From a virus, in the IMG/VR virus record IMGVR_UViG_3300008267_000016, positions 21,269 to 85,268 of that record: 64,000 nucleotides of DNA, one strand, 5' to 3'. Position numbers and translations under genes: made by a program. Of this stretch, positions 1 to 64,000 are shown one piece after another; the stretch's first letter is position 1; every line of letters begins with the position of its first letter. The notes below the pieces were generated by a model. It was not told the origin of the DNA, ran no database searches, and worked only from the letters and a program-made list of their open reading frames with translations.

Positions 1-158
1 GTCAAGAGCCTTGCGGATTCCATTTAATGTGGCGTTGTGAATGAAGACAACGCGAAAAGGTTAGCAGGAATCTTCATGAAGTGAATCTGTGATTCTTGGC
101 TTAAGGTTAATTTTAGGTTTCAACCCGGTAGACTAGGGGGACGCATTAGACCAGGGCC

Positions 159-407
159 ATGGCGATCCGCATCGCTGGTGAGATTTTCAAGGGCTACAAC
201 CAGCCTCGGCGGGACTCGGATGGCGGTAAAAAGTTCGCTGTGGCGGCCAAGGAAGGCGACGAAGTGCGCTTGGTTCGTTTTGGAGATCCCAATATGACAA
301 TCAAAAAGCATATTCCAGAACGTCGGGAGAACTTTAGAGCACGTCATAACTGCGATAATCCTGGCAGTAAACTGAAAGCTCGTTATTGGGCGTGCAAAAG
401 TTGGTGA
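159..407 (+). CDS. Small basic phage protein (DUF6321-like)
   Basis: KKFAV..VRLVRFGDPNM..RRENFRARHNCD..ARYWAC pattern typical of this phage family. Confidence 0.7.
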   Translation: MAIRIAGEIFKGYNQPRRDSDGGKKFAVAAKEGDEVRLVRFGDPNMTIKKHIPERRENFRARHNCDNPGSKLKARYWACKSW

Positions 408-461
408 GCCTTAGGCGAAATTATGATTTGATTTAAACTGAGATTAGATGCACTTCGGGCG

Positions 462-695
462 GTGAGAGACGAGAGAGAGCAGCTTCACGTCGGCCTGACT
501 TTGGAAGATGATTTCACCTTGACACGGTTGAAGAACGCCGCTCACGCACTCAAGGGAGAAGATCGAGATCAGTATTTATGGAAAACAATTTTTAGATTTG
601 TATGCCGCGAACGAGCTTTTAAATCAGTTATGGAAGAAATTGGCGTGGTTATTGACACTAATATAGATATATTCGACGAAGAAGAGGATGAGTGA
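462..695 (+). CDS. nblA: NblA-like phycobilisome degradation adaptor
   Basis: LTLEDDF...RDQYLWKTIFRFVCRERAFKSVM fits the NblA pattern L(S/T)LEQ.F ... L......(R)E.....; size matches. Confidence 0.55.
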   Translation: MRDEREQLHVGLTLEDDFTLTRLKNAAHALKGEDRDQYLWKTIFRFVCRERAFKSVMEEIGVVIDTNIDIFDEEEDE

Positions 696-1512
696 TCTTA
701 TAAGCCCCAACGCTCGTCGTTGGTTAAATCTGCTTTCTTACGCTGAAGGCACTTGGGGAGGTTCTGCGCCACGTTACGACATTACGTTTGGTTATAAACC
801 AATAAAAGATCTCAGTCGTCACCCGAACCAAGTGGTTCAAGGTGGTAAGTATTCGAGTGCAGCGGCAGGTGCTTATCAGTTCATGCCTAGCACTTGGGCT
901 GGTGTAGCCAAACAGCAGGGACTTAAAGATTTCGGACCGAAATCTCAAGATATTGCTGCGTTAGCACTGATTCGCGCAAAAGGGGTAGACCCTGATCGAG
1001 ATCCGATCACTAAAGACACTGTTGCTAAGTTATCGGGAACTTGGGCTTCTCTCCCTACGCTGCAAGGAAAGAGTGCTTATGGACAGCCTGTAAAGAGTTT
1101 TGAATCGCTACGTCAGTTTGCTGAAAAACAAGGAGCTTCTACGGCCGCAGCACCACAAGCTACCTCTGAGCAAACTACAGCTTCTAAAACTTCTGGACTC
1201 GGGCAAGTATTGCTAAATAAATTCATCGACATGATGGGTGCGATGGGAGGCCGTGGATTTGGCCAACGCTCTGCTCTGCCAACTCCAGGAATGCCGGATT
1301 ATTCTGAAAGTTCTATTAGCCCAGGACAGCAGGAAATTGGGGTGTTATTAGATGCGTATAAAGGGCGTAAAAATACTGAACAGTACCAACAAGCTGCTGA
1401 ACAAGATCTGGCACGAAATCTTCGAGGTAACGTAGCGGCTGCTGAAGCAGCTAAAGCTGAACTCTTAGCTCAAGCTTTAGGTGCTTTTGGTGCTCCTTCC
1501 TCTGTTATTTAA
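688..1512 (+). CDS. Virion-associated lysozyme (lambda-R/GH104-like) with C-terminal extension
   Basis: AEGT, YD, SAAAGAYQF, DFGPKSQD, WASLP motifs. Confidence 0.85.
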   Translation: MSDLISPNARRWLNLLSYAEGTWGGSAPRYDITFGYKPIKDLSRHPNQVVQGGKYSSAAAGAYQFMPSTWAGVAKQQGLKDFGPKSQDIAALALIRAKGVDPDRDPITKDTVAKLSGTWASLPTLQGKSAYGQPVKSFESLRQFAEKQGASTAAAPQATSEQTTASKTSGLGQVLLNKFIDMMGAMGGRGFGQRSALPTPGMPDYSESSISPGQQEIGVLLDAYKGRKNTEQYQQAAEQDLARNLRGNVAAAEAAKAELLAQALGAFGAPSSVI

Positions 1513-1654
1513 ACGTATAATCAATAGAGGTTAGTGCGTTACCAATGAATCCCTTTGCTGCTGGGGTTGATGTACCGGTAAGCCTAATATTTTCTGGAAT
1601 GGCTTTTGATCCCGGCAAAACGACTATTTCCTGATTCAACCACCGAGCACAAAC

Positions 1655-2386
1655 ATGGCCGCCACTGCTGCTGATTTTCCGAATACTTCTTGGAAGAATT
1701 ATTCGGAGCCAGTTTCTTCCGCTGCTGGAGAAGGGAAGATTGGATTTTCAGGAGCTCCAGTAGGGAGTGTAGCTGGCGCTTTCGATTTAAATAACTTAAC
1801 TCGTTTAGCTGGGAGTCTTGGCAGTCTATTCGGAAGTGGATCTAATTCTATTGAAGACTATATAAAACAAGCTACAAAAACACTCAAACAAGAACAACGT
1901 AGAACTACAAAAAAGATTAATACTCGCATCGAAAATATCTATCCCGAGCTCACCGGTATGACGGGTGAGGAAGCTTTAAATAAGTATTACGATGCTTTTG
2001 CTAATACTGTTGCTGACGTAACTGCTCAAGGTCGTGCAGATCTAGGAGTTACCCCTGATATTTCAGCTGAGTATGATCGCTTAAATAATCGAGTTCAAAA
2101 TATTCAAAATCAATATTCTTTAGCTGGTCGTTTAGGTGGCTACGAAAAGCTAGCACTCGACCCCCCCGTGGTTTCGATGGATGCTGCCTCTATTCGAAAT
2201 GTTGCTGATTGGGTAGACCCTACCAGTAATCAGATTAAGAGTAAGTATAAGGCAATGTATGATTATCAAGATCCTCAAAGTCAGCAGTTTATTTACGGAT
2301 CCCGTAATACTGCTGATGCTATCGGTCGTTATTACAATACAAGTGGTGATGTATCTGGTCTGATGAACTACGGCGGCCTTGGTTGA
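1655..2386 (+). CDS. Putative internal virion protein
   Basis: Long ORF with Gly/Ser-rich N-terminus and helical body, in late cluster. Confidence 0.55.
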   Translation: MAATAADFPNTSWKNYSEPVSSAAGEGKIGFSGAPVGSVAGAFDLNNLTRLAGSLGSLFGSGSNSIEDYIKQATKTLKQEQRRTTKKINTRIENIYPELTGMTGEEALNKYYDAFANTVADVTAQGRADLGVTPDISAEYDRLNNRVQNIQNQYSLAGRLGGYEKLALDPPVVSMDAASIRNVADWVDPTSNQIKSKYKAMYDYQDPQSQQFIYGSRNTADAIGRYYNTSGDVSGLMNYGGLG

Positions 2387-2667
2387 TGCGTAGCATCAAT
2401 AAACTAAGCATAGAAAAACGAGCAGAAAGTTACGGTCGGCGTCGTCAACACCATGTCGACCGTGATCCTTCTTTTCATCGGTTTGCCGGAGAGTTATTCG
2501 GTATAGAACTTCGTGATAAAAATCGACAACAAGAAATAAAAGCTAGGCAAAGACTACAGTCCATGCGTGGCGTAGGCTTAGGTTTTGGCGAGAGAGATCA
2601 GTTCGGCCCAGATGATTCTTGGGACACGAAAGATCCGATTAAATATACACCCTCCCAAGCGTACTAA
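2383..2667 (+). CDS. Hypothetical basic protein
   Basis: Overlaps upstream stop; carries RFAGELFG motif. Confidence 0.6.
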   Translation: MMRSINKLSIEKRAESYGRRRQHHVDRDPSFHRFAGELFGIELRDKNRQQEIKARQRLQSMRGVGLGFGERDQFGPDDSWDTKDPIKYTPSQAY

Positions 2668-3226
2668 AGTATTCAGCAAAAGTCTGTATACTTTGTTCGT
2701 AATTAGATCTAGGTGGTAAGTGATAAACGAAACCAAGTACTTTGGTTTCTATTGGCTCTAAATTTTTTTCTTTAAGTAGCTTAGGTTTATTGGCTAATAC
2801 ACAAAGAGGAAAGTCAAAATTTATCTTTTGTGTAACTAGAAGAGCAACCTCAGAAGAAGTTAAAAAAACTACCGCCTGTTCAAATTCGTTGTGAAGCCAT
2901 TTGCGATAGCAAAGTTCTAACCAGATCCTCTGGGCTGACTTCTTAAATCGGTAATTCTTTTGGAAAAGCCGCGTATTTCTTGGTTGCTCAGTTCCAGCCA
3001 AGGTGCTTCTTGGAGGAAACAGATAAACATTCTTGGCCTTCCACGGTTGAATTAGACCATTTTCACGCCAAGTGAAATAACGCTCAGCTTGAATCACTGA
3101 GTTAGCAGCTTCACTTGAAGCTGGGTCCAATTCAATCGAGCCTCCGAAGAAAGCAGCCGTGGTTGCTATTAAATCTGCAGGTGAGACGAAGTCATCATCA
3201 GAGAATGAGACTGTTTGAAAGCTCAT
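2639..3226 (-). CDS. Phage Dam-like N6-adenine methyltransferase homolog, catalytic motif degenerate
   Basis: IELDPASS..AN..I.AERYFT..NGL..PW....VYLFPP; NPPY replaced by FPPR. Confidence 0.65.
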   Translation of the reverse strand: MSFQTVSFSDDDFVSPADLIATTAAFFGGSIELDPASSEAANSVIQAERYFTWRENGLIQPWKAKNVYLFPPRSTLAGTEQPRNTRLFQKNYRFKKSAQRIWLELCYRKWLHNEFEQAVVFLTSSEVALLVTQKINFDFPLCVLANKPKLLKEKNLEPIETKVLGFVYHLPPRSNYEQSIQTFAEYFSTLGRVYI

Positions 3227-3617
3227 CGATTTTTTTATTAGCCTCGATTGGATCAATCAAGTGGATTGCGATTTCATTCGATTGAACCATCGCTACTAGA
3301 GCAAGATCTGATTCGGATTCTTTTTCTATAACCTGAATTACTTTTGCGAATAAAGCTTCCGCTTTTTCATCCATTCCTTCTTGTGCTACTGCGAGGTCGT
3401 TTTCAAGTTCTTCTTTAGTTAGATATTTTGAGTTCTCCGGATCTTCTGGGTTGAATATCAAGATACCTTCGCCTCTTGCGGCTCGGTTCTCGAAATAAAG
3501 TCGTGTGATATCAGAAAGAATAGTGCGGACTACGCCTGCACTAATCATGCGCTCTGTTTCATTACCCCCAAAGAGGTTTTTGATCAAAGCGGTTGCGCCG
3601 CGAGAAAGGTCAGACAT
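3198..3617 (-). CDS. Hypothetical protein
   Basis: Clean ORF in coupled minus-strand operon. Confidence 0.7.
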   Translation of the reverse strand: MSDLSRGATALIKNLFGGNETERMISAGVVRTILSDITRLYFENRAARGEGILIFNPEDPENSKYLTKEELENDLAVAQEGMDEKAEALFAKVIQVIEKESESDLALVAMVQSNEIAIHLIDPIEANKKIDELSNSLIL

Positions 3618-3933
3618 TGGTGAAATTTTTCCATGCGGCTTCCATAACCGCGTGTGGATCATACAGAAACTTAGAGGAGTTTCGCTCAGTAGGGTCTACT
3701 TTGCAATAGTGCTTACCCTCTACAAGCCCAGAGGTTCCTCCTGAAACAATCCCTTGGTGTATTAATTTATCTATAGCTACTGATGGGATATTTAGCCGTT
3801 GGCTGATGGTCTTTTTGCTTACAAATGCACTTGTTGTTTTTCCTTCCTTTTGAGAAACCAATAACTGAAGTGAAATGTCGATACTGGTGAGTGCTTCTCG
3901 AATCGTTTTGATTTCTTTAAGCGTTTGATCCAT
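3610..3933 (-). CDS. Putative DNA-binding protein (excisionase/HTH-like)
   Basis: SKKTISQRLNIPSVAIDKLI...LVEGKHY pattern. Confidence 0.5.
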   Translation of the reverse strand: MDQTLKEIKTIREALTSIDISLQLLVSQKEGKTTSAFVSKKTISQRLNIPSVAIDKLIHQGIVSGGTSGLVEGKHYCKVDPTERNSSKFLYDPHAVMEAAWKNFTNV

Positions 3934-4064
3934 GTAAATAAGAGAGGGGCTCCTCTTGATCACCTGGCGCCAGGCAACCAGAGCGAATTACTGCTGGTCG
4001 GAAAAGGCTAAAACGAACACAGCACCCCTCAAACCACTGCGGCCTTTGTTACGCAGAGGTCTGT

Positions 4065-4520
4065 CTAGTCTAAGAGTGCTGAGGCTTTTGTCTCGAAGTC
4101 GGCTGGGTCCTCAATGAGAAGTGCGATCAGTTTATCAAGCTTAGAGGCGGTGTCAACCACATTAGGGGTGTTCTTGATTAACCAGTAACTATATGCGTTT
4201 AATAGGTAATAATGTGTTTGCTTAGCTTTAAGGGCGCCAACTTTCCAGCGCTCAAAATCAAAAGCGTTGCTGTGGCGACTAGATCCTGTTTTGAGTTCAA
4301 GTTCTCGGATTTCTATTTGAAGCTCGATATCCTTGATTGTGTATTCAAGTGAACTAATTTTCGCTTGACAGTCTTTAAAGCTGGCAGGCGGCTGGTTGTC
4401 TGTGTAGATCCAGCCTGGAAGATTTTCAATGCGAAATTCTTCTTCCCAAAGGCAAGGCCGCTTCAGCTCAGTCGAAGAGCTCTGTGAGTATGCGGGCGAT
4501 GTGTACGTTGTAACAACCAT
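4065..4520 (-). CDS. Hypothetical coiled-coil protein
   Basis: ORF with heptad-like central helix. Confidence 0.65.
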   Translation of the reverse strand: MVVTTYTSPAYSQSSSTELKRPCLWEEEFRIENLPGWIYTDNQPPASFKDCQAKISSLEYTIKDIELQIEIRELELKTGSSRHSNAFDFERWKVGALKAKQTHYYLLNAYSYWLIKNTPNVVDTASKLDKLIALLIEDPADFETKASALLD

Positions 4521-4869
4521 TTAAACAATAAAGTGAGTGTTGCTCGAAAGAAGTTTTAATTACGAGGTCTAGTTGAATTAACTGCCTCAAGTGATTGCGG
4601 ACTGCGCTCGTCGATTGACCGACTACTTCGGCAATCTCCGAAATACTAGCAGGCATAATCTGCTGTAAATCGAGAATTAAGCCACTGTGGCGAGTAATTG
4701 CTTGGATGCGGCCCTGATGCCTTGGATTGTGGAAAGCGATAATTTCGTTCCGTGCTTCTCTTGTAAAACCTTTTGCGTGATCTTTGCTGAAATACCCAGC
4801 TCTTGAAGATGCTGTATCAGCTTTTCGATTTGAGGGGTAGCCTTTTGATTCGGGCTCGGTGTGATACAT
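4468..4869 (-). CDS. Winged-helix (ArsR-like) DNA-binding protein; true start probably near 4680
   Basis: PASISEIAEVVGQSTSAVRNHLRQLIQLDLV helix-turn-helix-wing. Confidence 0.65.
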   Translation of the reverse strand: MYHTEPESKGYPSNRKADTASSRAGYFSKDHAKGFTREARNEIIAFHNPRHQGRIQAITRHSGLILDLQQIMPASISEIAEVVGQSTSAVRNHLRQLIQLDLVIKTSFEQHSLYCLNGCYNVHIARILTELFD

Positions 4870-5366
4870 AAGTGGTATGGGTTGATACAGAATGGATTAG
4901 AGCACCTAGAGCGCACGTAGTCACTTGATCTTAGTTTTGTTTTAAAGAACGCTTCATAGATGAATCGCCTAGTACGCGTGCACTGGCCGTCATCCTCACT
5001 GTAAGTGAAGCCTCGATCCTCTGGGTACTCGAGATGCTCAACTCTGTCGATCAGAGGACGGTGCCGCTCAAGCCAAGCGTGAAGACGCCCAGCCCGACTA
5101 GAGGTGCTGGCTAGCTCAAGCCTGCACACCTCACAAGCCTGGACAAGGTCGTGAGGTAGGCGTAGACGCTTGCGGAAAGCCGCAGGGACCAGTAAAGGCT
5201 CAGACCTACCGCAAAGACAGCGCCAAGCTGAGACGTCTGCGTAGTGCTCGACGTGCCAGTGACCGAGTCTCTCGATCGTCTCAGGAGCACCTGTGGGAGT
5301 CGGCGAGTCCGTGTCGTCCAGGTCTAGGAGACCTAGTAACGCAACTGCCCGCAGGTTTAAAGCCAT
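4677..5366 (-). CDS. HNH/His-Cys box-like domain plus C-terminal HTH
   Basis: CSNPFCINPYHL zinc loop, extra CxC/CxxC, HTH-like tail LSLSTIQGIR. Confidence 0.6.
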   Translation of the reverse strand: MALNLRAVALLGLLDLDDTDSPTPTGAPETIERLGHWHVEHYADVSAWRCLCGRSEPLLVPAAFRKRLRLPHDLVQACEVCRLELASTSSRAGRLHAWLERHRPLIDRVEHLEYPEDRGFTYSEDDGQCTRTRRFIYEAFFKTKLRSSDYVRSRCSNPFCINPYHLCITPSPNQKATPQIEKLIQHLQELGISAKITQKVLQEKHGTKLSLSTIQGIRAASKQLLATVA

Positions 5367-5796
5367 GCCAAGGGTCGCATCTTGGGCGCATCGTAGCACC
5401 GAGGGTGCTTCAGGGACTGTTAAAAGACTATGGAGCTCACAGAACTCACAGAAAGCACAGAAGGGTAGCTGGCGCAGAACCTCATAGGATTAATACTTTC
5501 TTTTTTTAGGGATTCCAATACGAGACTGGGTTGAGACACAGCTTTTTATCTTTATTGAGACGTCTCCTTAATGTTTCCTGAGTAGTTTTACAAGAAACTA
5601 ACTAAGTACGTTTATCTAAATTTAATTCAAATAATTTATCTCTCTCAACAACGATCCAGTTTCGTTGAGAACGTCAACTTCCACAAAAAGTTTCAAGGGG
5701 ATTTTTTTGAAGAGAGTATCCAAAAGCAACCGGCCAGCCCGTGGATTTGTTATATCTTTAAAAAGATGTAGACTTTGTGAAACGTAGAGGTGCTTT

Positions 5797-5964
5797 GTGT
5801 CAAAGACTACCGTCCAGCCCGTAGAAGAGATTACTTGGGAAGGCTTGCGTCGTAGAGCTACTGTGCTCGGTATCCCTGCCTGGAAACTTGCGGAGAGTTT
5901 TGCCGTGCATGAACGAAATGGCGAGCTCATATTTAAAGTTTCTGGCAGTAGCACAAAGACGTAG
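5797..5964 (+). CDS. Small hypothetical protein (MSKTTVQPVEEITWEGLRRRATVLGIPAWKLAE...)
   Basis: Read manually: GTG start after GAGG, 55 aa; not in ORF track. Confidence 0.5.
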   Translation: MSKTTVQPVEEITWEGLRRRATVLGIPAWKLAESFAVHERNGELIFKVSGSSTKT

Positions 5965-6017
5965 AATTTAATCTCTCTCGGTTAAACTGGAGAATACGGG
6001 AGGGATTACGTTTTTAG

Positions 6018-7418
6018 ATGACTGAAACTAACGTACCCGCCTGTCCACTTCACGGTGCGCTTCCTCGTGCTCTCCACCCAGAGAATTTCGAAGGGATCGT
6101 AACCGTAATTGAAGAACTTATTGAAACGGTAAGCGGTGTGGGGACTTTAAGTTACTCCAGGTGCCCTTATGGGTATTCTTATAACTTTGAGGGAGTAGTC
6201 CGAGCTTTAGAAGACTTAAACGTCAGCGTTAGTGGCATAAACCTTGGTTTCCCAGACCCTGCTGGTAGCGGGATTATTGGAGGTTCTGGAATTCACGTTG
6301 AGTACAGTGGAGGTTACGGAATTATTGAGAGCCAGATTACTCAGGTTTGGCCTGGTTCTGGTGTAACTCCTGTTTACAGCGGCGAAGGTACAGTTTTTGA
6401 TGTAAATCTCCTAGGTTTTGCTGGTGTAGATGTTCTATACAGCGGCACTTATATTCAAGTTTCTGGAACCAAAGACCAGGCTGTAGCTGTTGTTAGTGGT
6501 CTTATTGGCGGCGAAGGTATAACGATTGTTGCAAGCGGCGACACGGCAGTTGTCTCTACCGATTTAGTTGGCCAAGGCTCCGTTAACTTCTCCTACAACA
6601 ATGCTGGTGTTGGTGTCATATCCGGACAAGCTCAACAGCTACTAGTTGCTGGGTCTGGTACTAGTGTCCGTTCGAGCGGTGACTATCAGATTGTCGATGT
6701 CGGCGTTCTTGGCGGCGGACTAACTGATGTTACTTACTCTGGTTCGTTTATTACCGTTGATGGCGGAACTACGTTAGTCGCCGGATCGGGTACAAGCGTT
6801 CGCACCAGTGGCGACTATCAAATTGTTGATGTCGGTATTCAAGCCGGCTCCAACATGAGCGTTGTCTACTCAGGTCAGTTTGTTGGATTGGCCAGTTCCG
6901 CCAGCGCAGGCTCCGCTGTGGTGACTGTATCTGGTGATCCTGGTTTCAACTACATAGGCGGTTCACTCTGGTTTGACACTAACGAGGGCCGTCTGTTTGT
7001 TTATGCGTCTGGTAACGGCATAGAAGAACCTGATTGGTATGTAGCTAACGCCGAAGCTCTAGCTATTAAGAGTGAAGTGCCACCTTCAGGCACTGGTGGA
7101 TTTAACGCACCACCGTTAGACGGAACCCTCTGGTTCAATACCTTGATGGGTTCACTCTTTGTTTACGATTCAACAACAAGTGGTTGGTATGAGTCCGCAG
7201 CATCCAGAACTCCTGTATATGACTCGGTAGCTCCCGTTGCTGCTGTTGACGGCACCTTGTGGACCGATTCGGGCACTAACATTATTCGCGTTTGGGATGG
7301 GTCTATCTGGGCAGATGTCACTGCTAGCGGTAGTCCTTATATTCCGCCTCCTGTTCCTTCTGGTTTAGATGCTGAAGCCGAAGGGGAAGTGATTGGCCTA
7401 ATCATGGGTCTGAGCTAA
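6018..7418 (+). CDS. Virion fibre/structural protein, Ser-Gly rich
   Basis: Repeated G.LW.D/NT....L.VY motifs typical of cyanophage fibres; internal repeat LVAGSGTSVR.SGDYQIVDVG x2. Confidence 0.75.
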   Translation: MTETNVPACPLHGALPRALHPENFEGIVTVIEELIETVSGVGTLSYSRCPYGYSYNFEGVVRALEDLNVSVSGINLGFPDPAGSGIIGGSGIHVEYSGGYGIIESQITQVWPGSGVTPVYSGEGTVFDVNLLGFAGVDVLYSGTYIQVSGTKDQAVAVVSGLIGGEGITIVASGDTAVVSTDLVGQGSVNFSYNNAGVGVISGQAQQLLVAGSGTSVRSSGDYQIVDVGVLGGGLTDVTYSGSFITVDGGTTLVAGSGTSVRTSGDYQIVDVGIQAGSNMSVVYSGQFVGLASSASAGSAVVTVSGDPGFNYIGGSLWFDTNEGRLFVYASGNGIEEPDWYVANAEALAIKSEVPPSGTGGFNAPPLDGTLWFNTLMGSLFVYDSTTSGWYESAASRTPVYDSVAPVAAVDGTLWTDSGTNIIRVWDGSIWADVTASGSPYIPPPVPSGLDAEAEGEVIGLIMGLS

Positions 7419-7442
7419 ATTGGCGCTTTCGATCTGAGGTTG

Positions 7443-7562
7443 ATGTCCAAACCCAAAACCACAACGCTTATTGTCAAAAAGTTAAAAAAGACTCACCAGG
7501 GTCAAGGTCGTCACTCGAAGCCGTCACATGGCCGTAAACTCAGCCGTGGACAAGGACGCTAG
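7443..7562 (+). CDS. Small basic protein (MSKPK...KKTHQGQGRHSK...SRGQGR)
   Basis: Read manually; KT.QG.G..S..K..RGQGR pattern widespread in aquatic phages. Confidence 0.65.
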   Translation: MSKPKTTTLIVKKLKKTHQGQGRHSKPSHGRKLSRGQGR

Positions 7563-7589
7563 AGTTTATTTATCTGCACGTGATTAGTT

Positions 7590-7982
7590 GTGCTTTTATC
7601 TTTTGTAGCTCAGCAACCTATACAAGTAGGTGATGCAGTTGCTGTAAGCACTACAGTATCAGGTCAGATAATTCCAGCTAATCCGTCTGGTTTAGTTTCA
7701 GCCAGTGTCGTAGGTGTAGCTATAGACACAGTGAGTGCTGGAGGCCTTTGCAGAGTTGTTAGTGACTCTGCGGCCTCCGTTTACTCCTCTCTTTCTCCTG
7801 GTTCGAGTTATTACTTAAGCCCTAGTGGAGGCTACGTAGTTAATTACGCGACATACGTTACAGAGTTTTATCAACTCGGTGTGTCTAGCTTGTATTTAAC
7901 TCAACTGGGCATAGCTGTCAATCAAAGCTCTATTCGCGTGAACCCAAGTGAGCCTAAGCTCGTCGTCAGTGGTTACTTGTAA
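7590..7982 (+). CDS. Putative capsid cement/fibre-base protein (DUF2190-like)
   Basis: I.VGDAV...VVGVA....G....V..L.PG..YYLS pattern. Confidence 0.55.
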   Translation: MLLSFVAQQPIQVGDAVAVSTTVSGQIIPANPSGLVSASVVGVAIDTVSAGGLCRVVSDSAASVYSSLSPGSSYYLSPSGGYVVNYATYVTEFYQLGVSSLYLTQLGIAVNQSSIRVNPSEPKLVVSGYL

Positions 7983-8011
7983 GACGTTGTAGAATTAAAA
8001 ACATCGCGTGG

Positions 8012-8536
8012 TTGTTGTCGGTGTCAAACAGGTCGATCTTCAACCGTAATTACACTAGCTATCAATCCGATGGTACTACCGTATTCTTAGCGAACGGTAG
8101 GGGTGTTGTTACAAATCCTGCTCCTGAGATAACTCTAGTAGCGGGAGCTGCATTAGTTGCCGGTGCTTGCGTAGCAGCTAGTGGTAATTATGTAATCCCG
8201 GCCACTGCTTTGAGCGGTAGCCCAACTTATGCGTTCTCTCCTATAGGGTTTGCTCAGAGTTCAGCTACTGTTGGTAACCCAGTTGTAATTAATTTAGATG
8301 GAGTTGTTAATTTAACTGGCGCCAATATCACGGCTGAGTCTTCGTTAGTGCCAGGTCAATATTATTACCTTTCAAAATTCAACGGTCAGGTTGTTAGATA
8401 CTCCACAGCTTCTGGAATTATCTCAGGTTCCGGATCTAATGCGTATGCCGCATCCTCCCCCGTGGGAGTAGCTTTAAACGGAAATCAATTGAGTATTGAG
8501 ATTGCTCCTCCCGTTCTTCTTTATACTGGAGCTTAA
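8012..8536 (+). CDS. Putative capsid cement/fibre-base protein, paralog of 7590
   Basis: L.AG..V...IGFA....G..V...G...LVPGQYYYLS...VGVAL. Confidence 0.55.
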   Translation: MLSVSNRSIFNRNYTSYQSDGTTVFLANGRGVVTNPAPEITLVAGAALVAGACVAASGNYVIPATALSGSPTYAFSPIGFAQSSATVGNPVVINLDGVVNLTGANITAESSLVPGQYYYLSKFNGQVVRYSTASGIISGSGSNAYAASSPVGVALNGNQLSIEIAPPVLLYTGA

Positions 8537-8547
8537 GGAGAAGAGTT

Positions 8548-10059
8548 ATGGTAGTCCGCAGGCCGCTTGTTCTTGTTAGTGGTGCTCTTTCTGAGCTCCC
8601 TTTAGGGGATAGTATTGTTACAACTGCTTCTGGCGGGACACTAACAGCAGGTAGTGGTCTAGTCGGCGGTGGCGATACTAATGAAACTATTCGACTAGAC
8701 GTTGCTCTTGCGACTCAACCTAGCGGACTCGTATTTGTTGGCAACAAAATTGGTGTTGATGGTGTTGCTCTAGTACGTTCTCAACAAGCACTTGCTTCTG
8801 GTAACTCAGCTCTACTTAATTCTTCAATTGCACTAGCTTCCGGAAACGCAGCTCTTTCTGTAGGTCAGACAGCATTAGCTTCTGGTAATGCTGGTTTATC
8901 TGTTGCCGCTACAGCTTTAGCATCTGGAAATCAAGCCCTATCAATTTCTTTAACAGCTCTCAATTCAGGTATTGCTGCACTTGATGTTGCCAGTGATGCA
9001 CTTGCATCTGGTAGTGCAGCTGTAACAGATTCAGCTGTTGCCTTAGCTTCTGGAAACGCAGCTTTATCATTATCCGAAGTTGCTCTAGCTTCTGGCAATG
9101 CTGGTCTGTCGAACGCCGTAGTTGCTTTAGCTTCGGGTAACGCAGCTTTAGGTTTAAGCAATACTGCGTTAGCTTCAGGTAATGCTGCTCTTAGTGTTTC
9201 CGTAAACGCTTTAGCTTCCGGTAACGCAAGTCTTAGCACTTCTTTAAGAGCACTTAGTTCTGGCAACTCTGCATTATCTGATGCTCAGGTTGCTCTAGCT
9301 TCTGGTAACGCTGCCTTAAATGTTTCTGTTACTGCTTTAGCTTCTGGTAACTCAGCAGTACTTCTCGCAGATCAAGCCCTTGCTTCTGGAAACGCTGCCT
9401 TAGTTGATTCAGCTAAAGCACTAGCTTCTGGAAACGCAGCTATCGTTCTGTCAAATAGCGCGGTGGCTTCTGGAGCCGCTGCAATTCTTTTATCAGACAT
9501 TGCCTTAGCCTCTGGTTTAGCAGCACAGGCAACAGCAGATAAAGCACTAGCTTCTGGAAACTCTGCACTAACTATTGCCGTTAGTGCGCTTGCTTCTGGT
9601 AACGCCGGTCTATCTGTTGCGTCGACAGCGTTAGCTTCAGGTAACGCAGCGCTTGCGGCAGTAAATACCGCACTTGCTTCGGGAAATGCAGGTATTTCTT
9701 TAGGTCTAAGTGCATTAGCTTCTGGTAACGCAGCTCTTCTTTCTGCTTCTGTAGCTTTATCCTCTGGTAATGCTGGTTTAGCTCTTGCTTCCACAGCGCT
9801 AGCTTCTGGTAATGCTGGGCTTTTAGTAGGCTCTAGAGCTCAAGCCTCAGGTAACGCAGGAATTTCTGTAGGCCTTACGGCTTTAAGTTCTGGTAACTCG
9901 GCTATTTCCGTGGCCAATGCTGCACTAGCTTCAGGTAACGCAGCTTTAACTATTGTGCCTGCTGCTCAAGCATCAGGTAACGCAGCCCTTGCAGCCTATT
10001 TCGCTAACCCTGGCATATCCCAGGGCGAAGCTATCGGTCTAATTATCGCGCTTTCGTAA
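8548..10059 (+). CDS. Fibre protein with 29 tandem 14-aa ALASGNAAL repeats
   Basis: Regular 14-aa periodicity counted in the translation; C-terminus IGLIIALS. Confidence 0.8.
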   Translation: MVVRRPLVLVSGALSELPLGDSIVTTASGGTLTAGSGLVGGGDTNETIRLDVALATQPSGLVFVGNKIGVDGVALVRSQQALASGNSALLNSSIALASGNAALSVGQTALASGNAGLSVAATALASGNQALSISLTALNSGIAALDVASDALASGSAAVTDSAVALASGNAALSLSEVALASGNAGLSNAVVALASGNAALGLSNTALASGNAALSVSVNALASGNASLSTSLRALSSGNSALSDAQVALASGNAALNVSVTALASGNSAVLLADQALASGNAALVDSAKALASGNAAIVLSNSAVASGAAAILLSDIALASGLAAQATADKALASGNSALTIAVSALASGNAGLSVASTALASGNAALAAVNTALASGNAGISLGLSALASGNAALLSASVALSSGNAGLALASTALASGNAGLLVGSRAQASGNAGISVGLTALSSGNSAISVANAALASGNAALTIVPAAQASGNAALAAYFANPGISQGEAIGLIIALS

Positions 10060-10060
10060 A

Positions 10061-11572
10061 ATGGCGACTTACCGCAGTCTAGTTTTTTCTAGTGGATTTA
10101 TATCTGAGACTAGCGACGCAGATAGTGTGTCGATATTGGGTGATTTAATCGCTGGTAGTGGCTTAGGTGGAGCTGTATTACCTCTTGGCGTTGACAATAC
10201 AGTAAGTGTATCGATACCAACAGCAGCCGCAGCCAGTGGTTTATTAGTTACAAACAACAAGCTTGCTCTAGATGGTGGCGATTTAGTACTATCACAAACT
10301 GCACTAAATTCTGGAGTTCTAGCTCAAGCTAATTCGAGCGTAGCTCTTTCTTCTGGTCTTGCTTCATTATCTGTTGCCGTAACTGCTGCAGCCTCTGGTA
10401 ATTCGTCTATATCTGCTTCTTTAAATTCGTTAAACAACTCTAATGTTGCTATAAGTTCTGGAATACTTTCTTTAGTAGATACTAACTCTGCGTTAGTCGA
10501 GTCAAATATAGCTTTAAGTTCAGGATCTGCAGCTCTTATAAACAGTTCAGAGGCACTTGCTTCTGGTCTGGCTAGTGTAAATACCTCTTTGACTGCTTCT
10601 GCATCAGGAAATGCAGCGTCTTTCATTGCTGGTTCTGCTCTTTCTTCTGGTAATGCAGCTTTATTTAATTTAAATTCTGCTGTTGTATCAGGCACAGAAG
10701 CAATCCTTGTTGCACAACGTGCAGTAAACTCAGGTTACGCAGCAGACCAAGTTAGTACGTCTGCGTTTGCTTTATCTACTGATGCTGTAATCGCTTCAAA
10801 TACGGCCTTAGCCTCCGGCGTGGTCGCTTTAAATGAAGCTAATCAAGCATTTGCGTCTGGCACTTTTGCAGTTCTTGAGGCGAATACTGCTGCAGCTTCT
10901 GGCAACCTAGCTGTAAGTGCAGCTTCAGTAGCCTTAGCTTCAGGGAATGCTGCGTTATTTAACTCAGTACAGGCTTTAGATGACGCTGATGATGCTCTGT
11001 TAACAAATTTATTTGTACATTTAATTAGTGACGATGCTGTAGAGACCTCTGCGGTAGCTATTGCTTCAGGTTCTGCAGCTATTAATGTATCTTCCGCTGC
11101 TATTGCTTCTGGCCAAGCCGCTTTTGCTCCGTCTGCGATTGCGCAAGCTTCTGGCAATGCGGCTTTAGCTCTTGCCCCTGCCGCCGTCGCTTCGGGGAAC
11201 CAAGCTATAGCTGTTTCTTTAACAGCGCTAGCTTCAGGTAATTCTGCTTTATCAAGTGCTTTTAGTGCTCAACTTTCAGGTAATGCAACTATAGCTTTAG
11301 CTTCAACTGCTTTAAGTTCTGGCAATAGCTCTATATCTGTTTCGTTAACAGCCTTAGCTTCTGGTAATTCTTCTTTAGTAGTCTCTAACGCTTCTCAATT
11401 AAATTCTAATAGAGCTATATCCTCTGGTTTATATTCTGCTGTTTCTGGTGTAGATGCACTAAGCGACAGTTTAGAAGCTTTAGCTTCCGGGAATGCCGCG
11501 TTAGCTTTAATCGTGGGGAACCCACCCGTCACAGCTGAACAGTTAACGGGCCTAATCTTTGCCTTAAGTTAA
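10061..11572 (+). CDS. Paralogous 14-aa-repeat fibre protein
   Basis: Same repeat in more degenerate form, similar N-terminus, C-terminus TGLIFALS, same 503-aa length. Confidence 0.8.
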   Translation: MATYRSLVFSSGFISETSDADSVSILGDLIAGSGLGGAVLPLGVDNTVSVSIPTAAAASGLLVTNNKLALDGGDLVLSQTALNSGVLAQANSSVALSSGLASLSVAVTAAASGNSSISASLNSLNNSNVAISSGILSLVDTNSALVESNIALSSGSAALINSSEALASGLASVNTSLTASASGNAASFIAGSALSSGNAALFNLNSAVVSGTEAILVAQRAVNSGYAADQVSTSAFALSTDAVIASNTALASGVVALNEANQAFASGTFAVLEANTAAASGNLAVSAASVALASGNAALFNSVQALDDADDALLTNLFVHLISDDAVETSAVAIASGSAAINVSSAAIASGQAAFAPSAIAQASGNAALALAPAAVASGNQAIAVSLTALASGNSALSSAFSAQLSGNATIALASTALSSGNSSISVSLTALASGNSSLVVSNASQLNSNRAISSGLYSAVSGVDALSDSLEALASGNAALALIVGNPPVTAEQLTGLIFALS

Positions 11573-11674
11573 CCCTTAAAGGGCTGCCGACTACAGCGTG
11601 GGCTTAGTGTGACATATTTTTGCTAGACTTTTTTTAGAACATTCAGTTAGACTTTTACTAGGGTTTGGGGAACT

Positions 11675-11992
11675 ATGGCAAGCTTCTATAACGTTGCTAG
11701 AGCCAACGTAAACAGCAGCCCGGTAACGGTACTGACTTCTGACGCAGATTCTACAATTGTTCTAAGTATTCTTGTTGCAAATAATATTGGTTCTTCTGCT
11801 GTTGATTGCACAGTAAGCATGAACACAGGTGCAACAATTAATAATTATTTAGGTTATACCATTCCTGTTCCTGCTGACTCAAACGTTGATTTTATTGCTA
11901 ACAAGTATATTCTTCCTAGCGGTAAGAGCATTCGCGTCACATCTAGTACTTCAGGTCAATTAGATGTAGCAATTTCTTACGTCGTGGTCTGA
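11675..11992 (+). CDS. Small beta-rich fibre adaptor/structural protein
   Basis: Typical ~105-aa protein found after fibres (IVLSILVAN...IPVPADS...KYILPSGKSIRV). Confidence 0.65.
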   Translation: MASFYNVARANVNSSPVTVLTSDADSTIVLSILVANNIGSSAVDCTVSMNTGATINNYLGYTIPVPADSNVDFIANKYILPSGKSIRVTSSTSGQLDVAISYVVV

Positions 11993-11994
11993 TT

Positions 11995-12660
11995 ATGGAT
12001 AATCAAAATTGGTCTAACTATTACTTCACTAAAAACGGGTCGGTACCTTCTTATCCTCCTTCTAGGATTCGTCTTTCGTCAGGTTTTACTAAATACACTT
12101 CATCGTGCAGTTTAGAAGATCTGCATGATGCTGGTTATGAAGGACCGATTGAGCTTATTCCTGTTGGAGCCAATCAAAAACGTGTCTGGGATTTTGCTTC
12201 TAAAAAATTTATTTTAGTTAGTGCAGAAGGTAAAGATTCTACACTTGTTAACCGTGAGGTTCGTTCTTACTGTTCTGAGCAGATTAACTGTTTAGACTTA
12301 GATGATAAATCTTCTTATGATGATGATTTTCGTAATGCTTGGAGTCGTTACATAACAACGCTAGTAAATCTTTTAAAGAAACCAGAGTCAGAATTATTAA
12401 CTTTCGAAGATCTTCCTGAGATTCCCACAGTTGTGGAGAATCAAGCAGACCACAATGCTAAACTAGCTCAGGACTTTATTAACGAAAATTTCGAACGGTG
12501 GAAAGGTCAGTACGAAACCTATGGCTTCTGCTTCGAAGTTCCGTTAGAAGTTCAACCCTATTTTTCTATTCCGTCTGATTGGGTTGCAGGATCCGAACCC
12601 CTACCTCCAGGAACGAGTAGTTACTTCGAACACGCTGTACCCCCTCAACCGCTGCCATGA
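11995..12660 (+). CDS. Putative tail fibre assembly protein
   Basis: P.RIRLS.G.T......E.L..AGY.GP...W motif; lies between fibre genes. Confidence 0.55.
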   Translation: MDNQNWSNYYFTKNGSVPSYPPSRIRLSSGFTKYTSSCSLEDLHDAGYEGPIELIPVGANQKRVWDFASKKFILVSAEGKDSTLVNREVRSYCSEQINCLDLDDKSSYDDDFRNAWSRYITTLVNLLKKPESELLTFEDLPEIPTVVENQADHNAKLAQDFINENFERWKGQYETYGFCFEVPLEVQPYFSIPSDWVAGSEPLPPGTSSYFEHAVPPQPLP

Positions 12661-13703
12661 CTTCGAACAAAAAACTAGGTAATTTTACGGGAAAACAAAC
12701 CCTTCCTAGTGCAGCAGGTGCGCAAGGTGCCTACGTTAGTCCTTCTGAGGTTTACCAACAAAGACTTGTCGGAGGGTGGCCGGCCACTCCCGTAGGCGCT
12801 TGGGTTGACCCTGGTCAACTTGTTTACGCCCTTTCTAGCGGAGTTGTTTCTGCTATCAGCGGAACTAACTATGCTATTTGTGATGGTTCTGAGCACGATA
12901 GAACAGCTTTCGCCAGCCTTTATGCGGTTGTCGGCAACCGTTATGGTAACGGTAACGGAATTTCCACTTTTAATACCCCTCCGATGACGCCTCGGTTTGG
13001 GTATACAAAAGCAACCACTGGATCTGGTGTCCAAGCTCCTAGTGGTGTTGCAGTCCTCCCAAACCATACACATACTTTAGAAGTAGGAGGCGTACAAAAC
13101 CCAGGCCAAGCGAGTAACGGAGGCGGTGGCGCTACAGATATCGCTTCGTTCACCTTTCAATCTAGTTTCGACGGCGGTGGGGACAACCACGGTAGGCACG
13201 TAGAGGTTATCCCACTTTTGTCTAATACGGCTCAAACAGCACCTGTTGGTACTGTTGTGATTTGTTTAACGCCTAATAATGTTTCAGCTATATCAGCTGT
13301 CGCCCCTATCAATACAGTGGTTGCAAGCGGGCAAGCTCTCAGTCGTACTACCTACGCTACATTGTTTGAGCGGATTGGTACTTTATATGGTAGTGGTAAC
13401 GGCACCACTACTTTTAATTTGCCCGATTATAGAGGTGTGTTCCTCCGTGCCCCAGTAGGTAGAAACACTATCCAACCTTCTGGATATAGAAACGGATCTT
13501 ATGGTGAAGATGGTTTTGTATCTCATCGTCATGGCTATAATCCGGCTTATTATCTTGCCAGTGGTGGTAGGCGTTGTGACTATACTCCAATCGGCACTGC
13601 AACGACTACACCAGCCTCTGGCCCATCATCTATCGGTATTGCTGGTGAAAATAGACCAGCCAACATTACCTGCACTTACTTAGTCGTTGTTTCGGAGATC
13701 TGA
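12657..13703 (+). CDS. Tail-collar domain fibre protein (two collar domains)
   Basis: CDGS...RT.F.SLYAVVG.RYG.GNG.STFN.P and GQALSRTTYATLFERIGTLYGSGNGTTTFNLPDYRGVFLR. Confidence 0.85.
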   Translation: MTSNKKLGNFTGKQTLPSAAGAQGAYVSPSEVYQQRLVGGWPATPVGAWVDPGQLVYALSSGVVSAISGTNYAICDGSEHDRTAFASLYAVVGNRYGNGNGISTFNTPPMTPRFGYTKATTGSGVQAPSGVAVLPNHTHTLEVGGVQNPGQASNGGGGATDIASFTFQSSFDGGGDNHGRHVEVIPLLSNTAQTAPVGTVVICLTPNNVSAISAVAPINTVVASGQALSRTTYATLFERIGTLYGSGNGTTTFNLPDYRGVFLRAPVGRNTIQPSGYRNGSYGEDGFVSHRHGYNPAYYLASGGRRCDYTPIGTATTTPASGPSSIGIAGENRPANITCTYLVVVSEI

Positions 13704-13706
13704 TCG

Positions 13707-14246
13707 ATGCTTACCCAAGTTATTTTTTCAGCTCGGTACTTAGGTCCTTCTTTTGTTGCGAACAACGGCGCAACTTACTATCTGTGTGACGGGCAAGCTC
13801 TTTCTCGCACTACTAACTCAAAGCTGAGTGATGTTTGGCCGGTTAATGCCTACGGAAGCACCGTAAACAATATTCACTTGCCTCCTTTAGAAGGTCTTTA
13901 CCTCCGTGGCTATGATTTTGGGTCTGGTCGTGACTCGGAAGCTGCAAGTCGAACGGCACTTTCGGGCTCTCTTCCTACCGGAAATAACATCGGTGCTTAC
14001 CAGCCCGCAAACCTTAAGTTACATACTCACGTAAATGGACGTCAAGGAGGTTCAGGGCCTTGTGCTGATGGCGCAGGTCAAGACGGAGGTAGCAGCCCTG
14101 ATACACCTATTATTACCGTTACGTCAAATTCAACGTCGCTGAATACGCTTAACTCTACTGTTGCCGCTACAGTCTCTGGTACGACAACCACTGCTTTTGA
14201 TGTCAGCAACTGCTCCTTCTGGGTCTACATCGAAGGAAGTAATTAA
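13707..14246 (+). CDS. Tail-collar domain protein
   Basis: LCDGQALSRT...LPPLEGLYLRGYD.GSGRD...HTH. Confidence 0.8.
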   Translation: MLTQVIFSARYLGPSFVANNGATYYLCDGQALSRTTNSKLSDVWPVNAYGSTVNNIHLPPLEGLYLRGYDFGSGRDSEAASRTALSGSLPTGNNIGAYQPANLKLHTHVNGRQGGSGPCADGAGQDGGSSPDTPIITVTSNSTSLNTLNSTVAATVSGTTTTAFDVSNCSFWVYIEGSN

Positions 14247-14766
14247 TTTTCATCCTATAGTTTTAGATAACTTTTTAAGCTCTTCAGATTTCTTAATGCT
14301 TTCTGAAGAGTTTAACTATATGCCTTTGCGCTTATGTAATTGGAGTGACTCTAATAATATTAAGTTATTTTTTGGAGTTCGAAAAACGGATAGACCAAAC
14401 CATCTTGAGTCTTTAGCATCAATTATTTCTCTTAAGGTTAAAAAACACGTTAAACGTAAATTTTTCTTTAAACGACTTCACTTAAATGGCCAAGTCTACG
14501 GACAAGAGGGTCAGCTTCATCAGGATTCACAAGAACCCACAGATATAACTGTTTTAATTTTTACGAACCGGGAGTGGAACTCAGCGTGGGGCGGCCATTT
14601 TTCGTTTGCTGATTTGTCTGATCAAGAAGTTCACACTGTAACTTATAAACCAAATCGTGCTGTTATTTTCCCTTCGTCGTTGTATCATTGCGGAAACGCT
14701 CCTTTAAGGTTTACCGACCGGATGCGGACATCTGCAGCTTTTCTCTTTGAGACTTGTGAGTACTGA
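14242..14766 (+). CDS. 2OG-Fe(II) oxygenase (start uncertain)
   Basis: IVLDNFL, HQD, WGG.F, PNRAVIFPS..YH, R.S motifs. Confidence 0.85.
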   Translation: MNFHPIVLDNFLSSSDFLMLSEEFNYMPLRLCNWSDSNNIKLFFGVRKTDRPNHLESLASIISLKVKKHVKRKFFFKRLHLNGQVYGQEGQLHQDSQEPTDITVLIFTNREWNSAWGGHFSFADLSDQEVHTVTYKPNRAVIFPSSLYHCGNAPLRFTDRMRTSAAFLFETCEY

Positions 14767-15346
14767 AACTTTTATTCGTCGCTACAACATACCTGATGTT
14801 ACTCTGTGCGATGAAATCATAAAATGGTTTGAAGACCACCCTGAGAAACAAGGGACTGGTGTTGTCCAGTCACGAGAAGGTAAACCTATAGTAAATAAAG
14901 ATTATAAAGATGGTACGTGTATTTCTGTGAATGATATTAATTATGCTTACACTCAGCCACCTCTGCGTTCGTTTCTTATTTGGCTTTGGGACTGTGTGAA
15001 TCTGTATTTAGAAGATTTCCCCGAGCTTAAAAATTCTTGTTTTGCTATGAGAGAGGGGTTTAATATTCAAAGATTTCTACCCCCAAGTCAAGGGTTTAAA
15101 GTTTTTCACCATGAAAGGATATCGTATCAAGTCTGTCCTCGTTTACTTGTCTTTATGCTTTATTTAAACGATGTAGAAGATAAAGGCGGTACAGAATTCA
15201 AGTACTACAACCATGTTGAAAAAGCTCAACGCGGCAAATTGTTGATTTGGCCAACAGACTTCACCCACACCCACCGTGGTGTAGTATCGCCAACAGAAAA
15301 AAAGTACATTATTACTGGCTGGTATGGTCTAATCCCTGCAGAGTAA
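14747..15346 (+). CDS. 2OG-Fe(II) oxygenase (prolyl-4-hydroxylase-like)
   Basis: HHE, YLNDV..GGTEF, IWP..FTHTHRG, KYIITGW. Confidence 0.9.
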   Translation: MRLVSTETFIRRYNIPDVTLCDEIIKWFEDHPEKQGTGVVQSREGKPIVNKDYKDGTCISVNDINYAYTQPPLRSFLIWLWDCVNLYLEDFPELKNSCFAMREGFNIQRFLPPSQGFKVFHHERISYQVCPRLLVFMLYLNDVEDKGGTEFKYYNHVEKAQRGKLLIWPTDFTHTHRGVVSPTEKKYIITGWYGLIPAE

Positions 15347-16936
15347 TCTCATATTTTCTGGAGTATACAGATAATCTATCTTTGTGTTATTTAAAGTACT
15401 TACAGCGTCTTCAAACGTTTCTATTATTGGTTGCTTATCGACATTAAATGAAGTATTACCTAGTATAGGTACTCCTGTAATTTCGTAAAAATTTTGTATT
15501 AGCTCAAAGTAATTTTTATTTTGTTCTTTTGTTATTGTTTGTATCCTGCACGTACCGTCGACATGTACTATGGCAGGTATCTTTTCTTTTTTTAAACACG
15601 TAGCATTTAGAGTCATAAAAGGGTTTTCTTCGATATCAAACCATTTTTCTACTTCTTCCTGAAGTATAGTACCTGCAAAAGGCCTAAAACTTTCTCTGTT
15701 TTTTATTCGGTTGATTATATCTTTACCGTTTGGCAGACAAGGGTTAAAAAGAATAGAACGGTTTCCTAATGCTCTAGCACCTGCTTCTGACCTCCCCTGG
15801 AACAGAGCGACTGTTTTTCCCTTGGATAACAAAAGAGCTACTTCTTTACTTGTTGTCCTGTCTCCGATTTCTTTAAAAAGTAACTCCTTTTTTGGCCCTA
15901 GGTAGATATTCTCTAACTTTCTCTTTGTCTGGTCTTTTTGCTCAGCGTGGTGCACCAACTTAGCTGCGCCATACGATAGACCTCCGTCACCAGCCATAGG
16001 GTCAATAAAAAAATTAAACTCGCTTAGTTTATCTTTGTAGTATTTATTGGCTACTATATTTAATGCAAAGCCTCCAGATAACACTATATTTTTTGTGTTA
16101 CTCAGTTTTATTGCTTTTTTTATGTAACTTAAAGCTTTTTCTTGTGTTGCTTTTTGTACGGCAAATGCTAGATCTGCTTGTAGCTGTCCCCAATCGTTTG
16201 TAATAAGCTCAGGGTAACTGTAGGTGTTTATCTTATTGTCATTAGTAAAAAGATTTTTATTCGCTTCTTTTTTGGGGCCTGTCAGTATCTCTGGGATGTT
16301 TTTATTTGCTGCTCCGTATGCTGCTAACCCCATGGTTTTACCACAGTCTAGATTTCTAAATCCTTGATGATTAGCTACTGCTTGATACATACCGCCTATA
16401 TCGATATGGGAAGTTATTTCGACTTCTGTGTTATGAAGTAAGGAACTAACAGCGCTAAAATTACTTCCTCTGTGCGGATCGACAACTAGTTTTTTGTACA
16501 GCAGCCTGAAATTATCTGGATACGAGGCTTCGTATACGGATGTTGTTTCAGCACCAAAAGCTCCGTTATTTAGCGCGAATTCTGAACCTCTCCCATCAAA
16601 AACTACGCAGACTGCTTCAGTGAAACCAGAACTGTAGAAAGCCGAAGCAGCGTGGGCTAAATGATGTATATCGTTGTGAACACTAAATCGTTTAAAAGTT
16701 ATTCCATTTTTTCTAAGTAAATGTTTTATGAAGTTTTCATTTCCGCAGTGAGTTACTATAACTGAATCTATTTCTGTGACTATATCTTTTATTTGACCTA
16801 TACATTTTATAGGTTCTGAGTCATATTTTATTTTTGATAATCTTTCTTCCTCTATGAATAGTTCAACTTCCCCATTAATTAGTAAGCAAACACTTGAATT
16901 ATGCTTACCACAATGTATTCCTAATACTGAGTTCAT
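15329..16936 (-). CDS. Carbamoyltransferase (NodU/CmcH family)
   Basis: EEERLS..K, HHLAHAASAFY.S, DGRG, GKTMGLAAYG, SGGFALN, E.GARALGNRSI, KNRE.FRPFA, VHVDGTCR.QT, NTSFN. Confidence 0.95.
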   Translation of the reverse strand: MNSVLGIHCGKHNSSVCLLINGEVELFIEEERLSKIKYDSEPIKCIGQIKDIVTEIDSVIVTHCGNENFIKHLLRKNGITFKRFSVHNDIHHLAHAASAFYSSGFTEAVCVVFDGRGSEFALNNGAFGAETTSVYEASYPDNFRLLYKKLVVDPHRGSNFSAVSSLLHNTEVEITSHIDIGGMYQAVANHQGFRNLDCGKTMGLAAYGAANKNIPEILTGPKKEANKNLFTNDNKINTYSYPELITNDWGQLQADLAFAVQKATQEKALSYIKKAIKLSNTKNIVLSGGFALNIVANKYYKDKLSEFNFFIDPMAGDGGLSYGAAKLVHHAEQKDQTKRKLENIYLGPKKELLFKEIGDRTTSKEVALLLSKGKTVALFQGRSEAGARALGNRSILFNPCLPNGKDIINRIKNRESFRPFAGTILQEEVEKWFDIEENPFMTLNATCLKKEKIPAIVHVDGTCRIQTITKEQNKNYFELIQNFYEITGVPILGNTSFNVDKQPIIETFEDAVSTLNNTKIDYLYTPENMRLLCRD

Positions 16937-17565
16937 TGTAGTTTTAAGGTTAAACCGCTTAAGTGGTACTCATCTCCTACTGTGCCGTCAAAATAACTAT
17001 TAAAACTTATAGTAATTCTTGGTATAGGAGATTTATTTTCACTAACAGAGTGGAGAAGCATTGAAGGAAAAATCAACATAGTTTGGTTAACAGGTTTGTG
17101 CTTGTGGATTATTTGGTTTCCGTCCGCCTCGTGGTGCCCGTTAAACATTCTGTTTTCCATAGCGTAAGGGTTTAACGAGCTGAACCAAGTATCACCAGAC
17201 TCTCCTTGGATATAAATAATACCACTTAGAATCGACCACGGATGTCTGTGAGCGTGATGCCACTGACCTTCGTTACTGATGTTTGCCCACATAAGAGAAA
17301 CTTTGATATCATCAAACCAAGTGTATCCGACTTCTGTAGCAACTTCTTTTACTTTAGGGTTTATAAAGTCACATAGAAATTTCCAATTTTCTTGTCTATG
17401 TAGAGATGTCCTACCGTACGCAGATTTACCGTAATGTGGTTGACCGTCTCTTTGTTCTCTCGTTTCAAACCCAGCGTATGGGAGTTCCCTTAGGATTGAA
17501 GTATGTATGTCATCAGGTATGTCGTACTTGTACAGAGTTGTCGGAAGTATGTTAAGTTTTTCCAT
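16933..17565 (-). CDS. Putative 2OG-Fe(II) oxygenase (TIGR02466-like)
   Basis: W.NI....HH.H.HP.S.LSG..YI, IFPS.L.HSV, RITISFN. Confidence 0.9.
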   Translation of the reverse strand: MEKLNILPTTLYKYDIPDDIHTSILRELPYAGFETREQRDGQPHYGKSAYGRTSLHRQENWKFLCDFINPKVKEVATEVGYTWFDDIKVSLMWANISNEGQWHHAHRHPWSILSGIIYIQGESGDTWFSSLNPYAMENRMFNGHHEADGNQIIHKHKPVNQTMLIFPSMLLHSVSENKSPIPRITISFNSYFDGTVGDEYHLSGLTLKLQ

Positions 17566-17713
17566 TTGCCTGTGTTTTGGGTGCCGCTATTGTACCTCAC
17601 TGCAGGAGTGATGTCTGCCTTCAGGCTCTAATACTTACTTGCTGCATTGTTGTGTAATTTTCTAGGAAAGAGTGATTTTTATTTGTAGAATATCGTTAGC
17701 CGCACTCACACTT

Positions 17714-18079
17714 GTGAGCGAACGGGATCTTCTCTTCGATCTTTCCTGTTTACAAAAGCGAGTTGCCAAAAAGAGATTTCGAAAACAAATATTTGAAGAT
17801 TGGGGTTGTTGCGCTTACTGCGGTAAAGAAAATCCGACAACGTTAGATCACGTCGTACCGAAAGCCCGTGGGGGCGCTACGACCAGAAAAAATCTTATTG
17901 CAGCTTGCGGTGACTGCAATATCCTTAAAAGTTCAGAAGACTGGTGCGTTTGGTACAGGTCTCAGTACTTTTGGACACTAGAAAGAGAGGAGCGTATTCT
18001 TTGTTGGGTTAACCAACAAGACGACGCTCCTTTTTCATTAGTACCTGTTTATTGGGGATCTACCCTCGTGGCAGCTTAA
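17714..18079 (+). CDS. HNH endonuclease (McrA-like)
   Basis: CAYCG...TLDHVVPKARGG....NLIAAC..CN..K. Confidence 0.9.
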   Translation: MSERDLLFDLSCLQKRVAKKRFRKQIFEDWGCCAYCGKENPTTLDHVVPKARGGATTRKNLIAACGDCNILKSSEDWCVWYRSQYFWTLEREERILCWVNQQDDAPFSLVPVYWGSTLVAA

Positions 18080-18259
18080 TTATTTTTTAGCCACTTTAGT
18101 TATGATACCAGCAATTATTTCAATAATTTTATACAGCTTGGCATAGAGCTCATCGTCTTTCGGCGTCGGGGTGACGTTTACGATGGCCAATGCCAGTACA
18201 TGCAGGGCGGCCAAAATACCTGCGATTTCAGCCCAGTTTTCCGTAAGATGACTAATCAT
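18080..18259 (-). CDS. Putative holin
   Basis: Read manually, 59 aa: MISHLTENWAEIAGILAALHVLALAIVNVTPTPKDDEL...KVAKK; transmembrane segment plus TPTPKDD motif. Confidence 0.65.
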   Translation of the reverse strand: MISHLTENWAEIAGILAALHVLALAIVNVTPTPKDDELYAKLYKIIEIIAGIITKVAKK

Positions 18260-18303
18260 GGTGCTAACTCAGCTAGTAGAATTCTAAGAGCATTTATATA
18301 TCT

Positions 18304-18564
18304 ATGCCTGCCATACTCGACGACGCAGTCAAGTCGATTATGAAAGAAAATCCGAAGATGTCGGAGTCTTCGGCTTATGCAATCGCAACTAAACAACTTC
18401 AGCGCTCCGGCGACCTGAAAGAAGGCACTCAGGAAGCAACTAAAAAAGGGGATCGTCGCGGCGAAATGTCGAAAGCTACGCGTGCTAAAACACGAGCTAA
18501 AAAGTACAAAGAAGAGCGTAAAGCAGGTCGTAAATTTGAGCGTAATACAGAAGGTCGGGACTGA
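18304..18564 (+). CDS. Small basic hypothetical protein
   Basis: SAYAIATKQLQ motif; Lys/Arg rich. Confidence 0.7.
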   Translation: MPAILDDAVKSIMKENPKMSESSAYAIATKQLQRSGDLKEGTQEATKKGDRRGEMSKATRAKTRAKKYKEERKAGRKFERNTEGRD

Positions 18565-18794
18565 TGGCTGAAGTCGCTCAGAAAAAAGATCCCGAAAAGT
18601 GGGCAAGAGCCAAAGCTAAAGCACGTAAAAAGCTTGGCGGACATTCTGCACGTGCCATGCAGTTGGCAACGAAGTATTACAAGGAGTCTGGTGGGCGTTA
18701 TGAGGGCAAAAAGTCTTCTGAAAACCGCCTGAGCAAATGGTCTAAGGAAGATTGGCAGACTCGGGAAGAGTACGAAAAAGGCGGTGAGTCCTGA
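18564..18794 (+). CDS. DUF5872-like N-terminal half
   Basis: SARAMQLA..YK..GGRY.G....L.KWSKEDW.T. Confidence 0.6.
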   Translation: MAEVAQKKDPEKWARAKAKARKKLGGHSARAMQLATKYYKESGGRYEGKKSSENRLSKWSKEDWQTREEYEKGGES

Positions 18795-19222
18795 TGGAAC
18801 CGAGTATTCCTATCCGCTCTCAGGTATTTCTTGAAAAAGAAATTACTTCGAAGTCTCCTAGCTGCCCTACGGCAACGTTAGACGTTGAGGAGAATACAAA
18901 AAACCGTAACTGGACTATCGATAAGTTTGCTTATGGACCTTTAAATCCGGACTACCCCGATCCGGGATTTTGGGAACATAAAGCGGACTTGTGGAACACG
19001 GATATTGAGCACGCGAAATCGGCTCTCTGCGGTAACTGCGCGGCGTTCGATCAGTCGCCACAGATTCAGCAGTGCATACTTACAGGTATAAACGAGACAA
19101 ACGCAGCGGATCCGCGTGACGTTTTGGAATTAGCCGATTTAGGCTACTGCCAGCTTTTTAAGTTCAAGTGCGCAGCTCAGCGAAGCTGTGACGCTTGGCT
19201 TCATGGAGGACCCATTCAATAA
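18794..19222 (+). CDS. Cys-rich hypothetical protein
   Basis: CGNCAAF...GYC...FKCA..RSCDAW. Confidence 0.75.
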   Translation: MEPSIPIRSQVFLEKEITSKSPSCPTATLDVEENTKNRNWTIDKFAYGPLNPDYPDPGFWEHKADLWNTDIEHAKSALCGNCAAFDQSPQIQQCILTGINETNAADPRDVLELADLGYCQLFKFKCAAQRSCDAWLHGGPIQ

Positions 19223-19437
19223 TGGCTGATTTAGCGCGTGAGAAAGGCCGTACTGAGCGGTATTTACCTCGGGCAGCTTGGGCTTCGTTGTCCCCTGAGG
19301 AGCGTCGTGCGACTGACGAAAAGAAAAAACAAGCCACCCGTGGTAAGCCTGTAAACACTCAGGTCGCAAACACGGAAGCTGCCAAACGAGCTGGTCGAAA
19401 AGCTCGTGCCTTCAAGCAATCTAGAAGCAATGGCTAA
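19222..19437 (+). CDS. DUF5872-like C-terminal half
   Basis: ERYLP.AAW.SLSPEERRAT..KK; TAATG coupling to upstream gene. Confidence 0.6.
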   Translation: MADLAREKGRTERYLPRAAWASLSPEERRATDEKKKQATRGKPVNTQVANTEAAKRAGRKARAFKQSRSNG

Positions 19438-19570
19438 GCAAGGTCCCTGCTGGGATGGTTACGTTCAAGAAGGTTATAAAAAGAAGGACGGCCGGAACGT
19501 ACCCAATTGTGTTCGTGCGAAGAAGAAAGCTAAGTCTTATCAAAAGTCTCAACAGTCCAAGGGGCGCTGA
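19430..19570 (+). CDS. Small basic protein (PCWDGY...G.KKK.GR.VPNCV)
   Basis: Read manually; motif widespread in phages. Confidence 0.7.
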   Translation: MAKQGPCWDGYVQEGYKKKDGRNVPNCVRAKKKAKSYQKSQQSKGR

Positions 19571-19850
19571 GGCGCATCTCGCCACCTAGGAGCTCCTGCG
19601 CTTTAGTTCCGTCTGGCGGAAGTTCAGTGTAGATAGGTTTCTGTTTTTCTTTTTCCTCTTTATCCCACGCCTCGCGGAACGCCTCTACTTGTTTGTCAAC
19701 TTCTTTAATTGCAACTTCAGCTCGAAAAGCAGCCCAATCTGGTCGACAATAATCGAGTATTCGCCTGATCCAAGGTTTTTGTTTTAGTGGATAAAACCTA
19801 CATAAGAAGGTAATCAGCTCGTAGATAAGTGCGTTTACTTTGTTGTACAT
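19530..19850 (-). CDS. Hypothetical protein
   Basis: ORF ending LLGGEMRLSAPW, a cyanophage-type motif. Confidence 0.6.
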   Translation of the reverse strand: MYNKVNALIYELITFLCRFYPLKQKPWIRRILDYCRPDWAAFRAEVAIKEVDKQVEAFREAWDKEEKEKQKPIYTELPPDGTKAQELLGGEMRLSAPWTVETFDKT

Positions 19851-19889
19851 ACCTTAGAATCTTTATATCGAGGTGTCTCCAATCTAGCC

Positions 19890-20288
19890 ATGGCCGAAGT
19901 TACCTTCAATCGTGAGACAGGAGTCGCTCCGGAAGGAATTACTCGTTTTGGCCAGTTTCGTACTCTGGACGGTAATAACGTCACCATTGGTAACTACCGC
20001 TCTTTTGCTGGTGACGGCGGCTTAGGTCTGGCCGACGTTTTCAGCCTGACCTTTGGTACCTCTGGTACCGCGACCATCACTTTAGATGCTGAAGCTTTTG
20101 CTGTGAGCAAAGTTGAAGTTTATAAAGCCGATGGTACCGTGGCAGGTACTGCAAACGCACCCAAAATTACGCGTCGCAGCAACTCCAGTTTCACTTATAG
20201 CGTCAGCAACGGCGAGACCGCTACGCTCTATGTGTTCCGTACCGGTCGCAGTGAAACTGAGTACCGGGTTACAGTTACCGCTGCTTAA
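19890..20288 (+). CDS. Putative virion structural protein (beta-sandwich)
   Basis: Thr/Gly-rich; GAGG ribosome-binding site. Confidence 0.6.
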   Translation: MAEVTFNRETGVAPEGITRFGQFRTLDGNNVTIGNYRSFAGDGGLGLADVFSLTFGTSGTATITLDAEAFAVSKVEVYKADGTVAGTANAPKITRRSNSSFTYSVSNGETATLYVFRTGRSETEYRVTVTAA

Positions 20289-20350
20289 TTAAAATTTCAC
20301 GCCGCATATTGTCAAACTCTGCCAGAGTAAATACAGGCAGATTTTGACAA

Positions 20351-21586
20351 ATGCGTATTTCGCAGAAGGGGATAGATTTAATCAAAAAGTTTGAAGGTAT
20401 TCGGCTGACAGCCTATGTCTGTCCTGCCGGTGTATTGACTATCGGCTATGGGCATACTGGGCCTGATGTGCAACCAGGAATGCGCATCACCGAGGAGGAG
20501 GCCGAGCGTCTGCTGTGGGCTGATACTGAGAGTGCGCAACAGACCGTCAGTAGTTTTGTAAGCGTAAAACTTAATCAGAATGAATATGATGCGCTAGTTT
20601 CTTTTACGTTTAATGTTGGACCGACAGCGTTCGTCAACAGCACGATGCTGCGCCTGCTTAACCATGGAGCTGATCGCAAGGTCGTAGCGGGTGAATTCGG
20701 TAGGTGGGTTAAGGCCGGCAGCGATGAAGTCATCCCTGGTTTGGTACGGCGCCGAGAAGAGGAGAAAAAGTTATTCTTAGAGAAGGTGAAGCATCCTCTT
20801 TTGGCTAAGTCTCTCCTTGCGAAACGTGATACTTGGCTCAAGCGTCACCCTGTTGACTCCAGCACCTTGAAGGCCGAGGAGAAGCTTTTTGTCCCTAAAG
20901 GCAGCGCGTGGCAGTGGACTGAAATCAGGATGTATGCCGGAGAAGCTCACCAGCGAGTGCTCCTAGAGAAGCAACCAGAAGTTGAGTGGTGGTTTTTCCC
21001 GGATCACTGGAAGATCATTAATGACACAGAGACTCAGGAGACACCACCCAAGACAGACGGTGAGATCAAACTAGTTGTTCCTTACTTCTCCCAACGGGAT
21101 AACAAAAAAGATCCTATGCGCACCTGCTTTTCCAGCAGTTGTGCAATGCTCCTGGCGGCTCTCGATCCTGATGCTATTGATACTGACGATGAATACATCA
21201 GTGAAGTATATAAGTACGGTGATACCACATCGGCTTCAGCTCAACTGGACACTCTGAAGCACTTTGGTGTCGACGCTAAGTTTGTTCAAAACGCAAGCTG
21301 GGATACCATCGAGCAGCAGCTCAAGCGAGGCATCCCTGTCCCAATGGGCATCCTCCACAAAGGTCCAGTTTCCAATCCTGTTGGAGGCGGCCACTGGATC
21401 TGCTGTGTGGGCGTCACCGCAGACCGCCAGAAACTTTGGGTGCATGATCCTTTCGGCGATCTTGATCTGATTGGTGGGTCTTACGTTTCTACTGATGGGA
21501 AATACCGCTTGTATTCCAAGAAAAACTTAGGCCCTCGTTTCCTTGTTGAAGGACCTAAGAGTGGCTGGGTAATCCTGGCTAGCTGA
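20351..21586 (+). CDS. Endolysin: GH24 lysozyme plus C39-like peptidase domain
   Basis: LIKKFEG.RLTAYVCPAGVLTIGYGHT, GLVRRREEE; VPYFSQRDN..RTCFSSSCAM, GGGHW, VHDPFG. Confidence 0.92.
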   Translation: MRISQKGIDLIKKFEGIRLTAYVCPAGVLTIGYGHTGPDVQPGMRITEEEAERLLWADTESAQQTVSSFVSVKLNQNEYDALVSFTFNVGPTAFVNSTMLRLLNHGADRKVVAGEFGRWVKAGSDEVIPGLVRRREEEKKLFLEKVKHPLLAKSLLAKRDTWLKRHPVDSSTLKAEEKLFVPKGSAWQWTEIRMYAGEAHQRVLLEKQPEVEWWFFPDHWKIINDTETQETPPKTDGEIKLVVPYFSQRDNKKDPMRTCFSSSCAMLLAALDPDAIDTDDEYISEVYKYGDTTSASAQLDTLKHFGVDAKFVQNASWDTIEQQLKRGIPVPMGILHKGPVSNPVGGGHWICCVGVTADRQKLWVHDPFGDLDLIGGSYVSTDGKYRLYSKKNLGPRFLVEGPKSGWVILAS

Positions 21587-21615
21587 GGTAGACTTCGTAC
21601 TCTCTCCTTTGAGCC

Positions 21616-21855
21616 ATGGTTTCTGTCGGCGCTGAGTTCGATTATCAGAAAATTCTAGATAACTGGAGTGTTACTGATGAGCAAAGCAAGGCAGATTTCT
21701 TAGATGCGCTCTATGAGTTTTATGGATGTAATAACGGTCTGTACTCTGGGCTTTTCCAGCGTTTTCAGTCGGATCTGACTGAATTTGCTCGGCATTTAGT
21801 TACCATGCGGGGCATGGCAGTAGCTGAGTTGTTTCGTGCTGGCTTAGAATTGTAA
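21616..21855 (+). CDS. Hypothetical protein
   Basis: FLDALYE.Y....LYSGLFQ motif seen in cyanophages. Confidence 0.6.
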   Translation: MVSVGAEFDYQKILDNWSVTDEQSKADFLDALYEFYGCNNGLYSGLFQRFQSDLTEFARHLVTMRGMAVAELFRAGLEL

Positions 21856-21870
21856 AAACTTAATCAGCTG

Positions 21871-22104
21871 ATGGCGTATAAGCGAGACTATAAGGAAGAG
21901 TACCGTAATTACGACGGCACTGAGAAAGTTAAAAAGCGCCGTGCAGCTAGAAATAAAGCGCGGCGTTTTATGGAACGCGAAGGTCGGGTCCATAAAGGCG
22001 ATGGTAAAGATGTCGACCATAAAGATCGGAACCCGCATAACAATTCGCCTTCTAACTTAAGGGTAATGGATGCCTCGAGAAATAGATCTAGGAAACCTGA
22101 TTGA
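21871..22104 (+). CDS. Small HNH-type protein
   Basis: RDYK.EY, RNKARR, KGDGKDVDHKD.NP.NN..SNLRV..NRS. Confidence 0.8.
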   Translation: MAYKRDYKEEYRNYDGTEKVKKRRAARNKARRFMEREGRVHKGDGKDVDHKDRNPHNNSPSNLRVMDASRNRSRKPD

Positions 22105-22118
22105 GCTAAGATAAAACT

Positions 22119-22634
22119 ATGAACGGCCAAAACTTCTTACAACGCCCCGGTGGCTTAGGCCCTATGGCTGCCCGAGTGAAACCACTCGGTAGCCTGGCTA
22201 CGGGCAACCCCGCGATGTACCAGAACACTCCTGAGATGATTGAGTTGAATCGGGCAACCGGTTTAGACAACATCAATCGAGTGTATTCACAGTATCAGCA
22301 CGATATTGGAGAGTATGCGCGAGAGCCCGTGGGACCTACGGATGTTCAAGCTAGTAATATTGTTCCTAGCCAGCAGTTGACAGGGCCTGCCGGGTACAAC
22401 CATAGGGATAACCTAGTGATCCCGGAGCGACCTGCTGATATGAGTAAGGGTGAGTATCTGGTTAAAACTCAGAACACTCTTAATCCTGAGATGCGTAATA
22501 AGTTAAAGATTCTGACGACGGTTCCTCAGCAGAACTTTCTGAGTGCCATGGATCCGACAATGGCGATGATCCCCCAGAATCTCAACACGGCGGGAACTTT
22601 ACCCCTTCAGCTTCCTATTAAAATTAAAAAATGA
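22119..22634 (+). CDS. Hypothetical low-complexity late protein
   Basis: Pro/Asn/Met-rich ORF. Confidence 0.65.
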   Translation: MNGQNFLQRPGGLGPMAARVKPLGSLATGNPAMYQNTPEMIELNRATGLDNINRVYSQYQHDIGEYAREPVGPTDVQASNIVPSQQLTGPAGYNHRDNLVIPERPADMSKGEYLVKTQNTLNPEMRNKLKILTTVPQQNFLSAMDPTMAMIPQNLNTAGTLPLQLPIKIKK

Positions 22635-22771
22635 TGCACCAGGACGCTGATAAGGTTCGCATGGCTGGGATGCGTCTCGGTTGGGGACCTGCTGACCTCG
22701 CTCGAATGGTTTCAAACCCGAGCGAGATTACTGCTAGATTACGGTACCAACAAGCTTTTCCACGTAGCTAA
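22631..22771 (+). CDS. Small hypothetical protein (MMHQDADKVRMAGMRLG...)
   Basis: Read manually; ATGA and TAATG coupling at its two ends; 46 aa. Confidence 0.6.
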   Translation: MMHQDADKVRMAGMRLGWGPADLARMVSNPSEITARLRYQQAFPRS

Positions 22772-23469
22772 TGAAGCTGCATTCCGCTGATCTGGATTGG
22801 GTTACACCAGATGCGGAAAAAGTAATCGCAAGACACGCCAGAGTTTCCACAAAAGATCCTGATCGTGAAGAGTACGAAAAGCTATTAACGTACTGTATTA
22901 AACACGCACACTGGTCGGTTTTCGAGCAAGCTTCGGCCAGCTTTGAAATTAGTACAACTCGAGCTATTTCACCTCAAATCTTGAGGCACAGGAGCTTCGT
23001 ATTTCAAGAACTGTCTCAGCGCTACTGCGAACCTAACGAAACACTTGATTTAGAAGAGAAACCCTTTCAATTTGAGCTGAGGTTTCAAGCCTCAAAGAAT
23101 CGTCAGAGCAGCGTGGACCGCCTTCCGGTTTACATGTGTGAATCGTTCTGGGAGCGGCTTGAGTTTATCGACAGTCAGGTTCAAGGGCTGTATAAGGAAA
23201 TGCTCGACGCAGGCGTGGCTCGTGAATGCGCAAGGAATATTTTACCCTTGTACACACCCACTCGTATGCATATGAGCGGCACTGTGCGTAGTTTCCTGCA
23301 TTATGTTGGTTTACGCGGCAAGGATGATACTCAGGCTGAGCATCGCCAGATTGCTAGGTCGATTGGTTATCGCCTTGCCCGTGAGCTTCCTACTGTCGTG
23401 AAAGCAGTTAGAGCTTCCGAAGATCCATCTCTTAAGGGTTGGGATTTCCTTAGGTATCTTCCTCAGTAG
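22771..23469 (+). CDS. thyX: FAD-dependent thymidylate synthase
   Basis: HWSVFEQ, QILRHRSFVFQELSQRY, ARECARNILP. Confidence 0.95.
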   Translation: MKLHSADLDWVTPDAEKVIARHARVSTKDPDREEYEKLLTYCIKHAHWSVFEQASASFEISTTRAISPQILRHRSFVFQELSQRYCEPNETLDLEEKPFQFELRFQASKNRQSSVDRLPVYMCESFWERLEFIDSQVQGLYKEMLDAGVARECARNILPLYTPTRMHMSGTVRSFLHYVGLRGKDDTQAEHRQIARSIGYRLARELPTVVKAVRASEDPSLKGWDFLRYLPQ

Positions 23470-23695
23470 CTTTGTTTACTGGTGTTACACCAGTTAGCTC
23501 TTCGTAAGCATCAAGTTCATTAGCCAAGGCTCGCAGATCGTCTTCGCAGATGATTCCGTCACCTGTGGCGTGGCCAAAGCTCAACCTATACGCTACTTCC
23601 CGGAGAACAGCAGCTATAGCTTTTTTATTACACCAATCAACTTCATGAGCTTTTTTGATTACCGCATATGCGTCAGCTGATAGTCCTTTTGCCAT
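23450..23695 (-). CDS. Small protein of paralogous AAxLR...ANEL family
   Basis: LSADAYAV...IAAVLREVA...LRALANELD. Confidence 0.65.
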   Translation of the reverse strand: MAKGLSADAYAVIKKAHEVDWCNKKAIAAVLREVAYRLSFGHATGDGIICEDDLRALANELDAYEELTGVTPVNKATEEDT

Positions 23696-23851
23696 TAGTT
23701 GAGTTCTTTATAAACGGTGAGTATTGAGATTGTTGATGGCCTGAGTGTAAACCGCCTCATAAGGACGGAGCAGAGACTCAGGCTCTATCGATACTGAGTG
23801 TAACAGAAGCACCATTTTGTTGACGTTAACAAAATGGTTTAGTGAGTTTGA

Positions 23852-24004
23852 CTATTGAGCTTCAAGTTCATTAACAATAAGCATCATTTGAAGTAGTGCA
23901 AAAACAACACCATCACTGCGGTCTGTGTCGGATTTATAGTAAATATCCTCTATCTGCTCTACAGCAGCGCGAAGAGCGGCGGCGACGGAGTAGCGGTGAA
24001 CCAT
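23852..24004 (-). CDS. Small protein, truncated member of AAALRA family
   Basis: Read manually: MVHRYSVAAALRAAVEQI...IVNELEAQ. Confidence 0.55.
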   Translation of the reverse strand: MVHRYSVAAALRAAVEQIEDIYYKSDTDRSDGVVFALLQMMLIVNELEAQ

Positions 24005-24015
24005 AATTGATTAAA

Positions 24016-24213
24016 CTAAGATAGTAGAGAGATGCGTTCAACACGCCGTACTTCCAGCAAGTGCGGACCATCTTCAGAGTAAATGGCCAAGTAATGTTGG
24101 CCTTCATTCCAGGCTTGCTCCAGGGTGGGGGCTGTGCCGCCCGCTTGTTCTTCGCCGTTGTCGTCGAGCACCGAGAACTCGTAACTAGTGTCAAGCACTG
24201 TGTAGTCAGCCAT
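24016..24213 (-). CDS. Hypothetical acidic protein
   Basis: ORF in minus-strand run. Confidence 0.6.
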   Translation of the reverse strand: MADYTVLDTSYEFSVLDDNGEEQAGGTAPTLEQAWNEGQHYLAIYSEDGPHLLEVRRVERISLLS

Positions 24214-24233
24214 AAGGACAGAAGAGGGTCTGA

Positions 24234-24431
24234 CTAAGGGAGCAACGATGAACTATCTGGGAATTCCGGAGGGTTGACCAAGCCGCAACGGCCCCAGTAA
24301 CCCCTCCGCATTGCTGAGCCAATCCAACGCTTGTGAATCCAGTCTGGCCAGCGGGTGTCTGAATTGACCCAGCGGAAGTTGCCAATCTTCCCCGCGTGGC
24401 TGCAGACGTAGATAAATGGAAACTCAGACAT
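24234..24431 (-). CDS. Hypothetical protein
   Basis: ORF in minus-strand run. Confidence 0.5.
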   Translation of the reverse strand: MSEFPFIYVCSHAGKIGNFRWVNSDTRWPDWIHKRWIGSAMRRGYWGRCGLVNPPEFPDSSSLLP

Positions 24432-24445
24432 CGGAGTTGATCGGA

Positions 24446-24706
24446 CTACTGGCCCCAGCGGGCGAGAACAGCGCGGGCATAGACACGCCAGCTTTCGGGC
24501 TCACCGCTCTGGTCGATCTCGGTGAACAGCTCGTCAAGAGCCTCATCAGTCGGCCCCTTCGGCTCAGGCTCAGCCAGTGCGGCATCAGCGCGGCGCAGGA
24601 GAGCTTCAAGCTCGTGGAGGCTGTAGCCGTTGTCTTCGATGTACCAACACTGGTAGCGGTGCAGATTGTCTGCCAGCTCTTCGCACAGTTGTTTGTAATC
24701 AGTCAT
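24446..24706 (-). CDS. Modular small protein (TDYKQLC.EL + PTDE.L...AVLARWG)
   Basis: Paralogous modules shared with 25003 and 45609. Confidence 0.7.
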   Translation of the reverse strand: MTDYKQLCEELADNLHRYQCWYIEDNGYSLHELEALLRRADAALAEPEPKGPTDEALDELFTEIDQSGEPESWRVYARAVLARWGQ

Positions 24707-24724
24707 GGTAATTAGTGAGGTGGT

Positions 24725-24967
24725 CTACTGGGCTCCAAGTTCGGTGGCGATAGCTAAGAGTTGAAACTTTGCTTCATCTAGGTCCGTCCAATCACCAGAA
24801 GGGTCAGCCTCCTTTGGCATGACCTGATTAACAGCCTCTCGAAGAGCAACAGAAACCTCGAAAGCTATGCGAGCAGCTTCATTGGGAATGTCCTCAGGGT
24901 TGAGGTCGTACTGCTGCCGAGTGACAGCATTCAAAACAGCCCACGCAGCGAGTGAAAGTTCAGACAT
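24725..24967 (-). CDS. Small protein, LS.AA.AVL...ALR..LAIA.EL family
   Basis: Paralog of 25386 and 23450. Confidence 0.7.
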   Translation of the reverse strand: MSELSLAAWAVLNAVTRQQYDLNPEDIPNEAARIAFEVSVALREAVNQVMPKEADPSGDWTDLDEAKFQLLAIATELGAQ

Positions 24968-25002
24968 AGAGGTGATGTTGACATGTGGGCTTGAGGTTTG
25001 TG

Positions 25003-25389
25003 TTAGTCACTAAGTTGAGCCATTTGTTTTTCCATGTGATCCGCCCATGCCACCAGATCGCTGGCACGGACAAGCTGCTCACCAGTATCAGCAACGCGCC
25101 ACTGAACTGAAGCAGTATCGCGGATGGCTTGATCAATCACCTTGCGGATCAGAAGGACCGTGGCTCGACGGTGGAGCTGCCGAGTAATCTGATCAGTGAC
25201 AGAGGCCGGTTCCCTGTCGTCGGACACAGCCGGTCCATCTGGCTCGGCCAGCAGTGCGCGGGCGCGGTTGATCCGCTCAAAGCTGGCAGCGGTGTGCTCG
25301 TCGGCAGGATCGTTGATTAAGTAGCCGTCGATCCATCCCTCCAAGTCATCAGTCAGCTCAACGCACAGGGCGCGAAAGTCAGTGGTCAT
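25003..25389 (-). CDS. Modular small protein (TDFRALC.EL...RARALLAEP)
   Basis: N-terminal module shared with 24446. Confidence 0.7.
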   Translation of the reverse strand: MTTDFRALCVELTDDLEGWIDGYLINDPADEHTAASFERINRARALLAEPDGPAVSDDREPASVTDQITRQLHRRATVLLIRKVIDQAIRDTASVQWRVADTGEQLVRASDLVAWADHMEKQMAQLSD

Positions 25390-25640
25390 TGCGCACCCCC
25401 GTCCAGCTCGGCGGCAATGGCGAGAAATTGCCGGCGGATGGCTTGCTTGTTTAAGCGGATCGCCTCCGTTGTGAAGTACATGGCTTCTTGCGGATCATCT
25501 GGCACCACCTGATCCGCAACAGCGCGAAGGGCGGCGGCGGCTATCTGTCGAGCTTCGTTGAGGCAATCTTCTGGGCCATAGGCGCTGCTGTTGTTGGCGG
25601 CATCCAACACCGCCTGCGCGGCGGGGGAGAGGTCAGTCAT
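25386..25640 (-). CDS. Small protein MTDLSPAAQAVLDAA...
   Basis: Paralog family; ATGA overlap with downstream gene. Confidence 0.7.
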   Translation of the reverse strand: MTDLSPAAQAVLDAANNSSAYGPEDCLNEARQIAAAALRAVADQVVPDDPQEAMYFTTEAIRLNKQAIRRQFLAIAAELDGGAQ

Positions 25641-25977
25641 CGAGTTTCTCCAGTGCGCGGCGGATGGTATCTGACTGATCGGTATTGCCGTAACACTCAG
25701 CCGCAAGCTCCGCCAATGCTTGCAGCGCCTGCTCCTTCAAGCTCGGCGGCTTGGGGCGGCGGGCGGTGCGGAGTTCATCAATAGGAACATTTACCACCGG
25801 CCAAATACTCCCTAGCCACTCACAGCACGCCTCCAGCTCCTGGTCGGCTCCCCAGCGGGCGGCTTGGGTAGCGACGTAAAGATCACGCTGATCATCACAT
25901 TCGGTTTGTTGGTAAATAGTGTCAGCCCATTCAACAACCAGCTCAGGCGGCGGAGTAATCGGGTGTTCTTGAGTCAT
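25633..25977 (-). CDS. Modular small protein MTQEHPITPP...WGADQELEACC
   Basis: Paralog of 45609. Confidence 0.7.
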   Translation of the reverse strand: MTQEHPITPPPELVVEWADTIYQQTECDDQRDLYVATQAARWGADQELEACCEWLGSIWPVVNVPIDELRTARRPKPPSLKEQALQALAELAAECYGNTDQSDTIRRALEKLDD

Positions 25978-26112
25978 TGTTGAACCTCGTAGTGTGTAGA
26001 ACTAAGAATGTGCTTAAAAAACAATTTTGGTTTGAAAAAAATACGTTTGTCGAATCTGTTTTGCACAAAAACGCTAATGCGTATCCAATAAATTGATTTG
26101 ACCTCAGTTCTT

Positions 26113-26682
26113 TTAGGGGTTTACATTCTCCCAAGGACTGATCTCACTAATGGGAGCTGGAGACTTAGGAGCTGTTGCCGCTGCTTGTTGGAGTTGCATG
26201 TACTGCAGAGCTTGTTTGTGTTGATTTAATTCAGCAGTTAACTGCTGTGTCTGTGCTTCGGCCCACTTCCGGGCATTCGCAGTCAGCTCATCGAGTGCTG
26301 ATTGGGAGTGCGGGAAAGCAAAAATAACGCCACCACCTTGCCGTACCGTAATTTTTTGACCGTTCGTGGTCTCAGCCAGATCGTTCAGGAATGCGTGAGC
26401 TCGGTCTCCAGGAATGTTTGCAAGAAGTCCAAGCTGAGCAGGATCGACGACCCCACGATTTGCTTCGTACAGGGCAGTGAAGCAAGACGTCACTCGTGTT
26501 GCAACTTCGTCAGTACGTTGCTTACGGAGCGCACGTTCGCGCCCCAGCCCAGCACCGCCAATTAAACCACCAGCAAAAGCCAGAGAAGCTCCGACAAACT
26601 GAGGAGCCGTGATCGCTGTGGTGATCCCAACTGCAGCAGTAGCAGCCAGGGCGATCGCCAGATTAGGGTTTGACCGGGTCAT
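26113..26682 (-). CDS. Putative membrane protein with coiled-coil
   Basis: Two hydrophobic N-terminal segments. Confidence 0.65.
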   Translation of the reverse strand: MTRSNPNLAIALAATAAVGITTAITAPQFVGASLAFAGGLIGGAGLGRERALRKQRTDEVATRVTSCFTALYEANRGVVDPAQLGLLANIPGDRAHAFLNDLAETTNGQKITVRQGGGVIFAFPHSQSALDELTANARKWAEAQTQQLTAELNQHKQALQYMQLQQAAATAPKSPAPISEISPWENVNP

Positions 26683-29434
26683 GTTTTTGAAAAGCTGTGT
26701 CCCAACGAGTGCTGTTCATGTCCTGAGCGAACTCCACGGGTGAGGGCAGTCGATCAGGTCCTTTAGCTGCGCGATCGGATTGTAAGTCAAAAGCTTTGAT
26801 CCGAAGCCCCTTTATACCAGGAATGCCGTCATTTAACACTACTTTTACGTTTGGTATTTTCAGAATGTTCGTCATAGCTTCTTTAGTCCGTTCAACAAAA
26901 CGATGTTTTGCTGCGGGCTTATAACCACACGATTTGCAGAAGTTGGCATAGCTCGGATAAAGAGCACCGTAAGCATTAGCTACATACATACCTTTTTCCG
27001 CTTCGTCAGTGTTTGGCTTCCGGGCACCTTGTCCTACAGGGGCGATGCTGTTGGGTGCGTACAAACAGCAATCGTGGAGCCACGCAACAAACTGATTGTT
27101 GAAGAGAAGTGCTTCGATGTTTGTTTTATTGAGCGAAGGCACGTGTTTTGTGGGGTTTGCCAGGACATCCTTCATCGTTGCGTAAGGCATCGATAAAGCC
27201 CACGTGACAATGCCGCTCATCTCTGGAACAAAAGCCCCTTCGATGCGATCGTCAAAGACGCTGATAAGTTCTTTACGCAGACTGGGATCTACGACCTTAT
27301 CCATAACGATTGTTAAGCGCCGACGCTCTAGGCCGCTGCTCGAATCGTTTGATGTGATGTGTTCGTTACTCGCGATACAGACCAAACATTCAGGCTTGAA
27401 GCTGATGATCTCTTTTCCATACTTTCTTTCTGCACGCAGTGTGTCCGAAGCTGACGTCAGCTTCTTGAGGACATCCATCCGCCGGTTGTAGTTGGATTCA
27501 TCAGTCAGGAGCAGAAGCTTCTTTCCAATCAGGTTGTAGCTTTCAAATTTATTAGTTTCAATGACCTCCAAGCTTGACGTGTGAGTGCCGTGGAAACCAG
27601 CGAGAGCCACCATGAGCTGCTGCATCGTTGACTTGCCTGTACCGCCTGGGCCAACCAAGTGCAGGAATCTCTCACCAGCTGTGTAGCCAGTCAGGAGTGC
27701 TCGTGCGAAAGCCTGGATTAAAACTTCTTGCCCTTTATCCAGCGCAGAAGTGATCCAGCGCATAAACTCAGGACACTGAGCTTTGGCATCGTACTCATAG
27801 GGTAGTTTGTGACGCAGATAAAGCTCTTTATGCCGACCTTCTTCAAACTCCAGAGTCGTTGTATCTAGTACACCATTTCGGAAAGGAATATAGCCACGGG
27901 CTTTTGTCCAGATACTGCGACGACCTCCGTCAGCCGAACGGAGCAGCTTGGCTTTCAGGATCGAAAACACGCTGTTAATCATGGCCGCGTTGTACTTTGA
28001 GAGCACACCAGCAGTCACGAACGAATCAAGAGCTTTTACGATTCTGCGCTTTATGTGCTGCTCATCCTGGTGATACCAGATGTCTTGATCTTCATCGTAG
28101 TGATAGAACTGATCTAAATAGCTGTCGTATATAAACTGATCGCCTTGGTTGGTGACGATGATATCAGCAACGTCATTCTCAGAGAATTCTCTATTTCTAG
28201 TCCCACCTTGAAGGTTTACAAGTTGCGTGGGTGTCGAAGGAGTGCTCATGTCTTCAGTTTTCTGTTTAGTTTTTGTTGTTGATTTTGATGTTGTTATCTC
28301 AGGTGTACTGAGATCAAATTCAGACATATCGAGCACAGCGTTTACAGCTGCTTCTCGTTTTGCTTGAGCTAGTGCTTCTTTGACTTCATCAGAAGCGTGT
28401 GTGTCAAAAACAGATCGGCTGATACGCCTGATCTTTTTCCAAGTGCCGAGCTCTCCAAGCTCCGACGCCAGGGCTACGGCAGGTAATAGCTCCTCTGGAT
28501 TCCGGATGGAGTTGAGGATTCGATCGAACTTGCCATCGATGTCGTGCGGGTAACCATATATGTTATAGAACGCACGATGCGCCACTGTCAAGGGTGAAAC
28601 GCATAAAGCGATTTTATTTGACTCACACCAGTTCGACCACCCTAAAAGTTCCTTGAAAACAGCAGCCATGGTGGAGCTGCGATCTCCGACCTCCTCTCCC
28701 TCCAGCACGGACCGGACCGTGTTTGAAACGAGCCTCTCCAGATCCATCCCGTTTTCTCGGATGGTTACCTTATTTAAAAACTCAGAGGGATCCCCACCTA
28801 GATCAGTTTCATCTGGGGGCAGTGCCGCAAATGCCCTGATGGCTTCCGAGATTTTTTCCTTGGGAATGTATTTACCAGGCGTTGCGAAGATAGCTTCTTT
28901 ATTTTTTGGTCCGTAAAAAAGATTCGGTACCGTTGTTGCTCGAACGTCGGAACCAGGAATCTGAGAATATATCTGCTTACAGAACCACTGGTAGAAACTT
29001 GGATTGATGACCGTAGTTTCTAACCCAAAAACCAATCGGAAGCGAGGCCAGTTTTCCCGCGTGGACGGCGAGTAATACCCAAGCGTTAGATATTTTTTAC
29101 AGATATCAAGTTCAAGAGCTTGTTCAACAGTTAGCTCTTGCTTTTGTACTTTGTTACCGTCTTGATCTTTATGGTCTGCCTGGTTATCAATATCGACAAT
29201 AATCAGTCCAGCTTTTATAACACCAGTTGAGTTTCTCTGTCTTTTACCATCTTGTAAATGCCAGGCACATAAACCCGCTTGCTGACCCAACACCGAAGCC
29301 AGTTCACCCGTGGTGAGCTCGCAAGCATCCCAGTTCGAGTTGAACGCAGAGAAGTTGCCACCGTCAGCGATCTTGCCCAGCTCGGGATGGAGGTGAGGGA
29401 CCACCCCGAGGTTTACAGAGCAAATGAACTTCAT
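26663..29434 (-). CDS. Primase-helicase (primase N-terminus plus D5/P4-family SF3 helicase)
   Basis: DID and RFRLVF primase motifs; IPFRNGVL, GPGGTGKST Walker A, LLTDE, IASN, RRRL. Confidence 0.92.
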   Translation of the reverse strand: MKFICSVNLGVVPHLHPELGKIADGGNFSAFNSNWDACELTTGELASVLGQQAGLCAWHLQDGKRQRNSTGVIKAGLIIVDIDNQADHKDQDGNKVQKQELTVEQALELDICKKYLTLGYYSPSTRENWPRFRLVFGLETTVINPSFYQWFCKQIYSQIPGSDVRATTVPNLFYGPKNKEAIFATPGKYIPKEKISEAIRAFAALPPDETDLGGDPSEFLNKVTIRENGMDLERLVSNTVRSVLEGEEVGDRSSTMAAVFKELLGWSNWCESNKIALCVSPLTVAHRAFYNIYGYPHDIDGKFDRILNSIRNPEELLPAVALASELGELGTWKKIRRISRSVFDTHASDEVKEALAQAKREAAVNAVLDMSEFDLSTPEITTSKSTTKTKQKTEDMSTPSTPTQLVNLQGGTRNREFSENDVADIIVTNQGDQFIYDSYLDQFYHYDEDQDIWYHQDEQHIKRRIVKALDSFVTAGVLSKYNAAMINSVFSILKAKLLRSADGGRRSIWTKARGYIPFRNGVLDTTTLEFEEGRHKELYLRHKLPYEYDAKAQCPEFMRWITSALDKGQEVLIQAFARALLTGYTAGERFLHLVGPGGTGKSTMQQLMVALAGFHGTHTSSLEVIETNKFESYNLIGKKLLLLTDESNYNRRMDVLKKLTSASDTLRAERKYGKEIISFKPECLVCIASNEHITSNDSSSGLERRRLTIVMDKVVDPSLRKELISVFDDRIEGAFVPEMSGIVTWALSMPYATMKDVLANPTKHVPSLNKTNIEALLFNNQFVAWLHDCCLYAPNSIAPVGQGARKPNTDEAEKGMYVANAYGALYPSYANFCKSCGYKPAAKHRFVERTKEAMTNILKIPNVKVVLNDGIPGIKGLRIKAFDLQSDRAAKGPDRLPSPVEFAQDMNSTRWDTAFQKHDPVKP

Positions 29435-29536
29435 GGGTTGTCGCTGAGCGCTTCTAGTATGACCTGGTTTGGGGCTTTTGGAACCGAAGAAATGCTGAAG
29501 AACCCAGAGCCCGCCTGCCTTCCGGTGCGATTGATT

Positions 29537-30316
29537 CTACGCTGCCGGGTTTAGTTCGTAGTACTGTTTGACAACTTGGAACCAACTTTCTTCGTCTTTT
29601 TCTATTTCTTCGCCTCCAAATGTAAATATCTGAGTGTTGAATTCTTTGATTGCCGTAGTGACAATAATTTGTGTTTTACTAATTTTAATCCCCAAGCAAG
29701 CTTCTGCGGCTGCTTTATAAGCTGCTAGCTGCAGTCTGGTCTTCTTTGTTTTAAATACTCCGGAAATTAGAGCCTTTCGAGTTCTTTCGTCGATGTTTTG
29801 ATTTTTGTTCGGGAATCTAGCTGAGTAGGGTCCGTTACTCGTCTTGAAGTCGGCGAGGACAATCTCAGCGTTTGCGTTCATGTAAATCAAATCGCAGCAG
29901 CCGGCATACCCGTGCCCTGTTTTCTCATCGTAATAATGAATACGACCGACACCATCATCACCAACGTATCTAGCCCAGCGTGGTTGATTAAAAGGTTTTT
30001 CAGACCACAGCACTCGACCACCTTCTAAAAGGTTATCCAGGAGCTCTGGCACTCCGTCCCAATATGGTTTGTACTGCTCTGATGGTATTACGCGAAGACC
30101 CCTCAAATAATCTTCTACGCTGTTGTGAATCCAAGTTCCTCTAGTAGCAGCTGCATCAGCAGCTCCTGGATTTAACGCATTCCAGTGAGCCAGCTTTGCC
30201 CGCGTGGCTTCTGTTTGAGTAGCGCTGAGAATAGAAGTGACTGAAGGTAGAGGTTTGGGTACGCCGTTACAAACGTAGTGCCTTAAACCATTAACCGTTA
30301 CGCGTGTATCGGACAC
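29537..30316 (-). CDS. PD-(D/E)xK exonuclease
   Basis: LPSVTSIL, RGTWIH, YAG.CD, DFKTS, QLAAY. Confidence 0.9.
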   Translation of the reverse strand: MSDTRVTVNGLRHYVCNGVPKPLPSVTSILSATQTEATRAKLAHWNALNPGAADAAATRGTWIHNSVEDYLRGLRVIPSEQYKPYWDGVPELLDNLLEGGRVLWSEKPFNQPRWARYVGDDGVGRIHYYDEKTGHGYAGCCDLIYMNANAEIVLADFKTSNGPYSARFPNKNQNIDERTRKALISGVFKTKKTRLQLAAYKAAAEACLGIKISKTQIIVTTAIKEFNTQIFTFGGEEIEKDEESWFQVVKQYYELNPAA

Positions 30317-30342
30317 AATAAAGGTGTCAATTCTTTCTCAGC

Positions 30343-30699
30343 TTAGAATGAACTTGAGATCATAGTTCCTTCGTCTTCATCTTCATCATCTTCGTCGTCA
30401 CCACCGAGGAAGAATTCTTGTTTTTGATACTGATAGTCTCTATTACGCTGCTCGAGCTCAGACATTAGGCACAGTGCCGCAGAGAAACTTTCTATAGTGA
30501 TGTCTGCACACTCCTCTGCTGTGCGTGCGTTGCCCTGGTAATCAACACACTCAGTTAAAAGCTGCTGACCCACAAGCAACGCACTGATCTTATCTAATAA
30601 GATGTTCTGTTCTTTTTGAAGTTCAATTAAATGATCGAGCTGCTTGTACAGACGCTTGCTCACAGCTTTAAGTCTTGAGGGCGGTGCCAGCCTACTTCG
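30343..30699 (-). CDS. Hypothetical protein with acidic tail (start uncertain)
   Basis: Coiled-coil followed by DDEDDEDEDE. Confidence 0.6.
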   Translation of the reverse strand, partial: RSRLAPPSRLKAVSKRLYKQLDHLIELQKEQNILLDKISALLVGQQLLTECVDYQGNARTAEECADITIESFSAALCLMSELEQRNRDYQYQKQEFFLGGDDEDDEDEDEGTMISSSF

Positions 30700-31196
30700 A
30701 AATCTATTTGTGTATTGACAGCAGCTGCTCCTGCTTTTTGAAAAACAAACCACGCAGACGTCACAGGATCTTTTGCAGTTGTACCATCGGCACGAAATGA
30801 AGGCCGAGGACTCAAGATCTTAATGTTTGTGAGAGATGAATCTTGTAAGAAATCTTCTCGTGCCCGTGTGGGCTCCAAGAACGTTAAACGATCTAAGATG
30901 CACACACCTTTTCTAGAGATCTGGAGTCCACACTCTGTTATCCACTTCGTGTAGTCTTTCATACCTTGTGTAATTGCTATCGTCCAGTCCACACTGTTTT
31001 TGTGCGTAGCCCACCAGTCAAGATCAACTAGGTTCTCTTCGTTATCGTTTGACTTGATATCTGTTATTCCTTTCTTTCTGATCTGTTTTTCGAGCTGCCC
31101 ACTGAAGTCGCAAGGCAGTAAAACCACACCTTCGATCAGATTGCTGTTCCCGATAGGATCAAAGATATAACGAGGAACGGTGTAGAAGTTGGACAT
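30660..31196 (-). CDS. DNA methyltransferase homolog, catalytic motifs degenerate
   Basis: FYT.P, RLTFLEPT..R..FL, PRPSF, D.VT.AWFV family motifs; ITNPPF position reads IAITQG. Confidence 0.6.
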   Translation of the reverse strand: MSNFYTVPRYIFDPIGNSNLIEGVVLLPCDFSGQLEKQIRKKGITDIKSNDNEENLVDLDWWATHKNSVDWTIAITQGMKDYTKWITECGLQISRKGVCILDRLTFLEPTRAREDFLQDSSLTNIKILSPRPSFRADGTTAKDPVTSAWFVFQKAGAAAVNTQIDFEVGWHRPQDLKL

Positions 31197-31428
31197 GTCA
31201 AAAGGGCTGCTGGATAAACTTAAGTCACACTTGACTCTTGAGCAGAGTTTTACGCACCGTGCGTTTCTAGATGGGTTTGAAAAGCTGAACCCGCAAGAAG
31301 CTCGCGAGGTTCTTGAGATTGTATATGCAAACTACCTAATTCGAGGCAAGCTACTCGAGAAGATCATAGATTATTGTGTTGCGTATGGTGTTTACTTACC
31401 TTCGTTTGGTGATCTTATAGACATGTAA
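31195..31428 (+). CDS. nblA: NblA-like phycobilisome degradation adaptor
   Basis: LTLEQSF..RAF......L.PQEARE.L...Y....IR..L matches the NblA helix-loop-helix pattern. Confidence 0.7.
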   Translation: MSKGLLDKLKSHLTLEQSFTHRAFLDGFEKLNPQEAREVLEIVYANYLIRGKLLEKIIDYCVAYGVYLPSFGDLIDM

Positions 31429-31432
31429 CCAC

Positions 31433-31470
31433 AAAAAAGGACGCTGTAGTAGCGCCCTTTAGTGATTTTT
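31433..31470. terminator. Bidirectional intrinsic terminator between convergent genes
   Basis: A-run, GGACGCT...AGCGCCC stem, T-rich run. Confidence 0.55.
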
Positions 31471-31484
31471 TGATGACTAACTGG

Positions 31485-32315
31485 TCAGAAGTCCAGACCT
31501 GCTGCTTGGAGAGCTGCTTTCTGTTCTTCCGTCAGATCCTTTTTGGCAGTTGCCTTTTTGGGAGCCGGCGGTTCCGTGGCCTCAGGCTTAGCTCCTGGTG
31601 TTCCGGCGCCAGCTGGCAGAGCTGACAACCCAGCCGGAGCTGCGCCTTCGAGACGTTTGGGGTTCGCTTCTATAAAGGCTTCTTTAATCGCCCCGTGATC
31701 TTCCCCCAGAGGAAGCTCAACCAGATTCGAACCGGGGATAGAAGAACGTAGTGCAGATGCCACCAGATCTCCTGAGCCAGCGTCAAGCCACGCTGCAATA
31801 TCCTCGATGAGTTTGCGCTCTTCGTCAGTTTGTGCGGGCCGATCTTTGAATTCCAGCGCGTTGTAATTAATCTTGGCTCCATCGGCCCCCGTCATCGGGT
31901 CCCTCTCGTTGAAGGACTTCTGAACGAATTTAGTCGATGTGATTACCTCACCAACGTTAATCCGATTGTTGTAGAGCGTCTGGAAGTAGGAGATAAAGTT
32001 CTTTTGACTCGATTTACCGCTGATGATGCTAGTACATACGCAGCGTGGAGGAAGCAGACGATGAGAAGGTGTGACACCAATGTAACTAATACGAATAAAC
32101 TCTTCATGCGACCGCATACCGAGGTTACCGAAATACGGCGTGAACCCAAGAAGGATGAATTCAATCGGTATACCGTTGTCGTTGGAGTCCGTGATGGCCG
32201 CATCAGGGTCAGTATCGGATTTCCAACGGCGTGCTTGAAGATCGATTCGGAGCGTGTGAGGCGGGATTTGGCAGAGAATTTCATCAGCCGAAAATTTGCC
32301 AGCAATAAAAACCAT
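31485..32315 (-). CDS. Putative ssDNA-binding/annealing protein
   Basis: Adjacent to SSB; low-complexity linker and GLDF terminus. Confidence 0.45.
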   Translation of the reverse strand: MVFIAGKFSADEILCQIPPHTLRIDLQARRWKSDTDPDAAITDSNDNGIPIEFILLGFTPYFGNLGMRSHEEFIRISYIGVTPSHRLLPPRCVCTSIISGKSSQKNFISYFQTLYNNRINVGEVITSTKFVQKSFNERDPMTGADGAKINYNALEFKDRPAQTDEERKLIEDIAAWLDAGSGDLVASALRSSIPGSNLVELPLGEDHGAIKEAFIEANPKRLEGAAPAGLSALPAGAGTPGAKPEATEPPAPKKATAKKDLTEEQKAALQAAGLDF

Positions 32316-32324
32316 GATTGTTAA

Positions 32325-32972
32325 TCAGAGAGAGAAGTCCAGTGATCCGAGAGCAGCCGTAGAGACGCGACCTTTATCGGGGTCTGCCGCTTTGGCGGGA
32401 GCAGCTTTTTTGCTGCGAGGCAGGTAGAGAATTTTCTCCACACCGTAATTAAGATACTTGCGATCTTCCTTTTCGGAAGTACTTACGCGACCCACAGCAA
32501 TAGTCGGTGTGCCTGGCGCAAGTTCGGCAAGTTGAGTTGAAAGGCTGTCCCAAGCTGTCAGCTTGAACCAAGCGGTTTCACCTTTTTCATCTTGCCAGGC
32601 CAGCGAACGGTTGGTTACTGTGTTGTCACCGAGCTGAGTTTCTTCAGTCGCAGGACCGAGGCCACCTGTGGAGATGAACAGGTTTACTGCCAGCAGGTCA
32701 TCCCAGTTCTTGTCTGTAACAACCAACATGGGCTGCATCTGTAACACTCCATCCGGTGTTGTCTTGGTTGGCCCAATCGCAAGGATCGTTTGATTTTCTT
32801 CGAGAGTCTTGAGGATCTTGCCAACGTAATGATCCTCCTTCATTGAGAGCTGGACCTTCGTGGCTACCCGCTTGTCGCTAGAAGGAAGGGATTCAGCGAG
32901 TACGTGTGTGATTTTGTTTTCGTCGGTGTCGGCGCCATCAGTGACGCGGAGCCCGAGTGTGAAGATGTTCAC
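32325..32972 (-). CDS. ssb: Single-stranded DNA-binding protein (tandem OB-fold-like)
   Basis: ETAWFKLTAW...LA.L.PG....AVGRV OB motif; LDFSL tail. Confidence 0.7.
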   Translation of the reverse strand: MNIFTLGLRVTDGADTDENKITHVLAESLPSSDKRVATKVQLSMKEDHYVGKILKTLEENQTILAIGPTKTTPDGVLQMQPMLVVTDKNWDDLLAVNLFISTGGLGPATEETQLGDNTVTNRSLAWQDEKGETAWFKLTAWDSLSTQLAELAPGTPTIAVGRVSTSEKEDRKYLNYGVEKILYLPRSKKAAPAKAADPDKGRVSTAALGSLDFSL

Positions 32973-33495
32973 GGTTTAACGTCCGGTAAATCGTTGAGCG
33001 ATGTACGTTGAGTGCCTTGGCGATTTCCCTAGCAGGGACGCCCTGGCTGGAGAAGGCTAGTACCAAATTCACGTCCGCGTCCCCTAGTTTTGAGGCCTTC
33101 ATTTTTTTGTAAGAATTGTGGTAAGGGTTTACACACAATGGGTTTGAGCATGACGGTTTGACACAACCATCTTTATTTATTTCTAAGTAATCTAAAATCA
33201 GTGGACGCACGTAATATTTCTGTTTCAGAGCATAGATGACGGGAGACTTGTTGCAAAACCTGCCCCACCACTCATCACACTCTTCGTGCTTGAAATCGCT
33301 CGTAGCCAGCCGCCTGAATAAATAGGACAACTTGCTTTCTTTTACGCTCTTGTACGTCAGAGCAAACGTATCTGCCTGTAGAGCTCTGGCTATATCGGAG
33401 GATTGCGCTTGCGCGTGGCCAGCGTCATTCGCGGCTAAAGCTATTTCTAAAGTGCTGTCTGCCTTACCTAGTACCAAGCAATAACTAGTAGACAT
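32938..33495 (-). CDS. HNH/His-Cys box-like domain plus HTH
   Basis: C.EW.G, CSNPLCVNPYH, GVPAREIAKALNVHRSTIYR. Confidence 0.75.
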   Translation of the reverse strand: MSTSYCLVLGKADSTLEIALAANDAGHAQAQSSDIARALQADTFALTYKSVKESKLSYLFRRLATSDFKHEECDEWWGRFCNKSPVIYALKQKYYVRPLILDYLEINKDGCVKPSCSNPLCVNPYHNSYKKMKASKLGDADVNLVLAFSSQGVPAREIAKALNVHRSTIYRTLNREHLHTRAPRH

Positions 33496-33668
33496 CGTTT
33501 GGCTGGAAGTCGGCCGCCTCCAAGATACGCCTGCGGTCTTCCTCGTTAGCCGCGAAGATTGGATAAAGATTCAGCCATCTGCCGAACCTACCTTCCAACA
33601 GCTTTTTAAAAAGTTTCACTATCCTCTTTCCGATAACTACTCAAGCGTAAACGCTCAGACGCTCGGCG

Positions 33669-33932
33669 TCACTGCTTTGGCTTTTCGATCGTTCTGAAAC
33701 CTGTAAATACAGGGGCTGCAGCTTTGGGTCCCTGTTTCTCTTCAAAGGTTTTAAAACCAGTAAATACTTTTGCGGCTTCTGTCCCACCCACAGACCTAGG
33801 CCCCGTGGGAGCCGCCTCAGTTCTCTTTGCAGGGGACCGAAGCTCTGGGTAGTAGTCCAAAAGGACTGAGGAGGTGTTTCCGGAATTACCTAAGGAAATT
33901 CCGAAGTAATCACCTGCGTATCTGGTTGCCAT
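33669..33932 (-). CDS. Small protein with duplicated VFTGF(K/R)T.E motif
   Basis: Internal repeat; N-terminal RYAGDYFG. Confidence 0.6.
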   Translation of the reverse strand: MATRYAGDYFGISLGNSGNTSSVLLDYYPELRSPAKRTEAAPTGPRSVGGTEAAKVFTGFKTFEEKQGPKAAAPVFTGFRTIEKPKQ

Positions 33933-33957
33933 CTATGGAGACCTCAGTCCTTAGATT

Positions 33958-34854
33958 CTACTTATTTTCTATAAAAAACCTCTTAAGGTCAAACCCTGGA
34001 CCTACCGTACCCTTTAGAACACGCATAGTCATTTTAGCTTTTTCGTGACATGTAAAATACATAGCTTTTTCTTTGTTTGATGTGTAGCTTACTAAGTTGC
34101 GCCTTTCTTTATCTAAGCACTCACTTACATACATCGAGTCTTTAATAATTACCCACACTTCTTGGAAACGCAGGAGCGGCATCGCCTTGGTCTCGTCGAG
34201 TGTGTACAGTCTCGACCTTAAGGTTACCTTTTTATTAGTTTTCTTGACTACACATTTTGTAGTTTCTTTTGTCTTTTTTTTGGTTTCTTTACAATCTTGC
34301 TCTATCGGGTTTTCCAATAGCCTCTTGAGGTTTCGTGCTTTGTTAGCTGCCTCTAGTGCACTCGAAAAAACATCAGACGTGAAGCAGATTCCGTTAGTTG
34401 TACGGGCACAACCGACGTAACCGTTTTCCGTTTTTGCGGTGAATACTTCTTTATCTTCAACGACCTGCAAGTTAAAGATAGTCACAGAAGTTGTCGACTT
34501 CTTTTTACTTTGCTTGGGGACTACATCTACTTTTATTGGCTTCTCTAGTTCTTGTGCAACGACAGAAGCCTCGTGGACCTTCAAGCGATTCTGTTCGTGT
34601 TCAGTCGTCGATTTCATCCCATCCCACAGGATCGAAGCAAAATGCCTCCTGTCTCCTCTTTTGTTTGTTTTGACAAATACTTCTTTCACTGTCCCTAGCC
34701 GCGTGTTGTTCACGTAGCCAGCAATCTTGTCCTTAAGCTTTTGATCAGAGAACTCACTGTAGCAAGTGATGTTCTTGATACCCAGTGTGACTCGATCACC
34801 AATTTTGAGCTTGCTTGGTGAGAGGGGACGTTCGCGCTTTTTGGTGTTACTCAT
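33958..34854 (-). CDS. Hypothetical basic multidomain protein
   Basis: Coupled to polA; SH3/KOW-like KIGDRV start. Confidence 0.65.
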   Translation of the reverse strand: MSNTKKRERPLSPSKLKIGDRVTLGIKNITCYSEFSDQKLKDKIAGYVNNTRLGTVKEVFVKTNKRGDRRHFASILWDGMKSTTEHEQNRLKVHEASVVAQELEKPIKVDVVPKQSKKKSTTSVTIFNLQVVEDKEVFTAKTENGYVGCARTTNGICFTSDVFSSALEAANKARNLKRLLENPIEQDCKETKKKTKETTKCVVKKTNKKVTLRSRLYTLDETKAMPLLRFQEVWVIIKDSMYVSECLDKERRNLVSYTSNKEKAMYFTCHEKAKMTMRVLKGTVGPGFDLKRFFIENK

Positions 34855-36740
34855 TTTTCAGACCAGGTTTCTCCGTAACTAGCGTCTGCTTTAGCAGGCA
34901 CCTCCTTTAAAATCGTTTCAGCGGCTTCTTTCATACAGCGCTCAAGTACTTCTTTGTAGTACTCAACTTTTGTTTCTACAGCCTCTAAAACGATTTCATC
35001 GTGGACACAGGCAACTAAATAAGCTTCGTCGCACAGATAAGGATTGAGCTTCGCTAACGACAGCTTAAGGATATCAGCACCGGCACCTTGTATAAGCGTA
35101 TTGGCACAGGCAGTCATGGTTGCATCTGAGTACGAAAGCAGACGCCTGCGACCTAACGGAGTTCTCACGAAGGTCCACCCATCTTCGACCATCGCAGCAC
35201 GCTCCCGGTGCCACTGCCTTAAACGTGGGTATGCGTTATGGAACGCTGTGTGAGCTACTTTTGCTTCTGATAGAGAAATGATTTTTCCGCTTTGAGCTGC
35301 GTACGTTTTGTACTTACGGAAGCCCATGCCGTATAGCAATGCAAAGTTAAGCGTTTTACCTTCCTGTCGCTGGTTCTTCTGAACCTCTTCTAAAGGTATG
35401 TTGTAGATCAAACTAGCGGTAACCGTATGGAGATCATGACCTTGTTTAAACGCCTCAATCATCTGAGGGATTCCGATCAGCTCCGCACCGAGGCGTAGCT
35501 CAATCTGACTGAAGTCACAGATGATCAGCTTGTAGCCAGGCGTGGCTACGAAACATTCCCGAAACTCTTTGTCTCTCGGAATCTGTTGAGCGTTGATCGC
35601 AAACTGACTTTTAACTTTCTTGGCCGCTGTTTTCTTAGCTCCGCTCGAAGTAAATCTTCCGGAGTTTGCTCCGTACTGGTTATAACCTGAGTGAATTCTG
35701 TGTGTTATAGGGTTGATATTTGCGATTAGTTTTTCTGCGTGTTCGAGTTGAGTTTCGATTTTTGTGCGCTTTCGATAGAGGTTTAAGAGCGGGTCATCCG
35801 AATCAAATTCCGCGAGCTGGATCTGATTAAGAGTGCTCTTTCCTGTTCCTGGATTTGTTGGAAGTGCAATGCCAAGTGCTTCGAAACACTTTGTGCATTG
35901 GACACCGGATCCGGGGTTGAACTCTTTGCGTAAGTTTTTTCCAATTGCCAGTGATCCATCGGTTCTCCTGGGTAGCTTTAGATCCTCTGGTAGAGCGTCG
36001 TCAAGCTTAGTGCAGAATTCTAGAGTAATTTCATCTAACTTTTGCTCGATCGTGTGCTTTAGGGCTATTAGCTTAGTAACATCTACGTTAAATCCTTTGT
36101 GACACATCAGTGCCACGGGGCGTACGCATTTCGACTCCAACGAGTAAACATCAAGCAGAGCTTCTTCTGCTAGCTCTTTAAGTTGATCCGCAGCGATCGT
36201 GGGGAGAAGGTCAACGTCCTTTGCTGCGTATTCGATTTGCTCTATATCAAGATCAGGTTTGCTCCAGTCAGAGATCTGTTGTTCTTTACTAATTTCAATC
36301 TCGAGTCGTCGCTCAACAACAGCCTTCAGTGAGCAGCTAACGTCATCGAAATATGGCTTTTGGAGTTTCGGGCTAACTTTCTTTTCCTTAAAACCAGCCC
36401 GCAAACAACGCTCAGCTACATAAGTATCGAATACCTTTCCTTGATAGTCGATGCCGAGAGACAGCAGGAACTGAAAATCGAAATTTAAGTTGTGGCCGAG
36501 AATCATTTCCCGGCTTTCGATAAATTCCTTTAGCCCACTGGTATCGGTGATTTTGAACAGATCGAGAACGTATACCGTTCTGTCAATAGTCTCTGTCGTA
36601 CACAGCTGAAGCAGTCGAGCTTTAGCCACGTGCGAGTCCAAACCAGTCGTCTCGAAGTCCAGGCATACCTTGGGAATTAGCTGCAGCTCCCCAAGAGCTT
36701 TTTGGTACTCGCTGTTGCTTGTGATGTAACGGATCTGCAT
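34851..36740 (-). CDS. polA: DNA polymerase family A with 3'-5' exonuclease
   Basis: DFETTGL, HNL.FD, YAAKD; DFSQIELR, RQEGKTLNFALLYG, VHDEIV. Confidence 0.97.
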   Translation of the reverse strand: MQIRYITSNSEYQKALGELQLIPKVCLDFETTGLDSHVAKARLLQLCTTETIDRTVYVLDLFKITDTSGLKEFIESREMILGHNLNFDFQFLLSLGIDYQGKVFDTYVAERCLRAGFKEKKVSPKLQKPYFDDVSCSLKAVVERRLEIEISKEQQISDWSKPDLDIEQIEYAAKDVDLLPTIAADQLKELAEEALLDVYSLESKCVRPVALMCHKGFNVDVTKLIALKHTIEQKLDEITLEFCTKLDDALPEDLKLPRRTDGSLAIGKNLRKEFNPGSGVQCTKCFEALGIALPTNPGTGKSTLNQIQLAEFDSDDPLLNLYRKRTKIETQLEHAEKLIANINPITHRIHSGYNQYGANSGRFTSSGAKKTAAKKVKSQFAINAQQIPRDKEFRECFVATPGYKLIICDFSQIELRLGAELIGIPQMIEAFKQGHDLHTVTASLIYNIPLEEVQKNQRQEGKTLNFALLYGMGFRKYKTYAAQSGKIISLSEAKVAHTAFHNAYPRLRQWHRERAAMVEDGWTFVRTPLGRRRLLSYSDATMTACANTLIQGAGADILKLSLAKLNPYLCDEAYLVACVHDEIVLEAVETKVEYYKEVLERCMKEAAETILKEVPAKADASYGETWSEK

Positions 36741-36747
36741 GTGACTT

Positions 36748-36777
36748 AAAAAGGGCGCCTTTCGACGCCCCGTTTTT
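36748..36777. terminator. Intrinsic terminator hairpin
   Basis: AAAAA-GGGCG...CGCCC-GTTTTT. Confidence 0.6.
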
Positions 36778-36796
36778 GTGGTTGTTGGATGAAGCT

Positions 36797-37609
36797 TTAA
36801 GCAGCGTAGACCCTTCTTTCGCGGATGCGACTACTCCACTGGTGGCTGATGAAGTCTGAGATGTCGCCCCATTCGTGCGCCACTTTCTGTCCCATCGCTG
36901 TGGGAGTCACAGCATAGACAGTCCGGCGCAGCTGACGGCTGTTTTCATCCAGATCTTTATCCTTGCTACCGAACTCGATGTGTTCGCTCATTTCGATAAG
37001 CCCCCACTCTTTGAGCAGAGCTGCCCCATCACGAACCGCGTTATACATCGGAGAGGCGTGGTAGCAGGCAGACCGAGGGATGCCTGGCCCCTGATTCAAA
37101 GTTCGGTAGTGCCCATCTGCATCTTTTACAAAGCCCATGAAGCACTGCGAGTCTGGGCTCACAGATCCCCGGTAGGCCATCCCATTGACGGAGCTAGTGG
37201 CGATTTGTCGCAGGGTCCGGCTATTGCCGTCCGAGATACCGTCGAGAATCATGGCAGCTCCAATTGCTTTCAAGCTCTTCATTTGACAAAGAGCATCGAT
37301 TGCTTGAGCCGGTTGGCTGAAGGTCTCCTTAACTTCAATCCTTGAGATCCGGTTTGCGTCCGTACGCGTATACGTACGCTTTTTAGGAGTCTCGACACCT
37401 TCGATAGCAAAGCGTGCTGCTAAGGAAGCAAGCGTGGGATTTTTGGTTTCCACGCTGATCGAAAACAGCTTTTTGGCATCGATCATTGTTGGATCGATGT
37501 GCTCGGCAATGTCTACGACAATTGCGCTATCACGGCCTGCTGCACTCAAGAGAGCACGAGCTTCGCTGTTGTCCAGGCTGGTTTCACCGATTTTGAACTT
37601 GAAGTTCAT
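36797..37609 (-). CDS. Hypothetical protein (possible winged-helix C-terminus)
   Basis: Long ORF; LKEWGLIE...YAVTPTAMG. Confidence 0.65.
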   Translation of the reverse strand: MNFKFKIGETSLDNSEARALLSAAGRDSAIVVDIAEHIDPTMIDAKKLFSISVETKNPTLASLAARFAIEGVETPKKRTYTRTDANRISRIEVKETFSQPAQAIDALCQMKSLKAIGAAMILDGISDGNSRTLRQIATSSVNGMAYRGSVSPDSQCFMGFVKDADGHYRTLNQGPGIPRSACYHASPMYNAVRDGAALLKEWGLIEMSEHIEFGSKDKDLDENSRQLRRTVYAVTPTAMGQKVAHEWGDISDFISHQWSSRIRERRVYAA

Positions 37610-37690
37610 GTAATGAAAAAATGGAACGAGAGAAGCCTATCTTTCCAATGCACACCCAGCCAGATACTTCAGATTATCTTAAGGTTTTAG

Positions 37691-38119
37691 TTAATGCGGT
37701 TTACCCATCAGCACTTCGTTCGCTAGTGTCATAAGGTCGTACCAGTGCAGCATATCCGTCACTATCTGCATTGACATCAACTCAAAGTCATGTTCGCTCA
37801 GCATCAGAGCCATCTCTACCTCCGCTTTGTTGCTAAGTTTGCGTACACCATAATTCTTGTGTAAAAAGTTGCTCAGCAAAATGCAGTGTTCTGTTATGTT
37901 TTTGTCTACTAATCTTGTTATGTTAAATAGTTCCGTTGTTGGGACATAGATAATAACTGCTTCTCGGAACCTAAATAATGCTGACTGGTTCTCAGTTAAA
38001 TTATGGTACGTATCAAATAATTGTTGAGCTACCCAATCCTCCAGCTCAAATCTCTCCGTGGCAGGAGAATACTCTGCTTCTAATCTTTTAATAGCGGCTG
38101 CTTCAGCTTGTCGGTTCAC
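37691..38119 (-). CDS. Hypothetical protein
   Basis: ORF in minus-strand run. Confidence 0.6.
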   Translation of the reverse strand: MNRQAEAAAIKRLEAEYSPATERFELEDWVAQQLFDTYHNLTENQSALFRFREAVIIYVPTTELFNITRLVDKNITEHCILLSNFLHKNYGVRKLSNKAEVEMALMLSEHDFELMSMQIVTDMLHWYDLMTLANEVLMGKPH

Positions 38120-38172
38120 TTAGGAGACAGCGCTTGTCCCCTAATTTAAACCTGGTTTATATGGTCTGTGTT

Positions 38173-39714
38173 TTATCGCATCGCGTCTTGAAACAGTTCG
38201 GCACTGCTTGGGTCGTCTAGAGGATCTACAGTGTGTACATTATCACTGAACTCTTTTAGCACACGGGCCTGTCTGCCTATGCAGAAGCTGTTCCACTGAA
38301 CACCGTGCTCTTGTTTGAACGCATTTAGACGGCGCACGAAAGGATCAGATACTTCGGCGTTTCCGTCTGTAATCATCAAGATGTCCGCTTTTTCAACGAA
38401 ATTGATCTTTGTCAGCGCGTGGTCGATCACCGAACAGAACGAAGTTCCGCCTTTCGTTGTCCAACTAAGAACAAAGTTCAGAAGTTTTTCGTTGTCGGCT
38501 CTGTCTTTCTCCAGATGAATACTTTTCTGAACCACCGTGTCGAATAGGTGAATGTGTGTTGCCCTGTTTTGCTTCAAGCATTCCTCTGCGATGACATAAG
38601 CCATAGCTTTCGACCAGAGCTCTGACTCACCTGCCATCGATCCGCTGATATCGATGTACATAACAACAGGACCTTTATCAAGCTCTTTGATCTTTGCTTC
38701 GTAGTCCTTAGTGAGTAGAGTCTTTTGGCTGTACTTAAGAGCAAACAAGGCCCGCCCTTGCTCCGTGGCAGCCAGCGCGATCTCAGCTGGGTATGCTTTG
38801 ATGACTTCATCAGAGAATTTCGCTCCAACGATGTCACTGTATTTTGTCTGTGCTTTACGTGCACGCTTCCGATCCGCCCAAGCTTGACGCAGAGCACCTA
38901 ACTTCCGGACCAGTTGCTTGAGGCCAGGGTTTGCACCAAGCCTTCGTGCAAGCTTGCGCTTTTGCTCCAGATCGTTCAGCGCCACACCCTTCCCTGCTTC
39001 GGAACCAGCAAGCTGGCTCATTGCTTCCTGAGTGTCCTTAGCGCTTTGGTGCGCTTTATCAATCGCTTTATCCACTTGTGGTTGGAGAGCTTCACCTGCT
39101 CGTTGGACAGACTCTTCGAGCTGTTGGCCTAGCTCCTTTCCTTTTTGGCGAAGTTGAGCTGCCTTTGCATTATCCCCTTCTCTTTTAGCGGCCATGAACT
39201 GTTCTCGGATGTCCTGCAGCTCTTTGCCTGCGTCTGCCAATAGTGCGACGTCAAGAATCCCCTGTTCGATTTGAGATTCGATTACTTCACTCAGCTCATT
39301 GAGCACATTGACAGCATTGTTTCCTGCAGTGAACTGATCGCCGACCGAGAGACCCATCAACCGTGGCCATGCCGGTGACTCACACACTTGAATGAATAGG
39401 TTCACCCAAAAAGCTGATTCAGGCTTGTAACCCTTTGGGAACTCTGGATTCTGGCCGTTCTGTTTCGCACGAAAGTACGTTTCAGCTTCATCCAGAGTGA
39501 TGACCGTAGTGCACTGACCGCCGTTGTACAGGAAGTCGAACAACTCTTTCCCGAAACGAGAGAGCTGTTTGATGTTGTACCGATCCTCCAGATACTTAAC
39601 GATCGGCCGAGTGTCCCGAACAAAGTCATCCCACAGGAAGTCCGACAGTGGAGAAACAGCAAGAACCAAAGGTTCGTTGTTTATCAGGCGGAGGAACTCG
39701 GTGTTTGTTTTCAT
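38173..39714 (-). CDS. VWA-domain protein (ViaA-like)
   Basis: GPVVMYIDISGSM MIDAS, GGTSF, ADILMITDG. Confidence 0.9.
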   Translation of the reverse strand: MKTNTEFLRLINNEPLVLAVSPLSDFLWDDFVRDTRPIVKYLEDRYNIKQLSRFGKELFDFLYNGGQCTTVITLDEAETYFRAKQNGQNPEFPKGYKPESAFWVNLFIQVCESPAWPRLMGLSVGDQFTAGNNAVNVLNELSEVIESQIEQGILDVALLADAGKELQDIREQFMAAKREGDNAKAAQLRQKGKELGQQLEESVQRAGEALQPQVDKAIDKAHQSAKDTQEAMSQLAGSEAGKGVALNDLEQKRKLARRLGANPGLKQLVRKLGALRQAWADRKRARKAQTKYSDIVGAKFSDEVIKAYPAEIALAATEQGRALFALKYSQKTLLTKDYEAKIKELDKGPVVMYIDISGSMAGESELWSKAMAYVIAEECLKQNRATHIHLFDTVVQKSIHLEKDRADNEKLLNFVLSWTTKGGTSFCSVIDHALTKINFVEKADILMITDGNAEVSDPFVRRLNAFKQEHGVQWNSFCIGRQARVLKEFSDNVHTVDPLDDPSSAELFQDAMR

Positions 39715-40895
39715 GAGGAGAGGTTCGAGATGGATGTAGCTACAGATTGAGAGGAGGATTCGATTGCTTGGGCGAGTTTGGTAGCAGTTTGTCTAGCACC
39801 TGCACTGATTCGATACTGACCTGATTCTAAGATGTTGTCTAGTTTGTTAGAGAGTGTATCCAGATCACGGTGCATCTTTCGCAGCTTACCTACCAGCCGG
39901 TTTAGATCCTCTACGCTTTTAGATTCCTGTGAGTGAACCGCGTGGTATTCCGTCAGGATTCCACTGTGAGCACGCTTGATACTCTCCAGGAGACGTTCTG
40001 CTGTAGGTACTGCTTGCTCTAGAACTTCCTTGATAACTTGTACATCATCTTGTGTTTGATACACAATGTGCACTAAGGATCTGTGCAGGTGCTCTGGATA
40101 GAGTTCTTCATCTCCTTGCACAAGCGCCCAACCACGCAAGAACTTAAGAATCTGAACTCGGCGGCGATCGCTGATAGTGATTCCCCGCGTAGCCAGAAGG
40201 TCAATTACTTGCGAGAAGGAATCAAGAAACTCATCGCTAGCTTTGATTGATACAACCTCTTGTTGTAACTGTTGAAGATCTTCGAAAGTTAGATCTGACT
40301 TAACGGTCGGTCTGTCCTTGAGACCGAGGGCCCATGCGTCAAGCGTGCGCTTCGATGTGGGTTTCTTGAGAAGATCTACTGTAGGTCTAAACAAGAATCG
40401 ATCACAGAAGGCTTGAAGAGATTCCTCTTGAGGGAAGCTGTTCGTAGCAGCAACGATTGATTGAATCGGAGTTTCGATTACTTCGCGACCGTTGTTGAAG
40501 ATACGCTCGTTGAGAATAGTCAGGAGAGAGTTAAGTACAGCAGAGCTGCCACGGAACAGCTCATCTAAGAATGCAATGTTGGCACTGGGTAAGTATCCAG
40601 AGACATCACGTACATACTCGTCTTTCAGGAGCTTCGAAACTGCCACCGGGCCGAATAGTTCACTTGGGTCCGTTGTGGGCGAGAGCAGGTAACCAAAGAA
40701 CTGAGATCCTTTGAATCCGTTCGAAACAGCCCGTACCAATTCGGATTTACCCGTACCAGGCAATCCAAACAAGAAGCAATTTTGTTTAGTGATAAGTGAA
40801 GCCAGAAGTCCGTCGACAATGTCTTCACGTTCCAGGAAGCTGGTGTTGAGCGAAGAGCGGAAGCCTTGGAGGTTTGCAAAGAGAGTGTCGTTCAT
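39711..40895 (-). CDS. MoxR-family AAA+ ATPase (RavA-like)
   Basis: GLPGTGKS, ELFGP, GYLP.A.IAFLDE, LNSLLTILNER, DRF. Confidence 0.92.
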   Translation of the reverse strand: MNDTLFANLQGFRSSLNTSFLEREDIVDGLLASLITKQNCFLFGLPGTGKSELVRAVSNGFKGSQFFGYLLSPTTDPSELFGPVAVSKLLKDEYVRDVSGYLPSANIAFLDELFRGSSAVLNSLLTILNERIFNNGREVIETPIQSIVAATNSFPQEESLQAFCDRFLFRPTVDLLKKPTSKRTLDAWALGLKDRPTVKSDLTFEDLQQLQQEVVSIKASDEFLDSFSQVIDLLATRGITISDRRRVQILKFLRGWALVQGDEELYPEHLHRSLVHIVYQTQDDVQVIKEVLEQAVPTAERLLESIKRAHSGILTEYHAVHSQESKSVEDLNRLVGKLRKMHRDLDTLSNKLDNILESGQYRISAGARQTATKLAQAIESSSQSVATSISNLSS

Positions 40896-41035
40896 CAGTC
40901 GAAGATTTTGTAAAGGGTCTCGGCGAGAGCCTTGAAGAAGTTTTTCTTACGCGTGTCGCGGTAAGGTCCACTCAAGCTTTTCGTTGCTAGCAGCAGAACG
41001 ATTGCTTTTTGATCCAGATTAGAAGTCAAGTTCAT
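40895..41035 (-). CDS. Small coupled ORF (MNLTSNLDQKAIVLLL...YKIFD)
   Basis: Read manually; 46 aa filling the gap; TGATG coupling to the ATPase. Confidence 0.5.
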   Translation of the reverse strand: MNLTSNLDQKAIVLLLATKSLSGPYRDTRKKNFFKALAETLYKIFD

Positions 41036-42236
41036 CAGTGGTTTCTGCTTCAATAGTTTTTACCTCGTCGATCAGATCATCCAGGTTTGCTGATTGAGCT
41101 TTCACTAGCTCAGTTCGTTGATCGAACAGAATTTGTAGATGCTTAGCTCGTTGTTGGTAGACATCTTTTTCTACTTGAAGTTCCTGATGGAGTTCATCTA
41201 ATTGCTCTTGTGTTTCTGCTGTGTTTATCTTCGTGAGTAGGTCACGATAAGTATTAGAAAGAGCCAGCGATTTCTTCAGGGACTCAAGTCCGTCGCTGGA
41301 GTTTCGAGAGCTGACGATTGCTTCGAGTTCATTACGAATCTTGCCCTTCAGATCCGCATACTCTTTAAAGGCTTGGTTCTTTACCTTTGCAGAATCACTC
41401 TGAAGCCTTACACCTACATCGAGTAAATCTTCCGAAAGTTTGAACAGATCTTCGAAACCTGGGCAGTGTCTAGTAATCAGCTGCAGCGTTTCCGCTGTGA
41501 TCTGCCACGAACCGCGCCGCCGAGCTCCGCCGGTTTGGCGCTCACCAACCTTAGATGAGACTCGAACGTCTAGGTCATCGAGAAGTTCGGCTGCTTTGGC
41601 CAATGCCCGATCAGCAGCACCTTCACGGGCAGCCTCAAGAACTTCGTTTGTGTTGAACAGAGCGGCTTCCTGAATCGCTGTGGAAATAGAGTGCTCCTCT
41701 TTGTTTTCAGAAACAACCAAGCTGACTGGGTTTGGTCCGACCACAAAGACTCTGATTGGATTCTCGAACTCCTGCTTGGTAGGGAAGATAGTTAAGTAAG
41801 CTTCTTTAGCTAGCTTGAAACCTTCGGGGTCATCACGGAACAACGGCTCAAGAAAGCCTTCAACTGTGTTCGACCAGCGAGTGTATTCTTCCAGCCAAAG
41901 TTCGTTCAGCTGTTCGTTGTACTTCGCAGCGTCAGAACGAATCTTGGCGATTCGCTCCATAGCTTCTTCAAAGTAGTCCTCGTGGAGGAAGTGAACGTCA
42001 CCGTTGTGAATTGTGCACTCGTCGTACAACTTACGTTGTTCGATCCTCAGAAGATTAAGGAACTCCTTCAATCTCCCAGAGAGCGTAGGACGCACTGAGA
42101 CTGATTGTTGTTTCTCGAGTACGTCGATAACAGCACCAGGCAGTTGAAGGTCTGCCATCTTTATCTGAGTGCTCTGTCGAACAGAGGCACTCACAGAGCA
42201 GTGAATCAGGAAGATCTTTTCGTTATTCACGATCAC
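41019..42236 (-). CDS. DUF3150-like helical protein
   Basis: Size, helical pattern and position upstream of AAA+VWA genes as for DUF3150. Confidence 0.5.
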   Translation of the reverse strand: MIVNNEKIFLIHCSVSASVRQSTQIKMADLQLPGAVIDVLEKQQSVSVRPTLSGRLKEFLNLLRIEQRKLYDECTIHNGDVHFLHEDYFEEAMERIAKIRSDAAKYNEQLNELWLEEYTRWSNTVEGFLEPLFRDDPEGFKLAKEAYLTIFPTKQEFENPIRVFVVGPNPVSLVVSENKEEHSISTAIQEAALFNTNEVLEAAREGAADRALAKAAELLDDLDVRVSSKVGERQTGGARRRGSWQITAETLQLITRHCPGFEDLFKLSEDLLDVGVRLQSDSAKVKNQAFKEYADLKGKIRNELEAIVSSRNSSDGLESLKKSLALSNTYRDLLTKINTAETQEQLDELHQELQVEKDVYQQRAKHLQILFDQRTELVKAQSANLDDLIDEVKTIEAETTDELDF

Positions 42237-42658
42237 TTAAGACGACGGAAGACTGCGGTGATTTTGTCAGTGACCAGATCGACTGCCCCAGTCAAGTTGA
42301 GTTGCTTAATCAAGCTGTCGCGTTCGATCTTCGCCAGCTTCAGCTTGCGCTCTAGGTCTGCGATCTTGTCGTTGATCTTGTCAAGTTTGATGTGAGGCGA
42401 GGGGCTCCGGTCGATACGTACAACGATGTTCGTACGGAACTCAGGGAACTTAAACAGGGAGTCGTCGCCCTTGAAGACGGACAGATCCAACCCGAAGTGA
42501 TCCGCGTGGCAGAGCATGGTTGTGAGGTTGCTCCGAGCAGCTTCGTACTCTGTCCCGAAACTTCCGTTCAGCTCGGCCAGGGCGTTGTCGCACGCGTCGT
42601 AACGCTCTGCACTGATGCGCCCCTGTTCGACCAGGGATTGTGTAGTGACCTTAGTCAT
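42233..42658 (-). CDS. Hypothetical coiled-coil protein
   Basis: First gene after a strong promoter. Confidence 0.65.
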   Translation of the reverse strand: MTKVTTQSLVEQGRISAERYDACDNALAELNGSFGTEYEAARSNLTTMLCHADHFGLDLSVFKGDDSLFKFPEFRTNIVVRIDRSPSPHIKLDKINDKIADLERKLKLAKIERDSLIKQLNLTGAVDLVTDKITAVFRRLK

Positions 42659-42715
42659 TTGATGTGATTCGAAGGAGGCGCACCACGTTTAGGGCCGGTG
42701 CCGCCCATGCAGAGC

Positions 42716-42744
42716 AATGTACATCACTCAGCTTACCGTGTCAA
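42716..42744 (-). promoter_or_regulatory. Sigma70-type promoter
   Basis: TTGACA-N17-TACATT on minus strand. Confidence 0.85.
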
Positions 42745-42913
42745 CCCTTGCGCAGAAATTTATCTGCACACGCTTGGCGGGGTACTATGTGTAACTTTTC
42801 ATAGTTAAATTTCTTTTTCTATAAAAAGATTATCAACAAACCTGGACATACTTAAATACTTTTATCTTTCTCATCTGAGTCTTACGGGATCTCTCTGCAG
42901 AGATCCGTTTAGA

Positions 42914-43438
42914 TCAGAGGAGACCTTTCGATCTGGCTACCTTGGCATCGTGATTGTATCTGCCTGTGTACCTGTAGCTAACTTGAGGCGTGTCAGACAT
43001 TTCAGTAAAGATGATCTGACCGCACCGCATACCAGGCCACAGAGGGAAAGCACTAAACCTTTTAGCGTTCTTGAACTCGAGAGTCAGAACAGAATCATTG
43101 AAGCCTGGGTCGATGTAGCCCGCCATCAGGTGCTCTAATCCCGCACGGGCGAGGGATGACTTAAGCGCAAACTGAGCGCAGATAAAGTCTGGGATGTTAA
43201 AGACTTCTGCGCTTTGAGCCAGGATGAACTCGTTAGGAAGCAGTAAGTACGGATTAGATCTTGTGTGATCTGAGATGTCTTTAGGCAGTAGACCTCCGTC
43301 TTCAACCTCTATGAAAATGTTTGTTCCGAGAGTTATGTCCAGACTGGCCGGGTTGACCATCGTGGGATCAAAAGGCTCGATCATCCCACCTTGGCAGAGA
43401 GCTGTGATCCGCCAGTCTGGAAGCACCATAAGAAGCAA
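42914..43438 (-). CDS. dcd: dCTP deaminase
   Basis: NPASLDITLG, KSSLARAGL, AGYIDPGF, LTLE, GMR.GQ, Y.GRY. Confidence 0.93.
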   Translation of the reverse strand: MLLMVLPDWRITALCQGGMIEPFDPTMVNPASLDITLGTNIFIEVEDGGLLPKDISDHTRSNPYLLLPNEFILAQSAEVFNIPDFICAQFALKSSLARAGLEHLMAGYIDPGFNDSVLTLEFKNAKRFSAFPLWPGMRCGQIIFTEMSDTPQVSYRYTGRYNHDAKVARSKGLL

Positions 43439-43454
43439 TAAGCTGACAGAGAGA

Positions 43455-43769
43455 CTAACTCAGTTTGCTGTGAATTTCATCAAAGAGTGCCCGACCCTTC
43501 TCTGTTAGTTTCACAAACTTGATTCTTTGATCTGCGTGCCAGGGTTCCCTGCTGATGAGGCCCATCCCAGGTTCACCCTTTTGAGTTTGTGAATCTAGGA
43601 TGCTGCAGTTTCTACTAACGCTTGACTTTGGGATGTCTAGCTTCCTGGCTATGTCCGTCTGAAGGAGTCCCTCTTGAGACTCCCCTACGGCAAGAAAGAT
43701 AAGTAATGTCGTACAAGATACTTCACGCGGGTTATACCGAGCGAAGGGTTCTATTGCGAGCGAGAGCAT
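43455..43769 (-). CDS. MarR-like winged-helix regulator
   Basis: QTDIARKLDIPKSSVSRN...D.RIKFVKLTEKGR. Confidence 0.8.
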   Translation of the reverse strand: MLSLAIEPFARYNPREVSCTTLLIFLAVGESQEGLLQTDIARKLDIPKSSVSRNCSILDSQTQKGEPGMGLISREPWHADQRIKFVKLTEKGRALFDEIHSKLS

Positions 43770-43948
43770 TCAGGTTTTAGTTGCAGTAATTTAATGTCAA
43801 GGTCATGCAGATTCACCAGCGTAGCTGTGATCTCTTCTTTCATCGACTCAGAGGCAGACAGCAAGTTAAGTTCCTGCCTGACAACTAAAGCATTTAGGGC
43901 ACGTCGGAGCGTGAGAATCTCCTTGAGCGTGAAGCTTACTTCTGACAT
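43751..43948 (-). CDS. Hypothetical protein
   Basis: Short ORF in operon. Confidence 0.5.
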   Translation of the reverse strand: MSEVSFTLKEILTLRRALNALVVRQELNLLSASESMKEEITATLVNLHDLDIKLLQLKPECSRSQ

Positions 43949-44080
43949 TGTTCTTGGTTGACTTCGGTGTATTGCCCTGTGTGATGCGCGTGGGCAGCCA
44001 CAGAGCTAAAAGAAACAAGACTGATTGAGATCAGGATGAGGTTAGTGAGAAGCTTCATGCTTGGGGTGTGCGTCAGAAGT

Positions 44081-44335
44081 CTACTTGGATAGGTCTTCCA
44101 AGATCGGGATGAGTCGATTTGCTAACTCACGAGCTGGCTTGCTCTTGCTCCCCTTGATCACAGAGAGCAATGTTTGAGGGCTTATGTTTGTGTAGGTGAT
44201 GTGTTTGCTGCTGATCTGAGAGTGAAGAACGATGGTGATTGGGGAATTCACAAGCAGCCGGAGGTTTCGGGTTGAGTTTAAGGTTGAATCTTCATCAGCA
44301 ACCAGGTCCGTAATGGAGTTTGCCGTTGGGAGCAA
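44081..44335 (-). CDS. Hypothetical protein
   Basis: Short ORF in operon. Confidence 0.45.
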   Translation of the reverse strand: MLPTANSITDLVADEDSTLNSTRNLRLLVNSPITIVLHSQISSKHITYTNISPQTLLSVIKGSKSKPARELANRLIPILEDLSK

Positions 44336-44452
44336 CTGGGCATTGCATCGAATCCGTTTTTGCCACTGTTCCTCCTCGCATCACAGCACTCAACAAAACT
44401 GAAGCAGAGAAGATTAGGGCGAAGATCTGCAGTTTCTGGTAAGTGGTGCGCA

Positions 44453-45196
44453 TCACGATTGAACAATGAGTTTGGATACGTTGAAGTGCTTGATCCACGT
44501 CACGAGCTTTACAGTTGCGTCGACGTTCTCAAGACCGATGCAGCCGCTAGTGCCTGACTCTCCGTTGAGTTTGCCCCAGGAAGGGTCAACGTGAAAGCCA
44601 AGATCGGATCGCCCTGTGGCGAACATAGGTGTGATCGGCACCCAATAGCCGCTACCTAGTTCGGGATCGCTGAAGGGTCCGCTTTCGATTCCTGCTCGCT
44701 CAATCCGGTAAGTTCCGACAGGCAGAGGGGCCTTTGTGCCAGCGATGTGACGATTAACTGCTTGTCGGGACGCTCTACCCGTCACAGCCTGCAGGCTATC
44801 TAGGACAGTTCCATCCTTACTGATCAGCTGGAGTGTCCAAATAGGATCTTTAGTTGATTTGATCGACTGCGATGATTTTTTAAGTACAAGGAACGGTGCG
44901 TTAGATAGTGGAGGAAGTGCTGGAGGTTGATTCGTGAACTGTATGGAGGGGCGTAAAGATCCTGGTTCGTTTTGGTAGCCTGGCTCAGGTGTAGCGTCCA
45001 GAGGTAACCCACCATCAGGATAAGTTCGAGCCGGATCGTTGCCCAACTCTAAGGGTTGTTCCATGGCGAGCAGCATCTGTTGGTGATACTCGCTGACTTC
45101 CCCTCTTGATTCAAAAAACTTTTGACCTTGATGGATGCCGAGAGCTAGTACAACGCCACCGACTGAACCAATTAAAGCGTACATTTTGAGTTTCAT
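44453..45196 (-). CDS. Membrane-anchored L,D-transpeptidase-fold (YkuD/Tlde1-like) protein
   Basis: N-terminal transmembrane segment; PLPVGTY, GFH.D...SGTSGCIGL with catalytic His/Cys. Confidence 0.75.
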   Translation of the reverse strand: MKLKMYALIGSVGGVVLALGIHQGQKFFESRGEVSEYHQQMLLAMEQPLELGNDPARTYPDGGLPLDATPEPGYQNEPGSLRPSIQFTNQPPALPPLSNAPFLVLKKSSQSIKSTKDPIWTLQLISKDGTVLDSLQAVTGRASRQAVNRHIAGTKAPLPVGTYRIERAGIESGPFSDPELGSGYWVPITPMFATGRSDLGFHVDPSWGKLNGESGTSGCIGLENVDATVKLVTWIKHFNVSKLIVQS

Positions 45197-45199
45197 TAG

Positions 45200-45598
45200 T
45201 TACATGTTCCCAGGGCCTGTTTGTACAGACGGAGGAGGTAGGTAAGGAGCAGGTGACTCGAAGTTACCCGGACCCACTGTAGGCGCTGGCGGGGCAGCAA
45301 CATGTGCTGGGTCAGCTTGTTGAAACACAGCCGTTTCAGGCGCTGGTTGTTGTTCCTTTGGTGCCTCTGCCTCTGGTGTTTCCTTGGCTTCTTTCGAAGC
45401 GGTCGGGCCACCACCTTCGAGCTGCTGTAGCCACTCAGATTTTGCCGCCTGCTGTGGGTCAGCTTCGAGTTTCCCTGGTTTGTCTTTAGATGCGCCGGGT
45501 ATCAAAGCTGATACAACCATACCCCCTAAACTTATGCAGATTGAAGCCACGAGGAAGGCGCCAACACCTGCAGCCACTAAAGCTATCTTGCGAAACAT
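45200..45598 (-). CDS. Membrane-anchored Pro-rich protein
   Basis: N-terminal transmembrane segment; GPGN repeats. Confidence 0.6.
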   Translation of the reverse strand: MFRKIALVAAGVGAFLVASICISLGGMVVSALIPGASKDKPGKLEADPQQAAKSEWLQQLEGGGPTASKEAKETPEAEAPKEQQPAPETAVFQQADPAHVAAPPAPTVGPGNFESPAPYLPPPSVQTGPGNM

Positions 45599-45608
45599 GA
45601 TTGTTCAG

Positions 45609-45998
45609 TTAGTTGACGGCTTCGCTACCCCAGCGATTCAAGACTGCACGGAGTCCAGCTGCTTGAGCATCAGGACCATTACGATCCTTACAGGAGTAGT
45701 AACCCTCTAAATAAACTTCTTGAAGTTCCCTATCTGTCGGCCGCTTGTCTGAGCCTCGCGGTTTAGGACGACGAGCCTCACGCAGTTTTTTCACAAGGAT
45801 TCTTCGTTGAAACTTAGTACCACAGCAGGGATCAACTTCAACTAAAGCACAACACGCTTCTAGCTCCGTATCTGCACCCCACTGAGCAGCTTCGTTAGCT
45901 ACATCAATTACCCACTGATTTGGGGGTAGAGCTTTAGCCCCTAGAAACCATCGCTGTACCAATGCTTGTGATGGGGTGACTGGATGTTCTTGAGTCAT
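45609..45998 (-). CDS. Modular small protein MTQEHPVTP...WGADTELEACC + PTDREL...AVLNRWG
   Basis: Chimera of modules found at 25633 and 24446. Confidence 0.7.
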   Translation of the reverse strand: MTQEHPVTPSQALVQRWFLGAKALPPNQWVIDVANEAAQWGADTELEACCALVEVDPCCGTKFQRRILVKKLREARRPKPRGSDKRPTDRELQEVYLEGYYSCKDRNGPDAQAAGLRAVLNRWGSEAVN

Positions 45999-46023
45999 TT
46001 TTAAATTAAATACTGTTTTGAAA

Positions 46024-46302
46024 CTATCTGCATAGATAGTCAGAGCGCATCCAACCCACGAGTCCGTTGTACTCAACTTTCCACCAGCGCAGTTTGTCTC
46101 CACCCCACACCCAAGTCAGTGCACGGAGATAACTTTCATTCGGGATCGAAGCAACAACAGTTGCTCGTGTTGATGGTTGTGTCCGTAGATTTACTGAGCT
46201 GTTGTAGTCACGAGTGCAAGTCATCGCCCACTGAGCTTTAGCCGGCGTGGCGATGAGAAACGAAGCGAAAGAAGAAAGGAGTAAGGAAGTAAGGAGTTTC
46301 AT
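46024..46302 (-). CDS. Exported SH3b-domain protein
   Basis: Signal peptide AKA; VNLR.QPS, WWKVEY.GLVGWMRSDYL. Confidence 0.8.
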   Translation of the reverse strand: MKLLTSLLLSSFASFLIATPAKAQWAMTCTRDYNSSVNLRTQPSTRATVVASIPNESYLRALTWVWGGDKLRWWKVEYNGLVGWMRSDYLCR

Positions 46303-46304
46303 GG

Positions 46305-46559
46305 TTAGTTGAGGGACTGAGGGATTACATCTTCGAGAGGAACTAGAAGCTTAATTGTCCAGGCCCTGAAGTTGTTACTAGTGCGGTCGATTTCTACAAG
46401 TTTCCGTTCTTCTAATGAAGCAACAGCTTTTAGAAAGACGTTTTGCCTACTTGCTGTGACTTTGCCGAGGTAGCAAGGTTCGTCGGGATAACGGTGTTCG
46501 TGTTGTGCTACCAAACGTATGAGGTTACGTTGGTTAGTTCGCAGGTTAGGCAGAGGCAT
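46305..46559 (-). CDS. Hypothetical protein (possible winged helix)
   Basis: AVASLEERKLVEI. Confidence 0.5.
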   Translation of the reverse strand: MPLPNLRTNQRNLIRLVAQHEHRYPDEPCYLGKVTASRQNVFLKAVASLEERKLVEIDRTSNNFRAWTIKLLVPLEDVIPQSLN

Positions 46560-46924
46560 TAGTGCATTGGAACGCGGCTAACAGTGTAATCCTGCTTGTC
46601 CACCATGGGGATGACTTCGTTCTGTGTAGTCAGAAACCACTCGAAATTAGTTTGTGACACACAAGCACCGCAGAACTCACGCAAGATAACGTGCAGGCGA
46701 GACTTAGTTGTGTTTGTTCGCCACCCACAGTTGTTGACTGTTACATCGTCGGGAGTCACCGTGGCGATGAGGTTGTTGTGCAGGTAGACATTGCAGCGGT
46801 CGATGATGCGATCTTCAGAATCCACAGGATGTGGGAAGTGAATACACTCAACGCGAGTGTTATCCAAGCTGAAGTTCTTGCGCTCGATGATTGCGCTGAG
46901 CATCTTCTTTTCGATGGTTCTCAT
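46559..46924 (-). CDS. Conserved early phage protein
   Basis: MR.IEK.M..AI, VYLH.N.IA, GWRT.TTKSRL motif. Confidence 0.75.
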   Translation of the reverse strand: MRTIEKKMLSAIIERKNFSLDNTRVECIHFPHPVDSEDRIIDRCNVYLHNNLIATVTPDDVTVNNCGWRTNTTKSRLHVILREFCGACVSQTNFEWFLTTQNEVIPMVDKQDYTVSRVPMH

Positions 46925-47292
46925 GATTCAGTGTTGTAATGGTTGACTACAGCTTCGAACGAATCAGGCGAAGCGATTGGTTTGAACCGACGAACTTGGT
47001 TTAGCCACTGATCTTTGTGTACCCAGGATTTTGCATCAGGCTCTGAGCCGGGTAGTTCATCTTTGAACGTGAGATCCCACGCTTTAGCTAGTTTGATTGC
47101 TTCGTTCATGGGACCGTTATACCTGCCGGCCGTCATTCCTGACTCAATGTGAGTGATTGTCCAGGTGCATTTCTCTTTGCTGAGTTTGCCACCGAAACCG
47201 ACAACTGGGCGGTGGACAGCCAAGGCTTCTCCCATCCACTTAGTAGGGATCTTGAAAGCGCCTTCGTTCGTGTTAATCGTCACCATCTTCAT
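46921..47292 (-). CDS. Hypothetical early protein
   Basis: LAVHRP..WTITHI.SG. Confidence 0.6.
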   Translation of the reverse strand: MKMVTINTNEGAFKIPTKWMGEALAVHRPVVGFGGKLSKEKCTWTITHIESGMTAGRYNGPMNEAIKLAKAWDLTFKDELPGSEPDAKSWVHKDQWLNQVRRFKPIASPDSFEAVVNHYNTES

Positions 47293-47476
47293 GGTCTGCA
47301 ATGGATTGTTTAAGCTGGTCGATTGCCTGCATCAGGCGATGGGCACGCGCTGAAGTTATGCAGTCTTCGAGTGAAGATTCCAATTCATTCAGTGCATGGC
47401 GTGCATCTTCAATAGTTAGGAAAGTGTCGACGGCGTACGGTGCGCCATACTCATCATCAACGACAATTTGAATCAT
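47273..47476 (-). CDS. Hypothetical early protein
   Basis: Coupled ORF MIQIVVDDEYG... Confidence 0.55.
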   Translation of the reverse strand: MIQIVVDDEYGAPYAVDTFLTIEDARHALNELESSLEDCITSARAHRLMQAIDQLKQSIADHEDGDD

Positions 47477-47700
47477 CAGATCATCCCGTGAGAGTCGATG
47501 TGGGCTTGAATCATGTCGTCTGTAGGTTCCCAACCTTCGAGATACTCAAGGGCAGGGATGATGTTGTCCTCGATCTGCTCGATTACATCTGCGGGAATCG
47601 TGTCATCGTGCCGCACGATTTGCTTGAAGCGAGCGAGAGAGTGATACGCGAGAGAGTGCCAGCTCAAGTTGTAAAGATCGTAAGGAATGTGATTTGTCAT
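47476..47700 (-). CDS. Hypothetical early protein
   Basis: Follows promoter at 47750; ends WEPTDD. Confidence 0.6.
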   Translation of the reverse strand: MTNHIPYDLYNLSWHSLAYHSLARFKQIVRHDDTIPADVIEQIEDNIIPALEYLEGWEPTDDMIQAHIDSHGMI

Positions 47701-47749
47701 GATCAAAAATGATGACCGTAGAAGATGTGATGCAGCGAGAGGCCGCCAC

Positions 47750-47777
47750 ACTATACCATGCCTGTCGGAACAGTCAA
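47750..47777 (-). promoter_or_regulatory. Sigma70-type early promoter
   Basis: TTGACT-N16-TATAGT with extended TG. Confidence 0.75.
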
Positions 47778-47786
47778 GGCACTGTG

Positions 47787-48104
47787 CTAGTAGTGGATGG
47801 ATACTGTTGCGATACCATCAATCGGTACACCTAGGCGATAGGCTGCGCCAGCTGACAAGTCGATCGAGTTACACTCGCAGCGATCTGTGATTGGTACAGT
47901 CAGGGTTCGCCCCTTGTGCTGAACGCGAACCTTTGTGCCGCAAGGTAACCAAGGGTGAGCAGCTGAAATACCCCAGTGCTGGTAAGTTTGACCGCAGTAA
48001 GTTTCTCTCGCGTGATACCACTCGTGGTAAACAGTTGCAGTAACTGGGCGAGCACTAACTGGGTTGATGAACATCATAGGGAACAACAAAAGCAATCGTT
48101 TCAT
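47787..48104 (-). CDS. Exported RlpA-like double-psi beta-barrel protein
   Basis: Signal peptide; ATVY, SAAHPWLPCGTKVRV, ITDR, IDLS.GAA..LG. Confidence 0.85.
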   Translation of the reverse strand: MKRLLLLFPMMFINPVSARPVTATVYHEWYHARETYCGQTYQHWGISAAHPWLPCGTKVRVQHKGRTLTVPITDRCECNSIDLSAGAAYRLGVPIDGIATVSIHY

Positions 48105-48147
48105 GTGATGTTGAAGTGATTGTGTGAGTTGGCCCCGCTTCAGCGGG
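48105..48147 (-). repeat. Intergenic hairpin plus A/C-rich leader repeat, copy 1
   Basis: CCCGC-TGAA-GCGGG GCCAACTCACACAATCACTTCAAC before ATG. Confidence 0.85.
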
Positions 48148-48544
48148 CATTAAGGATCGCTTCGATGTCGATTAGTTTGTTGCTGTTGTCGTAGTAAGTG
48201 CAATCAGCTGAGATACCTGCCCGACTATCGTATGAAGTCCACACGATCTTCATGAACTTGCTGGTCATTAGGCAAGCGTAGTGATCAGTGATGAAGTCAA
48301 AGATCTCGTTGTCGCTGTTGATTTCCTCCGTGTCCATTGTCACTGTGAGCTTGTCGCCGACAAGTTCTACATAGTTTGAGACTTGATCAGCAAACTCTTC
48401 GAAGGAAGCACAATCCTGCAGAGCTTCGGGGATCTCGTCTTCGTGGTTAGTCAAGTAGTCATAAAGATTAGAGCAGAGATCATTAACGTCGAGCACGTTG
48501 TTAATGCTGCAGGTAGCGATTGCGCAGTGTTGTGTGAAAGACAT
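48140..48544 (-). CDS. Acidic hypothetical early protein
   Basis: ORF bounded by repeat copies. Confidence 0.7.
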   Translation of the reverse strand: MSFTQHCAIATCSINNVLDVNDLCSNLYDYLTNHEDEIPEALQDCASFEEFADQVSNYVELVGDKLTVTMDTEEINSDNEIFDFITDHYACLMTSKFMKIVWTSYDSRAGISADCTYYDNSNKLIDIEAILNAR

Positions 48545-48588
48545 TGTGTTGTTGAAGTGATTGTGTGAGTTGGCCCCGCGTTAGCGGG
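48545..48588 (-). repeat. Intergenic repeat, copy 2
   Basis: 29 nt identical to copy 1; hairpin loop TAAC. Confidence 0.85.
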
Positions 48589-48804
48589 TTAGGTTAGGTA
48601 GTCGCTGTCTAGATTGTCTTGCTCAAGCTTTAGCTCAATCGCTTCTTGATAAGACTCAACGACATTCATAAGATCCTGCAGACGTTGGTGCATACGAGCG
48701 TGGAGATACTCGTGATTAATTACAAGTTGCTCAGCATCGTGCAGTAGTGTCCACAGATCTATTGCTCTAGTTTGTTCACGGACTAGGTTGGCTGATTGTT
48801 TCAT
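48589..48804 (-). CDS. Hypothetical early protein
   Basis: ORF. Confidence 0.55.
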   Translation of the reverse strand: MKQSANLVREQTRAIDLWTLLHDAEQLVINHEYLHARMHQRLQDLMNVVESYQEAIELKLEQDNLDSDYLT

Positions 48805-48967
48805 TGTCTGGGTAGATAAGTTTCTGCTGTTTGAGCAAGATCATGTGATCAAGCGCGTCACCTAAAGTCGACCGAATGTACTCATCTTTAAGTGCTGCAA
48901 ACTCATAAGCTTCGTAGATAGCTGTGTAGAGTTTGTCAAACTGTGTCTGTGTCACGATTCCCTCCAT
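48776..48967 (-). CDS. Hypothetical early protein
   Basis: ORF. Confidence 0.5.
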   Translation of the reverse strand: MEGIVTQTQFDKLYTAIYEAYEFAALKDEYIRSTLGDALDHMILLKQQKLIYPDNETISQPSP

Positions 48968-49119
48968 GCTTTACAGCAACGTGAACTGATGTAATAGTCG
49001 GCTGAGTAATCACAGATTTGATACTCATGCAGCGTGGCTTTAGCCTCTTTGTGAGACTCGAACTCGTCAACAGTTTCTAGGTAGTTGTGGTTGATTGAAC
49101 GGCGTTGGATGTAGTACAT
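48952..49119 (-). CDS. Small early protein (MYYIQRR...LETVDEFE..KEA...EY...YYISSRCCKAW)
   Basis: Read manually; recognisable phage motif. Confidence 0.65.
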   Translation of the reverse strand: MYYIQRRSINHNYLETVDEFESHKEAKATLHEYQICDYSADYYISSRCCKAWRES

Positions 49120-49121
49120 AG

Positions 49122-49403
49122 TCAGGCGAAGGTAAGTTCTTCGTAGGGACGGAAGTAGCGATCCTGTAGATACTCAATGTCTTCGTGAGTTAGTGACTTC
49201 GATGCACTGTGAAACACATTCACACAACGCTTGCAATGTAGAAACGTGTCGCTGTATTCTTGCGGCCACTGTTCGTTGTTAGCTTGAACGTGAACCTCTG
49301 TGGTGTTAGCTAAGCGAGCAACGTGGACATTAACGCACCTACCTGACGGTAGTTGTACGTATTCTGTGCAGCCACGATGAAGATTAAAGACGGAAAGTTT
49401 CAT
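49122..49403 (-). CDS. Hypothetical early protein
   Basis: Preceded by repeat copy 3. Confidence 0.6.
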   Translation of the reverse strand: MKLSVFNLHRGCTEYVQLPSGRCVNVHVARLANTTEVHVQANNEQWPQEYSDTFLHCKRCVNVFHSASKSLTHEDIEYLQDRYFRPYEELTFA

Positions 49404-49445
49404 GGTGATGTTGTTGGTATTGTGTGAGTTGGCCCGCGTTAGCGG
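49404..49445 (-). repeat. Intergenic repeat, copy 3
   Basis: CCGC-TAAC-GCGG GCCAACTCACACAAT. Confidence 0.8.
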
Positions 49446-49663
49446 TTAGGTTCTACTTCGCCGAACATTTGATCAAACAGAGAAGGCTCGGATTCATACT
49501 TAATCTGCTCACGAACGTTGCGCAGTTCGGATAACAAAGCATCATGCTTGAGCTTCATCTTGTGTAGTTCATTCCAGCTAGCTAGAACATCACGCTGGAG
49601 GGTGAATTGCTTGTTGATGAGATCGTCCATGATGATGTAAGTGTCGTCGATGTTGTTAGTCAT
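49439..49663 (-). CDS. Hypothetical early protein
   Basis: ORF ending LFDQMFG. Confidence 0.6.
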   Translation of the reverse strand: MTNNIDDTYIIMDDLINKQFTLQRDVLASWNELHKMKLKHDALLSELRNVREQIKYESEPSLFDQMFGEVEPNR

Positions 49664-49974
49664 GACCAGAAGTTACCTAAACGAAACTCAGAAACGAAGC
49701 TGTGGGCGATAGATTCTGCAGCCACAAGGCGCTCAGGTTTGGGAAACATAGCGTTCCACGATGTAGCCATAGAGCCGTAGCAGAGTTTGTAATCTTTAGC
49801 AGCTGGCACAAGTAAATAACGCTCGATGTAAGCAATAGCCCGGTCGAGACTAAACGTACCTTGCTTGTAGAACTTAGATAGAGTCTTGCCCACTGTGTTG
49901 TAGTGAGCAGATGAGAAGTTGACTGCGTACACTTCTAGTTCGCGTGCAGCAACTGTGTCGATTGTGTGAGCCAT
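49660..49974 (-). CDS. Conserved early phage protein
   Basis: ARELE.YA.N, G.F....A, AAK.Y...YG, F...ER. Confidence 0.7.
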   Translation of the reverse strand: MAHTIDTVAARELEVYAVNFSSAHYNTVGKTLSKFYKQGTFSLDRAIAYIERYLLVPAAKDYKLCYGSMATSWNAMFPKPERLVAAESIAHSFVSEFRLGNFWS

Positions 49975-49977
49975 TTG

Positions 49978-50139
49978 TCAGACTTGCAGGGCGAATGTTT
50001 GGAAAGCTTCTAGGAGGTTGTAAAACTCGTCTCGCTCGATAGGATCAATCTCGCCAGACTGTGCGAGTTGATTAAGCGCAGCGAGAGTGAACTCAACCTC
50101 ACGACGACTAACGAAGTTAAAGTGCGGGATCGGTTGCAT
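49978..50139 (-). CDS. Small early protein (MQPIPHFNFVSRRE...)
   Basis: Read manually; fills the gap. Confidence 0.5.
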   Translation of the reverse strand: MQPIPHFNFVSRREVEFTLAALNQLAQSGEIDPIERDEFYNLLEAFQTFALQV

Positions 50140-50141
50140 GA

Positions 50142-50540
50142 TCAATCAATGTCGCTAACAAGTTCATCACCTGAGAGGGTGAATGGGTCGCCGTTGATGT
50201 AGTCAACGCAGTTAAATGACGGGCACGCAGACCACGTTTCAGTTTGCATAAAGTGATCAAGTGCAAACTGTGTGAACATCTTAGCGCCAGAGTTTCTGTA
50301 GAACTGACCGAGACAATAGTGCATTGTCTGTGTCTCAAACTGTGGATTAACAGTTATAACCTCAGCGAACAATAGGCCAAGAGTCCTACCCTCACCAATA
50401 CGGAATGACACAGTGAACTTATAGTTATCGTCTGTGTAGAAACTAACATCCTGAGTGTAGATTCCACCGATCTCAGGCTCACCATCCCACTGCCAATAAG
50501 CACTCCATTCGAGTTTGGATTGTGTGAATGTGGTTGTCAT
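50142..50540 (-). CDS. Hypothetical early protein
   Basis: ORF. Confidence 0.6.
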   Translation of the reverse strand: MTTTFTQSKLEWSAYWQWDGEPEIGGIYTQDVSFYTDDNYKFTVSFRIGEGRTLGLLFAEVITVNPQFETQTMHYCLGQFYRNSGAKMFTQFALDHFMQTETWSACPSFNCVDYINGDPFTLSGDELVSDID

Positions 50541-50571
50541 GATCAGATTGCAATGGTGTTAGTTACAGTTA

Positions 50572-50877
50572 TCAGGAAGAATAACGGCCGACGATGACAT
50601 CGTTGCCGCACAACTTAACTAGCGTTCCTGTGAAATAGGAATCGTTAGCGATACCGTGCCAACCCTTAAACGGACCGTCAGGGTTAGTGTTAGTCAGGAA
50701 CTCGCAGAGGTTGTAATACCAACCGCGATAGCGAAAGAATGAACAATCGCGGTCGAACTCTTCATCGCTCATCCAATCAAATTGGTGGCGCAGTTTGGCA
50801 CGCTGAGACTGCGAAAGTTCGCAGGGGTTGAACAACGGGCGTGGTTGATTGTTGGTCTTAATTGTCAGTTCAGTCAT
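50572..50877 (-). CDS. Conserved early phage protein (first gene of early transcript)
   Basis: IKTNNQPR.L, FFRYRG..Y.L.EF, W.G...DSYF.G.LV..VIVG. Confidence 0.75.
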   Translation of the reverse strand: MTELTIKTNNQPRPLFNPCELSQSQRAKLRHQFDWMSDEEFDRDCSFFRYRGWYYNLCEFLTNTNPDGPFKGWHGIANDSYFTGTLVKLCGNDVIVGRYSS

Positions 50878-50879
50878 GT

Positions 50880-51750
50880 AAATACACCTGTGAAACTGTT
50901 GTAAACGGTGAGGGTAGAGGCCCTCAGTGTGCATCGTAACACACAGTGAGAGCGTCACACACACAAACGCAGAAACGAAACTTTGCACCATGATCAAATG
51001 TGATCACGAATACAAAGAAATCCACCCCTAAGTAGAGCCCGGTAGGTAATACCAGGCCCCACTAAAGAGTGATTCCGGGAAACTGACCCCAAATTAAAGT
51101 CAGTTATGGCGCACATTATGCGCACAAAAGCTATTAAATTGTGCCAAACCTGCAAAATTAAAAGCTTGCGGGCATGGCTGCAGAGACGATGACCGTAGAA
51201 AGAACTCCTATGGGCTCTGTCCAGCGTACCTGTGTGAGGGACAGATACTCTGGACACAGCATCCCTGCGGTTGAGAAAGTTAAATTGTGCCCGAGCTGGG
51301 TAGGACGGGCTATTGCGTCAGGCCACACCAGATCTATAAAGGTCGCAACGATACATGTAGCCGGGAATCTGATTCTCACTGGGCTACTGCGTTAGTCACA
51401 AGCTCGCAAGTCTGGGGACTTAACTAACGACAACCTGCCAAAGTTAAATACTTTGAGCATGGGACCAAGGGCCTCTCGGGCAAGCCACTAGCTTCAAGCC
51501 TCCCTTAACGTGACTCGCAGGCCATCGTCGGGTGAGCGGAAGATTCTAGTGGGGGCAAGGGGCTTAGGCTCGCGAGAGCTTGTGGGCACACCCCGCCTCT
51601 GACTACTAGCATCTGAGGGTATCGGTCCCCGCCCGCCTAACTGCCAGCCACTACTACCAGGTGCGATCCCTTATGGGTCTGCTCTCACCCTGGTGGGCGT
51701 CAGTCTTGACGGTCGGTTGTCCTATGTCGTCGACCCTTTCGGGCCGTTGC
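50880..51750 (-). ncRNA. Candidate large structured non-coding leader RNA
   Basis: No credible CDS; many helices, long-range pairing and a possible pseudoknot. Confidence 0.5.
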
Positions 51751-51754
51751 TGGA

Positions 51755-51783
51755 ATCCTACAGCATGGTGCGGAGCTTGTCGG
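51755..51783 (-). promoter_or_regulatory. Early promoter P2
   Basis: CCGACA-N17-TAGGAT followed by a GAAA-tetraloop hairpin. Confidence 0.55.
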
Positions 51784-51892
51784 AACGATCGAGTGACGGT
51801 TTGGCGATCGGCACAAGGGGGAACGCATAGGTTCACAGGCCTTGGCTGATCAACCGCCGGATCGCGCCGGGGCTGGCGTGGTGCTGATCGGA

Positions 51893-51966
51893 TTGTCCAG
51901 ATTCTGCCGATCGGGCTCTCGCCCTTCGACCCCTTAATGAGATCACACCACGGCGCACTAGGTCAA
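51893..51966 (-). promoter_or_regulatory. Early promoter P1 with boxB-like hairpin and boxA-like antitermination signal
   Basis: TTGACC -35 (weak -10); GGGC-GAGA-GCCC hairpin; GAATCTGGACAA. Confidence 0.55.
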
Positions 51967-52281
51967 CCCCTTGCAACCGGATTGCGGATTGGCACACTGT
52001 GTGCGCTCAGTGCGCAGGAGATGGAACCGCGCCCGCACATGCGCGCGAGGGTAGCACACGACGGGCAGATCTTAATAAGAATAAACGACAACCCCCTGAT
52101 GACCGTAGAAAGAATTAAACAGTGCTGTGTATAAACAATAAACAATAGGTGAGTTACAACAACGGCAGTGTTATACTGTACCATCATGGCATCATGCTGC
52201 CCGCAATTTCCGCTCTTTTTTTTAAATAGAGAGCTTACGCGACGACGCGGGCGAGATACCTCTGGTCTTCGGCGGGGTAAA

Positions 52282-52312
52282 TTGACCCCAAAAGGTCCAT
52301 TGTCAGTATAGT
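52282..52312 (+). promoter_or_regulatory. Promoter of tRNA(CAT)
   Basis: TTGACC ... TATAGT ending 9 nt upstream of the tRNA (spacer long, 19 nt). Confidence 0.5.
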
Positions 52313-52321
52313 GGCACGGCT

Positions 52322-52394
52322 GGGGGTCTAGCTATCTGGTGAAAGCGGTCGACTCATAATCGATTTCAGGCGAGTTCGATCCTCGCGATCCCCA
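52322..52394 (+). tRNA. tRNA with CAT anticodon (elongator Met or lysidine Ile2)
   Basis: GGGGGTC/GATCCCC acceptor, D-loop GG, GTCGA-CTCATAA-TCGAT, GCGAG-TTCGATC-CTCGC; paired 1-72, so not an initiator. Confidence 0.9.
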
Positions 52395-52476
52395 TCAAAA
52401 AAATTTTCGGCGCCACGTGGTCGTGGTTTAAACCTTTTAAAGGCACCTAAGCTGGTAGAAAGGTTCGTGCAATCGA

Positions 52477-52794
52477 ATGCTTTCCACGGAAGTGCGTCAG
52501 AAAGTTGAATTTATTTGCCAACGGATAGCAAAGGGAGAAGAAGTTCAGTTCAAAGATATGGAATGGATACAGAAATGGGCTAAATCAAACCATTCTGTAG
52601 ATGCTATGCTCCGTAAAGCACGTCGTGAAGGCATTCACGGTGCTTTTCAGGACGGAACTTTGGATGATTTCATGCAAAAAATGGATTTAGGGGATCCTGA
52701 CCCGGCTTCTCACCTCAACGGAGCCCAAGATCCCGTCACTTTGGCTGAGTGGTTCTCTGAAAAACGAAAATGGTTTAGAGGTACGGCTGAGTAG
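52477..52794 (+). CDS. Conserved cyanophage hypothetical protein
   Basis: MLST..R...EFIC.RIA.GEEV...DM.W..K; DF...MDLGDPDP..H. Confidence 0.75.
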   Translation: MLSTEVRQKVEFICQRIAKGEEVQFKDMEWIQKWAKSNHSVDAMLRKARREGIHGAFQDGTLDDFMQKMDLGDPDPASHLNGAQDPVTLAEWFSEKRKWFRGTAE

Positions 52795-52993
52795 TACCGT
52801 TTTGGTTTTTCTCGAGTTCCAATATCATATCTTTTACATAAGCCACATATTGTCTTAGATAATGCGCTGCTACTAGGTGCTTATAGCTGTTTGTTTTTAA
52901 ATAATGGTCGTTATGTCGATCTATAGCATCCAGTGATGCTTTAATCATTCCGTTCCAAGGCTCACGAACAGGCGTGTTCCACTCCCTTGCCAC
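52775..52993 (-). CDS. Conserved cyanophage hypothetical protein
   Basis: REWNTP.REPWN..I...L.AID.H. Confidence 0.7.
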   Translation of the reverse strand: MAREWNTPVREPWNGMIKASLDAIDRHNDHYLKTNSYKHLVAAHYLRQYVAYVKDMILELEKNQNGTTQPYL

Positions 52994-53077
52994 GGGAGGA
53001 ATGCAGAGTACCTGTAAATTCTACGACTGAAGTCTGGGTTTAACAGTTTAATATGTGTTTTGTATAGCAGTAATACA

Positions 53078-53104
53078 GTATCAATCGCTACCAATTCCTA
53101 CAAT
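53078..53104 (+). promoter_or_regulatory. NtcA box plus -10 element
   Basis: GTATCAATCGCTAC (GTA-N8-TAC) at 53078-53091; TACAAT at 53099-53104. Confidence 0.65.
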
Positions 53105-53125
53105 GTAGGAAGTTACAGGCTACCC

Positions 53126-53287
53126 ATGACTGTTTTAACGTATCGCGGTAAACAGTATGACACCGTTGAGCACCAGAAGGAGGTGCTTGACTGGCAAAAA
53201 ACGACCCGTGAAGCAAGCCCTCGGTGTGTTTATCGAGGCGTGGAAATAGATCCTCGTTATTCGCACGAGAACACCACGCTAAAGTGA
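53126..53287 (+). CDS. DUF4278-like small protein
   Basis: Duplicated LTYRG..Y / VYRGV motif. Confidence 0.7.
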   Translation: MTVLTYRGKQYDTVEHQKEVLDWQKTTREASPRCVYRGVEIDPRYSHENTTLK

Positions 53288-53320
53288 TTGGTGTTCCCGC
53301 TCTGCTCTTCGCATCGGGCT

Positions 53321-53394
53321 GCGTGAGTAGTTCAAGGGGTAGAACGCTGAGCAAATAGCTCAGAAATGGGCGGTTCAAATCCGCCCCTCGCGAC
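53321..53394 (+). tRNA. Atypical tRNA-like element (degenerate anticodon loop)
   Basis: GTTC/GAAC D-stem, CTGAG-CAAATAG-CTCAG, GGGCGG-TTCAAAT-CCGCCC; lacks U33; irregular acceptor stem. Confidence 0.65.
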
Positions 53395-53440
53395 TAGAAT
53401 GTCAGAGTTCCTGCCTAGGGACAACGGACAAGGGGACTCC

Positions 53441-53467
53441 GGGGGGCCTAAGGGCCCCTATTTATTT
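53441..53467 (+). terminator. Intrinsic terminator
   Basis: GGGGCC-TAAG-GGCCCC followed by TATTTATTT. Confidence 0.6.
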
Positions 53468-53516
53468 GGTTTTATAGCTGGCTTATAATTAGTTCTCAGG
53501 AGTAAAAGGTCTAAAA

Positions 53517-54185
53517 GTGGGTTTCCGTCTTCCCGTAGCTTTAAATCCTTTTAAGAGTCGGACACCTACTACTCGTCTTGGTGCACTTGGTAAAGCTTTC
53601 AACCCTTTAAATCCTGTAAACGCTGCAACGATGCTCTTAGAAGAGGCAATCGGCGGCGTCGTGGGTAAAGCTTTGGGTCCTGAAGCAAGGACTCGAGTTG
53701 AGTATTTTGGGTATGGCGGTGTTCTGCCAGGTATTGCACTGAATGTTCTGGATGCAGGAGCAGTTAGTGCTAACCAGGATCAACTGGTTAAAGCAGCGCA
53801 GGCTCAATATTTACAAGAGCAAAAACAAAAAAGGGCAGAGCAGACTCGAGTTGCTGAGTTAGCTGCCCCTCAACAGACCCGCGCTGCTGCTCCTAGTCCT
53901 GCTGCTCAACGCCCTGTAGAAGAACGGCACGCTCCTGTTACGCGAGAAGTTGCACCATCTCCTACACCACAACCAGAAAGCATGAATGAGCTTGCTCAGG
54001 TGTACGCTCGTCAGCGTCTGCTGGGTGCTGAAATGGCTAAAGGTGGTGAATTACAGCGTCGTCTCTATGAAGGTGGCGCTGCTGAAGGTATGCCTATTGA
54101 GTCGTTTATGTCTTGGGTTGAGGCAAACCCGGATCTCGCCTACCGTTTAGCTGAAAAACGCGGTCTCCTGCCGCAAGCTACCTGA
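53517..54185 (+). CDS. Putative internal virion protein
   Basis: Ala/Gln/Pro-rich; W.EANP.LAYR motif. Confidence 0.6.
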   Translation: MGFRLPVALNPFKSRTPTTRLGALGKAFNPLNPVNAATMLLEEAIGGVVGKALGPEARTRVEYFGYGGVLPGIALNVLDAGAVSANQDQLVKAAQAQYLQEQKQKRAEQTRVAELAAPQQTRAAAPSPAAQRPVEERHAPVTREVAPSPTPQPESMNELAQVYARQRLLGAEMAKGGELQRRLYEGGAAEGMPIESFMSWVEANPDLAYRLAEKRGLLPQAT

Positions 54186-54392
54186 TGACCTCTGTGGTTT
54201 GGCCAGTCATTTTCTTGATTGGTATTCTTTTTGTCTTACTGATGCTTGTTGTTGCAGCAGTAATTCTTGAAGCGAACGATCTGTAAGCAGACATTATCTA
54301 GGTACATAATCACAAAACCAACTGCCCAAAGTAGCAAGATTACAGCTATAGAGCGTTTAACGCCTTTAGGAGGTTCTAAAATAGACTGAGGT

Positions 54393-54773
54393 TTGTTGCC
54401 GAAGAGAAGCATGTACCGGGACCTTGTGTATCGACCTGGCGAAGATTCTTACGGTACACGAGATCTTGTATTTCGTCCCGGCATGGACTCTACTGCTGTA
54501 GAAGTTCTCTCTTACCTTCCCAACAGAGAGGCTTCTATTCAAAAAGTTGCTGAGGATTTTCTCGAATCTTTTCTGCGTGGTGGGGGACAGGATGTAGCTG
54601 GGTACGTCCCTTATAAAGGCGTAGCCCCTGCAGATGTTGACCCAGGTGGTCCTGAGTCTCCTGAAGCTTATGCCCGTTTGGCTGATTGGCTGCGGACTCG
54701 TCGCGAAAGCGGTCACATTGATCGTGCTCGGGAGAACCTCAGAAAGATGGGATATCCCCTAGGTGGGGTTTGA
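54393..54773 (+). CDS. Hypothetical protein
   Basis: Repeat RDLV.RPG; DFLESFL. Confidence 0.6.
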   Translation: MLPKRSMYRDLVYRPGEDSYGTRDLVFRPGMDSTAVEVLSYLPNREASIQKVAEDFLESFLRGGGQDVAGYVPYKGVAPADVDPGGPESPEAYARLADWLRTRRESGHIDRARENLRKMGYPLGGV

Positions 54774-54802
54774 TTTAGAGTTATTTAAAAGGTATATCTA
54801 AG

Positions 54803-55300
54803 ATGACTACCCGCCGAGCTCCCTCGCGTGAGTTTGCTATTGGCTTTGGGGATTACATGTTCCCCATTTCCGGCAAACAAAGCTCTGGTCGCTCGAAGTT
54901 AGGTGTACCTTCTAAAGACTTTTTAGAAAACTTTTTGCAAGGTTTAGCTACAGCGCAGACGCCTGCACCTGTTTCTGACACAGTAAGTGTTCCTGCGACC
55001 ACCCCAGCTTCTTCCACTGTGGGTGCTGACAAGCTTGCGTCGTTCTTTTCTTCAAAGAAACCTCGACGCGGCGGTTTTAGTTATCAAGGTAGTCCCGTTT
55101 TTACTGGTACTCGTTCTGTTCCTACTGGGCAGCCCACCGCAGAAGCCTCTGGTTCCGAGTTTGCTGAAGTTTTAGGAGGCGGTGCTGACAGTCTCAAGCT
55201 TTTTGCTCGGGAGACTGCCGCACCAAGAGGAACTACATCGGGCGCCTCTAAGCAATCTGCGGTGAAAAAAGCTCGGAGACGCCTGGATCAAGCGGCTTGA
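54803..55300 (+). CDS. Hypothetical low-complexity protein
   Basis: DFLENFL; Ser/Thr-rich. Confidence 0.6.
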   Translation: MTTRRAPSREFAIGFGDYMFPISGKQSSGRSKLGVPSKDFLENFLQGLATAQTPAPVSDTVSVPATTPASSTVGADKLASFFSSKKPRRGGFSYQGSPVFTGTRSVPTGQPTAEASGSEFAEVLGGGADSLKLFARETAAPRGTTSGASKQSAVKKARRRLDQAA

Positions 55301-55373
55301 GTACGTCGTTTTGCAACGACTGTGTGCAGAGCCCACATTGATTACGTAAAGTTAAGAACACGCAAAGCCTGTC

Positions 55374-55559
55374 GTGGGCGACCCCTGCAAAGCATTCGAT
55401 CGGATTTCGACGCAGCTGGCAAAACTGTTAGCATTATCCGCTGATCGGAAGCCTGGTCGCGCTTCAGTTTCAGTTACAACTCGACAAGCTGAAGGCCCTC
55501 AATACCATTTGATGCACAGCATGACTTGGGATGAGGACGGAGAGTTAGATATTCGTTGA
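55374..55559 (+). CDS. Hypothetical protein
   Basis: ORF. Confidence 0.45.
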   Translation: MGDPCKAFDRISTQLAKLLALSADRKPGRASVSVTTRQAEGPQYHLMHSMTWDEDGELDIR

Positions 55560-55636
55560 CTCCCTTCTTTGTATATTTGTCGGTTAAGTTTTGAGTTGCG
55601 TTGTTAACGCGTGGAATTCAAGAAAGTTTGTATTAG

Positions 55637-55819
55637 ATGAATCGGCGCCGTCAAAAGATCTTTAAGATCTGGGCTAATGCCTTGGGTCCTAAGAGTGCTG
55701 ACTGCCAGCAAACAGCAGACCATGTCGCTTGGGTTAGGACTTTCATATTCGTGACTTACTTTGTGACGAACTGCTTTATCGTTGCGGGTGTCATCCGTCA
55801 CTGGAACGATGCCCTTTGA
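55637..55819 (+). CDS. Small membrane protein (cyanophage type)
   Basis: W..ALG.K.....AD.VA.VRT.I..TN.FIVAGVIRHW. Confidence 0.7.
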   Translation: MNRRRQKIFKIWANALGPKSADCQQTADHVAWVRTFIFVTYFVTNCFIVAGVIRHWNDAL

Positions 55820-56054
55820 GATGTGCACCTACGAAGAAGGTGTGTATAAAAGGCTAGAGGAAACTATATGTGAGTATATGGATGAGGATATGACGGGCAA
55901 ACTGGTATCACATCTAAAGAAAGCTTTATGTCGGGAGCTGGCGGATCGTCGCGCTCGGGTTAACCAGGTAGAGTCCATCATGAATTCTCTTTTCCCTGGC
56001 GAGGGTTATGCCCCGACTCAGTTCAGCAACGAGGGCTCTGCTGAAAAAGCTTGA
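55809..56054 (+). CDS. Hypothetical protein
   Basis: ORF. Confidence 0.55.
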   Translation: MPFEMCTYEEGVYKRLEETICEYMDEDMTGKLVSHLKKALCRELADRRARVNQVESIMNSLFPGEGYAPTQFSNEGSAEKA

Positions 56055-56238
56055 GAACGCCTATGTCGTCTGTTCTGACTGTGGCGACAAATACGGCGTT
56101 TATTCGGTCGGCTGCAGCTCAGTTTGGGAAGGCGACTGCGATGTTTGCGGGGAATCGAAGCCTGTTACTGAGGCGCGTGATTACGCGTACCTCATTACGG
56201 GTATTCGGAAACTCAGCCGTGGTGAATCCTTAGATTAA
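56008..56238 (+). CDS. Zn-finger-like small protein
   Basis: CSDCG...CDVCG...VTE.RDY.YL. Confidence 0.7.
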   Translation: MPRLSSATRALLKKLENAYVVCSDCGDKYGVYSVGCSSVWEGDCDVCGESKPVTEARDYAYLITGIRKLSRGESLD

Positions 56239-57066
56239 GGATTTCGGAGTCGCGAAGCCTTTTTGGGCTAAAGCGGCAGCAGCAGCGCTTCCCGCGCCTT
56301 GTACATATTGGGGAGTTTGCTTTCCTTCAGGCTTTTGCCCCGCTTTTTCTAGCAGAAGCTGCATCACAGTTTGATCGATTTCTTCGCGGGCCTTGCGGAA
56401 TGTTTCGGGGCTAGGCCCTGTGTAGCTGCTGCTGACTTCGATTTTGGGTTTTGTGAGCTCACCGATCTTTTCGAGTAGGAGCTCTTCGGCAGATTTGTTT
56501 TCGGGTTTTGTTGTGCCGGGTTGAGGTGTAGCTTGTTGAGCGACAGCAATTTCGCCTTCTTGCTCGGGGCGGTTGATGTCACCGTGGCCGACACGGAATA
56601 CCACGCGGCCGCTAGGGTCCATGGCTTCGCTGAAGTAACCATAACCACCACCTGCACCACGGCGAATTTTGCCGCCAGGTACGCCTGGGATAAAGATCGA
56701 GGCGCCCTCGACCGCACCCGTATCGAAACGGGATTTACCTTTAAACGGAACGTAAAAATCTAGAGGATCCCAGCCGGGCCGAGTCGCGTGGGCCTTAGTG
56801 GCAGCTTCGAATAAAGCTTTCTTTTCTTCGGGACTGGCGTTTGGGTTCCAGCGTTGGCTGGAGACGGCTTGGTTGGAGAACTCGATTTCACGGCCAATAC
56901 TGCTGTACTGCTGGGCCAGTGAATCCAGGGCTCGGATCTTTTCTTGTAGGGGAAGGGCGCTGAGGATTTTGAGATCGATGTGATACGGCGATGAACCACC
57001 GATCCGTTCACTCGGACCAGTGAAACCGGAACGATATGTCGGTAAGTATTGAACGCCGTTAGTCAC
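56230..57066 (-). CDS. Putative virion protein with M23-peptidase-like fold
   Basis: HID, DFYVP, GGGYGY, VGHGD; C-terminus resembles that of the lysozyme at 688. Confidence 0.45.
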   Translation of the reverse strand: MTNGVQYLPTYRSGFTGPSERIGGSSPYHIDLKILSALPLQEKIRALDSLAQQYSSIGREIEFSNQAVSSQRWNPNASPEEKKALFEAATKAHATRPGWDPLDFYVPFKGKSRFDTGAVEGASIFIPGVPGGKIRRGAGGGYGYFSEAMDPSGRVVFRVGHGDINRPEQEGEIAVAQQATPQPGTTKPENKSAEELLLEKIGELTKPKIEVSSSYTGPSPETFRKAREEIDQTVMQLLLEKAGQKPEGKQTPQYVQGAGSAAAAALAQKGFATPKSLI

Positions 57067-57113
57067 TGCTTTCCCTTGGTTTTAAGGGTGTAATATCACT
57101 CTAGCATTTATGT

Positions 57114-57359
57114 TTGTTTGGGGGCACTGTGCAGTATATGACTTATGTGCATGTAGATGAAGATGATTTCGAAGTGATTGGCGTTGATGATTATGGGATC
57201 TTGGTTAAGGCAGCGTGGGGTGAGCAGAGTTTTGTTAGTAGTTGGCACCTGGTGGATGAACGGAAAATCCAGCTAACGCGAAGGACAAAGCCAGCGGACT
57301 GGGACGCAAAAAAAGAGGCCCATAAGCAGGCCGTAAAAGACGAAGGGCAGCAGGTGTAA
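57114..57359 (+). CDS. Hypothetical protein
   Basis: FVSSWHLV..R..QL motif. Confidence 0.6.
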   Translation: MFGGTVQYMTYVHVDEDDFEVIGVDDYGILVKAAWGEQSFVSSWHLVDERKIQLTRRTKPADWDAKKEAHKQAVKDEGQQV

Positions 57360-57360
57360 G

Positions 57361-57426
57361 AAAAAACTGCGTGCGTGCGCAGCTACTAGTGGGGAAAGGT
57401 GTGGGGAGCGCGTCGAAACTCCCCAA
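57361..57426 (-). ncRNA. Candidate sRNA (Yfr1-like architecture)
   Basis: TAAGAT -10, 5' hairpin, C-rich linker, terminator with U6. Confidence 0.5.
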
Positions 57427-57456
57427 GCGCCAATCTTATGTGTCTCATTTGAGATT

Positions 57457-57651
57457 TTATTTAATTGGCTTGAACTGCCCGCACCAGTCTTTGTCAGCGT
57501 TGACTTGAGGCCACTGCGATCGTGGCAGTAGTGCAGATTGAATATAGACGGGAATAGGGGAGAAGCGACGACACTGACCCGTCGCATTCACCTCGGCATC
57601 GTGCGTCAGCTGGAAAAACCGACAGGTTCTACAGCGATCCTCTGCGTTCAT
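57457..57651 (-). CDS. Cys-rich small protein
   Basis: CRTCRFF, GQCRR..P, WP.V...DWCGQF. Confidence 0.75.
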   Translation of the reverse strand: MNAEDRCRTCRFFQLTHDAEVNATGQCRRFSPIPVYIQSALLPRSQWPQVNADKDWCGQFKPIK

Positions 57652-58376
57652 GCGACTTTAGTAGCAAGTTGCCAGCCGGTGAAGATCGCAAGTTTCATCG
57701 AAGCAAAGGCAGTAAGAGCCCCGTCGACACCGCGCTGAACGTCGGGATGACCATAATCGTCAAAAATAACGACGCCACCAGATTTAACCATCGGGACATA
57801 CAGCGTGGTATCCCGTGCGACAGAAGCAGGATCATGCGCACCATCAATATAAAGGACATCGATCCAGGGTTCGCCGCCGTTACGACGGTTTAGTTCGGGA
57901 AAAACGTCCCAGCTGCAGCCTTTAATGATTTCAATCTTGGCAGCGTTGTCAGATTTAGCGATATTTCCACGAGCGATGAGCTCGATTTCTGCTAATTCGG
58001 GGTAATTTTCGGGTTTTTCGTGGTGCTCAGAGCTTCCAGTGAACGGATCGATCGAAATTAAACGAGACTCTGGGTGCGAAAGATAAAAATCAGACCAGAA
58101 GCAGCTGGATGCCCCTTCATAAACGCCAATTTCGACGATTTGACGCTTTGCGGAAGGGTCTAAACGCAGTTCTGCCGCTTCGTCACGGGTGCAGAGGACT
58201 AGATCGGTATTCAGCAGAGCGTCATACCAGGTTTGATTGAAGCTGTAGCGCTCGTCCAGCTTCTTTTTGCCTTGAATTTGGACAGTCGGTACAGCCTCTT
58301 CAACTTCATTGCCCAGTTGAGCCATGAGTTCTTTAAAGCTCTGCTTGCTGGCTGCAGTCATCTGCCGATTTGTCAA
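57648..58376 (-). CDS. Class I SAM-dependent methyltransferase (Methyltransf_24-like)
   Basis: VEIGVYEGAS, IDPF, DVLYIDGAH, VKSGGVVIFDDY. Confidence 0.9.
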   Translation of the reverse strand: MTNRQMTAASKQSFKELMAQLGNEVEEAVPTVQIQGKKKLDERYSFNQTWYDALLNTDLVLCTRDEAAELRLDPSAKRQIVEIGVYEGASSCFWSDFYLSHPESRLISIDPFTGSSEHHEKPENYPELAEIELIARGNIAKSDNAAKIEIIKGCSWDVFPELNRRNGGEPWIDVLYIDGAHDPASVARDTTLYVPMVKSGGVVIFDDYGHPDVQRGVDGALTAFASMKLAIFTGWQLATKVA

Positions 58377-58452
58377 TGTCGTTATGGTAGCAGCATTTTG
58401 TTGACACGCTGCCCTTTGGGTTGTATGCTTGTAGTGTCACTAGGTGACTCAC

Positions 58453-58737
58453 ATGACAAACGACATCCAAATCAGAGCCAACTCCAGCGACGCCGTTGCA
58501 TACGCGATCTTCTCTCATGCTTTCGGGTTGACTGTTTCGGTCTGCACCCTGATCACATTTGCCACGCTGTTTCCAAAATTCGTAACCAACCAGAGTTCTT
58601 ACGCGGCTCGCATGAAGGAGTTCAACCAGGCTGTTGGCGAGTGTCTTGTCCGTCAGGTTGAGGTTTATGGGCGGCGTGACATTCGGACTTGTAAAGCCGC
58701 CGTTAACGCCCGCCTGAATTTTTATGAGCACCGTTAG
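58453..58737 (+). CDS. Putative membrane protein
   Basis: One hydrophobic segment. Confidence 0.5.
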   Translation: MTNDIQIRANSSDAVAYAIFSHAFGLTVSVCTLITFATLFPKFVTNQSSYAARMKEFNQAVGECLVRQVEVYGRRDIRTCKAAVNARLNFYEHR

Positions 58738-58740
58738 CCT

Positions 58741-58980
58741 GTGGGTAGTCGCCTGCGGTCTGTGTCAGACTCCCTTGAACTCACACCGGAAGAGCAAGAA
58801 CTTCTCGATAGTGCGATCAAAAACTTGCAAACTTTTATCAAGGAGGAGACCACGCATTACGTGTTTGTAGAGGATCCTCGTAACGATGAGGACTACGATA
58901 CGTTTGAATATGGTACAGAGCCACTGCCTGGCGACCAAACCTGGAAAAACTCTAACGAGCCCCCTTCGGACAGCCAGTAA
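58741..58980 (+). CDS. Acidic hypothetical protein
   Basis: YEYGTEPLPGD-like motif. Confidence 0.55.
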   Translation: MGSRLRSVSDSLELTPEEQELLDSAIKNLQTFIKEETTHYVFVEDPRNDEDYDTFEYGTEPLPGDQTWKNSNEPPSDSQ

Positions 58981-59000
58981 GTTGCTATAGTGCTCATGCC

Positions 59001-59082
59001 GCTGCAGTGGCGGAATGGTATACGCTGCGCACTTAAAATGCGTTGAGTTTCACTCATGTGGGTTCGAGTCCCACCTGCAGCA
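59001..59082 (+). tRNA. trnL: tRNA-Leu(UAA)
   Basis: GCTGCAG/CTGCAGC acceptor, GCGCA-CTTAAAA-TGCGT, long variable arm, GTGGG-TTCGAGT-CCCAC. Confidence 0.93.
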
Positions 59083-59096
59083 TTAACAAACATCTA

Positions 59097-59546
59097 ATGG
59101 CACCTCAAAAGAAAAAACACGACAACAATCAGCTTCAGGGGCTCTACGAGTTCCACAAAACAAAGGAGTGCCCCCTTTGCGGCGAACTCAAAGCCAAGGT
59201 AAAAGAAAGCAGAAAGATATTTGAAGGTACCAGAAGGCGTTATAGCTGCTTTGGGTGTGATCATAAATACACAACGTATGAGATAAACTCTGAGGCTTAT
59301 GAAGAACTGCGTACTCTTCGTATTAAGTTTAGTCAACTAGAAAATATTTTTAACAGCGTCCATCAACCTGTACAACAGCCTGTCCAGCTCGAGCCAATTT
59401 CTGCGGTGCCTGAAGGGATACCGTGTTCTGATTGCGCTCACTTAACGCCTTACGGTTGTTCGTTTGATATACCAGAAGCTCAGACTGAGGAGGCTCAGGG
59501 GTGCAACCTGTTTCAGTCGATATTTTCTGATAACATGCTGACATAG
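59097..59546 (+). CDS. NrdR-type zinc-ribbon protein with extra Cys cluster
   Basis: CPLCG..KVKESR..RRRYSC..C..KYTTYE; C-terminal C..C.H...C.F..PEA. Confidence 0.7.
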   Translation: MAPQKKKHDNNQLQGLYEFHKTKECPLCGELKAKVKESRKIFEGTRRRYSCFGCDHKYTTYEINSEAYEELRTLRIKFSQLENIFNSVHQPVQQPVQLEPISAVPEGIPCSDCAHLTPYGCSFDIPEAQTEEAQGCNLFQSIFSDNMLT

Positions 59547-59558
59547 ATCAGTTGTCTA

Positions 59559-60332
59559 ATGCGTTCTTCCATTCCTGTACTCGGCACAGCAATCGTCAAT
59601 AATCCCTACTGGTTACATAGGCTCTTTATGAGCATCGACTATCCGGTCGATAATTTTGTCGTATTTAACAACAACGGCCGGGGTCAGATTACGGACGCGG
59701 TAGAAAGTGTTCGTAAGTTGTCTAATCCGTTTGTAAAGAAAGTGCATGTGACGCACATGCCTTCAAATGTGGGTTGTTCAGGCGCTTGGAACTTAATTAT
59801 TAAGTGCTTTATGCAAGCACCATATTGGATTATATCAAACCATGATGTCATGTTCGAACCTGGTTTCCTACAGGAGATGAACGAAAAAGCACAGGCTGAG
59901 GATGTTGGGGTTGTCCACGGCTGTGGCGGCGGTTGGGATATTTTTCTTCTTAAAGACTGGATGGTACAACGATACGGATTATTTGACGAGAATTTATACC
60001 CTGCTTACACAGAGGATATGGATTATGGTATGCGCTTCATCCACGATGATGTCAAGCGTGTGATGTCACTCGAGCATGGTTATTATCACGGAACTAGTAA
60101 AAACGATTATTCGGATGGCTCACAGACCTGGAGATCCGATCCAGCTTTGGCTCAGCCTATTCACATTGCTCACGAATTAAACAAAAGGTATTTACATATG
60201 AAGTGGGGTGAGGGCTGGCAGGTTCACGTGGATGAGCCCACTCATAAACACCCGTTTAATAACACTGAGTTCCCTATTAGCTTTACAACGTTTGATCTTG
60301 GTTTCTGCCGCCGTAAGCACTTGGGCTTTTAA
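59559..60332 (+). CDS. Glycosyltransferase family 2-like protein
   Basis: NVGCSGAWN, NHD, GLFDENLYPAY.ED.DY. Confidence 0.85.
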   Translation: MRSSIPVLGTAIVNNPYWLHRLFMSIDYPVDNFVVFNNNGRGQITDAVESVRKLSNPFVKKVHVTHMPSNVGCSGAWNLIIKCFMQAPYWIISNHDVMFEPGFLQEMNEKAQAEDVGVVHGCGGGWDIFLLKDWMVQRYGLFDENLYPAYTEDMDYGMRFIHDDVKRVMSLEHGYYHGTSKNDYSDGSQTWRSDPALAQPIHIAHELNKRYLHMKWGEGWQVHVDEPTHKHPFNNTEFPISFTTFDLGFCRRKHLGF

Positions 60333-60378
60333 CTTTATTAAATCTCGAAGTATTATGTGCAGATCGGGTGTATGAGTC

Positions 60379-60651
60379 GTGCCTTTTTACTCTTCGCATA
60401 CAGCTTCAGGTAAGCTAGTAAATACACTTAAAGCGCTGTTGGACACTAAAAGGTTGTCTTCGTTTGCGTTAAGCAAGCAGGCCAACCTATCGCCAACTAC
60501 GACAAGAAAGATCTATACCGATTCACACTACATACCGTCGCCTGACGTATTAGAGAAGTTGTGTATGACTTTAGAGTGCCTGCCTGGCGATATTTTAAGT
60601 ATTCGCGGTAATATAGAAGAATCAGCTGTGGTGGTATCCGGTGTTTTCTAA
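60379..60651 (+). CDS. XRE-family HTH regulator
   Basis: LSKQANLSPTT.RKI...LEKLC..L.C.PGDIL. Confidence 0.8.
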   Translation: MPFYSSHTASGKLVNTLKALLDTKRLSSFALSKQANLSPTTTRKIYTDSHYIPSPDVLEKLCMTLECLPGDILSIRGNIEESAVVVSGVF

Positions 60652-61138
60652 AGCCGATTACGAATTAGCTGCTCGGATTCTCGGGCTTCCGGTACCTCAA
60701 ACTCCGGCAGAGATGGCTGCAGCCACTCCCGCTGTTGCTCAGGTTGTTCGTCGTTTTGGGCAAGGTCTGCCCCCGATGCCTGGTCAAGAGGGCGACGGCT
60801 TCTACACCGGGGCTACTCGTTCGCTGAATGGGTATCCGGATAACACGATGCCTATGCAAAAGGCTCAGTTGGCTTCTCGGCTGCGGACTGAGCCTGAGCG
60901 TCCCCACGAGGATGCTTATTTGATGGAGCTGATCAATATGCTCGATCCCGAGGAATTCAATTTGATCATGGCTCTTCTTGAGCGTCTTGCTGATCAGGAA
61001 GATGAAGAATCTGATCGGTTGTCTTCTCAGCGCCCTTTAGAGTATGACACCCCGAATCTGGGTTCTAACTACAGCGTTCTGAACGCACCGTCTTCTAACG
61101 GTATTGAAGCTTCTCGCGCTTATCAACCTCTCGGCTAA
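60641..61138 (+). CDS. Hypothetical virion-associated protein
   Basis: DYELAAR.LGLPVP.TPAE.A motif. Confidence 0.6.
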   Translation: MFSKADYELAARILGLPVPQTPAEMAAATPAVAQVVRRFGQGLPPMPGQEGDGFYTGATRSLNGYPDNTMPMQKAQLASRLRTEPERPHEDAYLMELINMLDPEEFNLIMALLERLADQEDEESDRLSSQRPLEYDTPNLGSNYSVLNAPSSNGIEASRAYQPLG

Positions 61139-61380
61139 TGACACTTAACGCACGCCAACAACAACTGCGAGAGCGTGACGTACGCAAGCTCTCACCGGAG
61201 CTAAATCCGGACACGTTTATGCAAATGTATATGGAAAGTAATTTTCCTCAGACATCTGCATTCCCTTCCGCACAGCAGATGCAGCGTGGTTTTGATAACC
61301 AACAGTTAGCAGATAGTTTAAAATTAAAACAGACTAAGCCTAAGTCAGGCACTGGTTACGACAATCCTGGTCTTTCCTGA
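61138..61380 (+). CDS. Hypothetical protein
   Basis: TAATG coupling. Confidence 0.55.
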   Translation: MTLNARQQQLRERDVRKLSPELNPDTFMQMYMESNFPQTSAFPSAQQMQRGFDNQQLADSLKLKQTKPKSGTGYDNPGLS

Positions 61381-61382
61381 TT

Positions 61383-61877
61383 ATGACCATTCAAACGGTT
61401 GCTGGTAAGGGCGCTGAGTTTATCGGCGGCAGCCAGTTGCTCAATTCGATTATTGCTGAGCTGATCGGTCAGGGCGCTGCAGGGTTGTTTGGAGCTACTC
61501 GTTCGGGCCTTGAACCCATGACGGAAAGTGGCGGCCAAGGCAGCAAGTACATGATTACTTTGCCTGAGGCTCAGCGACTTGAGCTCGCTTTTGCTAGCGA
61601 AAATTTCCGTCGCAGTATGCTCGGACTGGAGCCTCTTGATGCAGGCGAGTTTCTCGCTGAGCGTGAGAGCGCTCTGAGGGAGTCTGCTGCTCAAGCCGGT
61701 CAGCGTGATTTTGCTCGCAAACAACTGGAAGTTCAACAAGCTGTTGTTCCTGCTGTTGCACAGTTAGCCGGTACTCAGGCACAAACAACCGGTGGCGTAG
61801 CTCAGCAAGGTATCGCATCGTTGTTAAATCGTCCTAGTATTGATCCAGCGGTCGCAGCGATGGCAACGGGACGATGA
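61383..61877 (+). CDS. Putative internal virion/ejection protein
   Basis: Ala/Gly/Gln-rich helical protein. Confidence 0.55.
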   Translation: MTIQTVAGKGAEFIGGSQLLNSIIAELIGQGAAGLFGATRSGLEPMTESGGQGSKYMITLPEAQRLELAFASENFRRSMLGLEPLDAGEFLAERESALRESAAQAGQRDFARKQLEVQQAVVPAVAQLAGTQAQTTGGVAQQGIASLLNRPSIDPAVAAMATGR

Positions 61878-62521
61878 GCTTAGGAACTCTTGCTGGTAGT
61901 GGCCTTCGTTTAGCCGGTAAATATATCGGTATTCCGATTGCTGGTGCTGTCGGTCTTGGTGCTTTGCCTCACTTAGCCAAGATCAGTCAATCCGTCGCTG
62001 GCGTCGGTCAGCCCGAAGCTAATCCCACGGCTACACCTCCTCCGAGCACGGCCAGCACCCCTGCACCTGGAGCTCCTGGTACTCCTGCACAAGCAGCAAC
62101 TGTTGATCAGAATGCTGCGTTGCTTGCTCTGCTTGAGAAGTTAGCTGCTGAAAGTGCTGAGCTGTCTCAGGCTGAGCAAACGGATCGAGCAAAACTCTAC
62201 GATAAACTCATCGATCCCGGTCTGTACGCTGAGCGTGCGGCAATTGATCTTGCTAACTACGAGCGTCAAGCCGAGTTAGCTCGTCAGGCGGGTATGGAGC
62301 AGACTCGTGAGCTGTCCCGCCGCAAGATCGAAAGCGACACAATCGCAGCGTGGCAAGGTATCACTCAAGCTCAAATTAATGCCAACGCTCAGATTGGGCT
62401 TGGCATGATGAACCTGGCTTACTCAGCTGGCGTTCCCAACCCGAATGTTTTACAAGCTGGTGCGTCCTTGGCTGGCCAAGGCCGTTCTGGTTTTTCTGCC
62501 CCTTCCTCCACTATTAGCTGA
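61874..62521 (+). CDS. Putative internal virion/ejection protein
   Basis: Gly-rich hydrophobic N-terminus; AQINANAQ. Confidence 0.55.
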   Translation: MSLGTLAGSGLRLAGKYIGIPIAGAVGLGALPHLAKISQSVAGVGQPEANPTATPPPSTASTPAPGAPGTPAQAATVDQNAALLALLEKLAAESAELSQAEQTDRAKLYDKLIDPGLYAERAAIDLANYERQAELARQAGMEQTRELSRRKIESDTIAAWQGITQAQINANAQIGLGMMNLAYSAGVPNPNVLQAGASLAGQGRSGFSAPSSTIS

Positions 62522-62523
62522 TC

Positions 62524-63276
62524 ATGTCTTTCCTTGGTGGTGCTGCTCAGGGAGCTGCTGCGGGCTCAGCTTTCGGTCCGTGGGGTACCGGCATAGGCGC
62601 CGCTATTGGAGGAATCGGCAGTTTATTTGGAGGGGGCGGTAGCAGCTCTGACAATAGTCCTTATCAACAATTTGCCGCTCAGATCGCTGCTCAGAACAAT
62701 CCTTTAACTGCTGCTTATCAAGGACTGAGTCTTCTTCAAGGTGCTTTAGCTGGCGCAATCGGACAGGAGGCAACCACGAAGGCTTCTGCTCAACTCAGTA
62801 TGTTGACTGAAGCTTTGCAGCGAGCTCAAAAAGACGCCACCCTTCAGGCATCCGTAGCCGGCTACGCTTCTGGTAAAGGCACAGATACTATTTACAACTT
62901 AGGGCAAGCTAAGTTATCGACTGAGTTAGGTGCTCCTCAGTTACTCGCTCAGGCTGGTTCTGCATCTTTAGCTGGCCAAAACGCTCTAGCTAACCAGCTA
63001 GGGACTGCGAATCTTGGTGTCCGATCCTATCAAGAGCAACTCCGTGGAGACGTAGCTAAAGATCAAGCTACGACTCTGAACGATATTTTTGAAACTCGAG
63101 CTTCTAATGAAGGTCGTCTTGCTCTTGGTACTCAGCAGTTTGAAAGTGCGGCTCAGTTAGATAAAGTACGTACGCTTGGAGATCTTGCTCGCACTCAAGC
63201 TGCGACCAAAGCTCAACTAGCCCTTAAGAAATTTGGAGCTAACCAAGCGCTTGCTGGTACCCGGATGTTTGCGTGA
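62524..63276 (+). CDS. Putative ejection (DNA transfer) protein
   Basis: GAAAGSAFGPWGTGIGAAIGGIGSLFG glycine zipper. Confidence 0.65.
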   Translation: MSFLGGAAQGAAAGSAFGPWGTGIGAAIGGIGSLFGGGGSSSDNSPYQQFAAQIAAQNNPLTAAYQGLSLLQGALAGAIGQEATTKASAQLSMLTEALQRAQKDATLQASVAGYASGKGTDTIYNLGQAKLSTELGAPQLLAQAGSASLAGQNALANQLGTANLGVRSYQEQLRGDVAKDQATTLNDIFETRASNEGRLALGTQQFESAAQLDKVRTLGDLARTQAATKAQLALKKFGANQALAGTRMFA

Positions 63277-63734
63277 TTAAGTCAACGATTGGCGATTCGA
63301 CAACTGTTGGTGCTTGGTTAAGTTCGTTAGATAAGTCTCAGCAGGATGCCTTTAAGCATTATGCGAAGAATGCTGCGAGTGACATCGAGGCTTATCTTTA
63401 TGCACGGTTTTTAAAGCCCAGCTATACAGGATCTATTGCTGATCTAACAGCGTGGGTACAAGAGAAATACCCTAAAGAAGATCTACGTAAAGTCCTTCTT
63501 ATTGAGATTGACTCGTTAAAAACCGATCTCCACAACGTAAGGCAAATGACCCTTACGGGAATGTTGGATTACGCCACCGCCGCTACCAAGATTGCGGTGC
63601 TGCAAAAAGAAATTCGTTCGCACATCTCTCGTCGTGTGGAGCACGATCGAGAAAGAAGAAAAATCCTAATTTGCCGAGTTTGCGAAGGTAGACAAAAAAG
63701 CCTACCTTCTAACCCGTTTGGCTTCACGAAATAG
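63273..63734 (+). CDS. Hypothetical protein, C-terminus possibly frameshifted
   Basis: Helical protein-like to about 63625; alternative frame gives SLVVWSTIEKEEKS*. Confidence 0.55.
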   Translation: MIKSTIGDSTTVGAWLSSLDKSQQDAFKHYAKNAASDIEAYLYARFLKPSYTGSIADLTAWVQEKYPKEDLRKVLLIEIDSLKTDLHNVRQMTLTGMLDYATAATKIAVLQKEIRSHISRRVEHDRERRKILICRVCEGRQKSLPSNPFGFTK

Positions 63735-63753
63735 TAGAGGTGTTAGAAACCTC

Positions 63754-64000
63754 TCATTTCACGGGCTCCATCAAGCTTAACACGTTAAGTACAGGAGTCC
63801 TGAATATACCCATGTAATAATCATTTACACCTAGTGACATAACTAAATCGTCACTTTCATCAACAAAACATCCGAAAGGCAGGATACAAGCGGGTTGATT
63901 TGAGATGTCACCACCAACGGCGTTTGTCCACGTCACAAGATCATCGTTTGTCGAACCCACAAATAAAGGTTCTTTCATCATTCGTGTGATCTTTGTCAGC
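63754..64000 (-). CDS. C-terminus of GH130-like/beta-propeller glycosidase (partial)
   Basis: EPLF.G, ILPFGC, LVMSLGVND; runs off the window end. Confidence 0.55.
   Translation of the reverse strand, partial: LTKITRMMKEPLFVGSTNDDLVTWTNAVGGDISNQPACILPFGCFVDESDDLVMSLGVNDYYMGIFRTPVLNVLSLMEPVK

Follow-up and report, generated by a model that had tools for sequence, protein, structure and literature searches.

A covarying RNA behind a host-type boxA, probably an antiterminated leader, ahead of the early genes in an uncultured freshwater phage

The 64,000-nt stretch of viral DNA analysed here (the window; IMG/VR record IMGVR_UViG_3300008267_000016, positions 21,269 to 85,268) contains a gene-free gap of 1,443 nt (50878-52320) between the first early gene (50572..50877, minus strand, 101 aa, no PHROG family) and a tRNA-Met gene transcribed in the opposite direction at the far edge of the gap (52321..52396, plus strand). 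A first-pass annotation had marked only 50880-51750 as lacking genes and read it as a large non-coding RNA on the minus strand; the gene-free stretch is real and wider than that. We consider it probable that the marked part makes up the conserved two-thirds at the 3' end of a single long leader RNA, untranslated and highly structured, which runs on the minus strand from ~51930 to ~50878, stands first in the early operon of this uncultured freshwater phage and is transcribed in the manner of rRNA through antitermination by host Nus factors. The RNA may start further upstream than ~51930.

The assertion that the stretch holds no credible gene is borne out by stop codons in all six frames, the longest open stretch in the core being 66 codons. 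Substitutions among homologues show no 3-base periodicity, indels relative to the homologous locus L102 measure 5, 23, 11, 25, 6 and 19 nt, and none of the eight longest ORFs in the gap matched Pfam at E<=0.1.

The folded body is under selection for base pairing. The fold predicted on the minus strand spans 51193-51787, a core of ~600 nt with 179 pairs that are 95.5% paired across nine homologues (seven distinct), and two-sided changes affect 24 pairs, where shuffles average 10.2 +/- 1.9 (0/500) and slid controls give 2-6; among the four close sequences alone, 14 pairs are already compensated. The alignment was drawn from 12 loci, leaving out L104, which has the same BLAST figures as L103, and L108 and L109, which both break off inside the core. 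The covariation stems from only ~4 types of allele, which form a recombining mosaic, and the long-range closing helices 1-3 and 5 carry almost none of it. The large non-coding RNA proposed in the first-pass annotation at the head of the early genes thus proves to be conserved and covarying. Its alternative suggestion, a structure in single-stranded DNA, is not supported, in view of strand asymmetry: the pairs contain 148 G-U cells against 14 A-C cells (in a structure itself predicted on the minus strand), GNRA loops (GAAA/GAGA) are present only in the minus-strand reading, and the boxA described below is strand-specific. Fold z-scores are -3.17 (minus strand) and -0.89 (plus strand), from 20 shuffles each. 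Conservation alone argues nothing here, since the core does not exceed the flanking genes in conservation (window versus L004, 90% for the core, 86-88% for the early genes) and has diverged further than its flanks in L102. The core is far better conserved only in comparison with the 5' part of the gap; this does not extend to the flanking genes.

Towards the 5' side of the core lies a GNRA hairpin, GGCCC-GAAA-GGGUC (helix 4, 51733..51744, on the minus strand like all leader features below), in which C-G becomes G-C in 3 of the 7 distinct sequences and the loop reads GAAA or GAGA. Domain A (51629..51716) is a long hairpin of helices 6-9 with a CCC-AUAA-GGG tip and seven two-sided changes (three in helix 6, four in helix 8); L102-type sequences have an additional hairpin at this tip. 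The multi-branched domain B (51462..51628, helices 10-16) has 11 two-sided changes, distributed over helices 13 (three), 14 (one), 15 (two) and 16 (five). Helices 17-20 (51353..51459) comprise a hairpin at 51436-51459, a UAGUUA/UGACUA stem and a GUAGCC/GGCUAC arm, with two-sided changes at one pair of helix 17 and two pairs of helix 20, and 25 nt of this region are absent from L102-type sequences. A long hairpin of ~19 bp with a CCCUCAC loop (51214..51260, helices 23/24) ends the body; no U-run follows it, and the ATG comes ~340 nt after it. All relatives read share this hairpin, ~300 nt upstream of the first gene, with one-sided changes only (U-G to C-G), which fall short of covariation proof. 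We regard it as a candidate processing site (e.g. for RNase III) or protein-binding site.

Four of the pairings drawn in the first-pass annotation reappear in this fold. Its long hairpin at 51219-51255 corresponds to helices 23/24 and is found by nhmmer in more distant relatives, its GUAGCC/GGCUAC arm is helix 20, and its helix 51546-51552/51485-51491 is helix 15, each of the latter two with two pairs changed on both sides. The alternative stem CGUUAGUUA/UGACUAACG survives in part: its 6-bp core is kept as helix 18, and the 3-bp extension has an A-A mismatch in 5/9 sequences. The long-range helix 51576-51584/51397-51405 and the helix 51556-51565/51496-51506, by contrast, compete with local helices 14 and 13; covariation favours the local pairing. 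Because L004-type substitutions are compensated in helices 13/14 and not distally, the proposed A-B-A'-B' pseudoknot or switch is not supported. A reported duplication of GGCACAATTTAA is exact, at 51134 and 51280, with two matches against 0.29 expected (4/100 shuffles reach two). The rest of the leader down to the start codon (50878..51213) contains GGCACAAUUUAA (51134), the second copy of a 17-mer (51188-51204), a CCUGGUA/UACCGGG hairpin (51038-51056; CCAUGUA/UACGUGG in L004), two TGATCA palindromes (50991-51006) and a UGAGGG/CCCUCA hairpin (50909-50926). The first copy of the 17-mer (52098-52114) lies in the poorly conserved upstream 5' part (51967..52196), which may belong to the RNA and where relatives have a (GYGYGY)n tract.

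To judge by motif and order, the opening of the leader resembles that of a host rRNA operon, with a boxB-like hairpin closed by a GNRA loop, a short spacer and a near-copy of the rrn-leader boxA. In this module (51893-51930) the hairpin GGGC-GAGA-GCCC (51913..51924) has a GAGA tetraloop, is followed by the spacer GAUCGGCA and lies 8 nt before the boxA-like GAATCTGGACAA (51893..51904), which agrees at 11/12 positions with the host leader boxA GAACCTGGACAA and at 10/12 with the spacer boxA GAACCTTGACAA. The single mismatch is to the freshwater picocyanobacterial leader form, and the closest relatives carry that form itself (12/12). Among 17 related phage leaders, which are gap sequences selected from all loci, the RNA strand bears the motif in 16 and the opposite strand in none (0/17). 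Phage L002 reads gaggcgGAACCTGGACAAtccga where host L118 reads gaggcgaGAACCTGGACAAtcgaa, and more distant relatives also carry GAACCTTGACAACAGAATAG, an 18/20 match to the host spacer boxA-D4.

The host sequences were found through the picocyanobacterial 16S-23S spacer boxA contained in a primer given in PMC9769826. The reverse complement of this primer occurs in at least 120 genome stretches, and 75 of the 80 listed have cyanobacterial titles, mostly Prochlorococcus and Synechococcus together with Vulcanococcus, a Leptolyngbyaceae MAG and unclassified cyanobacterial MAGs, freshwater strains included. In seven rrn loci read from these 80, picked for freshwater or Synechococcus titles, the leader has a GAGA-loop hairpin plus GCACCTGGACAA or GAACCTGGACAA in six (the latter located in L118 and L189), and the spacer has GAACCTTGACAACTGCATAG in all seven. 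Immediately before boxA these leaders read '...ggca/ggcga', and their GAGA-loop hairpin stands at a distance similar to the phage's. Profiles of the whole RNA, of the relatives' gaps and of the core gave only weak matches in the boxA neighbourhood of the 80 host rrn loci (best E 0.036), the core profile giving none, and a BLASTN comparison of these loci with 14 gap sequences found nothing at E<=0.01. The phage leader shares with the cyanobacterial rrn leader the GAGA/GNRA hairpin, the short spacer ending in ggca and boxA, in the same order, and its more distant relatives share boxA-D4 with the rrn spacer; the stem formed by the boxA flank encloses a folded element, as leader-trailer helices enclose rRNA. 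It differs from an rrn operon, for which PMC10250234 gives the roles of boxB, boxA and boxC, in that the phage boxA precedes folded non-rRNA sequence ahead of protein genes and that no boxC was identified. The host is probably a picocyanobacterium.

That enclosing stem is formed by the end of boxA and its flank (AAUCC-GAU-CAGC, 51883-51894), which pair with an invariant GCUGUAGGAUU (51754-51764) around a variable element, V1 (51754..51894). The stem is present in 9/9 separate MFE folds, distant L008 included; its 5' strand varies by allele type, its 3' strand is invariant and the interior differs between types. In more distant relatives the element between two boxA copies covaries as well, with 18/55 pairs changed on both sides versus 8.3 in shuffles (0/500). 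This comparison used seven of 12 such relatives, omitting L010, L095 and L101 (second boxA absent by pattern), L008 (other layout) and L091 (closely resembles L093). In the window, the single-stranded GACGACAUAGGACAAC (51716..51731), invariant in 11/11 homologues and replaced at the matching place in L008 by GCACCTAGACAA, may be a degenerate second boxA, though the resemblance is weak (about 8/13); we therefore keep GACAUAGGACAA as no more than a possible second boxA in the window.

The tandem promoters claimed in the first-pass annotation were not recovered by a simple sigma-70 scan of 50500-52600, which flagged none. The scan also passed over a candidate that we read by eye, a -35 sequence TTGACC (51961..51966) followed 18 nt on by TCTCAT (51937-51942). 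The corresponding place in relatives reads TTGACN-N18-TACCTT or GATGAT, and we infer TTGACC-N18-TCTCAT as a putative leftward promoter. Another candidate, CCGACA-N17-TAGGAT, is disfavoured, since TAGGAT belongs to the invariant partner strand of the boxA flank (paired in 9/9 folds) and CCGACA is paired inside V1; in the predicted fold these sequences more likely form an RNA stem than a promoter.

If the leader works in the manner of rRNA, boxA in the nascent RNA would be bound by host NusB/NusE(S10), NusA and NusG would join and host RNA polymerase would pass into the fast, termination- and pause-resistant form that makes rRNA. The converted polymerase would then traverse ~1 kb of untranslated folded RNA and enter the early genes. 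The folded body (V1, domains A and B and the terminal long hairpin) would be the rRNA-like cargo or scaffold of the leader, possibly cut at the long hairpin. The role of antiterminator, one of those suggested in the first-pass annotation, gains indirect support from this arrangement, in which a hairpin and a near-copy of the boxA of host rRNA leaders open the RNA. Against a need for antitermination, the minus strand of the early region has few terminator-like sites; cyanobacteria are not known to have Rho, so that it is hard to see what boxA would protect against.

Antitermination led by boxA is textbook knowledge for the early transcripts of lambda and T7, and T7 also has an RNase III hairpin ahead of its first early gene. 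As in those phages, the early transcript proposed here would be made by host polymerase with a host-type boxA near its 5' end; their leaders differ in being short and are not known as covarying folds of 0.7-1 kb. The probable host belongs to another phylum, and no N-like protein was identified here. The hairpin precedes boxA in the phage leader as it does in rrn, an order that differs from that of lambda. HK022 put, which consists of two short stem-loops acting without host factors, is comparable as a folded RNA that heads a phage early operon and may act on the transcribing polymerase; here there is instead a host-type boxA and a far larger fold. In T7 the early promoters A0-A3 are followed by a boxA antitermination element (PMC3709561), and the lambda nut sites likewise place a host-type boxA in the early transcript (PMC2800207). 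Among the papers listed by our literature search none deals with boxA in cyanophages, the only one to mention both 'cyanophage' and 'boxA' being a qPCR primer paper.

The alternative that survives best, one we hold as possible and distinctly less likely than a leader, is a stand-alone stable 'ornate' RNA, a new class like GOLLD and ROOL, which would be cut from the early transcript and act in trans as scaffold, cage or sponge. Such an RNA would be made rRNA-style behind boxA and released by cuts at the enclosing stem and the long hairpin. Its size (600-735 nt), its dense, covarying, multi-domain fold, the 19-bp conserved hairpin without a U-run as a possible RNase III site and the short RNA-library contigs on the stretch are all compatible with this, as are the conserved 3' part, the variable 5' part and the adjoining tRNA-Met. 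This layout recalls GOLLD, whose 3' region is conserved and whose 5' region is less so, and which is often near tRNA islands, in one example downstream of a Met-tRNA (bioRxiv 2024.12.08.627333). Unlike GOLLD and ROOL, the phage RNA is in line with early genes behind boxA; its neighbouring tRNA is encoded on the other strand, and at E<=10 neither model has a hit in the window or in two homologues. More fully, an Rfam covariance scan of 50700-52450 with all 4,227 families returned no family at E<=10, GOLLD (RF01998), ROOL and OLE included, and at the same threshold the homologues L106 and L107 gave only tRNA and low-complexity noise, again with no match to these three models. Searches for group I and group II introns, RNase P RNA and tmRNA (Rfam; ARAGORN) yielded nothing beyond tRNA and chance-level matches. 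The first-pass annotation, which had not recognised the RNA as GOLLD or ROOL, was right in this; the RNA of 0.7-1 kb, with a fold kept by selection, matches no described family (Rfam, E<=10). Also against a stand-alone RNA are the lack of a terminator of its own and the behaviour of distant relatives, which swap the core for a different fold, as fits a leader body better than a machine of fixed fold.

In its most specific form, which we put forward as tentatively as the general one, the core (51193-51787) and the preceding stem-enclosed element would be a new large phage RNA class made like host rRNA: transcribed by a polymerase loaded at boxA, enclosed by a stem and released at the long hairpin. 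During takeover it would act in trans, for example by scaffolding or caging, or by sponging up Nus or ribosomal proteins. If so, these cyanophages would possess a small-scale imitation of an rRNA operon, with a viral effector RNA in the place of rRNA.

An abundant boxA RNA, perhaps rRNA-like, might instead act as a decoy that sequesters NusB/NusE or ribosomal proteins, lowering rRNA synthesis in the host during takeover. The hairpin-spacer-boxA module is nearly identical to that of the host rrn leader and stands at the very start of early transcription; yet the window type has one good boxA per RNA, and the RNA profiles match host rrn loci at the boxA neighbourhood only and the core profile matches nowhere, which makes this improbable. 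We give slightly less credence still to a DNA-level element, either a replication origin with its primer transcript or an operator cluster in a divergent intergenic region, to which the RNA folds would be secondary. The position between divergent transcription units would suit it, as would an A8 tract, the invariant TGATCA pairs, repeated CTTGTC-like motifs, the alternating purine-pyrimidine tract of relatives and a long hairpin that scores on both strands in nhmmer. The compensatory changes with many G-U pairs, the strand-asymmetric z-score and the strand-specific boxA nevertheless call for RNA, and cumulative GC skew has no turning point at 51-52 kb. For the flanks, DNA-element and RNA readings are compatible. 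A hidden protein-coding gene, short or in an unusual genetic code, is very improbable despite the ORFs of 60-87 codons in the gap, given that 0/8 ORFs have a Pfam match, all frames have stops, codon periodicity is absent and indels are not multiples of 3.

Should the proposed leader operate as outlined, a widespread group of freshwater phages would couple its early programme to the host machinery for rRNA transcription, which tracks growth rate, and the boxA motif would indicate the host of uncultured phages. Should the core have its own role, it would be a fourth 'ornate' phage RNA beside GOLLD and ROOL, with a testable way of being made.

Among cultured-phage records, a near search with the window gap found nothing, a distant search with it found tRNA-Met matches only (six records), and a distant search with the L090 gap found nothing. 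S-EIVl, the only cultured distant relative examined (primase 32% identical over 47% of the query), has no such leader by the boxA pattern, its single match being antisense and within a CDS. Two long exact words of the window each occur only in the same three viral contigs, and a relaxed two-block pattern occurs in four viral contigs, seven metagenome contigs and no genome contigs, so no cellular copy of the core was found. In more distant relatives the core is replaced by different folded sequence. The DNA runs containing the sequence are labelled freshwater or lake water. Four RNA runs gave no contigs on 49000-51051 or 52625-54000; uncovered parts prove nothing, the runs were chosen using the gap as query, and we did not take RNA-run coverage as a sign of higher abundance or RNA runs with a small share as informative on habitat. 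Contigs from a third study (X20) lie on 51958-52624, upstream of the core and across the tRNA-Met, one of them covering 51958-52146. Like these, the metatranscriptome contigs from X15, X16 and X17 (two study codes), which lie on 51052-51856, are contigs only and prove neither strand nor transcription; one of them matches 51530-51792 exactly.

The minus-strand early genes of this phage are preceded by an undescribed, structured leader RNA that carries a boxA of the host type. Comparative analysis of the locus shows a covarying RNA fold headed by a hairpin-boxA module like that of the host's rRNA operon (rrn) leader, on the same strand as the early genes and in line with them. The virus record, 85,268 bp in length, has direct terminal repeats, and the window covers its final 64 kb. 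Minus-strand genes extend to an ATG at 50877 and a plus-strand tRNA-Met begins at 52321, leaving a 1,443-nt gap of which the stretch flagged in the first-pass annotation (50880-51750) takes up just the lower portion. G+C is 58-66% across about 51450-52100 compared with about 47% in the surroundings. The claim that the flagged stretch holds no credible gene stands: the core of the RNA (51193-51787) has stops in all six frames with a longest open run of 66 codons, its substitutions relative to five homologues lack codon periodicity, and none of the eight longest ORFs of the gap has a Pfam match at E≤0.1. Core indels relative to the homologous locus L102 measure 5, 23, 11, 25, 6 and 19 nt.

RNAalifold analysis of four close sequences gave 192 pairs, 14 with compensated double changes. 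Covariation was then scored on nine sequences (seven distinct) over 51193-51787, using a scripted consensus structure whose pairs were tallied with a pair-counting tool. This consensus has 179 pairs in 25 helices, with 95.5% of 1,228 cells paired. Both sides have changed in 24 pairs versus 10.2 ± 1.9 in shuffles (0/500), which bears out the proposal of a large structured minus-strand ncRNA; sliding the partners by 1-3 columns left 2-6 such pairs. The covariation is located in a GNRA hairpin (helix 4), domain A (51629-51716; seven pairs in helices 6 and 8) and helix 20, and in domain B (51462-51628) helices 13-16 contain 11 pairs changed on both sides. Almost no covariation is seen in helices 1-3 and 5, which close the fold over long range and are therefore given no weight. 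For RNA of 51193-51960 the fold z is -3.17 on the minus strand versus -0.89 on the plus strand, and GAAA/GAGA tetraloops appear in the minus-strand reading only. The core pairs include 148 G-U cells versus 14 A-C cells, a count biased toward the minus strand because the structure was predicted on it. All relatives read retain a ~19-bp hairpin with no U-run (51214-51260) some 300 nt upstream of the first gene, and a hairpin in the remaining leader is compensated from CCUGGUA/UACCGGG to CCAUGUA/UACGUGG in the related locus L004.

Several individual pairings proposed from the sequence belong to this model, namely the long hairpin with a CCCUCAC loop, the GUAGCC/GGCUAC arm (helix 20) and the helix 51546-51552/51485-51491; the CGUUAGUUA/UGACUAACG stem survives as a 6-bp core. 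The long-range helix 51576-51584/51397-51405 shares a strand with local helix 14, where L004-type sequences replace U-A with C-G by a local change that leaves the distal partner mismatched, and 51556-51565/51496-51506 shares one with helix 13, where three pairs are compensated. Because these strands belong to compensated local helices, the crossing A-B-A'-B' arrangement (a pseudoknot or switch) is unsupported. The duplicated 12-mer GGCACAATTTAA is exact in both copies; GGCACCTTTAAC in relatives' leaders resembles it. A 17-mer, TTCTTTCTACGGTCATC, is also exact at 52098-52114 and 51188-51204 (two matches versus 0.15 expected; 0/100 shuffles reach two). At the leader 5' end, relatives (L004, L038, L103, L105, L106, L108 and L109, columns ~100-215 of the whole-RNA alignment A4; L008, L093, L095 and L101) have about 100-200 nt of alternating purines and pyrimidines, (GYGYGY)n, where the window and L002 have a unique piece holding the second exact TTCTTTCTACGGTCATC. 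Motifs like CTTGTCAG or CTTGTCC occur in about 5-8 copies along the leaders of L089, L090, L094, L100 and L010.

At the gathering threshold, an Rfam scan of the whole window returned two tRNAs. Permissive scans (E≤10) gave only a tRNA and two chance-level matches in 50700-52450, and a tRNA plus low-complexity noise from a GT-rich tract in two homologous contigs; there was thus no match to the models of RNase P, tmRNA, introns or the large RNAs GOLLD, ROOL and OLE, in agreement with the earlier view that the RNA is not one of the known large phage ncRNAs such as GOLLD and ROOL. The phrog_507 gene adjoining the tRNA has 315 relatives in viral contigs, and the gap sequence is present in L002, L004 and L038 only; L087/L102, reached via the first early gene, has a gap 72% identical. 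Searching with a pattern of two blocks taken from the best-conserved part yielded four viral contigs, seven metagenome contigs and no genome contig. The homologues form a mosaic, each segment occurring in about four allele types. Identity between the window and L004 is 90% in the core and 86-88% in the early genes, and in L102 the core is more diverged than its flanks. Core conservation does not exceed that of neighboring genes, and thus the case for function rests on covariation. Distant relatives, sharing only the flanking genes with the window, have gaps that are all 1.0-1.5 kb, free of ORFs and alike in module order.

A boxA-like motif is present in 1-3 copies on the RNA strand of 16 of 17 leaders chosen from all loci and in 0/17 on the other strand. 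At 51893-51924 the window reads GGGC-GAGA-GCCC, then gaucggca, then GAATCTGGACAA; its closest relatives carry GAACCTGGACAA as boxA. In distant relatives a leader-type boxA comes first and, about 150 nt on, GAACCTTGACAACAGAATAG matches 18/20 bases of the host spacer boxA-D4. At least 120 genome stretches contain the reverse complement of a picocyanobacterial spacer boxA primer (PMC9769826), with cyanobacterial titles in 75 of 80 among the matches listed; these are mostly Prochlorococcus and Synechococcus, and also Vulcanococcus, a Leptolyngbyaceae MAG and unclassified cyanobacterial MAGs, with the freshwater Synechococcus CS-1330 and UW140 and Vulcanococcus limneticus among them. In seven rrn contigs from these matches, six leaders have a GAGA-loop hairpin, a spacer ending ggca or ggcga, then GCACCTGGACAA or GAACCTGGACAA, and all seven have GAACCTTGACAACTGCATAG in the spacer. 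For other cyanobacteria, PMC8461337 gives boxA as GAACCTTGAAAA and D4 as CTGCATA. Beyond the boxA modules, BLASTN and profile searches detected no similarity between the phage RNA and host rrn loci. GCACCTGGACAA, which several host rrn contigs have as their leader boxA, also occurs at 47157-47168 on the minus strand, within the early ORF 46921-47301, where it may be coincidental or mark a second loading site.

The boxA end and its flank pair with an invariant GCUGUAGGAUU in nine of nine separate MFE folds (eight window-type sequences and the distant L008). The stem encloses an element of ~140 nt whose interior varies by allele type; its 5' strand varies (AAUCC..CAGC or CCUGCAGC) and its 3' strand is constant. 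In seven distant relatives (L089, L090, L093, L094, L100, L005 and L009) the element of ~150 nt between leader-type and spacer-type boxA covaries: both sides have changed in 18 of its 55 pairs, versus 8.3 in shuffles (0/500) and 3-5 in slid controls. Here CACCUAG or AACCUAG of the first boxA is base-paired to CUAGGUG or CUAGGUU immediately 5' of the second, an A/C change being matched by a U/G change. These stems recall the leader-trailer helices of rRNA operons.

The host is likely cyanobacterial, judging from sequence: the closest primase is that of the arctic-lake Synechococcus phage S-EIVl (32% identity, 47% query coverage), the closest DNA polymerases are those of Pseudanabaena phages (28.5%), and the boxA has the picocyanobacterial form. 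Host NusB/NusE would bind the phage boxA and, with NusA and NusG, would modify host polymerase as on rRNA operons (PMC10250234), so that it may transcribe the whole long untranslated leader, and the early genes after it, uninterrupted. The principle is already known, since T7 has a boxA antitermination element downstream of its early promoters (PMC3709561) and lambda uses boxA within its nut sites (PMC2800207). The main competing explanation is that a stable, independent RNA is released from the leader, as with GOLLD/ROOL, which are likewise phage-borne and often near tRNA genes; the Rfam scans matched neither family, and the boxA module lies in line with the early genes. An independent function for the core RNA has, in our view, a modest probability.

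Fourteen DNA runs under 12 study codes each contain at least half of the sampled words; their labels are fungus metagenome (six runs), freshwater (six) and lake water (two), and the best-matching run may be the source sample. Four metatranscriptome runs compared with 49000-54000 yielded contigs at 51530-51792 (X15, exact), 51538-51699 (X16), 51052-51856 (X17, four contigs, one extending upstream into sequence resembling the L004-type 5' part) and 51958-52624 (X20), which indicate presence only, not strand, ends or level, with DNA carry-over possible.

In distant relatives GAGGGAUUCAUCCCUC, a terminator-like hairpin with UUUGUUGUU after it, stands just 5' of the first early gene (columns ~1713-1770 of the gap alignment A5), and with this hairpin an upstream GAUUCUCUCC could pair alternatively in an attenuator-like manner. 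The window counterpart, UGAGGG/CCCUCA at 50909-50926, is weaker and has no terminator-scan match. At 50991-51006 the window has two TGATCA palindromes 4 nt apart, GATCA...GATCA being constant in 12/12 aligned relatives; the pair may serve as an operator, as sites of methylation or as an RNA hairpin. In several relatives a large ORF of 521-787 aa lies immediately 5' of the phrog_507 gene (L008 2719-4419; L014 2574-4724; L017/L018 3266-4975; and, between that gene and tRNA-Met, L004 3386-4951 and L038 1763-4126), and the window is without one there. Finally, ARAGORN reports a tRNA-Ile (anticodon AAT) at 53320-53394 that the Rfam tRNA model does not report at its gathering score.
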